64,000 bases of DNA, taken from assembly GCF_963921235.1 (NCBI RefSeq), contig NC_086097.1:89282001-89346000 (forward strand), in the 5' to 3' direction. The translations under genes were made by a program, and so were the position numbers. Origin of the DNA: Mobula hypostoma. Lineage: Eukaryota. Numbering within the stretch: position 1 is the first letter of the stretch; the number at the start of each line of letters is the position of its first letter. Shown one piece after another: positions 1-64,000 of this stretch. The notes under the pieces were generated by a model, which saw only the letters and a list, made by a program, of their open reading frames with translations, ran no database searches and was not told the DNA's origin.

Positions 1-440
1 ATACACTTCCCTCCACTGTGTTCCAACTTCTGCTTCTTTGCCAATTCACTTAATCCTTGTGCAGACTCTCTACTTCCTCAACATTACCTACCCCTCCACC
101 TACCTTTGTATCATCTTCAAACCTGGTCACAAGGTCATTAATTTTATCATCGTGAACATTTACATGCAGTATTGGTCCCTGGCAGCTCACCAGGAAAGGT
201 CAACTTTATTCCCGCTATTTGGCTTCTACCAATGCTAGTACCTTTCCTGTAATACCAAGGGCTCCTATTTTGTTAAGCTGCCTCATGTGAGGCACCTTGT
301 CAAAGATGTTCTGAAAATCCAAGTAAACAACATCCACCAATCCTCCTTTGTCTATCCCGCTTGTTATTTCTTCAAAGAATTCTCAACAGATTTGCGAGGC
401 AAGATTAAACCATGCTGACCTCAGCCTGTATTATCATGTG
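1..440 (-). mobile_element. CR1 LINE ORF2 (RT region) fragment, degraded
   Basis: Resembles the minus-strand CR1 at 25500-26050 (e.g. ttctgaaaatccaagtaaacaacatccac vs ttctggaaatccaagtaaataacagccatc). Confidence 0.7.
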
Positions 441-469
441 CTTCATGGTGAGGTGGACTGAGAGAAAAT

Positions 470-780
470 GAGTTCATTTTTATTTGTAAGACGTCTGCTC
501 AAGAGTGGGGTAAAAGTTGACCTTGAATCCTGGTGTTCTTACTGTGAGTTTGTGTATGTTTTGCCCTGTGGAAGGAGGTGGAGGAGAAGGTAGAATGACC
601 TGGGGTAGGGGTCTTTGATTATACTGGCTGGTAGGGGAAAGGGTAACAGAACCTGTGGAAGATGGTGGCTTTTGTGATAGACAAGAACATGTTGAAGCTC
701 TGTAATTTCTTGCTGTCTTGGATAGAACAGCTGCCAAATAAAGCTGTAATGTATGTTGATAGGAAGCTTTCTATGGTACA
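470..780 (-). mobile_element. Rex1/Babar LINE 3' fragment, old
   Basis: Weak similarity to the other minus-strand Rex copies (ttgaatcctggtg...ggggtctttgattatactggctg). Confidence 0.5.
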
Positions 781-1599
781 GATGGTTTATGTATAAGCAG
801 GTTGGACATAGAGTCTGATAGGAACAGAAATGGCCTTTAAGTTACCAACCAATACTTAGTTGCAATTGTATGACTTTCCAGATCCTGCTTCTCTTCAGCT
901 CCCTCCCCATAATTACCATTCCTTCGTCCTTCTGGATGGTTTCCTAAGTCCCTGCCTTGCTTTCTTGTTCAGATTCTGCTGCCACTGTCCAAACCTGTTT
1001 TTAACTCTCCTTCCTATACCTGTGTAGCCAAAAGCTTCTTGCCAAACTTGCATGACATTGTGTGGAGGGCTATCCCTCCCCTTCCTGGTGACCTGTTTCT
1101 GACAGGGTTGACCAAGCCTGCATCCAGCCTTCTCCTGATTCCACTCTCACCTGTCATTCTAGTTCGAGAGGTCTCTTCCTGCTCCTTCCTCAGTGGCTCT
1201 GGGAATTCTACTGACCCTTCCTACTGCTCATCAGTGCACTGTCTCTATGTTATCTTATTCTCTCAATTTGTGGGCATCACTGGGAAAGGACCCATGCCCA
1301 ATACCTACACTCTGCCCTTTCTCCATCTCAAACTGTCAGACTTCCTGTGTGTAGAAATTCCCCCATGGAGAGAACAGGTGCTTTAGTCTTCAATCGGTCC
1401 CTGGAAACTCCATTCTCTGAATGCTGGTCGGTCCAGCTCTGAGGTCAGCCACAAGCTGCACCAGATGGTTTACAACTTTGGTGGTGTTGTTCACCCCAAG
1501 GGGAGCAACTGACCTCTTATCATGACATCACTATGAACCCTTATTGCCTGCTCAGTAACATATCCTGCTATGCTGAAACCTTGACCCTGGCTTTTGATA

Positions 1600-1915
1600 G
1601 CTCTGAGTTTTACTATTCTGGTGCACTCCAGCTGTTCTCCTTACTTCCCACAGCCCTGCTCTCTGGTCTAACTCACGACTCCTTTTTTCACATTACCTTT
1701 TTGGGCTTCGATCTGTATCTGATTCTGGTGCTGAACCAATTCTGAACCAATGCTTCAGTTTAAAAAAAAAGTCCCGTTCCTTCTTTTAAATAATTCCACG
1801 CAATTGTTTCTCTCCATCTCTGCAGCCATCACCGGTCCTAAACTCTGAACATACTTGTGCTATTCCAGTCCTGGCCTCTTGAATATTGTCTGACTTAATT
1901 TTTTTCCATTTGGCA
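1600..1915 (+). mobile_element. Ancient L2-type LINE 3' remnant
   Basis: Degenerate L2 3' motif (ttccagtcctggcctcttgaa...ccatttggcag); related remnants near 12210-12380, 20070-20470 and 48350-48590. Confidence 0.45.
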
Positions 1916-2100
1916 GTTCTTGGGAGTGAGAAGCCCGGGGACAGAAGGGCAGTGTGAATTTAGGAATGATGAAAGAAGGTGGGCAGTTTGTGAGAAGAAG
2001 ATTACCAGGCAGATAAAGAAAAGATTCCTCATTTTAAACATTCTGCCATGGCTGAGTGGAATATCCATCAATCACTTTGTGTTGTGTCTCCCTTTTTCAG

Positions 2101-2265
2101 TCACTTTTCCTGATATATTGTGGCTCAGTTACATTTTATTTGATGGTGCTCCTATAAGAGTCAGTATGATAGAGCCCTTTAGGAGCGCTTCAAATAAAAT
2201 TTTGCTATTAAGCTGGCTGAAGAAGGCAAGGGACACTGAGCAGGGGAGCAGAGAGGGAAAAGGAG
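2101..2265 (+). other. Candidate exon (165 nt), possibly 5' UTR or alternative
   Basis: Pyrimidine-rich acceptor gtctccctttttcag ending at 2100; consensus donor GAG|GTAAGT at 2266; one frame open, phase 1 at both ends. Confidence 0.35.
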
Positions 2266-2363
2266 GTAAGTGAAAGAAATTATAGAAGACTACAGAGTGA
2301 AGGTCATGTTTTGGGAATGTGATGCAAGGGAATGGATGCTGAGAAAGGAAGCACAGCAACATT

Positions 2364-2397
2364 TGTGTGTGTGTATGTGTGTGTGTGTGTGTGTGTG
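2364..2397. repeat. (TG)n microsatellite
   Basis: Directly visible. Confidence 0.95.
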
Positions 2398-3029
2398 CAT
2401 GTCTTCACTTACACACCCATGCTAAATCAGTGTGACACAATATGTTCTCATCCCTCTTGGACCTCAGTGCTGTGGAACAATAACACCTTTTGTTAAGGAA
2501 TTCACAGACATACATCTCCCTGTCATAGAGTGGAAGTATATTGCCCTGGATTCTCAGGGATAGTGTTGTAGAGCCGCACAGGACAGAAACACCTCTTCAG
2601 CCCACCATCTTCATGCTGAGCATTAGGCACAGAGGTCCCTCTATTCCTTTCAGCTTCTCTATCTGTATGTCTTGATCAGACTTCACACCGCCCACCCCCC
2701 ACACCCACCCATCCATAGAAAACAAATCCAGCTATCCAGACTTCGTAACTGAAACACTGCATCCCTAGCAACATCCAAGTGGCTGTCCTCTCTACTATTT
2801 CCAGTGCAATTTCATCCTTTCTCAGTCAGCTTGGACTACCATGCCTCTGCACCAAAACCTTTCTTTCTCAAATCTATGGGCTGTTTTAGTTTTTTTGTGA
2901 TTTAAGCCCCTTGAGTATTTTGCATTTTTTCCACAATTGTTTCATTATTTCACTATTGACATCTATGACTACAATTTCCTCCTGAAACACCTCCATCTCT
3001 CCACTGCTCTTAGTTTTAATATTCTAATA

Positions 3030-3345
3030 TTGAACATAGAAACAGGCCCTTCATCCCACTGAGTCCATGCTGACATCGACTACCTATTCACTCTAATCCT
3101 ATATTGATCTCAATTCTCTCATGTTCTCATCAGTTTTCCCGCAGATTCTACTCCTCACCTACGCTTTTAGGGGGCAGTTTACAGTGTCCAGTTAGCCTAC
3201 CCAGCATTCCACCCTGGGAATGTGGGGGAGAAACCAGAACAAGCCAATGTGATCACAGGGCAAGTGAGCAAACTCCCAGACCGACGGCGTTGGCGGTCAG
3301 CGTCAACCTGGGGCCGCGGAGCTCTGAGGCAGTCACCCTACTGAG
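3030..3345 (-). mobile_element. tRNA-derived SINE with CR1-like tail (V-SINE/HE1-like), degraded
   Basis: ggggcagtttacagtg...gtgggggagaaaccaga...cacagggcaagtgagcaaactcc pattern shared with copies at 17025, 18103, 40903 and 56220. Confidence 0.65.
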
Positions 3346-3542
3346 CAACACACACAAATGTGAAGGAACTGAGAAGGTCAGGCAGCTTTTATGGAAATAA
3401 ATAAACAATTGTCGTCTCGGGCTGAGACCGTTCTTCAGGCTGCTCCACTAATTGTGCCGCATAAAAGGGGTTTCTCATAGGCCATCTCTGACCGTATTTA
3501 GCATGAATGCCATCCAATGATATGCTTTGCTACTTTAAAGTC

Positions 3543-3954
3543 AGTGTGTGTGTGTGTGTGTGTGTGTGCGTGTGTGCGTGTGTGCGTGTGTGTGCGTGTG
3601 TGTGTGTGTGTGTGTGCGTGTGTGTGTGTGTGCGTGTGTGTGCGTGTGTGTGTGTGCGTGTGCGTGTGTGTGTGCGTGCGTGTGTGTGTGTGCGTGTGTG
3701 TGTGTGTGTGTGTGCGTGTGTGTGTGCGTGTGTGTGTGTGTGTGTGCGTGTGTGTGTGTGTGTGTGTGCGTGTGTGTGTGCGTGTGTGTGCGTGCGTGTG
3801 TGTGCGTGTGTGTGTGTGCGTGTGTGTGTGTGCGTGCGTGTGTGTGTGCGTGTGTGTGTGCGTGGGTGTGTGTGTGCGTGTGTATGTGCGTGTGTGCGTG
3901 TGTGTGTGTGTGCGTGTGTGTGTGTGCGTGTGTGTGTGTGTGCGTGTGTGCGTG

Positions 3955-3986
<32 letters not shown>

Positions 3987-4443
3987 CGTGTGTGTGTGTG
4001 CGTGTGTGTGTGCGTGTGTGTGCGTGTGTGTGTGTGCGTGTGTGTGTGCGTGCGTGTGTGTGTGTGCGTGTGTGTGTGTGTGTGCGTGTGTGTGTGTGTG
4101 TGTGTGCGTGTGTGTGTGTGTGTGCGTGTGTGTGCGTGTGTGTGTGTGTGTGTGTGCGTGTGTGTGTGTGCGTGTGTGTGCGTGTGTGTGTGTGCGTGTG
4201 TGTGTGTGCGTGCGTGTGTGTGTGCGTGTGTGTGTGCGTGGGTGTGTGTGTGCGTGTGTATGTGCGTGTGTGCGTGTGTGTGTGTGTGCGTGTGTGTGTG
4301 TGCGTGTGTGTGTGTGTGCGTGTGTGCGTGTGTGTGTGTGTGCGTGTGTGTGTGTGCGTGTGTGTGTGTGTGCGTGTGTGTGTGTGCGTGTGTGCGTGTG
4401 TGTGTGTGTGCGTGTGTGTGTGTATGGGTGTGTGTGTGTGTAT

Positions 4444-4487
<44 letters not shown>

Positions 4488-4510
4488 GTGTGTGTGTGTA
4501 TGGGTGTGCA
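3543..4510. repeat. ~970-bp compound (TG)n/(TGCG) microsatellite
   Basis: Directly visible; generates six spurious VC/HT ORFs. Confidence 0.98.
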
Positions 4511-5154
4511 CACATGCACACCAAGGTCTTCACCCATTACATTATGCCACCTTTCTATCTCGCTATGGTGATCACTGAGATTTTGTTTGATCAGCCTACA
4601 TGTGCCGTATCCTGTGGCATGCGTATATGATGTATTCGGGTCTCCTTAGCCAATGTACGTTCAGCACAACGTGTTGTACCTGCTGTATGCTGGGTAATAG
4701 AGCTTCCAGTACAAGTTACTGGGCACGATCAATTATCTGATGTTTCTAATAAACTGATGTGCTGGTTTGATAGGAATCTAATGGCAATCAATTCCCGGAA
4801 CTTCATAAATGGCAGATCAGAGGGAAAACTGTATTTTTAATTTCCCCAGATGTTTAGGAGAAAGCTGAAAGCTGTTTCCATGGTGAAGTTTCAAAGTACA
4901 AAGCTGCTTTTCTTGGCCTGTCTCGCCCTCGCTTATTTCCTGTTAAGTGCCAGTTGCTATGCACTGAAATGGTTCCGCTGGAGTGGGGCAGCATTTGTGT
5001 GGGAATAGCCTGGGGATGAGATGGGAGAGCTGGAACGAGAAGGCAGGAGGGGAGTGGTTGACCATAATGATTGTTTCCTGAGGCAATAGACGCAAGGGTC
5101 TTTAGCCACACAAGTTTTCAAATTTGTATGAAATGAGAAGCTACAGTCTAAGGG

Positions 5155-5440
5155 AAACTCTGGTGCAGGTGGTAGTGATGCCAGCTCGCGTGCCCCATGT
5201 TCGATCTTGCTCTCTGTGTGGAGTTTGCATGTTCATCAACAATCACTCAATTTCACTCCACACCCCAAATGTGTGGGGCTGGTAGGTTAATTAGCAAATG
5301 TAATTTGCCTCTAGACTGCACAAAGAATATTGACATCTGAAGGGAGTTGATGGGACCATGGGGGGAATAAAAATGACATTTAGTATAGAGGTGCTGGATG
5401 GTTGGCATGGACATTGGGTCTTTTGGTGTGTTGTAGAACC
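5155..5440 (+). mobile_element. V-SINE-like SINE, degraded
   Basis: B-box-like gttcgatc followed by tctgtgtggagtttgcatgttc and ggtaggttaattag. Confidence 0.55.
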
Positions 5441-6506
5441 CTGACAGTCTGGATGGTGAGGATTGTCAGGGGCTAACACTGGTGCAAGCTCCTGATGTAA
5501 GTTGGTTGCATAATTCAATGCTGTTCCGATCTTCTGAAACAAGAAAGAAAACTTTCTGAAATCTGGGAGGATGGGTGTGTGAGAGAGAGAATATAGGTGC
5601 AGTCTTTCAGGGAAATAATGAGAAATGGAAATTGTTCTGGGGGATTGCTGTACTTTGAAAAAACAGCAATGAAAAGAATTGATGATGAATTTCTGGGCAA
5701 CTTATTAAAAGCTTCTAAACAGACTATTCTCTCTGTATTGTTAAATAGCAATACTAATCATGTTGTATCCCGGGATCATGGGAAAGGGACTTTGACTACG
5801 TTATCTATCTATGTCTCTCATAATTTTATAAATGACGATCAGATCTCCCCTTAGCCTTCAAAGCTCTAGAGAGCACAACCGGAGTTTGTCCAACCCCTCC
5901 ATTGAGCAGTCGTGATTTTGCATGGCGAGAAGCTGCACATAAATCTTGTTTTTGTTTAACTCTTATTTTTCACGTAAACTCTGCGTCAATGAATTTTATT
6001 CTATATCTCAAATTTTTGAGAAGTGGTTTGTATATTCTGTAAGGATGAATTTCAGTAACTTGAATGGTTGTAATGGGTGGGGAGGGCACGTGTGGTGAGT
6101 CCCCTGGCTAGTGTCAGCACTTCCTGATGCACAAGCCAATTGAAGCCCCCCCCCCCCCTCCACCCCACAGGCCAGGCTTTTCCCTGAACTGGGGCTCAAC
6201 CTTTTGATGTGTTTTATTTAAGCGTGACTGCTATGGTGGTGGTCCCTGTGCTTGTGCATTCCTGGAGCCTCACTGCACCCTTCCTTCTCGAGCAACCCCC
6301 CGCCACCCACAGAGTGAGACACATATTTCCCTCTGATGCTTGTTCTGCAACAATGCTAATCGGTGAACTTCTCTTCCTACCCTGTGCACTGTAAATAGAA
6401 ACATTTGGTCGTGGCAATAGTTGTCCTCTACCGAGCCTAAGCACTCAAAGTCCACGAGCAAATGCTTAGGCAGATGAAGGAGGGGAGGGATGATGTTCAT
6501 GCAGAG

Positions 6507-6565
6507 CAGGGGTTACCAACCTTTTTTAAACTAGAGGTCTGTGGACCCGAGATTGGGAAGCCCTG
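6507..6565. mobile_element. Tiny hAT/Charlie-like MITE
   Basis: Imperfect TIRs caggggttaccaacc / gattgggaagccctg; a related copy lies at 27102-27181. Confidence 0.6.
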
Positions 6566-6969
6566 ACGTAGAACATAAACACCAACTGCTATCTGGGCCA
6601 AAAAGCTAAGTGTGTGTCCTGTAACTTCTGTGCCAGTCTCACTGAGTGTCTGTAATGATGTGGCTGAGGTCAGTAAGGGAATTGTAAGAAGTTAGAGGAT
6701 AAATGGGACACAGAGGCAGATGCGAAGGCTGAGATTGGGAGGGAAGGGGGAGTGAAATATGAAAGACACCCTTTCATCAATTGTAGGAGCCAAGGGATGG
6801 GCAGGGCTAAAATATAACTGCCTGAAATGAAGCTGGCTGAAGTAAGCACAACACAACTGGTGATGATTTTTATCCACCATACTCATCCTGAGATCTTCTG
6901 CTTATGTGTTAACCTGTGCCATCATCCCACCTGTTCATTAATCCACATTGGCTTCTGATTTAGGTTGAA

Positions 6970-8990
6970 GACTATCATCCAGCAGCACTTACATCCACAG
7001 TGATGAAATGTTTTGAGAGGCTGGTGTTGAAGCATATCAGCTTCTGTCTGAGTGGCGAATTGGATCCACTCCAATTCACCTACCGAAGAAATAGGTCTAC
7101 GGCAGATCCCATCTCATTGGCTCTTTGTACAACGCTGGACAGCAAAGGTGCACACATCAGAATGCTCTTTATCGATTACATCTCGGCATTTAACACCATC
7201 ATCCCCTCAAAACTAATCAGTAAATTCCAAGACCTGGGCCTCAATACCCCCTTGTGCAATTGGATCCTGGATTTCCTCACTTGTGTACCCCAGTCAGTTC
7301 AGATTGGCAAAAGCTTCTCCTTCACAATCTCCATCAGCACAGGAGCACCGCAGGGATGTGTGCTCAGCCCTCTGCTCTACTCGTTTTACACCAATGACTA
7401 TGTGGCTAAGTACAGCTCCAACACCATATACAAGTTTGCTGATGACACACCACTGTTGTGGGCAGTATCAAAGGTAGTGATGAATCAGCATACAGGAGGG
7501 AGTTTGAAAACTTGGCTGAGCGTTGCAAAACAACACCCTCTCACTCAATGTCAGTAAGACCAAGGAACTGATAATAGACTTCAGGAGAGGGGAACCAGAG
7601 GTCCATGAGCCAGTAATCACTGGAGGATCAGAAGTGCAGAGGGTCAGTAATTTTAAATTCCAGGGTGTCGCTATCTCAGAGGACCTGTCCTGGACCCATC
7701 ATATAAATATAATTGTAGAGAAAGCACGACAGCACCTCTACTTCCTCAGGAGTCTGTGGAGATTCGGCATGACAACAAAAACCTTGGCAAACTTCTATGG
7801 ATGTGTGGTGGAAGGTGTGCTGACTGGCTGCATTACAGCCCTGGTATGGGAACACCAGTGCCTTCGAGCAGAAGATCCTACAAAAGGTAGTGGATTTGGT
7901 CCAGTACTTCGTGTGTAAAACTCTCCAAACTATTAAGCACATCTACATGAAACATTGTCGTAGAAAAGCAGCATCCATCATCAAAGATCCTCACCACCCA
8001 GGCCATGCTCTTTTCTCACTGCTGCCATCACAGACATCCCACCCTGCAAAAACTCATTTCAGGGAGGTAGCACCATCAATTTGCAGGAGACTCCCGGAAC
8101 TTCCGGGAGAGGTGGGATGTCTGCAGTAGAGTAGCTTCTTAGCAGCTAGCCAGCTAGTTTAAATAACGTTAGCTATACTAATGAATGAATGACACCTGTT
8201 AAACTCACCTCAACATGTCTTTTACAGTCTTAACCCACCATGGACAATAGAAAAGTCACTGTTGCAAACAGTGCAGTGAGCAACATTGTCATTATTTTTG
8301 ACCCCTATTAGGCAGAGGTACACCTTAGCGTAGTCTGGGGTGAAGTATATTTTATATTTTCTTTTTTTGGAACACTTTGCCATTGTGCTCTCTCTCTCTC
8401 TCTCTCTTGCGCTCTGTCTTGCATTCTCTTGTGCTGTCTCATGTTCTCTCTCTCTCTCTCTCTCTCTCTCTTGCACTCTCTCATGCTCTCTCTCGCTCTC
8501 TTGTGCGCTCTCATGCTCTGTCTCACGCTCTCTCTCTCTCGTTCACTGTCAAAAAAAATCGATTTCCGGGATATTGTATATAATTTGCGGGCATCAGGAA
8601 GCCACTATCAATATGTGGGAGACTCCTGGAACTTCTGGGAGAGGTGGGATGTCTGCCATCAGGTTGAAGGTACAGGAGCTCAGGACTCACACCACCAGGT
8701 TCAAGATCAGTTACTGCCCCACAAGCATAAAACTCTTGAACAAAAGGACATAACTACACTCATTTAAAATCTCTGTTGTCTTGTTATTTCATGTGTGTTA
8801 TTTATTGCTTTTTATTTATATCAGCATTTGCAGAGTTTGTTTACAGTTTAGTTTCTGATGTTTACAGATACTGTTTACAGCTAGTGTCCTATAGATATGC
8901 TAAGTATGCCCGCAGAAAAAGAACCTCCGGGTTATATGTGGTGACATGTATAAACTCTGATAATAAATTTTACATTTAACTTCGAATTTT
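6970..8990 (+). mobile_element. Rex1/Babar LINE, 5'-truncated (RT plus C-terminal region), interrupted by a hAT element
   Basis: ORFs read [41 protein letters not shown] and SWTHHINIIVEKARQHLYFLR; frameshift near 7450; AT-rich 3' UTR. Confidence 0.92.
8031..8655 (-). mobile_element. Non-autonomous hAT-type DNA transposon with 6-bp TSD and transposase N-terminal zinc-finger remnant
   Basis: 13-bp TIRs cagacatcccacc / ggtgggatgtctg; ccatca duplicated at 8025-8030 and 8656-8661; the Rex sequence rejoins across it; minus-strand peptide MAKCSKKRKY...HCTVCNSDFSIVHGG. Confidence 0.85.
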
Positions 8991-9825
8991 TGAACTTTGA
9001 AGATCTGGGTCTGTGTGTTCCAATTCCTCTGTGGGATTGCCCTACCCTGTTCTCATAAAGCTGGCTCCAGCTCTGGGCTTTCTGCACTGACAGCTCATTT
9101 TAAATTGGCCCTGTCTACACTTACTCTGGCCTACAGACCCTCAAACCCTGTGGCTGAGAGACACAATCTCTACACGTGCTGCCTGGTGAAATTTCTGTGA
9201 TAACACATTCTGTAAAGAGAACTGCGGATTCACCCCATGCGTCTCCACAAGAATGTTTTTTTTCTGGTCCTCCGTGGATCTGACCTACTAATGCTTGGAG
9301 ATTCTCTCAGTTTCCAAGATTTTTGTGCTTGTGCGAACTGACCAGCTGAACAGAAAAAAGCATTGCATCGTTTATTTGGCCTAGCTGGGGGGAATCTACA
9401 GGAACTCACTTAGGCAGTCGGCTGCTCTTTACGATGAACATTTATCCCTTGTGGTGACAACCTTGCACAACCTTCACAGTGAAACCGTGTACACACACAC
9501 AGTCAGCTGATGTAACACCTCCCACCTCGTGCAGGTGATGCTATTATTCCTCTTCCAATTTGCTTCTTTCATCAGAACTGGACCCACCTGTTTTCTCTTC
9601 TTTTGCATGAACTGCAAATGCATGGAAGAATTTCCAACTATTTCCTTCCTCCCTTAAGGCATGCTTTCTGTCAGCTTTTTTAAAAAATGTATGTTCATTC
9701 ACAGGATGTGAATTAGGCTGTGTGAATTGCCTTGGGACGGATATGATGGGTTGACTGTTGTACTGTGACTTGCTAAGATTCTGCAAATCTATTTATATGT
9801 TTGGGATCTTTTTCTATGTTTAATA

Positions 9826-10625
9826 GAGTCATAGAAAAGTACAGCACAGAAACAGTCCCTTCAGCCCATCTTATCCTTGCCAAACTATTTAAACTGCCTA
9901 CTCCCATCAAATTCTATACCCCTACCATCCATGTACCTATTCAACTTCTCTTCAGCATCAAAATCGAGCTCGCATGCACCACTTGAACTGGCAGCTTGTT
10001 CCACATTCCCACAACCCTCTGAGTGAAGAAGCTTCTCCTTATTTTCCCCTTAAAATTTTCACCTTTCACCCTTAACCCATGACCTCTAGTTGTAGTCCCA
10101 CCCAACCTCAGTGGAAAAAGCCTGCTTGCATTTACCTGATCTATACTCCTCATAATTTTGTATACCTCTATCAAATCTCCCCTCGGTCTTCTACATTCCA
10201 AGGAATAAAGTCCTAACCTTTTCAATCTTTCCATATAACTCAGGTCCTCGAAGCAACATCTTTGTAAATTTTCTCTGTACTCTTTCAATACTATTTATAT
10301 CTTTCCTGTAGGTAGGTGACCAAAACGCACACAGTACTCCAAATTAGACCTCACTAATGTCTTATACAACTTCAACATAACATTCCATCTCCTGTACTCA
10401 GTACTTTGACTTATGAAGGCCAATGTGTCAAAAGCTTTCTTAAGGACCCTATGTACCTGTGACACCATTGTCAATGAATTATGGCCCTGTATTCCCAGAT
10501 CCCTTTGATCTACCACACTCTTCAGTGCTTTACTGTTCTCTGTGTAAGACCTACTCTGGTTGGTCCTACCAAAGTGCAAGACGTCACCCTTGTTTGCATT
10601 AAATTCCATCTACCATTCTTCAGCA
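9826..10625 (-). mobile_element. CR1 LINE 3' fragment
   Basis: Minus ORFs LYKTLVRSNLEYCV, ERLKRLGLYSLE and TRGHGLRV..FFTQRVV. Confidence 0.9.
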
Positions 10626-11317
10626 GTGTTATGTAAGCGCAAGATAATATTTAGCATCTTCTTAATCCTCTTAGTTGTTCCATTTTCGCTTTAAATGGTT
10701 CAGCTGGTTTATATATAATTTTAAGGTCATTGACGTCAAACGTTAGCTCTTCCTGTCTCCACAGATATTGCTCGACCTGCTAGGTACCTCCAGCATTTTC
10801 TCATGACATCTAGAATAATGACTACATGAGTTACAGGCTTGTATCCAATCAGCTCTGTAGGTGGATGCTTCACTCTGTAGTGATTGGATGTGTTTATGTA
10901 GATAAGCTGGGTATACTTTGTGGTATTTATGTGCAGGAATGATGCTGAACAAGGAGCAGTATCAGTGCAGAAGGTGAGAGGTCATTGTGTCACGTTACCA
11001 GTGGATGTGGGTGTGGTATGTTTACAGTATGTTTTGGCAGCAACGTGTCATACAGCAGAGCCCCTGTTTAGCTGACTGTCACAATACTGCGTACCTGTAA
11101 GTATTTATGACATTCATAATCCTTTTATAGAAAACATTCCAAAACTGATCAAGCTATTTAAATTGTAAATAAGATCAAACATTTGAAGCCAATATACATG
11201 GTACAGTACTGGAACAGTCTCTTCTACTCACGATGTTGTGCAAAACGAATGAATCCTTTCTGTCCATATCCCTCCATTCTCTTCACATTCATCTGCCTAT
11301 CAAAATGTTTAACAATA

Positions 11318-11576
11318 GGGTGGCGCAGTAGCGTAGTGGCTAGCACAATGCTTTATAATACAGGCAAAAACGGGGATTCATGTCTTTCCACTGCCTGTAT
11401 GGAGTTTGTATGTTCTCCCTGTGGCCACGTGGGTTTCTGCTCTCAGTCCAAAAATGTACCGGTTGGTAGGTGTAAATTGCCCTGTGATGAGGCTGGGATT
11501 AAATCAGGGGGTTGCTGGGCGGTGAGGCTCGAAGGGCCAGAAGGGCCTATTCCACACTGTATGTCAATAAATAAAT
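11318..11576 (+). mobile_element. tRNA-derived V-SINE-like SINE
   Basis: Head gggtggcgcagtagcgtagtggctagc (A box), body ggagtttgtatgttctcc, tail (aata)n. Confidence 0.75.
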
Positions 11577-12726
11577 CACTCAAAATATAGATTAAAATAT
11601 CGATTAACTAAGGTTTGCCTTTGTTCCTCAAGACCACTTCCTCCACTGAAAGTTTAGACCCTGCTCTGTGGTAGATTTAGCCTGGCGTAGCCGGTTTGCG
11701 TGGATACCTAGCGCCTATGACAAGCTTGTGCTGAAGGCTGTAACTCTGCCCTGAGGTGTCTGATGCAGAAGAACTTCCTCCGGATCGCTCAGGCAGCAGA
11801 CCTCTGAGAGAAGTTGTCAGCATTTTCCCACCAATGCAAAGTCCATAATTACTAAATAATTAAATAACAAGTCCAATAACTAAACACTTACTGCATTCTA
11901 AATTGAACTTGGCAAGAGTATTTCTGATTTTAATCCATTGCAATAGTGGATGAGTTTCAAAATTATTTAATTAACAATAAAGCCATGGGGACTTGGTGCG
12001 ACTTCAGTGCTATGTAAAATGCAGATCCATTCTCTCAGTCACCTAGCATTTGCTGTTGAAGTTTCTGGGCAGTGTGCTAAATGGAAAAGTCTAGTAATAA
12101 AACTCTCTGTAAGTAAACAGACCAGTGACCTAGGGTCAGGCTCTTCCCACAGGAACCAGCTCTCTGCACGGCACTAGATACAGATTTTGACAATGTATGT
12201 ATCTCCATCTGGAACGGGACACTGTTCTCCAGACTGCAAGGGTGGAGGGGTGGAAACAGCTGCTTTTCACCCTTTATCTCAACAGCCTCCATGGCCTTGC
12301 CTTTCCCTTTTTGTATCTTCAACAGTCCCATGACCATCCAGTGTATCAGCTCTGCCTCACACCCCAGATTTTCACCACTCCACCACTGGCACTATGCCTT
12401 TCACTGTCAACATCCCACAGTCCAGAATTCCTTCCTGAAATGACTTCACATTTCACAGAGTCATGGAATGCACCGAAATACGCCCTTCATCACACTGCCT
12501 ATGTGCCAACCATTTACCCCATCCACACTAATCAGGACAATATGTCTCATTTCATCTTTCAGGAAGTTTGAAAGATTTTAGTTCATAAGACAGCAGAAGA
12601 ACAGGTTTGGCCCATGATGTTATACCATACTAATTAAACTAGCAATTAAATACTTAATTAAGCTAATTTCTTCTGCCTACTCTATGTCTGTATTCCTCCA
12701 TTCTCTGCATATTCCTGTGCATATTT

Positions 12727-12927
12727 GTTGTTTCTTTCCACGCCTTCTGGCGCTTTGGGTGGCATTTTTGCCGTTTCTGTGGCACTTTGACTTTTTCACG
12801 AAGCCGAGTTGCAAGCTCGACGCTTAACCCGGCACGGATGGAAAGTGTGCAAGGACTGGCTGTGTTCAAACCCGGGAGCACTCACCCTGAAGTCCGATGC
12901 TGATACCACTACATCACTAGCTGGCTG
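12727..12927 (-). mobile_element. tRNA-derived SINE (same head/core as 31123-31427) inserted in a CR1 3' end
   Basis: Shared core ctttccatccgtgccgggtt...gcaactcg; degenerate TSD cctgtgcatattt (12714-12726) / cctatgcctattt (12928-12940). Confidence 0.75.
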
Positions 12928-12940
12928 CCTATGCCTATTT

Positions 12941-13410
12941 AAGAGCCTCTTAATCACTTTTACTGTATCTGCCGCCACCACCACACTCCTGGTAGCACAT
13001 TCCAGGCAGCCACCACTTTCTATTTATATATAAAAAAAACTTGCCCCACAAATCTCCTTTGAACTTACTCCGTTTCAACTTAAATGCATGCCCTAATATC
13101 TGGGGAAAAGGTATGTTCTGTTTGTCTACTCTATCTATGCCTCTCTTTCTATGATTTAAGGCTCCCATCAGATCTCGCCTCAACACCTGCCACTTCAGGT
13201 TTGTCTAGTTCTCATTATAGCACATACCCTCTGATCCAGGCAGCATTCTGATAAACCTCTTCTGCAGCCTCTCAAAAGCCTCCCTGTCCCTCCCATACTG
13301 GGGCAATCAGAAGTGAAGGCAATACTCCCCATGTTGCCTAACCAGACTTTTCTAAAGCTGCAGAATAATCTCCTGAGCCTTGAACTCAAAGCCAAGACTA
13401 ATAAAATCTC
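12941..13410 (-). mobile_element. CR1 3' fragment, degraded
   Basis: Minus-strand GHAFKLKRSKFKGDL and related CR1 3' motifs. Confidence 0.7.
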
Positions 13411-15616
13411 CCATTTTTAATTATTTTTGCTGTGCTCTGAACTTACTGTCCTCTAAAGCATATTAAGATGTTTAACATTGATAAAGGTGCTTAATAGAAC
13501 CCAAGTTCTAGTTGCACTGCAGGATGAAACTTGTCCTCTTCCTTTTCCATTTTCAAAGATTCTTGTGTTTCAAAGCCCAGCATTTAGCTGCTTTGGACAA
13601 GAATCACTGTAACATAAAGCTCTGTAGATATTTTACAGCAATGTGTGCGAAAAGTGAATTTATAGTCCTTTCTGATATTACATAGATTAAAGAGCAGGAA
13701 GGTTCTGAAGAGATCCGTAACATGGATTTTAAGTAGAATTAAGAGTCCAACAACCAATGATGGTAGCAGTTGGGACAAAGCCAGCAGTTTTGGATGAGTT
13801 GATAGAAAATGGAAGAAAAGGAAGTAGTTGTGGAGGGTTCTGGAACAAGGCAGTGATAGAAGCAGTATTTGTTTTGCACTTTTTCATGTACTTAACAGTA
13901 AAAATGATTTACTTACCTTTAATGTAATGAAACTATAATGTGTGCAGGGTAACAAAACCAGCATAGCAGCATCAGGAGAATACCTGACTCAGCTGTTGAA
14001 CAACAACAAACAATGGCAGGTTTTTGGTCTCCACCCACAGTGCCATGTTTTGATTAAAAGTTTACAGTACACTCTATTTGTATTTTACTTTTTTAGGTTT
14101 TATGTAAGATAGAAAAACAATCAGCATTTTGGACTTGTATTGGTGTTAGATTTTCATGAGATCTTGGCAAACTCTGTGGCTTTGTGATCAGCAGATGCTT
14201 TAGAAATTCAATGCTGTGCCTCTTCTTAAATTTCTGCAACCAGCCTGTTGAATATTCACAATCATCTTCAATTTTCAGTTTATCGTGATAGCTCTTTGCT
14301 CATTTCTTGATCAGCATACAGTTAAGCAGCACGTGTCATTCTGATGCTGACAAATCCGCTCTTTCAATACACGTTCACGATCTTCATTTTTTTGCTTTAT
14401 GCAATATTTTTCTATTTTTCATTAACTTCTGTTCATTTCATATACACTTCTCAGAACTGTCTGAAGTGTGCAGAGACCTGCATATTGCCTGAGAACTTTC
14501 CCAATACCTTGTGGAATTTTCCATTTCTAACAATATGTCAGTACTCAAAAAAGAAATTTGGATTTTGGAGGTTTTCAGATTTTGGATTGAATGTTCTGAG
14601 GAGGTTAGAAGGAAGGGTGCTTTAGGGTAGTGCACAATGTATTTTGTGTGTGTCTTAGTAAGGTTTTTGGCAAGTCCCCTTGGGTATGGTTGGGAAAGGA
14701 AAAGCTTACAGAAACCGAGTGAAAGTGCAAGTTGAATATGGAACTGGCTGAATGCCAGGGAGGAAAGGTTAATGGTTGATGTAGTTTCAGTGACTGAAAG
14801 GTTGATGCTGTGCCAAATCCCTTTCTTTTAGCTGTGTACATCAATGGTTTTGAGTGTTGGAGCCATGATTAAAAGCTTTATAGATGGTCCGTGGTCTTGA
14901 TTATCAGGAGAAAAGTTTTATCAGGTGGCCTGTTTGAAGGGTAGGGAAATGGGATTCAGTTCAGAGAGATGAGAGGGAGAATGTGTTTTTGGGATGTGCT
15001 AACTAGGGAAGAGCAGTAAATGGTGGGATACTGAAGAATGTACTGTGAATGTGTGAAGGAGATCCACCAGGATGTTGCCTGGATGGAGCAGTTCAGTAGC
15101 AATAAACAAATCGCTGGGGGAACGCAATGGCCAAGCAGCATCTGTGAGAGAGGAAGGGAATTCTGAAACCCTGCATCAGGAAATCAAATTCTGTAAGGCT
15201 CCATGACTAAGTGTAGAGACCAGAGGAAGTGCCTGTCCACATATCCCTAAGGTAGCAGGTTAGATAGATAAGGTGGTAAGGAAGACAGAACCACTTGGAT
15301 CCTCGCCTTTTGGCTAAAACTGTGAACAGAAGGATGGTGATATCTGGTTCCATATAAACCTTCAAATACAAAAACAGAATTTCTGGAAGGACTTAGCCAC
15401 TGAAGCAGCATATGTAGAAAGAGAAACCAGTCCATGTTTCATGTCAGTGGTCCTTCCTCAAAGCCGACCCAAAATGATGACATCATAGTATCCAACCCCA
15501 TAGCTCCCTGAAAGTGGCCGCACAAGTGGTAAAGGTGGATGGCGTGCTAGCCTTAATTAGTCGAGGTAATTCGACACTCAGAAAGTTGTGGCACAGTTTA
15601 TAAAACTTTGGCCACA

Positions 15617-16850
15617 ATAGGTCAATGGCAGACACAATCTCAATGGCTCTTCACACAGCCTTAGGTCACCTGGACAATACAACCCCTATGTCAGGATGCT
15701 GTTCATCAACTATAGCTCAGCATTTAACACCATCATTCCCACAATTCTGATTGAGAAGTTACAGAACCTGGGATTCTGTACCTCCCCCTGCAATTGGATC
15801 CTCAGCTTCCTCACTGGAAGACCACAATCTGTGCGGATTGGTGATAATACCTTCTCCTCACTGATGATCAATACTGGTGCACCTCAGGGGTGTGTGCTTA
15901 GCCCACTGCTCTATTCTCTCTAAACACAAGACCGTGTGGCTAGGAATAGCTCGAATACCACCTATAAATTTGTTAATGATACAACCATTGTTGGTAGAAT
16001 CTCAGGTGGTGACGAGAGGGCGTACAGGAGTGAGATATGCCAACTAGTGAAGTGGTGTTGCAGCAACAATCTGGTACTCAACATCAGTAAGACAAAGGAG
16101 CTGATTGTGGACTTCGGGAAGAGTGAGATGAAGGAATACATACCAATCCTCATGGAGGGATCAGAAGTGGAGAGAGTGAGCACTTTCAAGTCCCTGGGTG
16201 TCAAGATCTCTGAGGATCTAACCTGGTCCCAACATATTGATGCAGTTGTAAAGAAGGCAAGGCAGCAACCATACTTCATTAAGAATTTGAAGAGATTTGG
16301 CATGTCAACAAATATACTTAAAAACTTCTATAGATGTACCGTGGAGAGCATTCTGACAGGCTGCATCGCTGTCTGGTATGGGGGGTGGGGGGACTACTGC
16401 ACAGAACCGAAAGAAGCTGCAGAGGCTCGTAAATTTATTTGGCTCCATCTTGGGTACTAGCCTACGGAGTACACAGGACATCTTCAAGGAGTGGTGTCTC
16501 AGGAAGGAAGTGTCCATTGTTAAGGACCCCCAGTACCCAGGGCATGCCCTTTTCTCACTGTTACCATCAGGTAGAAGGTACAGAAGCCTGAAGGCGCACA
16601 CTCAGCGATTCAGGAACAGCTTCTTCCCCTCTGCCATCCAATTTCTAAATGGACATTGAACCCTTGGACACTACCTCACTTTTTTAATATATATTCTGCT
16701 TCTGCACAATTTTTAATCTATGCAATATACGTATACTGTAATTGATTTACTTTTTTTTTCCTTCTTCTATATTATGTATTGCATTGAACTGCTGCTGCTA
16801 AGTTAACACATTTCACGTCACATGCCGGAGATAGCAAACCTGATTCTGGT
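15617..16850 (+). mobile_element. Rex1/Babar LINE, 5'-truncated
   Basis: [70 protein letters not shown]. Confidence 0.92.
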
Positions 16851-17024
16851 GCAGATGCATCTGGAGCCTTTCATTCCATTCTAGTTGTGTAGGCTTTGGA
16901 GAAGGTGCAGGTGCTGCATTGATTAGGAAGCATATGCAATTAAGACAGGTTGAACAAAGTAGTGCTGCTTTTTCTGGAGTATCATAGGCTGAAGGGAGAG
17001 CTGATAAAATTTATACATTCGTAC

Positions 17025-17284
17025 TTATTTGTCTATTTATCGAGATACAGTACAGAATAGGTCCTTCCTGCCCTTTGAGCCACACTGCCCTGCAGTTCAC
17101 TGGACAATCGCAGGGCAGTTTACAATGACCAGTTTACAGTGACTGCGGGAGGAAACTGGATCATCCAGAAGAAATCCATGTAGTCATGGGGAGAACGTAC
17201 AAAGTCCTCACAGACAGCTGCGGGAATTGAACCTAGGTGGCCTGCACTGTAAAGCATTGTGCTAGCCGGTATGCTACGATGCCG
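17025..17284 (-). mobile_element. V-SINE-like SINE
   Basis: Reverse complement of the 11318 family, with a (ttta)n tail at its left end. Confidence 0.7.
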
Positions 17285-18007
17285 GTGTAGATAGAGTAGA
17301 CAGTTGGTATACTTTTCCCAGGGTCGAAATGTATAATAATGAGAGGGTAAGTTCAGGGGAGATGTGTGGGTCAAGAGAGTGGTGGCTGCCTAGAATGTAC
17401 TGCCAGGGCTGATGGTGGAGGAAGATATGATGGAGACATTTAAGAGGGTCTTGGGCACATGAAAGTACAGAAACTGGAACAGTATGAGCCATGAGGAGAC
17501 GGAAGGCATCAGTAGCTTAATTTGTTTGGCATGGTATTGTGGGCCAAAGGACCCTTTTCTGCTGTAGTGTTCTACGATGACTGGTTTCCCTTTCCAAGTA
17601 TGCTTCTTGGCTGCTGATTTCTTCCAGTGATTTTATTTTTGTCTCAGCTCCTAACATCTGCACTTCTGTTTATTTTTAAATATGAAATGGCAATTGGGCT
17701 GCTGTTAAGTTCAGGTCACCACACAATGGGAGAGATGTCAAGAGCATTAGAGAGGTTAAAACGAAGGGCGAGGCCAATGTGGACAGCACAAGTGAATGTT
17801 AATTATCAGGACAGGTTTATAACCATATAACCATATAACAATTATGGCATGGAAACAGGCCATCTCGGCCCGTCTCGTCTAGACTTGAATTGTTTCTATT
17901 TTGGACCAAGGGAGACTGAGAGGAGATTTAATTAATGTACATATTCAGAGAGAGGAATGGAAAGAAGAGCTAAACATAAGAGATTCTGCAGATGCTGTAA
18001 ATTTTGA

Positions 18008-18009
18008 AC

Positions 18010-18050
<41 letters not shown>
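18008..18050. repeat. (CA)n microsatellite grown from a Penelope-end remnant
   Basis: Pure CA run following agattctgcagatgctgtaaattttgaa. Confidence 0.9.
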
Positions 18051-18053
<3 letters not shown>

Positions 18054-18102
18054 GATAGGGGCAGCATGAATGGAAGAGGAGTAAACAGTCAATGTTTTAG
18101 TT

Positions 18103-18345
18103 TAATTTAATTTAGAGATACAGTACAGTAACAGGTCCATCCGGTCCAACGAGCCCAAGCCGCACAATAACACCATGTGATCAATTAACCCATTAAGCCA
18201 TGTGTCTTTACACTGTGCGAGGCAACGGGAGCACCAAGAGGAACCGGTGTGGTCACAGGGAGAACACACCAGCCCCTCATAGTCCTCATAGACAGCAGCA
18301 GCAACTGAACCCAAGAGGCACAGTAAAGCAATATGCTAGCTGCTG
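18103..18345 (-). mobile_element. V-SINE-like SINE, degraded
   Basis: Same motifs as the 17025 copy. Confidence 0.6.
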
Positions 18346-18454
18346 TGCTCTTGGGCTGAGAGACTCCATCTGTATGGGAACGGAAAGGGAAAGATGTTGG
18401 ACAAAGAGCTATTTTACTTTGCAAGGAGGTCAGTAACCAAGGTGGGGGTGCGTA

Positions 18455-18572
18455 TACACACGCACACGCACACGCACACTCACACTCACACTCACACTCA
18501 CGCACACACTCACACACACTCACGCTCACACTCACACTCACACTCACGCACGCACACTCACTCACTCACACT
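18455..18572. repeat. Compound (CA)/(CACACT) microsatellite
   Basis: Directly visible. Confidence 0.9.
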
Positions 18573-18599
18573 CAACTTCACAGTTTTTTTTATATATTT

Positions 18600-19222
18600 G
18601 GTTAAATTAAACAAGTAGTGGAAAAGCAGAAATTACAAAAATGTACTGAGGTAGTGATCGTGTGTTCAATGGCTACTCAGAAATTGGATGGCAGAGGGGA
18701 CAAAGCTGTTCCTGAATCACTGAGTGTGTGTGCCTTCAGGCCTCTGTACCTCCTTCCTGATGGTAACAGTGAGAAGAAGGCATGTCCTGGGTGGTGGGGG
18801 TCCTTAATGATGGATGCAGCCTTTTCAAGGCACCACTGCTTGAAGATGTCCTGGATACTGCAGAGGCTAGTCCCCATGATGGAGCTAACTAATTTTACAA
18901 CTCTCTGCTGCTTACTTCAATCCTGTGCAGTAGATCCCCTCCCCCTCCCCACATACCGGATGGTGATGCAACCAGTGAGAATGGTACATTTGTAGAGATT
19001 TATGAGTGTTTTTGGTGACATACCAAATCCTCTCAAACTCCTAATGAAATATAGTCACGGTCTTTCCTTCCTTATAGTTGCATCAATATGTTGGGACAAG
19101 GTTAGGTCCTCAGAGATATGAATACTCAGGAACCTGATATTGCTCACTCTCTCCACTTCTGATCCCTCCATGCGGACTGGTGTATATGCCCTCATTTTAC
19201 CCTTTCCGAAGTCCACAATCAG
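18600..19222 (-). mobile_element. Rex1/Babar 3' fragment
   Basis: Minus ORFs EGSEVERVSNIRFLSIHISEDL and KAASIIKDPHHPGHAFFSLLPSGRRY. Confidence 0.88.
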
Positions 19223-19985
19223 ACATTGTGGTATCTGGGCGTTGGCTCCCACTTCTGGATCCGAAATTAGGTTGATCTCCACAGCAGTGTCAAAGTTATT
19301 GCTGATAACCCAGTGTGAGTTAAGGGATTTCCAGCATCATTGGAGGTCTGCTCTCCGCCGCATTAGACCAAGGTTTGTGTGCCTATTTTGTGAGTGTTTG
19401 GGATTCAATATCATCATTTGAAAAGGATTCTGTGTGTCTCCATGCCTGCTCTCCGTGGGTTCGAGCCCCGCTTCGGAAACTACGCTAATGGTGCAATGAG
19501 GCAGACGTTACCTTCCTGTTGGATTGTGAAACACATTTCCTACCCATGTTATTTCAGAGTGAACCACGACAGCTCTCCCTAATGTCCCAGCTAATGTTCA
19601 TTTCCCAACCACACCATCAAAGCATCACGTTATTGCTCTTGCATGATGTCTTCTGTGTGTAAATTGGCTGCTGTGCTCCCTATGTCACAATAACAATTGT
19701 ACTTAATGGGCTGTAAAGCATGTTTGGATGTTTTAAACTAGTTAAAGTGTCCTCATAATCTAAAGTAGATGCACCTCTGTCTCACTTCATTTACAACCAA
19801 ACAAACACAGGTCTTAAAGGAAAAGACACTGAAATAGAACATTGTTAGCTATCATTTAACTGTCTGAATGAGTTGAACAAGTGTATGAAATGTTATCTTG
19901 AAGCCAGGGATCTAGAAGACATGCATTTGAAATCCACCATTCTTTGTTTTCACAGTGGTAACTCTGCCAGCCAGGCCCACCAGAG

Positions 19986-20034
19986 ATGCCTGAAGGTTCG
20001 CTGTGTTCTGCTAAGGAAGCTGCATCCGTAGAAG
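19986..20034 (+). CDS. Candidate first coding exon (exon 19956-20034) encoding MPEGSLCSAKEAASVE plus phase 1; tentatively a PLEKHG2/3-like RhoGEF N-terminus
   Basis: Acceptor tctttgttttcacag ending at 19955; in-frame TAA upstream of the ATG; G at -3; donor AAG|GTCAGT at 20035. The family hint rests only on recalled MPEG-starting N-termini. Confidence 0.55.
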
Positions 20035-21005
20035 GTCAGTACCTGCCTTATTTCACTGCAGAGGCTTGAACCTGTAACACCACCTAGATATGTCATGATC
20101 TAAAGCAGCACAACCCTGGAGCTTCAGCAACATGACCAACTTAAAACTTTCATGTTAGTTTTCACTCCCCCTCCATGGCTATGCCCTTCCCCATCTCTGC
20201 ACTCTTCTGCAGCTCTCTAACCCTTCCAGGAATCTGCATTCCTCCATTTCTAGCTTGCTAATCTTCCCTGCAATGAATCAGTTCTTCATTGACTCTGTTC
20301 CTTCTGCTGCCAGGGCTCTATCCTATGGACTTTTTTTGCTGAATCTCTTCCTCACACATTCTAGGATGCTCGTTAAGATCTGTGCCTTTGACCAAGACCA
20401 AGGTGATTGGTCTGAGTGTTTCCTCACTCGTGCTCATATTGTGTTGTGGCTCTTTTATTAAGTACCTTGGGCTGGTCATGCTTGTTGAAAGCAATAGATC
20501 AGCAATTGTTGTTGCTGTTGGATAACATTGGTCCACTTTCCAGCAGATGTGGTTGGTGGCTTTCTACAGTATATGAGCTGACCCCAACCTCATTTGATCC
20601 GAGATGCATTTTCTACCATGTGTTTATCTCACATCAATGCCACTTGCCTCAACTTGCTGTATTGAGTTCCCCTCTCCAGTCTCCTTTTGTTTACAAAGCA
20701 CTTTCTGCAGTCTCATTTAGATTTCACGGTAGCGTTTGATGTTTATGGTTATTTTTAAAGATGTTACTCTCTGGAATTTATTAAGTCCTGAAGGCTTATA
20801 GATTGGATCTCTTGCTGACTTGGTGGTTAACATTTTAGAGGGCAGATATACTGTAGTTGGTAAGTACTACAGATGAGACATTGCACCAATGTCACATTTC
20901 TCCTCTGTGGAATCTTGCAATGCATCTGGAATGGATGTTCAGTGAAATTTCGTGGTGATGACTACCAGCCTCTTAATATCAGATGGCAGCATTTCTTTTG
21001 GGTAG

Positions 21006-21831
21006 TGTCACGTACCCCATGACGGGTTAAAGAACCAGCAAAGATGGAAAACACTTTGGAGTCCGGTATTGCTATTAACTAATGGTATTTATTAGTAACT
21101 ACACAATACAGTAATATAAAATCAGATATATCAAACAGGTTAGCAATGATTAGATATGTATAAGTGTGGAAATATATGAAAACCAAGCTTCTTCAAGTCT
21201 AGAGATAAATGAATACAGTCTTACGATGATGGGTAAAGTTCAGTTCAGTTCAGTTCGTGGTATTGAGTTGAGTAGTGATGGAGAGAGAGAGAGGGAGAGA
21301 TTTGAGTCTTCAGGTGAGCTGATGCTGTCGATCTTCCTGTTGTCCTCCGAAATTCTTTAGAAGTCACCGACTGTGACCATAACAAAAGGGGCCGTTCTTC
21401 TGTGGTGGAATTATCAAACCAGGCGAGGCTTGGACACGAATAACTCCCCACCGATCACACCCTTTTCACACTGCGTGAGCCACTGATCGATCCACCTGAT
21501 CGATCCTCCAAAACCCACCTTTTCTGTGGGCACAACAAAGCTCATTCAGTGTCCAAAACCAGGTGTCTGCAGGTCTAACAGCTGACCTTCTATTTATCTC
21601 ACTGTGCTGAACACCAGCTGTCCATCAAGCAGCTCCTCCCTTCTCTCTCTGTAAGAACTTGGAAGCTGCTAGTGTCCTTGCAAAAGTGTAAACATGCTGC
21701 CGAAAAACCATAACACCATCTCAAAGCCGTCTTCGTCTTTCTCTCTCTCTTTAACAACAACAAGGTGTTTGTGTTAAATAACTCTCTCTTCAAAAACACA
21801 GTTCATAGCGGTAATTCAGGGCCCCGTCACA
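21006..21831 (-). mobile_element. Solo LTR (826 bp), probably Gypsy-type
   Basis: TG...CA ends (tgtcacg / cgtcaca); 4-bp TSD gtag at 21002-21005 and 21832-21835; AATAAA on the minus strand near 21090. Confidence 0.85.
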
Positions 21832-21983
21832 GTAGTATGTGTACCTTTTTTGTTGGGATATACAGATGTATATTTTGTGTTTATGGACATGGAACTTGTG
21901 TGACCCTTACTAAGAGGGCTGTGTTAAACTCAAGAATGAGATCCATGGAATGGTATGGACTAAATTCAAGGCATTTTTGTTGT

Positions 21984-22205
21984 ACTTACTAAAGCCCATC
22001 TTCCCTCCTGGGAGATAGGTTGCCTACAGCAGCTCACCAGAGCCCTCTGTGTTGGGCTAGTCTTTCAAGTTGCTCTCAAAGACCGTTCCTCTCCCAGGAA
22101 TGAGGTCTTTGGAGCTCTAGGTTTATAAAGTATGGAGTTGCTAACCCCATGCTCAACCTTCTTCCTTTCATAGCTGGGCTTAGGATCATCTGTGGCAGAG
22201 TTTTG
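21984..22205 (-). mobile_element. RTE-related non-autonomous element/SINE, degraded
   Basis: Minus strand aaggaagaaggttgagcatggggttagcaactcc resembles an RTE 5' UTR motif; (taag)-like tail. Confidence 0.5.
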
Positions 22206-23044
22206 TGATGGTTGTGGTGTTGTCATAATGTGAAATACTATCTGGCAAAATTTTTCCATGGTATAAGTTGAGGTACTCTACTTGCAGCCACCTTTAGTAA
22301 ACTGTAACCCTGTAAGATTTCCTTCATGCAAAAGGAATGCATAAAACATAAAACTTTAAACTGTCAAGACAGCAAGGTGTGCTCGAGGTTAGAAATATTT
22401 CAGTATTAGTTCCTCAAAAGTCACATTTATTGAGTTTTATCTATCAGTGTGGTTTAATCACGTGATTTTACAGCCCCTATGGAGCACTTGGTCCATCTAT
22501 TCTGATGCCCACGTTGGCATATCCCATCCACCTTTATCTTGGCTGATCTGCGAATTCTTTCCAACTCATATCCAACCGGTGTAAAATGTATAAGCTTAGT
22601 ACAGAATGTGGAATACTTCAATCAACAAATCTACGGTGGGTCTGTCAAAGGTCCACCAGTTCACTAATGGTCCACCACCAGTGACCTTTTGAGCATTGTA
22701 AGCTTTTTAAAAAGAAAGGTGTCCTCAGTAAGACTGATGATAAATCTGCTGAGTGATTTTTCAAAAACCCGAGTTGGTCACTGGCAAGAGTTTAGCCAGA
22801 AGATTACTTTAGCCCTGTGATATCCACTTTCACCCATAGATCAAGTAAAAACAATATCTCTTGTCCCTTGCCTCTCATTCCGAATACGTAGCTCGACACA
22901 TAGAACTGTGTAACTGCGTGGAGAGTGATGTGTTGGGTTGAGTGATGTGTTTACTGTTTGTGGGGGAAGCAACGAGCGGGACACAGCTCGTTTCTATGGC
23001 TAAGGCGATGCTCTTATTTTGTGCACACTTGGAAATCCTTGAGC

Positions 23045-23500
23045 TCAAGAGTCAAAGTCAAGTTTATTGTCATATACACAGGTGCAATGAAAACTTACTT
23101 GCAGTAGCATCACAGGCACATAGCATCAGAGACACAACATTCATACAAAAACACGAAGATAAATTAAGCACAAATTTTAGAAGAAAGAGCTCAGTCCATC
23201 GTAGTGCAAAATGGTCAAGGTGGTCCTGGTGTTGCTATACTGAGGTGGTGATTAAGGTTGTGTAAGTTGGGAGAATTGTACTTGACCCTGGTGGTGTGGG
23301 ATGACAGGCTTCGATACCTCCTGGCCCATTGAAACCAGTGTGAAGATGGCATGGCCTGGAGGGTGGGGATCTTTGGATTTGAAGTGGTCCGTCTCCTAAA
23401 CCTAGATATAGTGAGGATCTTTGATGACAGATGCTGCCTTCTGGAGACAAGGCCTCCTGTAGATACTACCGATAGTGGTCAGGGACGTGCCTACGATGTA
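23045..23500 (-). mobile_element. Rex1/Babar 3' end, old
   Basis: caaagtcaagtttattgtc tail and degenerate 3' coding end. Confidence 0.6.
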
Positions 23501-25791
23501 TTGGATTGTCTCCTCTCCGCTCAGAACCTTCTGACTCTGACACTCTGACCTGCTGTCATTGGTGCATTCCAGCTAAGGCTTCCTTACTGCATTTTATGCC
23601 TCTTCTTGTAAACTGACAAGAGTCCAGACCACTTGTGAGCTTACTTGATTTGTGATTAATCACAAATTTATTAGTCTCGTGCCAGCCCTGCCTCCACCTA
23701 CAAACCACATTGCCCCATCCCCCCACTCTTCCATCAGGTATTCTCCTCCCTTCTGGTTGGCAGATATCCTTGGGTGGAGAGGGGAGAGGTTGATTACTAT
23801 GGGGGGGGGCATTGGGTTAAGTTGCAGTGCGGGTTTGGGAGAGGGCAGTTGTGTTGCTAGGGGACGGGGCTACCTAACTATCAGGAGGCTTCTTAACACT
23901 TTGCTGAGCTCAGGCAGACTGGAGTAAAAAGTAATGCTAATGTTTTACTGGTCCAGGAAGTTGAGTTTGATCCTGAACTCGAGTCCAATCTGTGTGGAGC
24001 TCAGTACCAATACATACACAAGCAGTGTTTTGATCTCTGTCAGTTTAATGCCCGGTAACTTCATTACAAGTTTCACATTGTAAAGAAATGTGGGAAAAAG
24101 AATTTCAACCAAACATAGAAATGGAGTTTAAGTGGAGACCACAAGTCGACATTTTGTTTTGTTTTGACACCCTGTACCTGGAAGAAAAGTGTAAACGGGG
24201 AGTAGTTAACATAAAGAGATGAGGTAGGGGCTGACAGGTGATGGGTGGGACTGAGTGAGGATGCAGGTGATGAGCAGATGGAGCTGGGAGGGGCTGAAGT
24301 GGGAAACAGTGGCTCGTAGATGAGAAAGACGAAGCGAGAGAGAACAAAGGAGTGGGGAGGGGGGGTGAAGAGAGGTAGAGACAGATGCTGGCAGGTGAAG
24401 TGGAGACAAGAGGCTTCAGATGCCTCTCCGAAACTTCTACGGAGGATTTGATGTCAGAGGGTACAAACGTGGTAGACACATTAATGTATCAACGATTGCT
24501 GGTCAACCAAGATTGGCATTCCTAAACATTAGGAATATAATTTATTCAATTGTGCTCTCTCTCTCTTATCATATGTTAAAACGAGGAACTAGGTCCTCGA
24601 GTAAATCACTCAGACCAACAAGCCTGCCCCACTATTTAAGAACATAAGAACAAAAGAAACAGGAGCAGGAGTCGGCCATCAGGCCCGTTGAGCCTGCTCC
24701 GCCATTCAATAAGATCATGGCTGATCTGATCATGGGCTCATCTCCACCGACCTGCCGTTTTCCCATAACCCTTAATTCCTCTACAATGCAAAAATCTATC
24801 CAAACTTGTCTTAAATATATTTACTGAGGTAGCCTCCACTGCTTCATTGGGCAGAGACTTCCACAGATTCACCATTCTTTGGGAAAAGCAGTTCCTCCTC
24901 ATCTTTGTCCCAGATTTACTCTCCTGAATCTTGAGGTTACATCCCCTAATTCTAGTTTCATCTATCACTGGAAAAAACTTTTCTGCCTCTATCTTATCTA
25001 TCCCTTTCATAATTTTATGTGCTTCTGTATGATTTTCTCTCATCCTTCTGAATTCCAGCAAGTATAGTCCCTTGCGACTCAATCTCTCCTGATAGTCTAA
25101 CCCCTTCATCTCTGGAATCAACCCCGGTGAACCTCCTCTGTACCACCTCGAAAGCCAGTATATCCTTCCTCAAGTAAGGAGACCAGAACTGCACACAGTA
25201 CTCCAGGTATGGCCTCACCAGTACCCTATACAATTGCAGCATAATCTCCCTGCTTTTAAATTCAATCCCACTAGCAATTAAGGCTAACATTCATTTGCCT
25301 TCTTGGTAGCCTGCTGTACCTACAAACCAACCTTTTGTGATTCATGCACAAGCACTCCCAAGTCCCTCTGCACAGCAGCATGCTGCAATCTTCTACCATT
25401 AAATAATAATCTGATCTTCCATTTTTCCTTCCAAAGTGGATGACCTCACATTTACCAACATTGTATTCCTTTTGCCAGATCCTTGCCCACTTACTTAACC
25501 TATCTTTATCTCTCTGCAGACTCTCTGTATCTTCTGCACAATTTGCTTTTCTTCTCAATTTATTGTCATCAGCAAACTTAGATGCGCTACACTCAGCTCC
25601 CTCTTCCAGGTCGTTAATGTATATCATGAACAGTTGCGGACCCAGCACCAAACCCTGTGGCACACCGCTCACCACTGATTGCCGACCAGAGAAACATACC
25701 TATGTATCCCAATTCTTTGCTTCCTATTAGTTAACCAATCCTCTATCCATGCTAGTACATCACCCCCAACTCTATGCATCATCTTATGGAT

Positions 25792-25859
25792 CATCTAACG
25801 CATGCATTTCTAAATGAAAATAAACGGGGACTGAGTGTCCTCATAATCTAATCTAATCT
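25792..25859 (+). mobile_element. Very short LINE 3' end with (taatc)n tail inserted in CR1
   Basis: aataaa followed by gtgtcctcataatctaatctaatct; CR1 sequence resumes on both sides. Confidence 0.55.
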
Positions 25860-26118
25860 AAATCTTGTATGTGGCTCCTTATCGAATGCCTTCTGGAAAT
25901 CCAAGTAAATAACAGCCATCTATTCCCCTCTATCCACAGCACTCGTTATATCCTCAAAGAACTCCAGTAAGTTTGTCAAACAGGACCTTCCTTTGCTGAA
26001 TCCATGCGGCATCTGCCTGATGGATCCATTTCTTTCCAGATGCCTCACTATTTCTTCTTTAATGATAGCTCCAAGCATTTTCCCAACTACAGATGTTAAA
26101 GTAACTGGCCTATAGTTA

Positions 26119-26266
26119 ACACGAGGAAATCCGCAGATGCTGGAATTTCAAGCAACGCTCTTCTTTCAGTTAGTCCTGATGAAGGGTCTCGGCCTGAAAC
26201 GTCGACTGTACCTCTTCCTAGAGGTGCTGCCTGGCCTGCTGTGTTCACCAGCAACTTTGATGTTTG
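26119..26266 (+). mobile_element. 148-bp Penelope-derived insertion with 13-bp TSD
   Basis: TSD tggcctatagtta at 26106-26118 and 26267-26279; body nearly identical to 61640-61750. Confidence 0.9.
26172..26207 (+). ncRNA. Minimal type I hammerhead ribozyme (Penelope-associated)
   Basis: Stem I AGUC/GACU, core CUGAUGA, stem II AGG/CCU, GAAAC, GUC cleavage triplet. Confidence 0.8.
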
Positions 26267-27101
26267 TGGCCTATAGTTACCTGCCTTTTGCCTACATCCT
26301 TTTTTGAGCAGTGATGTGACATTAGCCTTCTTCCAGTCCATTGGGAGAAGTCCAGAGAATTTTGGTAAATTATCACCAAACCCTCTATTATAACCTCTGC
26401 TATTTCTTTCAGTACCCTGAGATACATTCCATAAGGATCAGGGATTTGTCTATCTTTAGGCCCTCAAGTTTGCTCAGCATTATCTTTAATGATAGCTACT
26501 GCATTGAGGTCCTCACCTCTCATCACATTTATATCATCTCTCTTCAGTTTGTTAGATGTGTCCTCCACCATGAAGACTGACACAAAATAGTCATTCAAAG
26601 CCTCGACCATTTCCTCATTACCCAATATCAATGTTCCCTTCTCGTCCTCCAAGGGACTTGCGTTCACTTTCGGCACCCTTTTCCACTTTATATAATTATA
26701 TAAACTTCTACTATACATTCTTATATTTTTTTCCCTTTACAATTCCTAATCTCTACCCAGTGGAATTCAACATTCTGCTTTTTAGATCTTTTATCGTCTC
26801 TCACAATCGCCCTGATCTCATCCTTAATTAAGAATGCTACCCCACCTCCCTTACCTTCTTGCCTATCCTTCAGTATTAACTGATATCCTTGAATATCTAA
26901 TTCCCAATCCTCTCCACCCTGCAACCATTTAATATGGCTGATGTGCCTTATGCCTTTGGGAGTCCAGGTTTTGGACAAGAAGTGACTGCTGGGTTTGCTC
27001 TGAGATTGGAAAGTAGGCCCACATAGTTTCTAATGAACCATAGAACGTAAAAGGTGAAATCCTGCCAGATTTGTGACTTGTAAAAGATGACTCTTTATAG
27101 A

Positions 27102-27181
27102 CAGGATTCCCAACCTTTTTTTATGCCGCGAAGCCCTTCCGTTAACTGAGGGGTCTGTAGACCCCAGGTTGTTGACCGGTG
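27102..27181. mobile_element. hAT/Charlie-like MITE (~80 bp)
   Basis: Ends caggattcccaacc / ggttgttgaccggtg; ctttataga duplicated at 27093-27101 and 27182-27190. Confidence 0.7.
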
Positions 27182-28566
27182 CTTTATAGAGTGAGCATAC
27201 TGTCTGTAAAATCAGCTGTTGTGTTACTTTCAAGAATGGGCATTACACAGCAGTGCCTGCCACATGCTATCAGACTTCTCAAGGTCATGAATTGCAGTAA
27301 ATAAATAGACATACTTTAAAGTGTGCTAGATTTTCCTGCTTTAAAGTTGCATGCATGCAGCAAGACTCCAAGGTGACACTAAGGTAAGTGTATAGAAATT
27401 TGTTCACTAGGTGCTATAGTGTCTCCACTAGACCAGCTGCATGGTTCCAGGTGCTGTAATGTCTGTTGAGAAATTAATTTTTTTTTTCCTAGCGGGTTTG
27501 TCCTCCCAAGCATTTTCTGTGCAATGAACTCCCCCACCCCCAGCCCCTTCCATTGTGAGGTTGAAGGTATTGCAACATTCAAAGCTTGTTTGCAGAGCGA
27601 TTTTAAACAAACAATGTTTGTTCTGTACTCACAGAGCAGCCTGGATTTACGAAGGCTGCTTCCTCTCAAGCTGTGCTTTTTTAATGTTTGATGCTCAACC
27701 TGCATCCTTTGTCATTGGTGAGATGGGAGACCTTATACAGGATCACACCTCAGTCTCACGTGCACCAGGAATGTTCTGTTGAAGTCACCTTCAACTTCAC
27801 GATCAGCTGCTACTGCTTTCTACTGTGTCTCTGTGCAAGTATGTGCATTAATAGGGATGCATTTGGCCTGATGATCAATGATTGGCCATGTCAGTCATTG
27901 TAAAGATCTATTTAAAGGTAAAAACTTCTCAGAGGCAAAAGATTTAGGGCAAAAATGTTAGAGATTAAAACCCTGGCATTGAAGGCACAACTAGTAACAG
28001 TAGAACAATGAAATACCAGTCAGAATAGGAAGGTAGTTTAGATGACTGGCGTGGGTTATGGAGAATTGTGGGGGTGTAGTGGGGGGGGGGTGGGGAAGAG
28101 TCTGCAGAGGAATTTGAAAAAAGTGTTGTTATAAGTGTGAACCAGCGTATGGGATAAGAATGGGGCTAATGTGTGAATGGGGAATGGGAACTGGTATAAA
28201 TTAGGGCCACATTGCATAGACAAGCCCAGTTTTATGGCAATCGAAAAGGGCAGGCATTAGTGTGTTGGACTAGCCTGTGTTATAACAAGGGCATGGACGA
28301 GAGTGTCAGCAGTTGAGGCGGGAGGTCAGGAGCTCTGTCATACAATACATGGCCTTTGACCTCCTCTTGTCGACACAGCATTTACATGCCAGATCAGTTG
28401 AGTTTCAGTTCAGTGATTCTTGTTGATTACGAGTTGCAGTGCTGGTAACATTTTTGAAAGTCAAGAGTGATTGGACTTTCCCTTGGAGATTATCACATGT
28501 GGTGCAATTTATTTGTCCTTGTTCAGGTTGGTGCTGGCTCCCAGAGATGCCTATGAGATGGCTTTT

Positions 28567-29102
28567 CAAGTCAAGTCAAGTCAAGTCACTTTTTTTTGTC
28601 ATTTCGACCATAACTGCTGGTACAGTACACAGTAAAAACGAGACAACGTTTTTCAGGACCATGGTGCTACATGAAACAATACAAAAACTACACTGAACTA
28701 CAAAAAACAACACAAAAACTACACTAGACTACAGACCTACCCAGGACTGCATAAAGTGCACAAAACAGTGCAGGCATTACAATAAATAATAAACAAGACA
28801 ATAGGCACAGTAGAGGGCAGTAGGTTGGTGTCAGTCCAGGCTCTGGGTATTGAGGAGTCTGATGGCTTGGGGGAAGAAACTGTTACATTGTCTGGTCGTG
28901 ACAGCCCAAATACTTCGGTGCCTTTTGCCAGATGGCAGGAGGGAGAAGAGTTTGTATGAGGGGTGCATGGGGTCCTTCATAATGCTGTTTGCTTTACGGA
29001 TGCAGCGTGTGGTGTAAACATCTGTAATAGTGGGACGAGAGACCTCGATGGTGATCTCAGCTGACCTCACTATCCGCTGCAGGGTCTTGCGATCCGAGAT
29101 GG
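28567..29102 (-). mobile_element. Rex1/Babar 3' end with (caagt)n tail
   Basis: RCIRKANSIMKDPMHPSYKLFSLLPSGKR..NSFFPQAIRLLN. Confidence 0.88.
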
Positions 29103-29104
29103 AT

Positions 29105-29570
29105 CTGAGAGCAGCTTTTGGTTGAGCCCATTAGGGGAAAGGCAATTCTGGACTGGGTGTTGTGTAATTAATTAGATTTGATTCGGGAGCTTAAGGTAAA
29201 GGAACCATCGGGAGACAGTAATCATAATATGATAGAATTCACCCTGCAGTTTGAAAGGGAGAAGCTAAAGTCAGATGTATCGGTATTACAGTGGTGTAAG
29301 TGGTATAAAAGAGGCATGAGTGGGGAGCTGGCCAGAGTTGAGAGGATGGGGACCCAAGCAGGGATGAGCACAGAACAACAATGACTGGAGTTTCTATGGC
29401 AACTCAGAATGCACAGGATAGATACATCACGAGGATGAAGAAGTATTCTAAAATACTGCAAAATTTTAAAAGCGTATTCAGAATGGCTGCCAGTGACAAG
29501 TGGTGTTCCATTGGGTTGTAACTGTTTCTTTTCACATTATATCTTAACAATTTGGATGACAGGATAATAA
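29105..29570 (+). mobile_element. CR1 ORF2 fragments, degraded
   Basis: VKEPSGDSNHNMIEFTLQFE (post-endonuclease SDH region). Confidence 0.75.
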
Positions 29571-29769
29571 CCAGAGTAGAATTACTGAAAGACTGCACCA
29601 ACTGGGCATTCAATGAGTGTGCAAAAGACAATAAACTGCAAATACAAAAAGAAAGAAATAATACGAAGAAATAAATAAGCAATAAATATCAAGAACATGA
29701 CATGAAGAGTCCTTGCAAGTGAGTTCATAGGTTGTGCTTCAGTGATGGGGCAAGTGAGGTTGAGGCACT

Positions 29770-31945
29770 ACCAGCTCCCTGCCCCCTCTCTGAGGCAGAG
29801 CATTCTGCCCTCTGTAAGGGCCTCACTTTTGTCTCCCTGCGCCCATACCTCAGTGAGTTCTGCGCCTGCGATGATGCTGAGTTCTTCTTCTGTTGCCTCC
29901 GTCTCCGAGCCTACTTCTTTTGCAAGGACTTTCCAACCCGCATCGATGATCCTTTCTCCCGTCTTCAACCCTCTTCCTCTTCCTGGACAACCTGCCCTGG
30001 TCTTCTGCCTGCTATGGACCTTTTCATTGCCAACTGCCGATGGGACCTTAGCAGTCTAGACTTCAACACTCCTCTCTCCAATTCCACCTTGCTCCTTCCA
30101 AGCGCTCGGCTCTCCACGCCCTCCGCACTAATCCTAACCTCACCATCAAACCCGCAGATAAGTGAGGTGCTGTAGTAGTTTGTCAGACTCACCTCTACCT
30201 TGCTGAGGCCCAGCGGCAACTCTCAGACACGTTCTCTTACTTGCCCCTCGAACAGGACCCACTGAGGAACACCAGGCCATTATCTCCCACACCATCACCA
30301 AACTTACTGACTCTGGGGATCTCCCATCCACTGCCACCAACCTCATAGTTCCCGCACCCCACCCCTCCTGTTTCTACCTCCTACCCAAGATCCACAAACT
30401 TGTTTGTCCCTGTAGACCCACTGTTTCAGCTTGTTCCTGCCCCACTGAACTCATATCAGCATACCTTGACTCTGTTTTATCCCCCCAACTTCAGTCCCTT
30501 CTTACCAACATCCGTGACACTTCACACACTCTTGATTTTTTCAATGATTTCAGGTTTCCTGGCCCCCATCATCTTATTTTAACTATAGATGTCCAGTCCC
30601 TATACACCTCCATCCCCCACCAGGAAGGCCTCAAGGCTCTGTGTTTTTTTCTGGACAGCAGACCCATCCAGTTCCCCTCTGCTACCACTCTCCTCCACCC
30701 AGCGGAACTTGTTCTCACTCTCAGTAATTTCTCCTCCCACCTCCTTCAAACAAAAGAGGTAGCCATGGGCACTCGCATGGTCCCAGCTGTGCCATCCTGT
30801 TTGTCAGCTACGTGGAACAGTCTGTGTTCCAAGCCTACACCGGTGACCATCCCGTACTTTTCCTACGCTACATCAACAACTGCATTAGTGCTGCTTCCTG
30901 CACCCATGCTGAATTTGTCAACTTCATCAACTTTGCCTCCAACTTCCACCCTGCCCTCAAATTCACCTGGTCCATTTCTGACACCTCCCTCCCCTTTCTC
31001 AATCTCCCTGTCTCTATCTCCAGATGCAGCTTATCCACCAATGTCTATTACAAACCCATGGACTCTCTCAGCTACCTGGACTACACCTCCTCCCACCCTG
31101 TTACTTGTAAAAATGCCATCCCCCCAGGGCCGGCTGGTAGCGCCATGATATCAGCGCTGGACCCAGGAGCGGAGGTTCCCGGGTTCGAAACCAGTTGGGT
31201 CGGCTTCTGAGTACGCTTTCCATCCGTGCCGGGTTGAGTGTCAAGATTGCAACTCGACCTTGTAAAATAAAAAAGGGAAAAATACTGCGAAAATATCTGC
31301 GTGAGGAGTGGCACACCACACAGTCTCTCTCTCGCTCTGCACCTTGTAAAAGCCATGAAAAAGACATCATCACAGACGCACGCACACGCGCAGATGTGCA
31401 CGCATGCACGCAGGCACATGCCAAAAGAAAAATGCCATCCCTTCTCTCAATTTCTCCATCTCAGTCGCATCTGCTCGCAGGATGAGACTTTTTATTCTGG
31501 AATATTTTCATCCTTTTTCAAAGAAAGGGGCTTCGCTTCCTCCACCATCAACACTGCTCTCAACTACATTTATTCTATGTCATGCACGTCAGCTCTTACC
31601 CCATCCTCCCTGCCACCCTACCAGGGATAAGGTTCCTCTTGTCCTCACCTACCACCCCACCAGCCTTCGTGTCCAGCACACTCTGCAGCTTCTGCCACCT
31701 CCAATGGGATCCCACCACCAAGCACGTCTTTCCCTCACCCCCACTTTCTGCTTTCCACAGGGATCGCTCCCTATGCGACTCCCTTGTCCATTCGTTCCTC
31801 CCCACTGATCTCCCTCCTGGCACTTATCCTTGCAAGCAGAACAACTGCTACACCTGCCCCTACACCTTCTCCCTCACTACCATTCAGGGCCCTAAACAGT
31901 CCTTCCAGTGAGGCGACACTTCACTTGTGAGTCTTTTGGGGTCAT
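29770..31945 (+). mobile_element. Penelope-like element, frameshifted RT to start of GIY-YIG region
   Basis: LSEAEHSALCKGLTFV; MGTRM; FLRYINN (degenerate YIDD); FHPALKFT; YLDYTSSHP; PGTYPC..CYTCPY. Confidence 0.9.
31123..31427 (+). mobile_element. tRNA-derived SINE with 14-bp TSD inside the Penelope element
   Basis: B box ggttcgaaacc; TSD aaaaatgccatccc at 31109-31122 and 31428-31441. Confidence 0.88.
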
Positions 31946-31947
31946 AT

Positions 31948-32250
31948 GTTTCCTATAGTGGATGACTGTAGGACTAGAAGACACAGCCTCAGAATGGAAA
32001 GACGTCCATGTAGAACAGAGCTGAGAAGGAATTTCTGTGACCAAAGGGCGATGAATCTGTGGAGGCCAAATTGTTGAGTATATTTAAAGCAGAGGTTAGT
32101 AGGTTCTTGATTTGTCATGGCGTCAAAGGTTACAGGGAGAAGGTAGAAGAATGGGGTTCAGAGGGATAGTAAATCAGCCATGATGGAATGGTGGAGCAGA
32201 CTGGATGGGCCGAGTGGCCTGATTCTGCTCCTATATCATATGGTCTTGTC
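31948..32250 (+). mobile_element. CR1 3' end
   Basis: gactagaagacacagcctcagaat...ctgctcctatatcatatggtctt tail. Confidence 0.8.
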
Positions 32251-32469
32251 ATGCTGCCGGCAGGCAGGGCCTCCTTCACGTGCTAAAGAGTTGGTTAGCA
32301 TTATAGAGAATAAAATGGTGTTCATTATGGCAGCAAGGATGTCATCTCAAGCTCACCTCAGTATCATGAGCTTTGATTTCACATGGATGTCGAGGTAAAT
32401 GATGGAAACAGAGGATAGGAATAACATTTACAGTGGAAACCAAAGGTGAGCATTTTTGTATTCCCAGGC

Positions 32470-33550
32470 AAATTCAAAGTCAAGATCGAGTCTATTATCA
32501 TCTGCACAAGTACATATATGCACAGGTGTAATGAAAAACGTACTTGCATCAATAGCACCGTCACAGGGACAAAGCAGCAGGTACACAACATTTGCAAGAA
32601 AAACATAAATTTAATTGTACAAAATTATACAAACATTGTCCGTTGAGTGTTTTTGTACAATGTGTTCATATGTTCATAGTGTTACTCAGCCCCGGTAAGG
32701 ATTAGGTTTGTGCAGGTTGGTTCAAGAAGTGATTGATTGAAGGGAAATAACTGTTCTTGAACATGATGGTGTGGGACTTCAGACTTCTGTACCTCCAGTC
32801 CAGTGGTCCAGTGAGAAGGTGGCATTGCCTGGATGGTTTGATGAAGGATGTTGCATACCTAAGGTAGTAACACTGCTGATGGTGGGGAAGGATGTGCCCA
32901 TGATAGACTGGCTCCGCTACTCTCTGCAGCTTTCTGAATTCCTACGTGTTCGAATTGCCATACCAGATCTTGATGCAACCTGTCAGGATAGTTTCAACCA
33001 TGCATTTGTAGAAGATTGTTAGAGCAGTCAGTGACATGCCAAACTTCCTTCACCTTCTCAGAAAATAAAGAGCTGTAGGAAGAGGAGCAAGCTGCTAAGG
33101 GTGCACCCTTGAAGTTCATCTCTGATGATGGTCAGAGAGGAGGAGATCTTTTTACCAATCCTCATAATTGAGGCCTGCTGGTAAGGAAGTTGAGGATCTA
33201 GTTCCAGAGAGAGGTACAGATACCCATGTCTTGAAGCCTGGTGAGGAGTTAGAATGGGATGATTGCATTGAACACAGAGTGTAATCGATAAACAGCAGCC
33301 TGACATATGTACCCCTGTTGTCCGTATGGTCCAGAGCAGATTGAAGAGCCTGAGAAACCGCATGTACTATTGGCCTGTTGTAGCGGTATGAAAATCGGAG
33401 CAGATCTGAGGCAAATGTTTATTTCTGCCCAGACCAACCTCTCAAAGCACTTCATTGTATTTGAATTAAGAACTATCAGACTGTAATCACTGAGTCAGTC
33501 ACCACACTCTCCTTGGGTACTGGTTCAATAGCGGGTGGGAGCTTCAGAAG
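32470..33550 (-). mobile_element. Rex1/Babar remnant with deletions
   Basis: Minus [15 protein letters not shown]; ttcaaagtcaag tail. Confidence 0.75.
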
Positions 33551-34030
33551 TGGGCGGTTGAGTGTCGAGAGTTTGGAAGAGGTACTTGATATTGGATAAC
33601 CACTTTGACAATTTAGAAAGCTGTGGACGGCACAGCTAACTGACGGTCCCTGCCTGGTGTTGTTTCATCTTGTTAGTCAGGGCTGTGCAGTGGTCAGTTG
33701 TAGCACTCCCCTATGTCTCATGCAAAGTCTGTCAGCAGCCAGTAGTCAGCTTTGGAACCCGACGCCTCCTCGTCAAAATGGCTGGATGTGATATTCACCA
33801 AGTCACTGGAGAGCTCAGGGGTCAGTCCTTGATTCATCACAAGTCTTGTTTTAGAAATTACTCCAAGATATTTTTTGGGATGTAATTGAACAGTGTTTTT
33901 GGTTCAAAGTTCAAAGTGAATTTATTATCAAAGTTCTATATGTCACCATGTACAATTCTGAGAGGTGTTTTCTTGTGGGCGTACTCAGTAAATCCAATAA
34001 CTATAATAGAATCACTGAAAGACTGCACAC

Positions 34031-35690
34031 TACAAGGTGAGATGGAGGAACTGAGGGAAATACATGTTAGTAGGGAAGTGGTGTTAGGTAAATTGAAGGG
34101 ATTAAAGGCAGATAAATCCCCAGGGCCAGATGGTCTGCATCCCAGAGTGCTTAAGTAAGTAGCCCAAGAAATAGTGGATGCATTAGTGATAATTTTTCAA
34201 AACTCTTTAGATTCTGGACTAGTTCCTGAGGATTGGAGGGTGGTTAATGTAACCCTGCTTTTTAAAAAAGGAGGGAGAGAGAAACTGGGGAATTATAGAC
34301 CGGTTAGCCTAACATCGGTGGTGGGGAAAATGCTAGAGTCAGTTATCAAAGATGTGATAACAGCACATTTGGAAAACGGTGAAATCATCGGACAAAGTCA
34401 GCATGGATTTGTGAAAGGAAAATCATGTCTGACGAATCTCAGAATTTTTTGAGGATGTAACTAGTAGAGTGGATAGGGGAGAACCAGTGGATGTGGTATA
34501 TTTGGATTTTCAAAAAGCTTTTGACAGGGTCCCACACAGGAGATTAGTGTGCAAACTTAAAGCACATGGTATTGGGGGTATGGTATTGATGTGGATAGAG
34601 AATTGGTTGGCAGACAGAAAGCAAAGGGAATAAATGGGACCTTTTCAGAATGGCAGGCAGTGACTAGTGGGGTACCGCAAGGCTCAGTGCTGGGACCCCA
34701 GTTGTGTACAATACATATTAATGATTTAGAAGAGGGAATTAAATGCAGCATCTCCAAGTTTGCGGATGACACGAAGCTGGGCGGCAGTGTTAGCTGTGAG
34801 GAGGATGCTAAGAGGATGCAGGGTGACTTGGATAGGTTAGGTGAGTGGGCAAATTCATGGCAGATGCAACTTAATGTGGATAAATGTGAGGTTATCCACT
34901 TTGGTGGCAAAAACGGGAAAACAGATTATTATCTGAATGGTGGCCAATTAGGAAAAGGGGAGGTGCAACGAGACCTGGGTGTCATTATACACCAGTCATT
35001 GAAAGTGGGCATGCAGGTACAGCAGGTGGTGAAAAAGGCGAATGGTATGCTGGCATTTATAGCAAGAGGATTCAAGTACAGGAGCAGGGAGGTACTACTG
35101 CAGTTGTACAAGGCCTTGGTGAGACCACACCTGGAGTATTGTGTGCAGTTTTGGTCCCCTAATCTGAGGAAAGACATTCTTGCCATAGAGGGAGTACAAA
35201 GAAGGTTCACCAGATTGATTCCTGGGATGGCAGGACTTTCATATGATGAAAGACTGGATCGACTAGGCTTATACTCTCCGGAATTTAGAAGATTGAGGGG
35301 GGATCTTATTGAAATGTATAAAATCCTAAAGGGATTGGACAGGCTAGATGCAGGAAGATTGTTCCCAATGTTGGGGAAGTCCAGAACGAGGGGTCACAGT
35401 TTGAGGATAAAGGGGAAGCCTTTTAGGACCGAGATGAGGAAAAAGTTCTTCACACAGAGAGTGGTGAATCTGTGGAATTCTCTGCCACAGGAAACAGTTA
35501 AGGCCAGTTCATTGGCTATATTTAAGAGGGAGTTAGATATGGCCCTTGTGGCTAAAGGGGTCAGGGGGTATGGAGAGAAGGTAGGTACAGGGTTCTGAGT
35601 TGGATGATCAGCCATGATCATACTGAATGGTGGTGCAGGCTCGAAGGGCCAAATGGCCTACTCCTGCACCTATTTTCTGTGTTTCTGTGT
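34031..35690 (+). mobile_element. Young CR1 LINE, 5'-truncated, near-intact RT (one stop, two frameshifts), inserted in a Rex 3' UTR
   Basis: KSPGPDGLHPRVLK*; DWRVVNV..NYRPVSLTS; SQHGFVKGKSCLTNL; SGVPQGSVLGP..KFADDTK in a 335-aa ORF; ctattttctgtgtttct tail. Confidence 0.96.
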
Positions 35691-36034
35691 GAGACAACAA
35701 ACTGCAAATACAGAAGAAAAAGTAATGATAATAAATAAGCAATTAATATCGGGAACATGAGATGAAGAGTCCTTGAAAGTGAGTCCATAGATTGTAGAAA
35801 CAGTTTGGTGATGGGCCAAGTGCCCTATAGTATTGTTTTTATAAGTTGTATAAAAAGCACACATTTCAACTGCGGTTCACAGAATAGTACCTTTGGATCT
35901 TCTCTACTTAAGATGTTGCATTCAGTTTGATGTCTCCTACTGCCATTCTGCAGAGACCCAAGTGTTGAATCAGGAATTTACCGGGCCAGCACAGTAACTC
36001 TGTCTAATTTACTTGCCACTATCCCACAACACTG

Positions 36035-36350
36035 CCTGGTGTGGAGGCTCCAATGCACAGGAACAAAAGAGTCTCCTGAGGGTTGGAGACTCAGCAAGCT
36101 CCATCACACGTACTGGCTTCCCCATCATCTTCAAAAGGCAGGGCCTCAAGAAGGTGGTGTCTCACCAAGGACCCTGACCATCCAGGGCAAGCCCTTTTCC
36201 CAAGATCCACACTCAACATTTTCAGAACTGCTTTTTCCCCTCTACCATCAGATCTCTGAATGCTCCATGAACACTACCTCACTGTTCCTGCTGCCACTAA
36301 ACAAATTTCAGCTGAGTCATGTCCGTGATAATAAAACTGATTTTGACTCT
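36035..36350 (+). mobile_element. Rex1/Babar 3' remnant
   Basis: Degenerate 3' coding end and gataataaaactgattttgact tail. Confidence 0.6.
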
Positions 36351-36829
36351 TACTCCCCAACCTCAATCAACCTTCCCCAATAAACTCTCTAAGCACAGAA
36401 ATTGCCCTTTACCTTAATGGGGGCTGGAAAGGATTGTGTGATTATCCAGGCAGAGAACATCTTCAGCAGACTTTGCACTCCAGAACGTGAGATGGGCGAT
36501 TAGTGATCAGGTCACATTCCCTCACAATGTCATCTGCCAGGACTGGTGGACACCTCCCTCTGCTTTCCTTGATACTGTAAACAGGAGGAGTAGGAATGTT
36601 TCTGCCAGTACAATACGGGATGGACGGGGAACAGTGAGTCTCAAGGAACCCAAATATCTCGTCGCCATAGTGATTGAGGAGGAGACAGCTCAAGTTCATA
36701 GACGTGCAGACCAAGTGTTGCTGGGAAAGAAATTCCATTGGTCCGTGTATTGTTACTATGTCAAGGAGGTTTATCAGGACAGTTAACCCTTTCCTTTCCA
36801 AGATGAGTTCCTCCTTTTCTTGTATTTAG

Positions 36830-36986
36830 TGCAAAACAAGATCAGAGGGTGGTGGTTTCTAGGGCAGAAGCACAACGACTAAAGCCGCTCTTCCACCCCT
36901 TCATGGTGCTGGCACCTTTAGCTGTCGATGGGCCATTTAAATGGGGACTCAGCCCCCGGACAAACCCAAGCTTACAGCGGTTGTAG
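36830..36986 (+). other. Candidate exon (157 nt) with ATG at 36941 giving MGTQPPDKPKLTAVV plus phase 1
   Basis: Acceptor ctccttttcttgtatttag ending at 36829; donor TAG|GTGAGT at 36987. Confidence 0.4.
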
Positions 36987-37867
36987 GTGAGTGTCGTGAA
37001 GCCTCAGTGTGAAGGCCGTACAGTGCATGGTGATTTTATTTGTAGTTGCGAGTAACAGCATTCACCTTTAACACAGTTGCAACTGCTGTGTACCAAACCT
37101 CTTCATGCTGTCTGGCAGGCTCCAGAAATCTGAGGGCCACACTTGCACGTGTTACTCAGAGATAGTAAACTGCTGCTTTTGTGTTAACGGCAGTAAGTTC
37201 CCTCTATTTCTTTTGACCCTTGCCCTCAGCATTATTTATTTGCATAATCATTTTACTCTGCTTTAAATCTTCAGTGGGCTTTAAACATGTTAGTCACAAC
37301 TTCTAAGCCACATACGTAGGTGAGGCCTTCAGGGTGCTGATCCAGTGAAGAATATTCGCTCAGCTGGCAATCCCTAGTGCTAGTGACGTACGTAAAGGGG
37401 AAGTGCAGCTTGTGGGGGTAGGGAGGTGACTGACCCCGAGTATCCTGCGGCTCAGTAAGGAGCTGGCACGGAGTCATCCATCAAGTGATAAGTACCCAAA
37501 CTGTAGTTCAACAATGTATGATGGTTTAGAAACTTTATTTTGGGGCAAATAACCGGGAAATGAGGCTAATTGTGGTTGGTGGAGTGAGAAGAGAAGAAAT
37601 ATTGGGTTGATTTCAATCCCACCTCTCGTCTCCTTGATGACTACAGCTGTGAGAAGTGTATCCGACTACAGCTCCTTACACACCATGATAATTAACTGGA
37701 TTACCTGTGGATAATTTAGGAGACTAAGGGGTTGATTGGCAGGAGTTACATGGAGGCAGTAATAGCTAAGTTGCAGACGTAGGTAACTAGGTGACTGTCA
37801 AGAGGAGTAATATGAACAGGCATACAGTGCAAGGTTCCCCTGTGGCAATTCCCCTCCACAGCAAATA

Positions 37868-38578
37868 TAGTGGATTCCTGTTGATTGGGACACATTGGGA
37901 CCAGTCCATTTTGGCCCAATTAAGTGGCTGCTCCAATTAGTCGATGATTCTTGGAAATAGTTAAAATAGTATAAAAAAGACAAGCTACTGTTTAACTGAT
38001 TAACAAATTATGTATGTTAATGAAATACAGAACAAATGAAAACACTATAAAACTTTATTAGTTCCTGATAATTATTGACAGAGGAATTCATACAGTATTG
38101 CTGCTGCATTCTTTTGATTGACTGTAAGTGAACAAAATCAGTGCAGGCACCTCCTGTAGATAATGGACTGGCTTCATAAAATGCTATCAAGAATTGCATC
38201 CTTCAAAGCTTCATTTTCATAATAACATTCACGATGATTGTTGATACCTTCAAATCCTTCGTAGTTCCTCACTTGTTGTAGGAAAGTCATTTCATTTTCA
38301 CTCCCGGTTGTTTCTGGCATCTCCAAGCCTCTATACTTGAAACCACCATGAACAGAACAGTTCTGAATTATCTTACTGCTTAGTTCTCGTTTACTTTCAG
38401 TGACAAAAGTCATTCCTTTTGAACATAAGCATATGCACAGTGTCATGTCTAATGGCCCAAATTAAATAGCATAGTGTCCCAAATAAACAAAAGGTATTCC
38501 AGGTATTTTTTCAATTAGATTTTGTTCTTTAGGAATTATCCCAAATAAGAGGCTCCCCCAATTAACTGGAATCCACTG
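37868..38578. mobile_element. Non-autonomous Tc1/mariner (Tigger/pogo-like) element
   Basis: TIRs tagtggattcctgttgattggg / cccaattaactggaatccactg; TA on both sides. Confidence 0.82.
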
Positions 38579-39163
38579 TATATCATTTCATATATTAGTG
38601 GGGTCAACTTACTGGGGGAAAGCCACAGTGTTCAGGTCTTCGGCACCGAGTCTTCGTCTGTGGCTCAGAAGTGAAGGGCAGAGAAAAGGCAAGCAGTTGT
38701 GACAGGGGATTCAGTCGTTAGAGAAGCAGATAGGAAGTTCTATGGACGAGAATGAGATTCTCAGATGATATGTTGCCTCCCATGTATCAGGGTCAAAGAC
38801 ATCTTGAATCGAGTCCATAGTATTCTTAAGGTGGAGGAGGAGCAGCCAGGTGTCATGGTTCACATCGGTACCAATGACTTAGGAAGATGAGCAGCTGCAA
38901 AATGAGTTCAAGGAGATAGGTGCTAGGTTAAAAGACAAGCCCTCATGGTGGTGATCTCTGGATTGCTACCCATGTCACAAAAAGTTGGGCAAGAAAAAGG
39001 GAAATACTGCACTGGGATACAGGAAGGAGAACTTCAAATTTTTGGATCATTGGGCTCTCTTCCAAGGCAGGTGGGACCTGTACAAATGGGACAGTTTGCA
39101 CGTGAACTGGAGAGGGACCAGTATCCTTGTGGGGAAATTTGCTAGTGCTGTCTGGGAACTTTA

Positions 39164-40678
39164 CTTTTTTTTAACTTTTTTTTATATTTCATTGAACAAA
39201 CACATATCTACAAACAAGCTATCGGTCCACAATTCACTGCACAATGGTAGATACCTATATTAACAATACCGGGGTGGAAGAGAGTAGGAGTAAGAGAAAG
39301 AAGAAACAAAAAGCACATACCTATAATTACATACATACACAAACATACACATGATATACATACTTTACATTACCCCTCAATGTAGATTTACATCTATTTT
39401 AAATAAAATCACAGTCCTCAGTAAATCAACTCAAGTCCCACATTTTGCCAGGCCCCTATATGGGCCTTTCACTGTGCCAGGTACACTGTAACAGAGCTCC
39501 GTCTTTCCAAATAAGAGTCCACTTTCAGTTGTAAACTTGCAGTGATATTATCCACACAGTTCACTTCTTTCAATCTCTGTATCCATTTTTCCAAAGTGGG
39601 TGGGTGAGATTTAAGCTAGTTAACAGTTATCATTTTATGAGCAATCAGAATCAAAACTCTTAACGTATATAATTTATTTTTCTCTAATGCAGATTGCGGG
39701 AAGTTGCCTGAAATTAAATGACTAGGTACAGAGGGTATACTTATATCCAAAATCCTTCTTATTTCCTCAGTGACCTTGTACCAAAATTCCCTTAATTTGG
39801 GACAGTCCCAGAATACATGTGCAAAATCTCCCTCTAGACCACAGCCTCTCCAGCAAAGTCTGCTGTTTTTTCCTGCATATAATGATATTACTAAAGAGGT
39901 TTTAAAGTACCTCATCCCTATTTTCCAAGCAAACTCCCTCCAATTGGGACTATTCAAGCATTTATGCCATGACTCCCAAGACCTCTCCCACTCTTCCTTT
40001 TCTATTATGGTATTTGCCTCCAATTCCCACTGTATGTTTAACATCTAACATGTTACCCATTGGTTCCAGGTGTGTATTTTTTATATAGACAAGATACAAT
40101 TTTCTGGGGTTGTGTCCTACCCGTTATGATCTCTATCCAAAACTTTTCCAAGTTATTTGTCTGTATTTTAAGATTGTTCCATTCTTTGTGTGATGTAAGG
40201 TAATGGAGGAATCTATAAAGGTTATTTGATACAAGGTCGAATTCGGTTTGGAGTTGGGGGAAAGATTAGAGCACCTCACCATCAAACGTTTGGTCCACAA
40301 GAACCAGGCCTCTTTGCCCACCTGTTAAAACCAGAATCCAGTCTTGCTGGAATAAAATCTGAAATGAATGCAATTCTGGTTGCCCTTGATATAGTCCTTG
40401 GAAGATCTAATTTTTTCCTAATTCTATCCCATACTGTCAATGTACAGTTAATCCATTCATTCTGAGTCTTCCACGCGTTTGGATTTAAAAAGGGGAGAGC
40501 TGCTAAAGATAACTCACCAATTGAATTTTGCTCTATGTGAACCCGTCTAGAATCCACATCTTCTTTGATCCATGACACAATTGCTCTTAACTGGGCAGCC
40601 CAATAATAGGTCTTTGAATGAGGTAAAGCTAATCCTCCCTGTTTTTTATTTGAATATAACACTTTTATTCTCACCCAC
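39164..40678 (-). mobile_element. L1-clade LINE, 5'-truncated (ORF2 C-terminus plus 3' UTR)
   Basis: KQGGLALP..YYWAAQLR; CWRGC..AHVFWDCPKLREFW; poly-T at 39164; 13-bp TSD tctgggaacttta at 39151-39163 and 40679-40691. Confidence 0.93.
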
Positions 40679-40902
40679 TCTGGGAACTTTAAACTAGAGT
40701 TGCAGTCGGGTGAGAACTGGGAGAGCAAGTGGAGTGGTTGTGGGGAAAATAGATGTTAAGATTACAAGCAGAGGTGGAATCTGAAAGGTTGAACATGGTG
40801 GGACCAATGTTTTGAGTTGTGTTTATTTCAGTGCAAAGAGAATGGTTCAAGTTCATAGTTCAAACTAAATTTATTAGCTAAGTACATATATGTCACTATG
40901 TG

Positions 40903-41183
40903 TTTATCTATTGAGATTCAGCACGGAGTGAGCCCTTCCGGCACTGAGCCACATCGCTTAGTAATCCCCTGATTTAACCCTAGCCTAATCACAGGACAAT
41001 TTACAGTGACCAATTACCCTACCAATCGTACCCCTTTAGACCGTGGGAGGAAACTGTAGCACCTGGAGGGAACCCTCCCAGTCACGGGAGAATGTACAAA
41101 CTCCTGACAGGCAGCGTTGGGAATTGAATCCGGGTCGCTTGTACTGTAGAGTATTGTGCTAACCACCTCGCTACCATGCCACC
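40903..41183 (-). mobile_element. V-SINE-like SINE inside a Rex 3' UTR
   Basis: Same family as the 11318 and 17025 copies. Confidence 0.75.
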
Positions 41184-41840
41184 TAACCCTGAGATTCGAT
41201 TCCTTGTGGGCATACTCAATAAATCCAAAAAACCATAATAGAATCAGTAAAAGGCTGCACCCAACGGTGCGGACAGCCAGTGTGCAAAAGTCAACAAACT
41301 GTGCAAATACAATAGAAAAAAAATAATAAATAAGCAATAGACATCAAGAACATGAGATGAAGAGTGAGTCTATAGGTTGTGGGAACAGTTCAGTGATGGG
41401 GCAAGTGAAGTTGAATGAAATAGTCCTCTCTGGTGCAAGAGCCTGATAGTTGAGGAGTAATAACTGTTCCTAAACCTGGTCTCATTGGGTCTGAGCCATG
41501 TCCACCACCTTTTGTAGGATTTCCCATCCAAGAGCATTGGTGTGATGCAGCCAGTTAATACACTCTCCACCACACATCTGTAGAAGTTTGTCAAAGTTTT
41601 AGCTATCATACTGAATCTTCGCGAACTTCTAAGTAGAGGCGCGGCTGTGTTTCCTTTGTAATTGCACTGTATGTGCTGGGCCCAGGCCAGGTCCTCTGAA
41701 ATGATAACACTGAGGAATTTAATGTTACTGAGCCTTTCCACCTCTGATCCCTCTGTGAGGACTGGCTCATGGACCTCTGGTTTCCTCCTAGGTAGTCTTG
41801 CTGTCATTGAGGAAGGGGTTGTTGTTGTGGCACCACTCAG
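41184..41840 (-). mobile_element. Rex1/Babar 3' fragment
   Basis: EGSEVERLSNIKFL..NFYRCVVESVLTGCIT. Confidence 0.85.
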
Positions 41841-42126
41841 TCGGTTAGATAAAACGGATGAACATAGAACATGGATCAGCGCATGGAATTATAATGCTGT
41901 AGCCCATTAGTGAGACTTAGCTGCAAGGGGGGCAGGACCGGCTGTCTAATATTTGTGAGTTCCCTTGTTTTAGACATGATGGGGGAGAGGTGTTAAAGGG
42001 GTGGGGTGGCACTACTCATTAGCGAAATGGTGGGTGTGAAATATCTTGCACACTCCTCTGTCCTCAGTTTCCTCAGAGGAGATGAGGATATTTATCAAAC
42101 TTCCATCAAGTTAATTTGGTCTCATC

Positions 42127-42574
42127 GGAGTCAATTTTAGAAAACCTAGCACATTTATTTTTCCTACAATTACACACTTAGTCCAGCGGTCGTGGAGCAT
42201 ACGGATCCCTTCTTTGTAGAAGTCAGCGTCTTGGACCTCCAGAAGTGGTCCACAGCAGGGGTGATTGATAAGTTTATGGCCTAAGGTGGAAGGAGATGAG
42301 GAGAAACATCAAACTTTCTGCATTTTCACTCAAAGAGTTGAACTGCACATGCATGTAACAGGAGCTGTATAACACATCTCCTTCTACCCAAGGCCACAAA
42401 CTTATCAATCACCCCTGCTGTGGACCACTTATACAAAGAAGGGATCCGTATGCTCCACGACCGCTGGACTAAGTGTGTAAATGTAGGAGGCAACTTTGTT
42501 GAAAAATAAATGTGCTAGGTTTTCTAAAATTGACTCCTTCTACCTTAGGCCACAAACTTATCAATCACCCCTTG
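42127..42574. mobile_element. Palindromic mariner-derived MITE
   Basis: Mariner C-terminus YKEGIRMLHDRWTKCVNVGGNFVEK* near 42432-42509 plus an inverted copy; TIR ends ...cttatcaatcaccccttg followed by TA. Confidence 0.88.
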
Positions 42575-42984
42575 TATGTCTGTAATTTTAGAGTAAAAAT
42601 GAGTTGATATTTTACACCCTCTTAATTCTCATCTCTGCATCTAGCTTAAGTGTCAGAAATTTGTTATGTGAGAGATGGAGTCTTAAGGTTTGGGTTCTTT
42701 AATATCCCCTCTACCAAGCTTCTGATATTGGTGTTTTTGGTACAATTAATAACAACCCATATTGTAGTAATATGTCTATCCTATTCAATATCAGTGTAAT
42801 AATGTGCTGAGCTCTCATTTTTCACCTGAGGTGATAAATTCCATAAGAAATCCTGCATTTATAAGCACAGAAAATAACTGCTGGATAAACTCAAATGGGT
42901 GAAGCAGCATCAATGGGGACAAAGGGGTGTCAATGTTTCTGGTTGTGGATCCTAGAACAGGTTTAATATAGTTCCAAGGTCCTC

Positions 42985-43800
42985 CAGAGAAGAAACAGAT
43001 ACTGAGCATTTGGCCCATATTCCTCCAATACCCTCCCATCAATGTACCCATCCAAATGGTTCTTAAATATCGCATTTGAATCCACCTTGACTGCTTCCAC
43101 TGGCAGCTCATCCCAGGTACTCATTACCCCCTGTGTAAAGAAGGAGTATTCCTTGGGTCTCTTAAATCTCTCCTCTCTTATCCAGTATCTTTGCCCTATA
43201 GTTTCAGACTCCCCCACACCGGAGGAAAAATTATGACTGACCACCACATCCATACCCTTTGTGTTTTTATCAACTCATTTGAGGTCACCCCTCGTTCTCG
43301 TGCCCTTCAAGTAATAGAGATCTGGAGTGGCCAAATTGTTCCTCTAGCTCAGGCTCTCTAGTCCAGGCAACACCTTGTAAATATCTTTCCCGTCCTCTCC
43401 AGCTTGACAATACCTTTCCTGTAACAGGTTGACCACAATTGTACAGCATACTCCATGTGTAGCCTCACCCATGACTTACATAAATGCAACATAATGTCCC
43501 AGCTCCTAAACTGGATGCCCTGACTGATGAAGACCAACATTCCTCACCATCCTGCGGGCTTGTGCGGCTGATTTCAGCAAACTCTGCACTGTATTCCCAG
43601 GTCCCTCTGTTCCAGAATACTCAGTGCCCTGACATTCACTGTATAGTTTGTACCATGGTTTGAATGTACAAAATGCATCACTTCACACTTATCCAAGTTG
43701 AAAACCACTTGCCATTCCTCAGCCCATCTACCTCACTGAATATGTCTTCTTTGCAATTCTTTGCAACCTTCTTCCCTTTCAAGAAGACCCCCTAATTTAC
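42985..43800 (-). mobile_element. CR1 3' fragment (divergent subfamily)
   Basis: LCKSWVRLHMEYAVQLWS; FFTQGVMSTWDELP. Confidence 0.8.
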
Positions 43801-43809
43801 AAAGAAAGT

Positions 43810-44425
43810 ATGGCAGCACCTCTACTTCCTTAGATGTTTGTGAAGATTCGGCATGTCATCTAAAACTTGACAACCTTCTATAGGTGTGCGGTGCAGAGTA
43901 CATTGACCAGTTGCTTCATGGCCTAGTATGGAAATGCCAATGGAATGGAGAATCCCACAGAAATTAGTTGGTACAGCCCAGTCCATAATGGGTAAAGCCC
44001 TCCATTGAACAAATCTATACAGAATGATAAGCGTGAAAGCAGCATCCATCATCAGGGACCCCCACCACTCAGGCCATGCATTTTTCTTGCTGCTGCCATC
44101 AAAAAGAAGGTGCAGAGCCTCAGGACCCACACCACCAGGTTCGGGAACAGTTATTACCCCTCAACCATCAGGCTCTTGAACCAGAGGTGATAACCTCACT
44201 CAATTTCACTTGCCCCATCACTAAACTATACCCAGAACCTATGAACTCATTTTCAAGGACTCTTCATCTCATGTTCTCGATATTTATAGTTTATTTATTT
44301 GTTTCTCTTTGTATTTGCACATTGATAATTTGTCCTCCTATTGGATGCAGTCTTTCATTGATTCGATTGTGTTTCTTGGGTTTACTGTGTATGCCTGCAA
44401 GTAAATTAATTTCAAGCTTCCATAT
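43810..44425 (+). mobile_element. Rex1/Babar 3' fragment
   Basis: THTTRFGNSYYPSTIRLLNQR and the typical 3' UTR. Confidence 0.82.
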
Positions 44426-44999
44426 AGTGCATAAATAATGAATAACAGAGGTCCCCACACTGACTTCAGGGGCACCCCATTAGCCACAGGCCACCAGTTG
44501 GTGAATTGACCTTCAACCATCACCCCCTGCTTCTTATCATCAAGCAAGTCGGAGTCCACCTCTCTGGCTCCCCTGAATGCCATGCAACCCAACCTTCCAG
44601 TCAGCCTGCCATGTAGGAGCTTGTCCTGGTAAACTAACTGACTCATCTTTAATGTGTGTCATTGGCAAAAAGAATCAAAAGATGGGACTGTGTTAGAGGG
44701 AATTTTGTGTGGTTTTGGAAATTTGGAGAGCAGTAGTGGGAATCATGCAATTGATGGCTTGGGAACCAGAATGAAGTTGATGGACCAAAATGGCCTCCTT
44801 GGTTGCTATGAGCAAGAGGACCTAAGAACTAAGAATGAGTACTAAGGCTAAATTAAATGTTGAGGGTAAAGGCATATTTAGAAAGTTAAATAGAAAGGCA
44901 AGGCAGCAAATTAGGTAACGATAACCAGATTGAAGGGAACGTGCAATAATAATCTCCAATAAAAGCAGAGCTGGGAACATCGTGAAGAGATGAAATTGT

Positions 45000-45795
45000 T
45001 CAAAGGTTCAAAGGTTAAATTTAATTTCAGAGAAATGTATACAATATACATCCTGAAATGCTTTTTCTTTGCAAACGTCTACAAAAACAGAGAAGTGCCC
45101 CAAAGAATGAACGACATTTAAACGTGAGAACCCCAAAGTCCCCCCCAGCTTCCCCCCCCACTTGCGTGTAAGCGGCAGTGAGCAACAATCCCCCCCCTCC
45201 CCCCACCGGCCAAAAAAAAACAAGCATCGGACTCAAGCATGAGCAGAGCAATAGCAAAAACACAGACTTGCAGTTACCCCAAAGACTTTGCGTTTCACAC
45301 CAGCATTCAACATACCATAGGTTCTCTATCTCCCTAATAAGGGGGGGGGGGTGTCTCCATTTTCACAGCGAAAGGGGAGACATAACAAACAACTCGCTGG
45401 TTTACAGTGTTAAAAGTCCATTACATCACTTTTTTCAAGCTCTGTGCCTGAAGATCGCAAAGATCTCGGGTCTTTGGGAACAGCAATAGATTTTCTGATT
45501 CCCCCGACAACACACAGGTCTCCTGCCGTGATACCGACCTTCAATCTGCCGATCTCCAGAGCCCCCGAGATCCTCGGCTTCCATATCCAAGCCGGACTCT
45601 TGGGCCGAGCCCTTGGTGTGCTGAACAACAGCTGGTTGTGAAACCCCGAGAACGAGTCCCATTCCCGCAGAGAACTGAAGTCAGCACGTAATTCCAGGTC
45701 AGGGTCTTCAAAAGAACCCTGAAGGGAAAAATAAAGATATTAAAGATGGAAACAGAGCTGTTTCCGTAGATACAAGCAAAGGAGCTGCTGTTCTC
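45000..45795 (-). mobile_element. Non-coding retroposon with Rex-like (ttcaaagg)n tail
   Basis: caaaggttcaaaggttaaatttaat tail resembles Rex tails; no RT motifs; GC-rich body; a related piece lies near 63225-63420. Confidence 0.5.
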
Positions 45796-46807
45796 CAAAT
45801 CTCTGTAACCATTGTAACAACGAGAGCTAAAGTCAAAATAAACATAAATGGAATTGATAGCTACTGAGAAATGTGGTTGGGAATTTGATATTCCAGCAAA
45901 CTGAACCTTTAGAATAAGCAGGCAAACTTGAAAATAAAACATGAGGCTGCATATGCTGGAATCTGGAGTAGCTACCGTAAAGCCGGGGGAAGATGGAGGG
46001 ATCTGGACAGTTGATATTTCATGCTGAGACCCTGCAGAGTGAGTCTGGGTGGGAATGCGACTGAAGGGCAGCAAAGCAGCAGAAATCAGGGGGGGTAAGT
46101 GAGAGTGTCTCACAGAACTCCTGTCAAAAAGAGAAGGAAAACCTCCTCCAAGAGGCCATATCTTGAAGTACTCCTTCACAGTGGAGAGGCAAAAAGGGAG
46201 AGAGACGCAAGAGACTACAGATGCTGAAATCTGGAACAACAGACAAAAGCTTAGAGAAACTCAGCAGATCTGGGAGTGTCTGTAGAGGGAAATGACCAGT
46301 TGCTGCCTCTAATTGAAACTGAAAAATGAAGTGGAGAAGTCCTAATATTAAAGAATGGAATAAAGGTTATCAGGAGGAAGGATCAAAGCTCAGAAAACCC
46401 AGTGATATTAAAGGATGTGAGGAGCTCAGAAACAGTAAGTAACAGAAGGGAATGGGTGGAAGTTTTCTATGGGAACCCCAGCCATGAAGATTGATTCCTG
46501 GGACGGTGGGCTTTTTGGCTGAGGACACATTAAGCAATCTGAGTCTATGCAGCCATGATTTTAAAAGAGTGAAGTGCACAGAAGGATAGGTGCCAAAAGT
46601 TGATGCTTCCCCTGACTGGGGCGCTTGAACCTGAGAGTCAGACTCAAAGTAAAGGATCGGCCATTCAGGATAATGAAAAGGAATTTCTTCACTGATGCCT
46701 GGTGAACCTTTGAAACTCTTCACCTGACAATCTGTGGAGGCTGTCACTGAGTATATCCAAACAAGAGAGCAAACTTCTTTAAGTACTAAAGAAATGCAGA
46801 ATATAGT

Positions 46808-47138
46808 CAATGTTCCCTCTAATTTGTAATGACGAATGTGCCCAAAAATCTTGTGCCGTGCAAGTTTTTGCCCAGTGACAACAATATGTGCGCACTGAAT
46901 AATTTCTTCAATAAAAACAGTATAAATAAGCCAGTTCTAAAATGTGCAGACAAATCATCGCAAATTCCGGGTTGTCAACACCGTCCACATCAGAAACTGG
47001 AAAAGGAAATGTGATTGTGAGATATACTTAACATGCCGATGATGTAGAGGGGAACAACCTTTTGTGCACAGTTTAAATTCCTTTGTGCACCAGTACCAAA
47101 AGATGTGTGTGCATGCACACACCTTAGAGAGAACATTG
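46808..47138. mobile_element. Non-autonomous hAT element (331 bp)
   Basis: TIRs caatgttccctctaa / ttagagagaacattg; degenerate 8-bp TSD aatatagt / aagatggt. Confidence 0.8.
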
Positions 47139-47360
47139 AAGATGGTGCAGGAGAGCTTCACTGAGATTAAAGATGAGCTATGAGCTGATGGAATTGAGAG
47201 CAGGAACTGGGTGCTAAATGGCCTGTACTTGCTTCTGCTTCTTGTACTATGCTCTTTATGTTCAGCCAAGATCTTGTCCCACTCTATCTATTTATCTTCC
47301 TTCAGACATGCAACATTGAACAGTTTTTCCATTCCTCCAAATGGAGCCTCCAGTGTATCA

Positions 47361-48347
47361 CACACAAAATTCTGGAGGAACTCAGCAGGCGGGGCAGCAT
47401 CTATGGAAAACAGTACAGTCGACGTTTCAGGCCAAAACCCTTTGGCAGGACTGGAGAATAAGAAACGAGGAGTAGATTTAAAAATGGGGGGAGGAGAGTG
47501 AGGAAACAGAAGGTGATAGGTGAAACTTGAAGGGGGAGGGATGAAGTGAAGAGCTGGGAAGTTGATTGGTGATGGAGACAGAAGGCTATGGAAGAAGAAA
47601 GACGGAGGGGTAGCAGCTGAGGGAGGCGATGGTGGCAAGGAGTAAGGTGAGAGATGGAAAGGGGGTTAGGAAATGGTGAAGGAGGGGGTGGGGGGCATTC
47701 CTGGAAGTTTGAGAAATTGATATTAATGCCATTAGGTTGGAGGATACCCAAACAGAATATAAGGAGTTGTTCCTCCAACCTAAGTGTGGCCTCATCACGA
47801 CAGTGGAGGAGGCCATGGATGGACATATCAGAATGGGAAGTGGAATTAAAATGGTTGGCCACTGGGAGCTCCTGCTTTTTCTGGTGGACGGGGCATAGGC
47901 GCTCAGCAAAGCGGTCTCCCGATCTACATCGGATCTCACTGATATACAAGAAGCTACACCAGGAGCACCGAACACAGTGTATGACCTCAGCAGACTCACA
48001 GGTGAAGTGTCACCTCACCTGGAAGGACTGTTTAGGGCCCTAAATGGTAGTGAGGGAGGAGGTGTCGGGGCAGGTGTAGGACTTGGTCCACTAGCAAGGA
48101 TAAGTGCCAGGAAAATGTCAGTGTGTATGGATGAATGGACAAGGGAGTCACGTAGGGAGCGATCCCTGCAGAAAGCAGAAAGTGGGGGGAGGGGGTGGGG
48201 AAAATGGGGTTGGTGATTTGATTCTGTTGGAGGTGACAGAAGTTTCAGAGAATTATGTGCTGGATGTGGAGGCTGGTGTGGTGGTAGGTGAGGACAAGAG
48301 GAACCCTATTGTTGGAGGCTTGGCGGGAGGATGGGGTGAGTGCAGAC
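47361..48347 (-). mobile_element. Penelope-like element 3' part (GIY-YIG region plus terminal repeat with mutated hammerhead)
   Basis: YISEIRCRSGDRFAE..PVANHFN..RLEEQLLIFCLG..PNGINI. Confidence 0.9.
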
Positions 48348-50048
48348 GGGCGTGAGCCACAGTTTGGTTCTTTCCTGCACTGGTGGCCGAGCTTTCCAAG
48401 GTTTGGGCCCCTAGAGATGGAATTCAAACCTGTTTGTTTCACTCCTTTCCCTCTGCTTAAAAGCTCTTTGAAAACCTATCTCTTTCAACTTTTCAGTCAA
48501 CCATCCCAATCTCTTTCTTACTCTGTGTAAACAGTGCTACTGTGAAGCACTTTGGGTCTGTATTGAAGTATTAAAAGTGCGATATAATTATAAATTAATT
48601 TACTAAATAGTCAGTTACAGATGTACCCAGCTTCATTATTGGCATGCTGTTTTGAAGGTCACTAAATTCTGATGGAAGATTTGTTAAATAAATGTGGTCG
48701 AAAGACTTTTTTAATAATATAGCTCCCTTCCACCAATATCATTCTCTTTCCTTCTGTCTTTCTCTTGTTTGCACTAATGTTCTTTCTCTTTTCTACCTCT
48801 TCCTTTCCCATTCACCCCCTCCCCACCATTCTCCTCGTCTCCCCCCTGCCCTGTTGTCCTCCTCTCCCCCCTCCCCCCACTCTCGCCCATTTCTTTTCCT
48901 GTACACACAGTATTTGCCTGTCTGGGCTAAATGAGCTTCTAATCAGTCCTGGTCTATTTAATTATGTTCTAGTCTTCAAAGTTCAAAGTACATCTGTTAT
49001 CTAAGCATTTATTCAGTATGCAAACTTGAGATTTGTCTTCTTGCGTGCAGCCACAAAACAAAGAAACCCAGTAGAACCAATTCAAAGACCCACACAGCAA
49101 AGACTTCTGATTACTCTATTTACTGTACTTTGCTCTATTTCCGCTCACCCTGGGCCAATGGTGCTGATCCACAGAATTCCAGAGAACCGCATCGAGCCCT
49201 GATCGAGAGAGAAGCATTTCCATGCTCTCAAAAAAAAATCCGTGCTATTCAGCAAGTGAGTCAGGAAGCTCCAGTTCCTCTCAAAGTAAGTGCAGGGAAG
49301 TCTCCCCTGATACGTCAAAGTCACTGAAAGCAAGTTATTCCTACATTGTGAATTGCGGGATCTTGGTGTGCACATGCTGGTTGGTCAGAAAGCTACTTGT
49401 GGCAACCTGAAAGCCATTAGATACTCTACTAGCTCAGCCAGCAGTAGCAGAGAGTCTGACTACACTTTACTCTCTGTGAAGTCTCAGTTGACAGATCCAG
49501 GCCATGTATTCAAAGAAACAGCCCTGGCTCTAAACAAACAGAGCTGGCATTATTAACCCTTTTTGACTGCCTGACCCTTGCTTGGTTGTCCATTCCGTGA
49601 GCTGGAATGGTTTTCATTTGAGCACACAGCTTCCTGGGCTCTTGTGGCTAGATCTGTTTACCCAGACTGTGGGAGCACCTCCCCATCTGTTTCCCTGGGC
49701 CAGGGCTGGTCTTGGCACATCACAACATGTGGGAGTGTCGGCTCCTGCTCTGTTGTTCACAGTTTTTCTCTCCTTCCTCCTCCCCAGATAGCAGTCCAGC
49801 CTGTTGTTCCAACTGCCCAGCTCTTCCAGAATGAGTCATAGAGAGATAAGCAGGCAAACAGGCCACTTGGCTCACTCAGTGTGTGTTGACCATCAACACC
49901 CTTCTACACTAATCCCACATAAGTCCCACTGTTTTGTATTCTATTGACATTCCCTTTAACTGCATAGGTCCTACCATTCTTGGAGGCTAGCAGATCTCTG
50001 GAGTTCTCTGCCCATAAGAATGATGCAGATAGGAATATTAAGTATATT

Positions 50049-51160
50049 TATACTTATACTTTACTTTTATTGTCGGCAAACAATTGATACTAGAACGTAC
50101 AATCATCACAGCGATATTTGATTCTGCGCTTCGCGCCCTCTGGAGTACAAATCGATAGTAAATATTAAAAATTTAAATTATAAATCATAAATAGAAAATA
50201 GAAAAGGGAAAGTAAGGTAGTGCAAAAAAACCGAGAGGCAGGTCCGGATATTTGGAGGGTACGGCCCAGATCTGGGTCAGGATCCATTCAGCAGTCTTAT
50301 CACAGTTGGAAAGAAGCTGTTCCCAAATCTGGCCGTATGAGTCTTCAAGCTCCTGAGCCTTCTCCCGGAGGGAAGAGGGACGAAAAGTATGTTGGCTGGG
50401 TGGGGGTTGTGTCCTTGATTATCCTGGCAGCACTGCTCCGACAGCATGCAGTGTAAAGTGAGTCCACAGACGGAAGATTGGTTTGTGTGATGTGCTGCGC
50501 CGTATTCACGATCTTCTGCAGCTTTCTGCTTTTGGACAGGACAACTTCCATACCATGTTGTGATGCACCCTAGAAGAATACTTTCTGCAGTGCATCTATA
50601 AAAATTAGTGAGGGTTTTAGGGGACAGGCCAAATTTCTTTAGCTTTCTCAGAAAGTAAACGCACTGGTGGGCCTTCTTGGCTGTGGACTCTGCTTGGTTG
50701 GACCTAGTCAGGTCATTTGTGATATTGACCCCAAGGAACTTAAAGCTTTTGACCTGTTCCACTTGCGCACCACTGATGTAAATGGGGTCGTGCAGTCCGC
50801 TACTTCTTCTGAAGTTAACAACCAATTCCTTCGTCTTGCTGACGTTGAGGGATAGGTTATTGTATTCGCACCATGCCACCATGTTCTTAATTTCCTCTCT
50901 GTACTCAAACTCATCGTTACCTGAGATACGGCCTACAATTGTGATGTCACCAGCAAACTTATATATTGAGCTTGATGGAAACTTGGCTACACAATCATGG
51001 GTGTACAGTGAGTACAGCAGGGGCTGAGTACACAGCCTTATGGGGCACTGGTGCTCAGAGTGATTGCAGAGGAGAGCTTGTCCCCTATTTTTACAGCCTG
51101 GGTCCTGTCTGTGAGGAAGTTGAAGATCCAGCTGCAGATCTGAGTGCTAAGGCCCAGGTT
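50049..51160 (-). mobile_element. Rex1/Babar, young, 5'-truncated
   Basis: 201-aa minus [42 protein letters not shown]; tatact-type tail. Confidence 0.92.
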
Positions 51161-51164
51161 AATT

Positions 51165-51489
51165 CCCAGGTTGTTTCCCGTGATGGGGGAGTTTAGTACG
51201 AGAGGGCATGACTTAAGGATCGAAGGGCACCCATTCAGAACAGAGATGCGCAGAAATTTTTTTAGCCAGAGGGTGGTGAATCTGTGGAATTTGTTGCCAC
51301 GGGCGGCAGTGGAGGCTGAGTCATTGGATGTATTTAAGGCAGAGATTGATAGGTATCTGAGTAGCCAGGGCATCAAAGATTATGGTGAGAAGGCGGGGGA
51401 GTGGGACTAAATGGGAGAATGGATCAGCTCATGATAAAATAGCGGAGCAGACTCAATGGCCGACTTCTGCTCCTTTGTCTTATGGTCTT
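51165..51489 (+). mobile_element. CR1 3' end, young
   Basis: LFPVMGEFSTRGHDLRI..FFSQRVVNLWNLLP; tcttatgg tail. Confidence 0.9.
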
Positions 51490-51849
51490 AATTGAGGGCT
51501 ATGGAAGAGGAATGGAGACCGATATAGATTGACAGTGTTCATATTGAATGTTAAGGCTGGCTAGAGTGGCTGACTCCTGCTCTTATTTTCTTGTGATACA
51601 TCCATGCCCACATTTCATCAGTGTTAGAATGCGCCTTGTGTAAAGAGCTCACACGCCCCAAAACTTGTGCATAAATGGAAGCACTTTCTTTCCATCGGAT
51701 GTTTCCACCCAGCAACTGGATAACTCTCCAGCCAGCCAGTGACAGCATCATATCAGTTTTCAAGCTTTATCGCTGTTGAGATATTGTTAACATTCTAATC
51801 TGAGCAGATTGGTGGGGGGGTGGTGGGAATGTTCAATGGATGGTGAACA

Positions 51850-52235
51850 GTTATGCTCTCTTCTCACTGCTGCCATCAGGATGAAGGTACAGGAGCCTCA
51901 GGACTTACATCACCAGGTTCAGGAACAGTTATTAACCCTCAACCATCAGGCTCTTGGACCAGTAGTGATAACTTCACTCAGCTTCACTTGCCCATCACTG
52001 AACTGTACCTCCAACCTATGGACCCACTTTCAAGGACTGTTCATCTCATGTTCTCGATATTTATTGCTTATTTATTTTTTTCTCTTTTGTATTTGCATAG
52101 CTTGCTGTCTTTCACATTCATTGTTTGTCTGTCCTGCTGGATGTGGTCTTTCATTGATTCTATTGTGGTTCTTGGATTTACTGAGTATGGTTGCAAGTGT
52201 TGTATATGGTGACATATATGTACTTTGAACTTTGA
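51850..52235 (+). mobile_element. Rex1/Babar 3' end
   Basis: Similar to 44075-44400; actttgaactttga tail. Confidence 0.82.
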
Positions 52236-52559
52236 GCCATTCAGAGCATCAGGAAGCACAGATTATAAATTTGTTGATTGTCAGGATGTTAATTGGTCCC
52301 CATTCCACCAGGGGATTAGACACTGCTTTGCTCCCCTCCCCCACTCTCAGAAACAAGAGCCCCCTGGTTCTTTGAACATCAAATGCTAAATTACATTTAT
52401 CTCTCTCTGGTCTGGGTCAGGTAACAAAAGCAAAGATGATAGTAAATCCAGCTGCTGTTTTGTGCAGGGTAAACTCAGGCTTGGATGGTGAGGCTAGTCT
52501 GGTAGTCCAGTTTTGTGAGTTAATGATTGAAAAACTGACCACTTCAGGACCTCTCTAGA

Positions 52560-52860
52560 AATGCTGGGGCTTTATAAGATAATGGTCAGACTGCACTTGG
52601 AGTATTGTGAGCAGTTTTGGGCCTCTTATGTAAGAAAGGATCATTGAAGAGAGTCCAGAGGAGGTACGCGAGAATGATTCTGGGAATAGAAGGGTTAATG
52701 CATGCGGAGTGTTTGATGGCTATGGACCTGTAGTTGCTTGAGTTTTGAAGAAAGGGGGGGATGACGACTCATTGAAACCTATCGAAAATGGGAACACCTA
52801 GATAGAGTGGACTTGGAGAGGATGTTCCCAAAAGTTGGGGAGTCTAGGACCAGAGGGCTA
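52560..52860 (+). mobile_element. CR1 fragment
   Basis: ggtcagactgcacttggagtattgtgagcagttttgg. Confidence 0.75.
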
Positions 52861-53063
52861 ATGGAGATAGTGGGTGGGATTAAGCTGTGATACCATTGTT
52901 AGCTATCAAACTGCCGGACATTGTGCTGGATCTTGCTTGCACAATGATAGAATCGGAAAAGAGCCAGTGTTAAATTTTCAATGAATTAACCAGAATAAGA
53001 ATCAGGTTTGTACCATTGGCATCTGTTGTGAAATTTGTTGGTTTGTGACAGTAGTACAGTATA

Positions 53064-53454
53064 AGGCGGGTCCTGGCACCTTAAAACTAGTGCTTTGGGT
53101 AGATGGAGCTCATCAGCCTGAGAAAGCAGTCCATCTAAGAGAGGGAAAACTCTGATTTCAAACTTCAGCTGCCTTGCGGCCATACCCACTCATGGGAAAG
53201 GCTTTGGGAGTAAACCCTGAGGACAAATCCGGAGCTGGAGTCCCTAAGGCAGTCCGACGTTGCCTTCAACCTCGTTCTGGCAACTCCTGCGACGACACTG
53301 GTGCCAAGCTGTATCGGCCCTTGCCCTTACCTTGGACAATATCGATGTCGTGGAGAGGGGCAACTGTCGGTCTTCTATACAACCTTGCCCAGGTCTGCGC
53401 CCTGGAAACTTCCAGGTGCAGATCCACGGTCTCGTGAGACTAACGGATGCCACC
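53064..53454 (+). mobile_element. RTE-related non-autonomous element (bipartite 5'UTR/3'UTR type)
   Basis: gcagtccatctaagagagggaaaactctg and 3' cagatccacggtctcgtgagactaacggatgcc resemble RTE termini; interrupts a Rex 3' UTR. Confidence 0.55.
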
Positions 53455-54285
53455 ATAATACACTAAATATTATTATAGGTTAAATAATAAATATATAAAA
53501 TAAATAAATAATGCAAAAATAGAGCAAAGTAGTGAGGTAGTATTCATGGGTTCAGAGACTGTTCAGAAATTTGATATTAGAGCAAAGGAAGGAGAAAATC
53601 ATGCAGTGTGCATCCTCAAGTTCTTGTACCTCCTCCCTAATGGTAATGAAAAGCAGTCATGTCCTAGATGAAGAGAGTTCTTAATGATGAGTTCTTGAAG
53701 ATGTCCTCGAAGGTGTTGAGGCTAGTTCCCATTCAACATTAATTAGCCTTGCCAATGGAGCCAGTCAGAGAATTTTAGAAATGGTCGTATCGCAAGGTTG
53801 GAAGGCATGGAGTGAGTGGCACATGGTGTGAGTTAGCAGCATAGCACCAGATCATCTTAAGGCGATGACAGGTGACAAATGGGTGGAACTAGCTGCAAAC
53901 ACACTGTGTTGGCACCACCTTTTGGATTTGTTTTTGTCATGGACACCATTAGAAGGGGCTGCATTCACTCCCAGGTCTCCTTGTGAGTTAATGGGGAAAT
54001 GATACTGTCTGGCTGATGAAAAGGGGGGAAAATGTTGTTTTGCATAATTGAAGATTGCCACCCATTTAAGACTTTATTAAGCACTTACTTTAATTTAGAA
54101 ATCTGGGTGAGAGTCAGAGTTCCATGGTCCAGGGCTCATGGCAGTGAGTTGGTCTAGAGCTTGTGAGGAAGCTGGTTGAATTGGAAATGTATTTGACGTG
54201 AGCAATATTAACCTAAGCTAGGATATGGTGGGGCACATGGCAGAATTAAGATGGAAAGGCTGGAGTGTCTTTACCCAGTTTACCA

Positions 54286-54339
54286 TGAAGGCACTGGACT
54301 GTCCTTATACACTGAAGGCACTGGACTGTCCTTATACAC
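54286..54339. repeat. Perfect 27-bp tandem duplication
   Basis: tgaaggcactggactgtccttatacac occurs twice. Confidence 0.95.
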
Positions 54340-56219
54340 TGTGTCTTAGACACATCCTGCCAGATACACTAATAAATGCTTAGCTTGGCAGGCCTGGGTT
54401 TTGTGGCAACTCAGACTTGCTGTAGCAACACCGGGGAGTTAGAGTCTGCCAACTTCTTTTTTTCCTAAGGAGTAACAGAGGGAGCTTGTATTTCTACAGT
54501 GCCTTTTTATGGCTTCAGGACATCCCAAATCATTTTAAACCTAATTACATACCTTTAAGATGTGATCACTGTTTTAACTTTAGAAACTAGTTGAAAGCTT
54601 TACAATGTCAAGGTGCTAGGTAACTTCAAGTAAATGCTGCCTAGTAAGTGTTGGCTATGTAATCAAAGAGTATTTCCGGTCTTTATGCTTTAAGCAGCAG
54701 TTTCTTGACTTATGAAGCAATGCACTGAATGTGCACTTAAGGGGTGATTGCCTGCAACCTATTCTTTCCAAAAATAGTGACAGAGATGCACTCAACACAC
54801 ACAGTTCCCCTGACTGAAAATGTCCATTATAAAATTATATACAACTCACCCTCCTTGACACATAACCTTTATACATCTGGAGAGCCAAGAGACTGCAGAT
54901 CTGGAATCTGGAGGACAGTTAAAACACTGGAGGAACTCAACGGGCCAGGCAACATCTATGGAAGGAAATAGGCAGTTGTCATTTTGACAAGACCCTTTAT
55001 CTGGACTTTTGTTAACGTGACTGAATATTGGAGCAGTATTGAGGGGAAGATTTTGCATATGCTTATTTGGGAAGAATTTTATAGGGATAATGCAGGGCGA
55101 TCTTTTCTCCATCTGCCCTCCTGTGATGAATATTTGTCGGAGAGTTGATCTTTAGCCTACTTGTGCCAGATGCAATGTTGAATAGGTGGAGGTAAGAGTT
55201 GATGAAGCACGTGATTGGCCACAAGGTGCAGCAACAGACCAGTCATGCTTCCATCTCGGGCTACTGAGGGAGACATGTTTTAATGTTCAACGCGCATATC
55301 TGGTATTTGCTGAATGGAAGCTTCTAGCTCTTGTTTCTTTTGGATCTATTTTTGAATGGCGTGCAGCCAAGTGGGCTCTTGCTCAGGTTAATCATCTGCT
55401 AAACCAGTGCAGTCAAATGAAGACTGGCGGGATAGGCCCCACTCTGTTACACCTCGATGAGCAGCAGCTATGCCATTTGAAGGACTAATCTAGGAAATCT
55501 GCATTGCAGCCAGAGCAAATGAGGAATGGGGGCGGGTGCGTGGGTGGTGAGTGTCAGCAGAATGGAGGCCTTTTTTGTAGGCTAAAAGAAAAATAAGGAA
55601 GCAGAATTGTGTCTGATTTGTTCATAACAATATCATACGGTGAGTGATGTGGGCTGGTGGATGCACAGTACAGTAGCGGTAGCAGTAACCTTACAGAACT
55701 GTTCCAGTCCAAGAGGAGAGATTCTGCAATGTGTGCCAGCTATTAAGTGCCCTGCAGTTCTACAACACCATCATCCCAATTCCATTTCCTCCTCTGCCTT
55801 GGACAGTAAAGCAGCTTGCGCTAATCAACATCATCCCAAGTTGTGGGCTGCGTTTGAGAAATCTAAGTGTTAGTTATATTCAGATAGAGCCAAATGGCCT
55901 TTCTCTATGATCTTTGCCACCAGCCAGCTGTAGGGGACTGGCTCTCTTCAGTCCAATTCGCCCAAGAGATTGACTAAATGTAGGAAGCTTTCATCGTGGA
56001 AGAAGACTTGTTTGGTCTGTGCATTTACTTGTACTCCCCTGCTCTTTGTTGACAATCTGCAGTTCATCTCCGAGCAGTGATTCCCTTTGAATATGGTTGT
56101 GTTAGTTTATATAGTTCCACTTGTCCATTCCAGACGGTAATAATTTGCCAGTCTTGGGGAGAAAAATAAAATCCTCATTTTTGTCTTTGAATCCCATGTC
56201 AGTTTTCTTAAATTCTTCT

Positions 56220-56535
56220 TGCCTATTAAGATGTATGAGGAGGCCAACTAGCTCATCAAGTTTTTGCCAGCTCCCATTCCCCGACCTGTTCATATACCCA
56301 TTAATTCCCCCAACCCCCCTAATTTTCTGCCGGCCACCTACACACAAGGGGCAGTTTACATCAGTCAATTAATCTACTAATCTGAACATCTTTTGGATGT
56401 TGTAGGAAACCGCAGCACTGTATGGAAACTGACGCAGTCACAGGGAGAACGTGCAAACTTCAATTAGACGGGGTGGGGTGCGGGAGCCATAATCACTAGA
56501 GTTGTAGGACAACAGCAATACCTGCTGTGCCACAA
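56220..56535 (-). mobile_element. V-SINE-like SINE, degraded
   Basis: ggggcagtttaca..gcagtcacagggagaacgtgcaaact. Confidence 0.65.
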
Positions 56536-56689
56536 TGCCAACCTCTGGATATTCATGCTAATGCCACAACAACGGTTTCCATCTATCTTTTCAGCTCAAT
56601 AATTTTCAATGTTTCCAAAAAATTCCCCTTTATCCTCTCTGCTCAAAGGAAACATGCAAATCCAAGTTCAATTTTGCATGTTTGTTGTC

Positions 56690-57170
56690 ATGGTTTGTTT
56701 ACGTGTTCCCAGGGTATAAATGGCATGAAAATTAGCATTATGTAGCAGCATCTCAGTACTTACAAATTCAAGTATAAACTTACATTAAACTAAATTATAT
56801 ATAACTTACATGACAAAATAATCAAAATAAACACAACAACACAAGTGAAAATTGAGAGAAAGTAAAGCCTGTAATCTGAAGTAGTAAGGTTTTTCAGGTC
56901 AGTTCAAGAACTTGATGCCAGTGGGGAAGAAGCTGTCATTGAAACTTGAGGTCTTCAGTCTCCTGTGCTTCCTGTGTGATTGCAGCATTGGGAAGTGGGC
57001 GCAGCCTAGATGGATGGTGTCCTAGATGATAGATTGAACCATCCTCATGAAGATATCCTCTGGAGGGGAGATTGTACCCATGGTAGCACTGGCTGAGTCC
57101 GCCGCTCTCTGTAGCCTCTTGTGCTCCTGCGCATTAGAGTTTCCATACCAGGCCACGATGCAAACAGAAA
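56690..57170 (-). mobile_element. Rex1/Babar 3' remnant
   Basis: gggaagaagctgtcattgaaac..ccataccaggccacgatgca. Confidence 0.65.
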
Positions 57171-57239
57171 GAATAATGTATGACGTCCTTAACACTAATC
57201 ATGTGAACTCCGATGCTCCTCTCCTTGATTCTGACAGCA

Positions 57240-57480
57240 TTTCTCCCCGTCCCGCTGCTCCTCGTCCCAGTCCCACGCCCCCTCCTCGCCATTCCGCGCC
57301 CCCTCCTCACCGTCCCGCCCCCTCCTCCCCATCCCGCGCCCACTCCTCCCCGTCCCACACCCCCTCCTCTCTGTCCCGCCCCCCCATCCCGCCCACTCCT
57401 CCCTGTCCCACAAACCTTCTCCCCGTCCTGCACCCTGTCCACCCGTCCAACCCCCATCCACCTGCCCTGTCACCCCTCTC
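57240..57480. repeat. C-rich low-complexity tract (G-rich on the minus strand)
   Basis: Degenerate cccctcctc-ccgtccc units. Confidence 0.85.
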
Positions 57481-58382
57481 TTTCTGATTCTATGATCTTC
57501 TCATGTTTATGCCCCATCCCTTTCACCCGTCTTTGTCTCCTTTCTCTTTCCTGACTCTGTCCACCCACCTGACACACAGGTTACAACCCCACCCCCATCC
57601 TCCATCCAACATCTTGTTCCAACTAGCATTCACCTTTCTCTTCTCCTCTAATGGTTCCCATTTTCACCTCCTTCGCTTAGCCAAATCTGGCACTGTTAGC
57701 ACTTTGTGTTCCTCCCTGCCTACCTCCAGCAGCTGTCTTCCAGCTTCATTTTCCCCTTTCATCACTTTTCTGTTTTTCCCTTCCCCTTCTCCCTCTTCCC
57801 CCTTCCCCCTCCCCAATTACCTCCCTACCTGATGCAACCTGTCTCTCACCTTACAGCCCTCTCTGTACGAAAGTCATCTCCTCTCTGTACTGGCCATCTC
57901 ACCTCTCCACCCTCAGTCCTGATGCAAGGTTTCAAACTGAAACACTTCTTTCCTCCCACAGAGGCTTCTTGACCCATTGACTTCTTCCAGCAGATTGTTT
58001 TTTGCTCCAGGTTCCAGTATCTGTAGTTTCTTGTGCCTCCATCTTGCCCTAATGTTTCCCTCCTAAGGGCAGAGAGCTCGGTCAGCACACTGTTTCTCAG
58101 GGCAGCTCAGTGATCAGTGCCCAGATATTCAGCTCTGGAACAGGGCTGGAATCCATGACTTTCTGTCTTAAGAATATAAGCACATGAAGCAAACATAAGC
58201 TCAATTTCCAATTAAATGTTTCATAAAGAAATGTATTTCATCCTGTGAGAAAACTGACCTATACGAGTGTGCACACAGGTGGAGAGAGGGGTTATTGTCC
58301 TTTGTTTCTACTTGACATGCAGCGGGGCTGAACTGGGATTTGGCATGAAGAATGCCTGATTGACAATTTCCTGCATCGTTAG

Positions 58383-58592
58383 AGGGTCTGTTCATCCAAA
58401 CACAAAGCCCAGAAAAGGCTGGGGAAAACCGAGACAGCCCACTGGAGCATCAAGCCAACTCAAGATGCACCTCTTCATCTTCTGCAGCTGCTGCTGATTG
58501 GATGGTCCGTCACCTTCGACCTTTGCACTTCGGCCTTTGTGCAAGCAACACTCAGTGCTATCAGAAGCAAGCTGCAAGGCGAGCTGCCCAAG
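58383..58592 (+). other. Candidate exon (210 nt); ATG gives MVRHLRPLHFGLCASNTQCYQKQAARRAAQ plus phase 1
   Basis: Donor AAG|GTGAGG at 58593; modest acceptor tttcctgcatcgttag; two frames open; non-repetitive sequence. Confidence 0.35.
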
Positions 58593-58729
58593 GTGAGGAA
58601 ATGGGAACCTTTGAGGGCTGAGGTGGTTGGATGTGGTCATGGCTTGAAGACCCATTCCAGAAATCCAGGCCAGCAGTTAAGAGTATCATTTTTAAGCTGA
58701 GTTGTTAAACTATTAATTGAGTAGAATGA

Positions 58730-58920
58730 AAAGGGTCACAGGGGACTATTTGTAGTAAAAAAGAGGAGTTCTTTTAAGTGTCCTGGCTGATAATTATCCC
58801 TCAGTCTGCTTATTATTGCATTCCTTTATGTGGGAGCTTGTTCACTGTAAATTGTCTGCTGTGTTTATAAATTGCGACAGGTATTTTGTTGGTTGTGGTG
58901 TGTTTTGAAATGGCATTGGG
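58730..58920 (+). mobile_element. Deu-domain-like ancient SINE remnant
   Basis: gaggagttc..gtgtcctggc..tgtgggagcttg..aaattgtctgct; related remnants near 19450-19740 (+) and 54490-54760 (-). Confidence 0.45.
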
Positions 58921-60697
58921 TGCCACTGTTTTTCATGGGAACTGCGGGTCAGTAAGAACCATTTATGAGGTGCGTACTGCAGAATACATTATTAAACCAC
59001 AGTTGGTCTAAGGTATAAAGGAAACGTGTAGAAACAGTCATTTAAATGCCATGGAAGTTGAATTGAGATTAGGTTACATGCTAGTTTATAGGCAACGTTC
59101 TTTGTACTTTTCCTGTGTTTTATCCCTGGGTTTCTGATTACATGCTAGAAATAATAAGGTCAGTCTGAAATGCACAAAGTATTTCTGTTCAGTGTTATAA
59201 CACCTGCTTCTTATGGGCTGACTACTACCTCATTTCCTTTTCCCACTTGGTCGTTTGAGTCAGCATTATTTCCAGGGTTGGCGATGAAACCCAGGTACAA
59301 AGAGACAGGACCAACAGGCCTATTAGTTGCATTCATGCTCCCCCTACCACCCTCTTGAGGGTGGCACCGTTCTGGCTTCTCTGGCCCTAATGAACTGGCA
59401 TTGTGCCAGCCTATATCCTGCAGCCTCCAACGGCTCACTGGTAGCAGCTTTGGGTTACATGGGAGTTTTTAGGCGACATTCTTTGCACGGTTCCTTGCCT
59501 CAGTCAGGAAGATGTGAGCTTAAGTCTTGAGCCCATATTCCACACTGTCGGATTTCCATCTTTTTGAACAACACAGCCTTTTAGAGCTTAGACATCAGAA
59601 TTAAATGTTGATTAGTTGGCCACATTGCATTTTCTGTTTCGTGTGTGTGTGTATGCATGAGTGAGAGGCGCAATTTCCTTTTGAAAATTGGTTACTATTA
59701 AATGTTTTTCCTCTGCCCTCTGAAGCAGTGCATTCCACAGCAAACAGCTGTGTTTTCAGAAGAGAAACCTTCTGTATGCCTCCTTGCCAGCTTCCTTAAC
59801 CCTGTACGCTCTGGTTACTGACCGATCTACAGTAGGGATCGTTCCTCTCTGTTTGCTCTATCAATGCCTGGTGTAACTTCGATCTCCTGTTGTTAAACCT
59901 CCTTCATTCTTCTCTCATTCAAGGAGAACAATCACATCTTTTCATAACCCATCTACAAGATCATTCATTCTCGCTTAACCCCAAGCCATCCCTGAGGTTT
60001 CATAGTGTATTGGGAGCCACTAACTCTTTGGTGAGTTGGGGTGGGGGTGGAGCTGCTAGTTAGATGTTAGAATATAAACTATTTTCACATGGATGGATAT
60101 CTCCCCTCATCCGAAAGACACCCTGATCTCATTACAGCCTACTGGGAGGGACTTTACGAGGGCTACCATCCTCTGACATCAACCCCCCTGTGCACTTCCC
60201 TAAGGAACCTCTGCAAGGGTAGGCAGTGGTTGTCCTTAGCAGATGCCACTGGAGATGTGCCATGTTCAATTTTGTATTTGTCCTAGTATTAGTTAAGGAC
60301 AGAATTCTGTGACCTCTAGTGCTGTTCACTTAGCTGGCCTGCCTCCATGCACTCTCCAATGGATACCTCTGAAGCCAGTGCCTTCAGGAGAAGATGAAGG
60401 GCAATTGCAAGGGATTTTAGAATTAAATGAGTGCATCATATTGTGGTGGATTAAGTTATGAAGATAGGTTACAACAACCTGTCTTCTGTTGCTTGAGGGT
60501 GGTAGATGTAGGAGAGGTGGGGATGATGCTGGGATCCATAACGAAAGATGTAATGCAGAACACTTGGAGAAGAATAATAGGATTGAATGGGATCAACATG
60601 GATTTATGAAAGGAAAATCATATTTGACCACTGGCGTACTTTTGAGGATGTGATTAGAAGAATAGATGATAGGGAAACCAGTGGATATGGTATATTT

Positions 60698-61750
60698 GTA
60701 CATCTGCTCTCACTCCATCCTCCCGCCACCCCACTAGGAATAGGGTTCCCCTGGTCCTCACCTACCACCCCACCAGCCTCCGGGTCCAACATATTATTCT
60801 CCGTAACTTCCGCCACCTCCAACGGGATCCCACCACTAAGCACATCTTTCCCTCCCCCCCTCTCTCTGCATTCCGCAGGGATCACTCCCTACACAACTCC
60901 CTTGTCCATTCGTCCCCTCCATCCCTCCCCACTGATCTCCTTCCTGGCACTTATCCGTGTAAGCGGAACAAGTGCTACACATGCCCTTACACTTCCTCCC
61001 TTACCACCATTCAGGGCCCCAAACAGTCCTTCCAGGTGAGGCAACACTTCACCTGTGAGTCGGCTGGGGTGATATACTGCGTCCGGTGCTCCCGATGTGG
61101 CCTTTTATATATTGGCGAGACCCAACGCAGACTGGGAGACTGCTTTGCTGAACACCTACGATATGTCCGCCAGAGAAAGCAGGATCTCCCAGTGGCCACA
61201 CATTTTAATTCCACATCCCATTTCCATTCTGACATGCCTATCCATGGCCTCCTCTACTGTAAAGATGAAGCCACACTCAGGTTGGAGGAACAACACCTTA
61301 TATTCCGTCTGGATAGCCTCCAACCTGATGGCATGAACATCAACTTCTCTAACTTCCGCTAATGCCCCACCTCCCCCTTGTACCCCATCTGTTACTTATT
61401 TTTATACACACATTCTTTCTCTCACTCTCCTTTTTCTCCCTCTGTCCCTCTGAATATACCCCTTGCCCATCCTCCGGGTCCCCCCACCTTGTCTTTCTTC
61501 CCAGACCTCCTGTCCCATGATCCTCTCGTATCCCTTTTGCCTATCACCTGTCCAGCTCTTGGCTCTATCCCTCCCCCTCCTGTCTTCTCCTATCATTTTG
61601 GATCTCCCCCTCCCCCTCCAACTTTCAAATCCCTTACTCACTCTTCCTTCAGTTAGTCCTGACGAAGGGTCTCGGCCTGAAACGTCGACTGCACCTCTTC
61701 CTAGAGATGCTGCCTGGCCTGCTGCGTTCACCAGCAACTTTTATGTGTTG
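60698..61750 (+). mobile_element. Young Penelope-like element 3' part with intact GIY-YIG coding segment
   Basis: GVIYCVRCSRCGLLYIGETQRRLGDCFAEH..VATHFN..RLEEQHLIFRL..PDGMN; pyrimidine-rich UTR; hammerhead. Confidence 0.95.
61655..61690 (+). ncRNA. Minimal type I hammerhead ribozyme
   Basis: AGUC CUGACGA AGG gucucgg CCU GAAAC GUC GACU. Confidence 0.8.
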
Positions 61751-61867
61751 TTTGGATTTTCAAGACATTTTATAAGGTCCGAAACAGAAAGTTGGTCAAT
61801 GAGATTAGAGCACATGGAATTAGGGGTTAATATGCCCAGCAGAATCTGTTACTGGAGTGGAATTATA

Positions 61868-62655
61868 AACACAAGAAAGTCTACCGATGCAGGAAATCCA
61901 AAGTGAGACACAAAAAATGCTGAATGAGCTTAGCAGGTCAGGCAGCATCTATGGAAATTAATAAACAGTCAACGTTTCGGGCTGAGACCCTTCTTCAGGA
62001 CTGAAAAAGATGGGGGAATATGCCAGAATAAAAAGTTGGGGGGAGGGAAAGGAGGAGAGCTAGAGGTAATAGGTGAAGCTAGGTGGGTGGGAAAGGTAAG
62101 GGGCTGGAGAAGAACGAGATGAGAGAGGAGTGTGGACCATGGGAGAAGGGGAAGGAGGAGGTGACCCAAGCTGAAGTGATAGGTACATGAGAAGAGGTAA
62201 GAGTCAGAGTCGGGAATAGAAGAGGGGAGTGGGAGGGAAGTTTTTTTTTAATGAGGAGAAATCGAAATTTATGCCATCAGGTTGGAGGCTACCCAGATGG
62301 AATATAAAGTATTGCTGCTCTACCCTGAGGGTAGCCTCAACTTGGCACAAGAGCAGGCCATGGCCCGACATATCGGAACTAAAATGTTTGGCCAGTAGGA
62401 AGTTCCACTTTTGGCAGATGGAGTGGAGATACTCAACGAGGCGGTCCCCCAATTTACAATGGGTCTCACCGATGTAGAGGAGTCTGCATCGGGAACACCA
62501 GACACAACAGACAGCCCCCAGCAGATTCGCAGGTGATGTATTGCCTCACCTGGAGGGGCTGTGAATGGAGGTGAGAGAGGAGGTGAACGGGCACTTAGAA
62601 TGCTTGCAGGGAGGGACAAATGGATAAGGGAATCATAGAGGGGAGTGGGGGGAAG
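61868..62655 (-). mobile_element. Penelope-like element 3' part, older
   Basis: GDRLVEYL..LRVEQQYFIFHLGSLQPDGIN. Confidence 0.85.
61966..62003 (-). ncRNA. Minimal hammerhead ribozyme variant
   Basis: Minus strand CAGUC CUGAAGA AGGGUCUCAGCCC GAAAC GUU GACUG. Confidence 0.65.
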
Positions 62656-63539
62656 TAAAGATATATTTAGTGGTAGGATATGTTCAGTGGAATTAAATGG
62701 AGCCTTCTCAAACTGGCAGGCTGTGACTGGTATGGTACTGTAAGGATCATTGCTTGGGCCCCAGCTGCCCATGACATGTGTCAAAAAGGTTGCATAGAGG
62801 ATCAAATGCCAAATTTCTAAGTTTGCTGATGCTACAGTTTTAGTTGGGTGTGTGAGGATGAAGGAGCGTGTGAGGACACATGGACAAACTGAGTATGTGG
62901 GTGAAAACATGGCAGATGGAATATAGTGTAGGAAAATCTGAGGTCAACCACTTATGTACATTAAAGAAAAAAAGCATATTAAATGGTGAGAGATTGCATA
63001 GTCCAGAAGTTCAAAGGAACCTGGGTGGTCTTGGACTGAATGCCAAAAGTCAGGTGCAGGATGAGATGAGAATTCATTGAAGCTAACAACATTCTTAAAG
63101 TGCTTAACAGGCTGGATGCAGCAAGAATTGAGGAAGGCAAGTGTTATGGTAACCTTTCTTAGGAGAGGATTTGAACACAGGAATAATGCAATAACGGAGA
63201 GGCTTTGTAAAACCACATCCAAGGGTCAAAGGTTCATTTTATTGTCAAAGTATGCATGTACAATACAACTCTGGTATTCGTCTTCTCCAGACAGCTATGA
63301 AATAGAGGGGAAAAAACTGTGGGAGTTGTCGAAAGGAAATGTATCAAGCCCCTCCCTCGCAAAAAAAGTGACAATAACATCAAACCCCCAACTCCCCCCT
63401 CACAAAAAAAAGGACTACACCATGGAGTTTTATTCTTTACCTAAGAAAGGACGCGTTTGCAATAGGGTCAGTGCAGTGAGGAGTCACTGCCCAAGCTGCA
63501 AAGTTAGCAGCTTTGTCACATGAGGAGAAATTGAATAGA

Positions 63540-64000
63540 CCATTTTTGTTTGGTTTATTTTTGTCACAGGTACTGAGGTACAGTGAAAAGCTTTTGTTTT
63601 GCATGTAATTATTACACCAATCATTAAACACAATGAAAAAAAAAGTTGGAGAGACATGATGAGGTAGATTGGTAGAACAATAGTTTGAAAGCTCACCGTT
63701 TAGCTTATGAGAGGAACATTTAAGAAACAATCAGATAGGAGCTGTCCTTGAATCTGGTGGTTCACAATCATGCTTTTCTCTCTTCTGTCCAATAGGAGAG
63801 TGGAGAAGAGAGAATAATTGGGGCAAGAAGGGTCCCTGATTACGTTGTCTGCTTTCCTGAGGCAGCAGATAGATAGATAGACATACTTTATTGATCCCGA
63901 GGGAAATTAGGTTTCATTATAGTTGCACCAACCAAGAACAGAGTACAAACATAGCAATACAAAACCACAAACAATCAAATAATAATATAATGTAGACAAT
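63540..64000 (-). mobile_element. Two Rex-like 3' ends, the second with a (gata)n tail at 63868
   Basis: tttattgatcccgagggaaatt after the gata repeats; ccttgaatctggtgg motif upstream. Confidence 0.6.

What the first reader, a model, noticed from the sequence alone, without database searches (positions are those of the whole stretch)
26106..26279. 148-bp ribozyme-only mobile insertion with inverted end and 13-bp TSD
Seen: no coding sequence, just ~38 nt of the distal Penelope end in inverted orientation (compare 61868-61905) joined to a hammerhead-containing segment, between perfect TSDs inside a CR1. Inference: either an extreme 5'-truncated/inverted Penelope integration or a retrozyme-like non-autonomous family that spreads a ribozyme.
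Basis: partly seen in the sequence, partly recalled or inferred. Interest (0 to 1): 0.7.

Follow-up and report, generated by a model that had tools for sequence, protein, structure and literature searches.

The report
Tiny Penelope stub with flipped tail
This 148-base insert is the end of a very common jumping gene (a Penelope-like element) with its last 38 bases flipped to the front; it is likely a one-off, dead copy made when both cut ends of the target DNA started copying the same RNA, rather than a new self-spreading ribozyme.

Summary
A 148-bp insert (26119-26266) lies between perfect 13-bp duplications in a dead CR1-type LINE. Relatives' contigs show the empty site with one 13-mer (10-17 contigs in each of 4 runs). 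The insert is 110 nt of a Penelope-like element (PLE) end, carrying a minimal hammerhead, preceded by the reverse complement of the 38-nt 'tail' that normally follows it. The two arms abut on the template with about 1 nt overlap and no loss: twin-priming geometry. An inverted arm, a 30-40-nt one-sided tail and a TSD are the published PLE insertion pattern. In vitro, a PLE enzyme extends both nicked strands from two sites bracketing the tail (PMC11167929). Retrozyme features fail: single copy, no tandem, hammerhead fold about 12 kcal/mol above the optimum. The junction does not recur in the window, nor among the 32 listed of 76,683 pieces from four runs of relatives (weak test). The own genome was not available, so recurrence is not excluded. 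This scan has already reported short inverted PLE insertions many times in this genome. Verdict: ordinary PLE stub, a clean limiting case (tail-only arm). Interest 0.17.

The parts
26106..26118 (+). Left target-site duplication, 13 bp, part of the host LINE ORF2 (encodes NYRP on the minus strand)
   Evidence: empty site with one copy in relatives' contigs
26119..26156 (-). Arm A: the 38-nt PLE 'tail' only, inverted relative to arm B
   Evidence: loose ends at 26156 (X10, 66 contigs) and 26267 (X1, 245 contigs)
26157..26157 (.). Internal junction base G; matches neither the tail's continuation (A) nor the upstream pLTR base (A at 61640; T in the X1 loose-end consensus)
26158..26266 (+). Arm B: 5'-truncated pLTR end of the PLE, ending at the inner edge of the tail
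   Evidence: 94% over 106 nt to 61641-61746; profile hit, model 3-106
26171..26208 (+). Minimal type-I hammerhead motif: stem I 26171-75/26204-08, CUGAUGA 26176-82, unpaired A26183, stem II 26184-87/26192-95 closed by G.U, GAAACGUC 26196-203, predicted cut 26203/26204
   Evidence: architecture as in PMC4209133; no Rfam hit
26267..26279 (+). Right target-site duplication, 13 bp, identical to the left
24738..27029 (-). Host: degraded CR1-type LINE ORF2 with many stops and frameshifts, split by the insert; ends approximate
   Evidence: RVT_1 E 1.5e-7 at 25274-25699
60697..61752 (+). Longer copy of the same PLE family: C-terminal GIY-YIG endonuclease with CX4CxxC linker and CxxC between GIY and YIG, then pLTR with hammerhead, no tail; reference for arm B
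61866..62685 (-). Older PLE copy with ribozyme and tail contiguous; candidate 12-bp TSD with one mismatch; reference for arm A

Best explanation
The insert is a 5'-truncated end of a Penelope-like retrotransposon with its 38-nt tail inverted, inside a 13-bp duplicated target, and it likely arose in a single event in which both cut DNA ends primed copying of the same RNA. Inferred steps: (1) The element's GIY-YIG endonuclease cut the LINE DNA with a 13-nt stagger leaving 3' overhangs. (2) One 3' end primed at the outer end of the tail and copied 38 nt. (3) The other primed at the inner edge of the tail and copied 110 nt, through the uncut hammerhead. (4) The first cDNA stopped where the second primer sat. 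(5) End joining fused the two cDNAs, leaving one unmatched base, and fill-in made the TSD. Shown: the geometry, the TSD, the empty site, and that the two arms are contiguous on the template. The copy is probably dead: no ORF, one ribozyme, tail in the wrong orientation.
For: Arms abut on the template: normal copies continue from 26267 into TGCTTGAA (X1, 245 contigs, agreement 0.44) and from 26156 into the reverse of arm B's end (X10, 66 contigs, agreement 0.71). So arm A starts on the last base of arm B, give or take 2 nt in a TG run. This is the twin-priming layout described for L1 (PMC2837659, passages). PLE insertions often have an inverted 5'-truncated copy and a one-sided 30-40-bp tail (PMC8557442, passages; PMC3846280, passages). 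Purified anole PLE protein nicks and extends both strands, starts at two internal sites that bracket the tail, and uses uncut RNA (PMC11167929, parts 1-2 of 4). In the window, of 14 other profile hits with E<1e-4, 6 end at the tail's outer end (model 136-141), 7 near its inner edge (97-116) and 1 between (7 of the 14 were in the seed alignment). Arm B extends 47 nt upstream of the predicted cut, so it was copied from uncut RNA. Both primer ends are A opposite a template U, and 3 of the first 4 bases of the right TSD match the template (about 5% by chance; weak).
Against: n = 1: no genome-wide count of tail-only arms was possible. Two separate RNAs with a chance stop at 38 nt, or a later inversion, give the same sequence. 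The in vitro data come from a Poseidon-clade element whose pLTR overlaps the ORF start; this element has the Neptune/Nematis-type linker. PMC3846280 argues instead for self-priming on an antisense template to explain head-to-head inversions. There is no clear microhomology at the internal junction. Short contigs (under about 66 nt) spanning the junction could be hidden among the 76,651 pieces not shown.
Confidence: 0.66

Rival explanations
1. Dual priming: one integration, but the two cut ends copied two different RNA molecules, and the tail-side cDNA happened to stop at the tail's inner edge (for example at an RNA structure or protein-bound site there).
For: PMC2837659 (passages) states that twin and dual priming cannot be told apart from such loci. 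Earlier scan notes report many inverted pairs whose arms overlap (untested here), so the first cDNA is often not blocked.
Against: The stop is within about 2 nt of the other arm's priming site. Under a rough uniform 20-300-nt length assumption this is about a 2% event, but the locus was picked out of many, so the argument is weak.
Confidence: 0.15
2. A plain 148-nt minus-strand insertion (pLTR end plus tail) whose 110-nt part was inverted in place afterwards, or by a template switch or fold-back during second-strand synthesis.
For: The geometry is identical to twin priming (sequence). Self-priming has been proposed for PLE inversions (PMC3846280).
Against: Both breakpoints would have to fall exactly on the TSD edge and on the tail boundary, where 7 of 14 other window copies end. 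The TSD is intact, and there is no palindrome at the junction.
Confidence: 0.11
3. A retrozyme-like non-autonomous family with a fixed tail/pLTR junction that spreads the hammerhead using PLE machinery.
For: The core hammerhead letters are intact. Animal retrozymes derive from PLE pLTRs and occur in the one chondrichthyan sampled, with solo monomers (bioRxiv 10.64898/2026.07.22.740005, parts 1-2 of 5). The own genome could not be searched.
Against: No tandem repeat and a single hammerhead; retrozymes are defined by tandem units (PMC7229834; preprint). No second junction in the window. All 32 listed longest pieces from four runs start at or after 26157 and are 66-73 nt. The hammerhead-competent fold is -22.2 against -34.6 kcal/mol, and stem II closes with G.U. 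Re-copying from the tail end would not regenerate the fixed far end (inference).
Confidence: 0.05

Closest known systems
Insertion unit of endonuclease-bearing Penelope-like elements, Neptune/Nematis type (PMC8557442, passages incl. Fig. 2 legend; Pen2a_Av in PMC3846280, passages)
   Same: pLTR with hammerhead, inverted arm at the 5' side, one-sided tail of 30-40 nt (38 here), variable-length TSD, strong 5' truncation.
   Different: No ORF sequence is left. The inverted arm is the tail alone, so there is no palindrome or inverted repeat; the cases I read have an inverted pLTR copy.
PAc (Poseidon of Anolis) in vitro mechanism (PMC11167929, parts 1-2 of 4)
   Same: Two reverse-transcription start sites bracketing the tail, both strands extended, uncut ribozyme RNA as template; this predicts the two outer ends seen here.
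   Different: Different clade. The paper does not show both ends primed in one event or how the cDNAs join; it says later steps remain unvalidated.
L1 twin priming (PMC2837659, passages)
   Same: TSD-bounded insert with two opposed fragments of one RNA, a very short non-inverted 3' part, and an internal junction without clear microhomology.
   Different: No poly(A), a different enzyme, and the second priming site appears to be a fixed site in the element rather than a chance internal match.
Non-LTR (animal) retrozymes (PMC7229834, passages; bioRxiv 10.64898/2026.07.22.740005, parts 1-2 of 5)
   Same: Short, non-coding, type-I hammerhead, PLE-pLTR related.
   Different: Not tandem, minimal rather than canonical hammerhead, internal inversion, no evidence of a family or of circular RNA.

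Membership tests
EN+ Penelope-like element insertion | Sequence derives from the pLTR of an element with a C-terminal GIY-YIG endonuclease bearing the CCHH motif | tested here: met
   94% to 61641-61746, 3' of an ORF with GVIYCVRCSRC..YIG. Its homologue P0018 hits GIY-YIG at E 2.8e-6; the window ORF itself had no Pfam hit.
EN+ Penelope-like element insertion | Hammerhead motif in the pLTR | tested here: met
   Core and stems by hand; Rfam silent
EN+ Penelope-like element insertion | 30-40-bp tail at one end only | tested here: met
   38 nt at one end
EN+ Penelope-like element insertion | Target-site duplication | tested here: met
   13 bp, perfect; empty site in relatives' contigs
EN+ Penelope-like element insertion | PLE-type reverse transcriptase in the parent element | not tested
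   The copies examined are truncated; no RT phylogeny was built
Neptune/Nematis clade | CX2-5CxxC zinc finger in the RT-EN linker | tested here: met
   CKRNKCYTC in ORF 60673-61362; criterion from PMC8557442. It does not separate Neptune from Nematis.
Twin-primed insertion (one RNA) | Inverted arm starts where the other arm ends on the template, inside one TSD | tested here: met
   About 1-nt overlap, no loss
Twin-primed insertion (one RNA) | Both arms shown to come from one molecule | not testable with these tools
   The arms do not overlap, so there are no shared variants to compare
Non-LTR retrozyme | Tandem repeat of at least two hammerhead-bearing units | tested here: not met
   No such array in 24000-28500; no other hammerhead hit with E<1e-4 between 18103 and 42875
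Non-LTR retrozyme | Multi-copy family sharing the same unit, including the junction | tested here: inconclusive
   None in the window; none among 32 listed of 76,683 pieces; own genome unavailable
Non-LTR retrozyme | Canonical type-I hammerhead with helix III and loop-loop contacts | tested here: not met
   Minimal motif with no helix III loop and a G.U closing pair; competent fold about 12 kcal/mol above the optimum
Non-LTR retrozyme | Expressed as unit-length linear and circular RNA | not testable with these tools
   No RNA holder listed for the locus; only assembled contigs were available

The most novel reading that the evidence does not exclude
Tail-only inverted arms are a recurrent, base-precise class: the cDNA started at the tail's outer end is stopped by the second primer at the tail's inner edge, so the Penelope enzyme primes both ends of one cut on one RNA at its two start sites. 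Ray-type genomes would then hold a countable natural record that settles an open step of PLE integration. The bolder reading, a self-spreading fixed-junction ribozyme element, is also not excluded (about 0.05).
Probability: 0.3. Interest if true: 0.45.

Novelty: new member of a known kind. Interest (0 to 1): 0.17.

Why it matters
As a single insertion it matters little: a dead stub in a dead LINE. Its value is as a clean test case. How PLEs build their inverted ends and one-sided tails is still described as unvalidated (PMC11167929; PMC8557442). An arm that is exactly the tail, abutting the other arm without loss, is what one-RNA, two-primer integration predicts. A listing-level search for 'twin priming' with 'Penelope' gave 3 papers, none about this by title or abstract start; subscription papers such as Arkhipova 2006 were not searchable. 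Other agents in this scan reached the same mechanism on larger samples from this genome, so this locus adds one limiting case.

Tried and rejected
Own-genome search: none held. Rfam: 0 hits at gathering score in the window; 3 chance hits at E<=10 in 26050-26350, none a hammerhead. Pattern scans for the ribozyme region: 0 in metagenome contigs and 0 in viral contigs. Sequencing runs: best share of words 0.34; no RNA holder listed, which is no evidence on expression. Two runs guessed to be RNA hold family pieces but nothing locus-specific. No listed piece spanned either laid stretch, so presence of this insertion in relatives is undecided. One search listed 4 joints, none from tail to pLTR at another truncation point; short sides are poorly detected, so variable truncation was neither shown nor excluded. 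Global folding: 110-nt arm z -2.45, whole insert z -1.52, and the optimal fold is not the hammerhead. A two-molecule cofold gave -29.1 kcal/mol but was not interpretable as the active dimer. The BLAST step failed on parameters and was not repeated; no clear TSD was found for the 60697 or 47358 copies. Host gene: 100 of 232 long stop-to-stop frames scanned against Pfam gave only RVT_1 and ALKBH8_N hits, the latter in or beside LINE remnants, so whether the insert lies in an intron is unknown. Earlier-findings look-up by sequence: nothing.

Full report
Observation. The sequence between 26106 and 26279 is as described. A 13-mer (TGGCCTATAGTTA) stands at 26106-26118 and 26267-26279 and nowhere else in the window on either strand; 148 nt lie between. 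Outside microsatellites, four exact 13-mer pairs at 60-400-nt spacing were visible in the window (output cut in the middle, within the microsatellite rows). The flanks are a degraded LINE ORF2 on the minus strand: the frame reads QKAGNYRP on one side and NYRPVTLTSVVGK on the other, and the left flank hits RVT_1 at E 1.5e-7. That it is CR1-type is recalled. Contigs from four runs of related organisms join 26105 to 26267 with 13 shared letters in 11, 13, 17 and 10 contigs (15 of 694 joints shown). The LINE family therefore has one copy of the 13-mer, and the duplication was made by the insertion.

What the insert is. Positions 26158-26263 are 94% identical over 106 nt to 61641-61746. That copy lies 3' of an ORF with a GIY-YIG endonuclease, a CxxC between GIY and YIG, and a CX4CxxC linker. 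Its best protein hit is 82% identical and named by its source as a Hypanus sabinus protein, among 40 hits from 147 candidates. A 44%-identical homologue hits Pfam GIY-YIG at E 2.8e-6; the window ORF itself gave no Pfam hit. By the criteria in PMC8557442 (passages) this is an endonuclease-bearing PLE of Neptune/Nematis type; no RT tree was built. Positions 26119-26156 are the reverse complement of the stretch that follows this segment in normal copies. Of 9 other window copies tested (chosen by eye, out of 14), 4 have a tail match at the expected place above 99.7% of 4,990 background windows, 1 is marginal (0.024) and 4 have none. In relatives, contigs leaving at 26267 continue into the tail (X1, 245 contigs, agreement 0.44), and contigs leaving at 26156 continue into the reverse of arm B's end (X10, 66 contigs, agreement 0.71) (24 of 3,049 loose-end rows shown). 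The two arms are thus neighbours on the template, overlapping by one base in the insert, with about 2 nt of uncertainty in a TG run.

The ribozyme. CUGAUGA (26176-82) and GAAACGUC (26196-203) are intact. There is a 5-bp stem I, an unpaired A, a 4-bp stem II closed by G.U, and a palindromic ACGU with no helix III loop. This is the minimal PLE hammerhead of PMC4209133 (parts 1-2 of 4), where a single S. mansoni motif showed no cleavage and multimers only low activity. The competent fold costs about 12 kcal/mol in the 110-nt arm (-22.2 against -34.6) and about 11 with flanks. Rfam does not detect it. Arm B begins 47 nt upstream of the predicted cut, so the template was uncut. Its start also lies about 15 nt upstream of 26172-26174, where many relatives' contigs leave the reference; that pile-up mixes truncation with subfamily divergence.

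Mechanism. Read on the minus strand, the insert is TSD, inverted 5' part, short 3' part, TSD, with the inverted part starting where the 3' part begins. That is the twin-priming layout (PMC2837659, passages). PLE insertions commonly carry an inverted truncated copy and a one-sided 30-40-bp tail (PMC8557442; PMC3846280). The anole PLE protein nicks and extends both strands and starts at two internal sites whose interval is the tail (PMC11167929). In the window, 14 other profile hits with E<1e-4 (16 of the 25 hits reach that level; 2 are this insert's arms) end bimodally: 6 at the tail's outer end, 7 near its inner edge, 1 between (7 of them seeded the profile). The insert has one arm at each site. 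I infer a 13-nt staggered cut, priming of both 3' ends on one uncut RNA, arrest of the tail cDNA at the second primer, and end joining with one unmatched base. Only the geometry is shown. Dual priming on two RNAs and a later inversion produce the same letters. PMC3846280 prefers antisense self-priming for head-to-head inversions.

Family or one-off. No second junction exists in the window and no tandem array surrounds the insert. On 26119-26230, four runs laid 29,167, 40,778, 3,806 and 2,630 contigs. The 32 longest or joint-bearing pieces listed of 76,683 are 66-73 nt and all start at or after 26157. A diverged family with this junction should have produced longer colinear pieces, but a short junction contig could be hidden. 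These runs also hold at most 0.34 of the locus's words, so they are probably not the source genome. The test is weak, and the own genome was unavailable. Retrozymes are defined by tandem hammerhead units (PMC7229834, passages; bioRxiv 10.64898/2026.07.22.740005, parts 1-2 of 5). That preprint also reports PLE-derived retrozymes and solo monomers in vertebrates, including one chondrichthyan, so the idea is not absurd; the defining feature is simply not met here.

Context in the scan. I stated my reading before the first look-up. Several earlier notes on this genome describe short inverted PLE insertions with a one-sided tail and reach two-primer integration; one reports a base-precise junction. 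These are unchecked AI notes and not independent support. One led me to PMC3846280.

Verdict. Real, well bounded, and an ordinary product of a known element: a new member of a known kind, interest 0.17. Its one useful feature is that the inverted arm is exactly the tail, which suggests a simple genome-wide count that could separate one-RNA from two-RNA priming.

Noticed in passing
window 60697-61752 (+) and 61866-62685 (-): Two PLE copies of different age lie tail-to-tail about 110 bp apart, apparently within LINE sequence; the second has a candidate 12-bp TSD with one mismatch.
   Followed up: partly
window 45936-46048 and 46202-46318 (-): Two old ribozyme-plus-tail ends on the same strand about 270 bp apart; possibly a partial tandem.
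   Followed up: no
window 31109-31440: A 13-bp direct repeat flanks about 306 nt that looks like a tRNA-derived SINE (resemblance recalled, untested).
   Followed up: no
window 42380-42570: A roughly 34-nt direct repeat at 156-nt spacing around a stretch resembling a mariner-type transposon end (resemblance recalled, untested).
   Followed up: no
window 26172-26174: In relatives' contigs, hundreds of records leave the reference at the front edge of the hammerhead's stem I (for example 914, 333 and 321 in X1); part truncation hot spot, part subfamily divergence.
   Followed up: partly
window 58383-58600: An exon-like open stretch ending at a GT donor-like site on the + strand; no Pfam hit, host gene not identified.
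   Followed up: partly
window 26195: The stem II closing base is T here and C in roughly 34-76% of summed depth in four relatives' runs, so many family copies have G.U instead of the conserved G-C pair.
   Followed up: no
window 3500-4650: A long imperfect (GT)/(GC) microsatellite of over 1 kb next to an old PLE end at 3343-3441.
   Followed up: no
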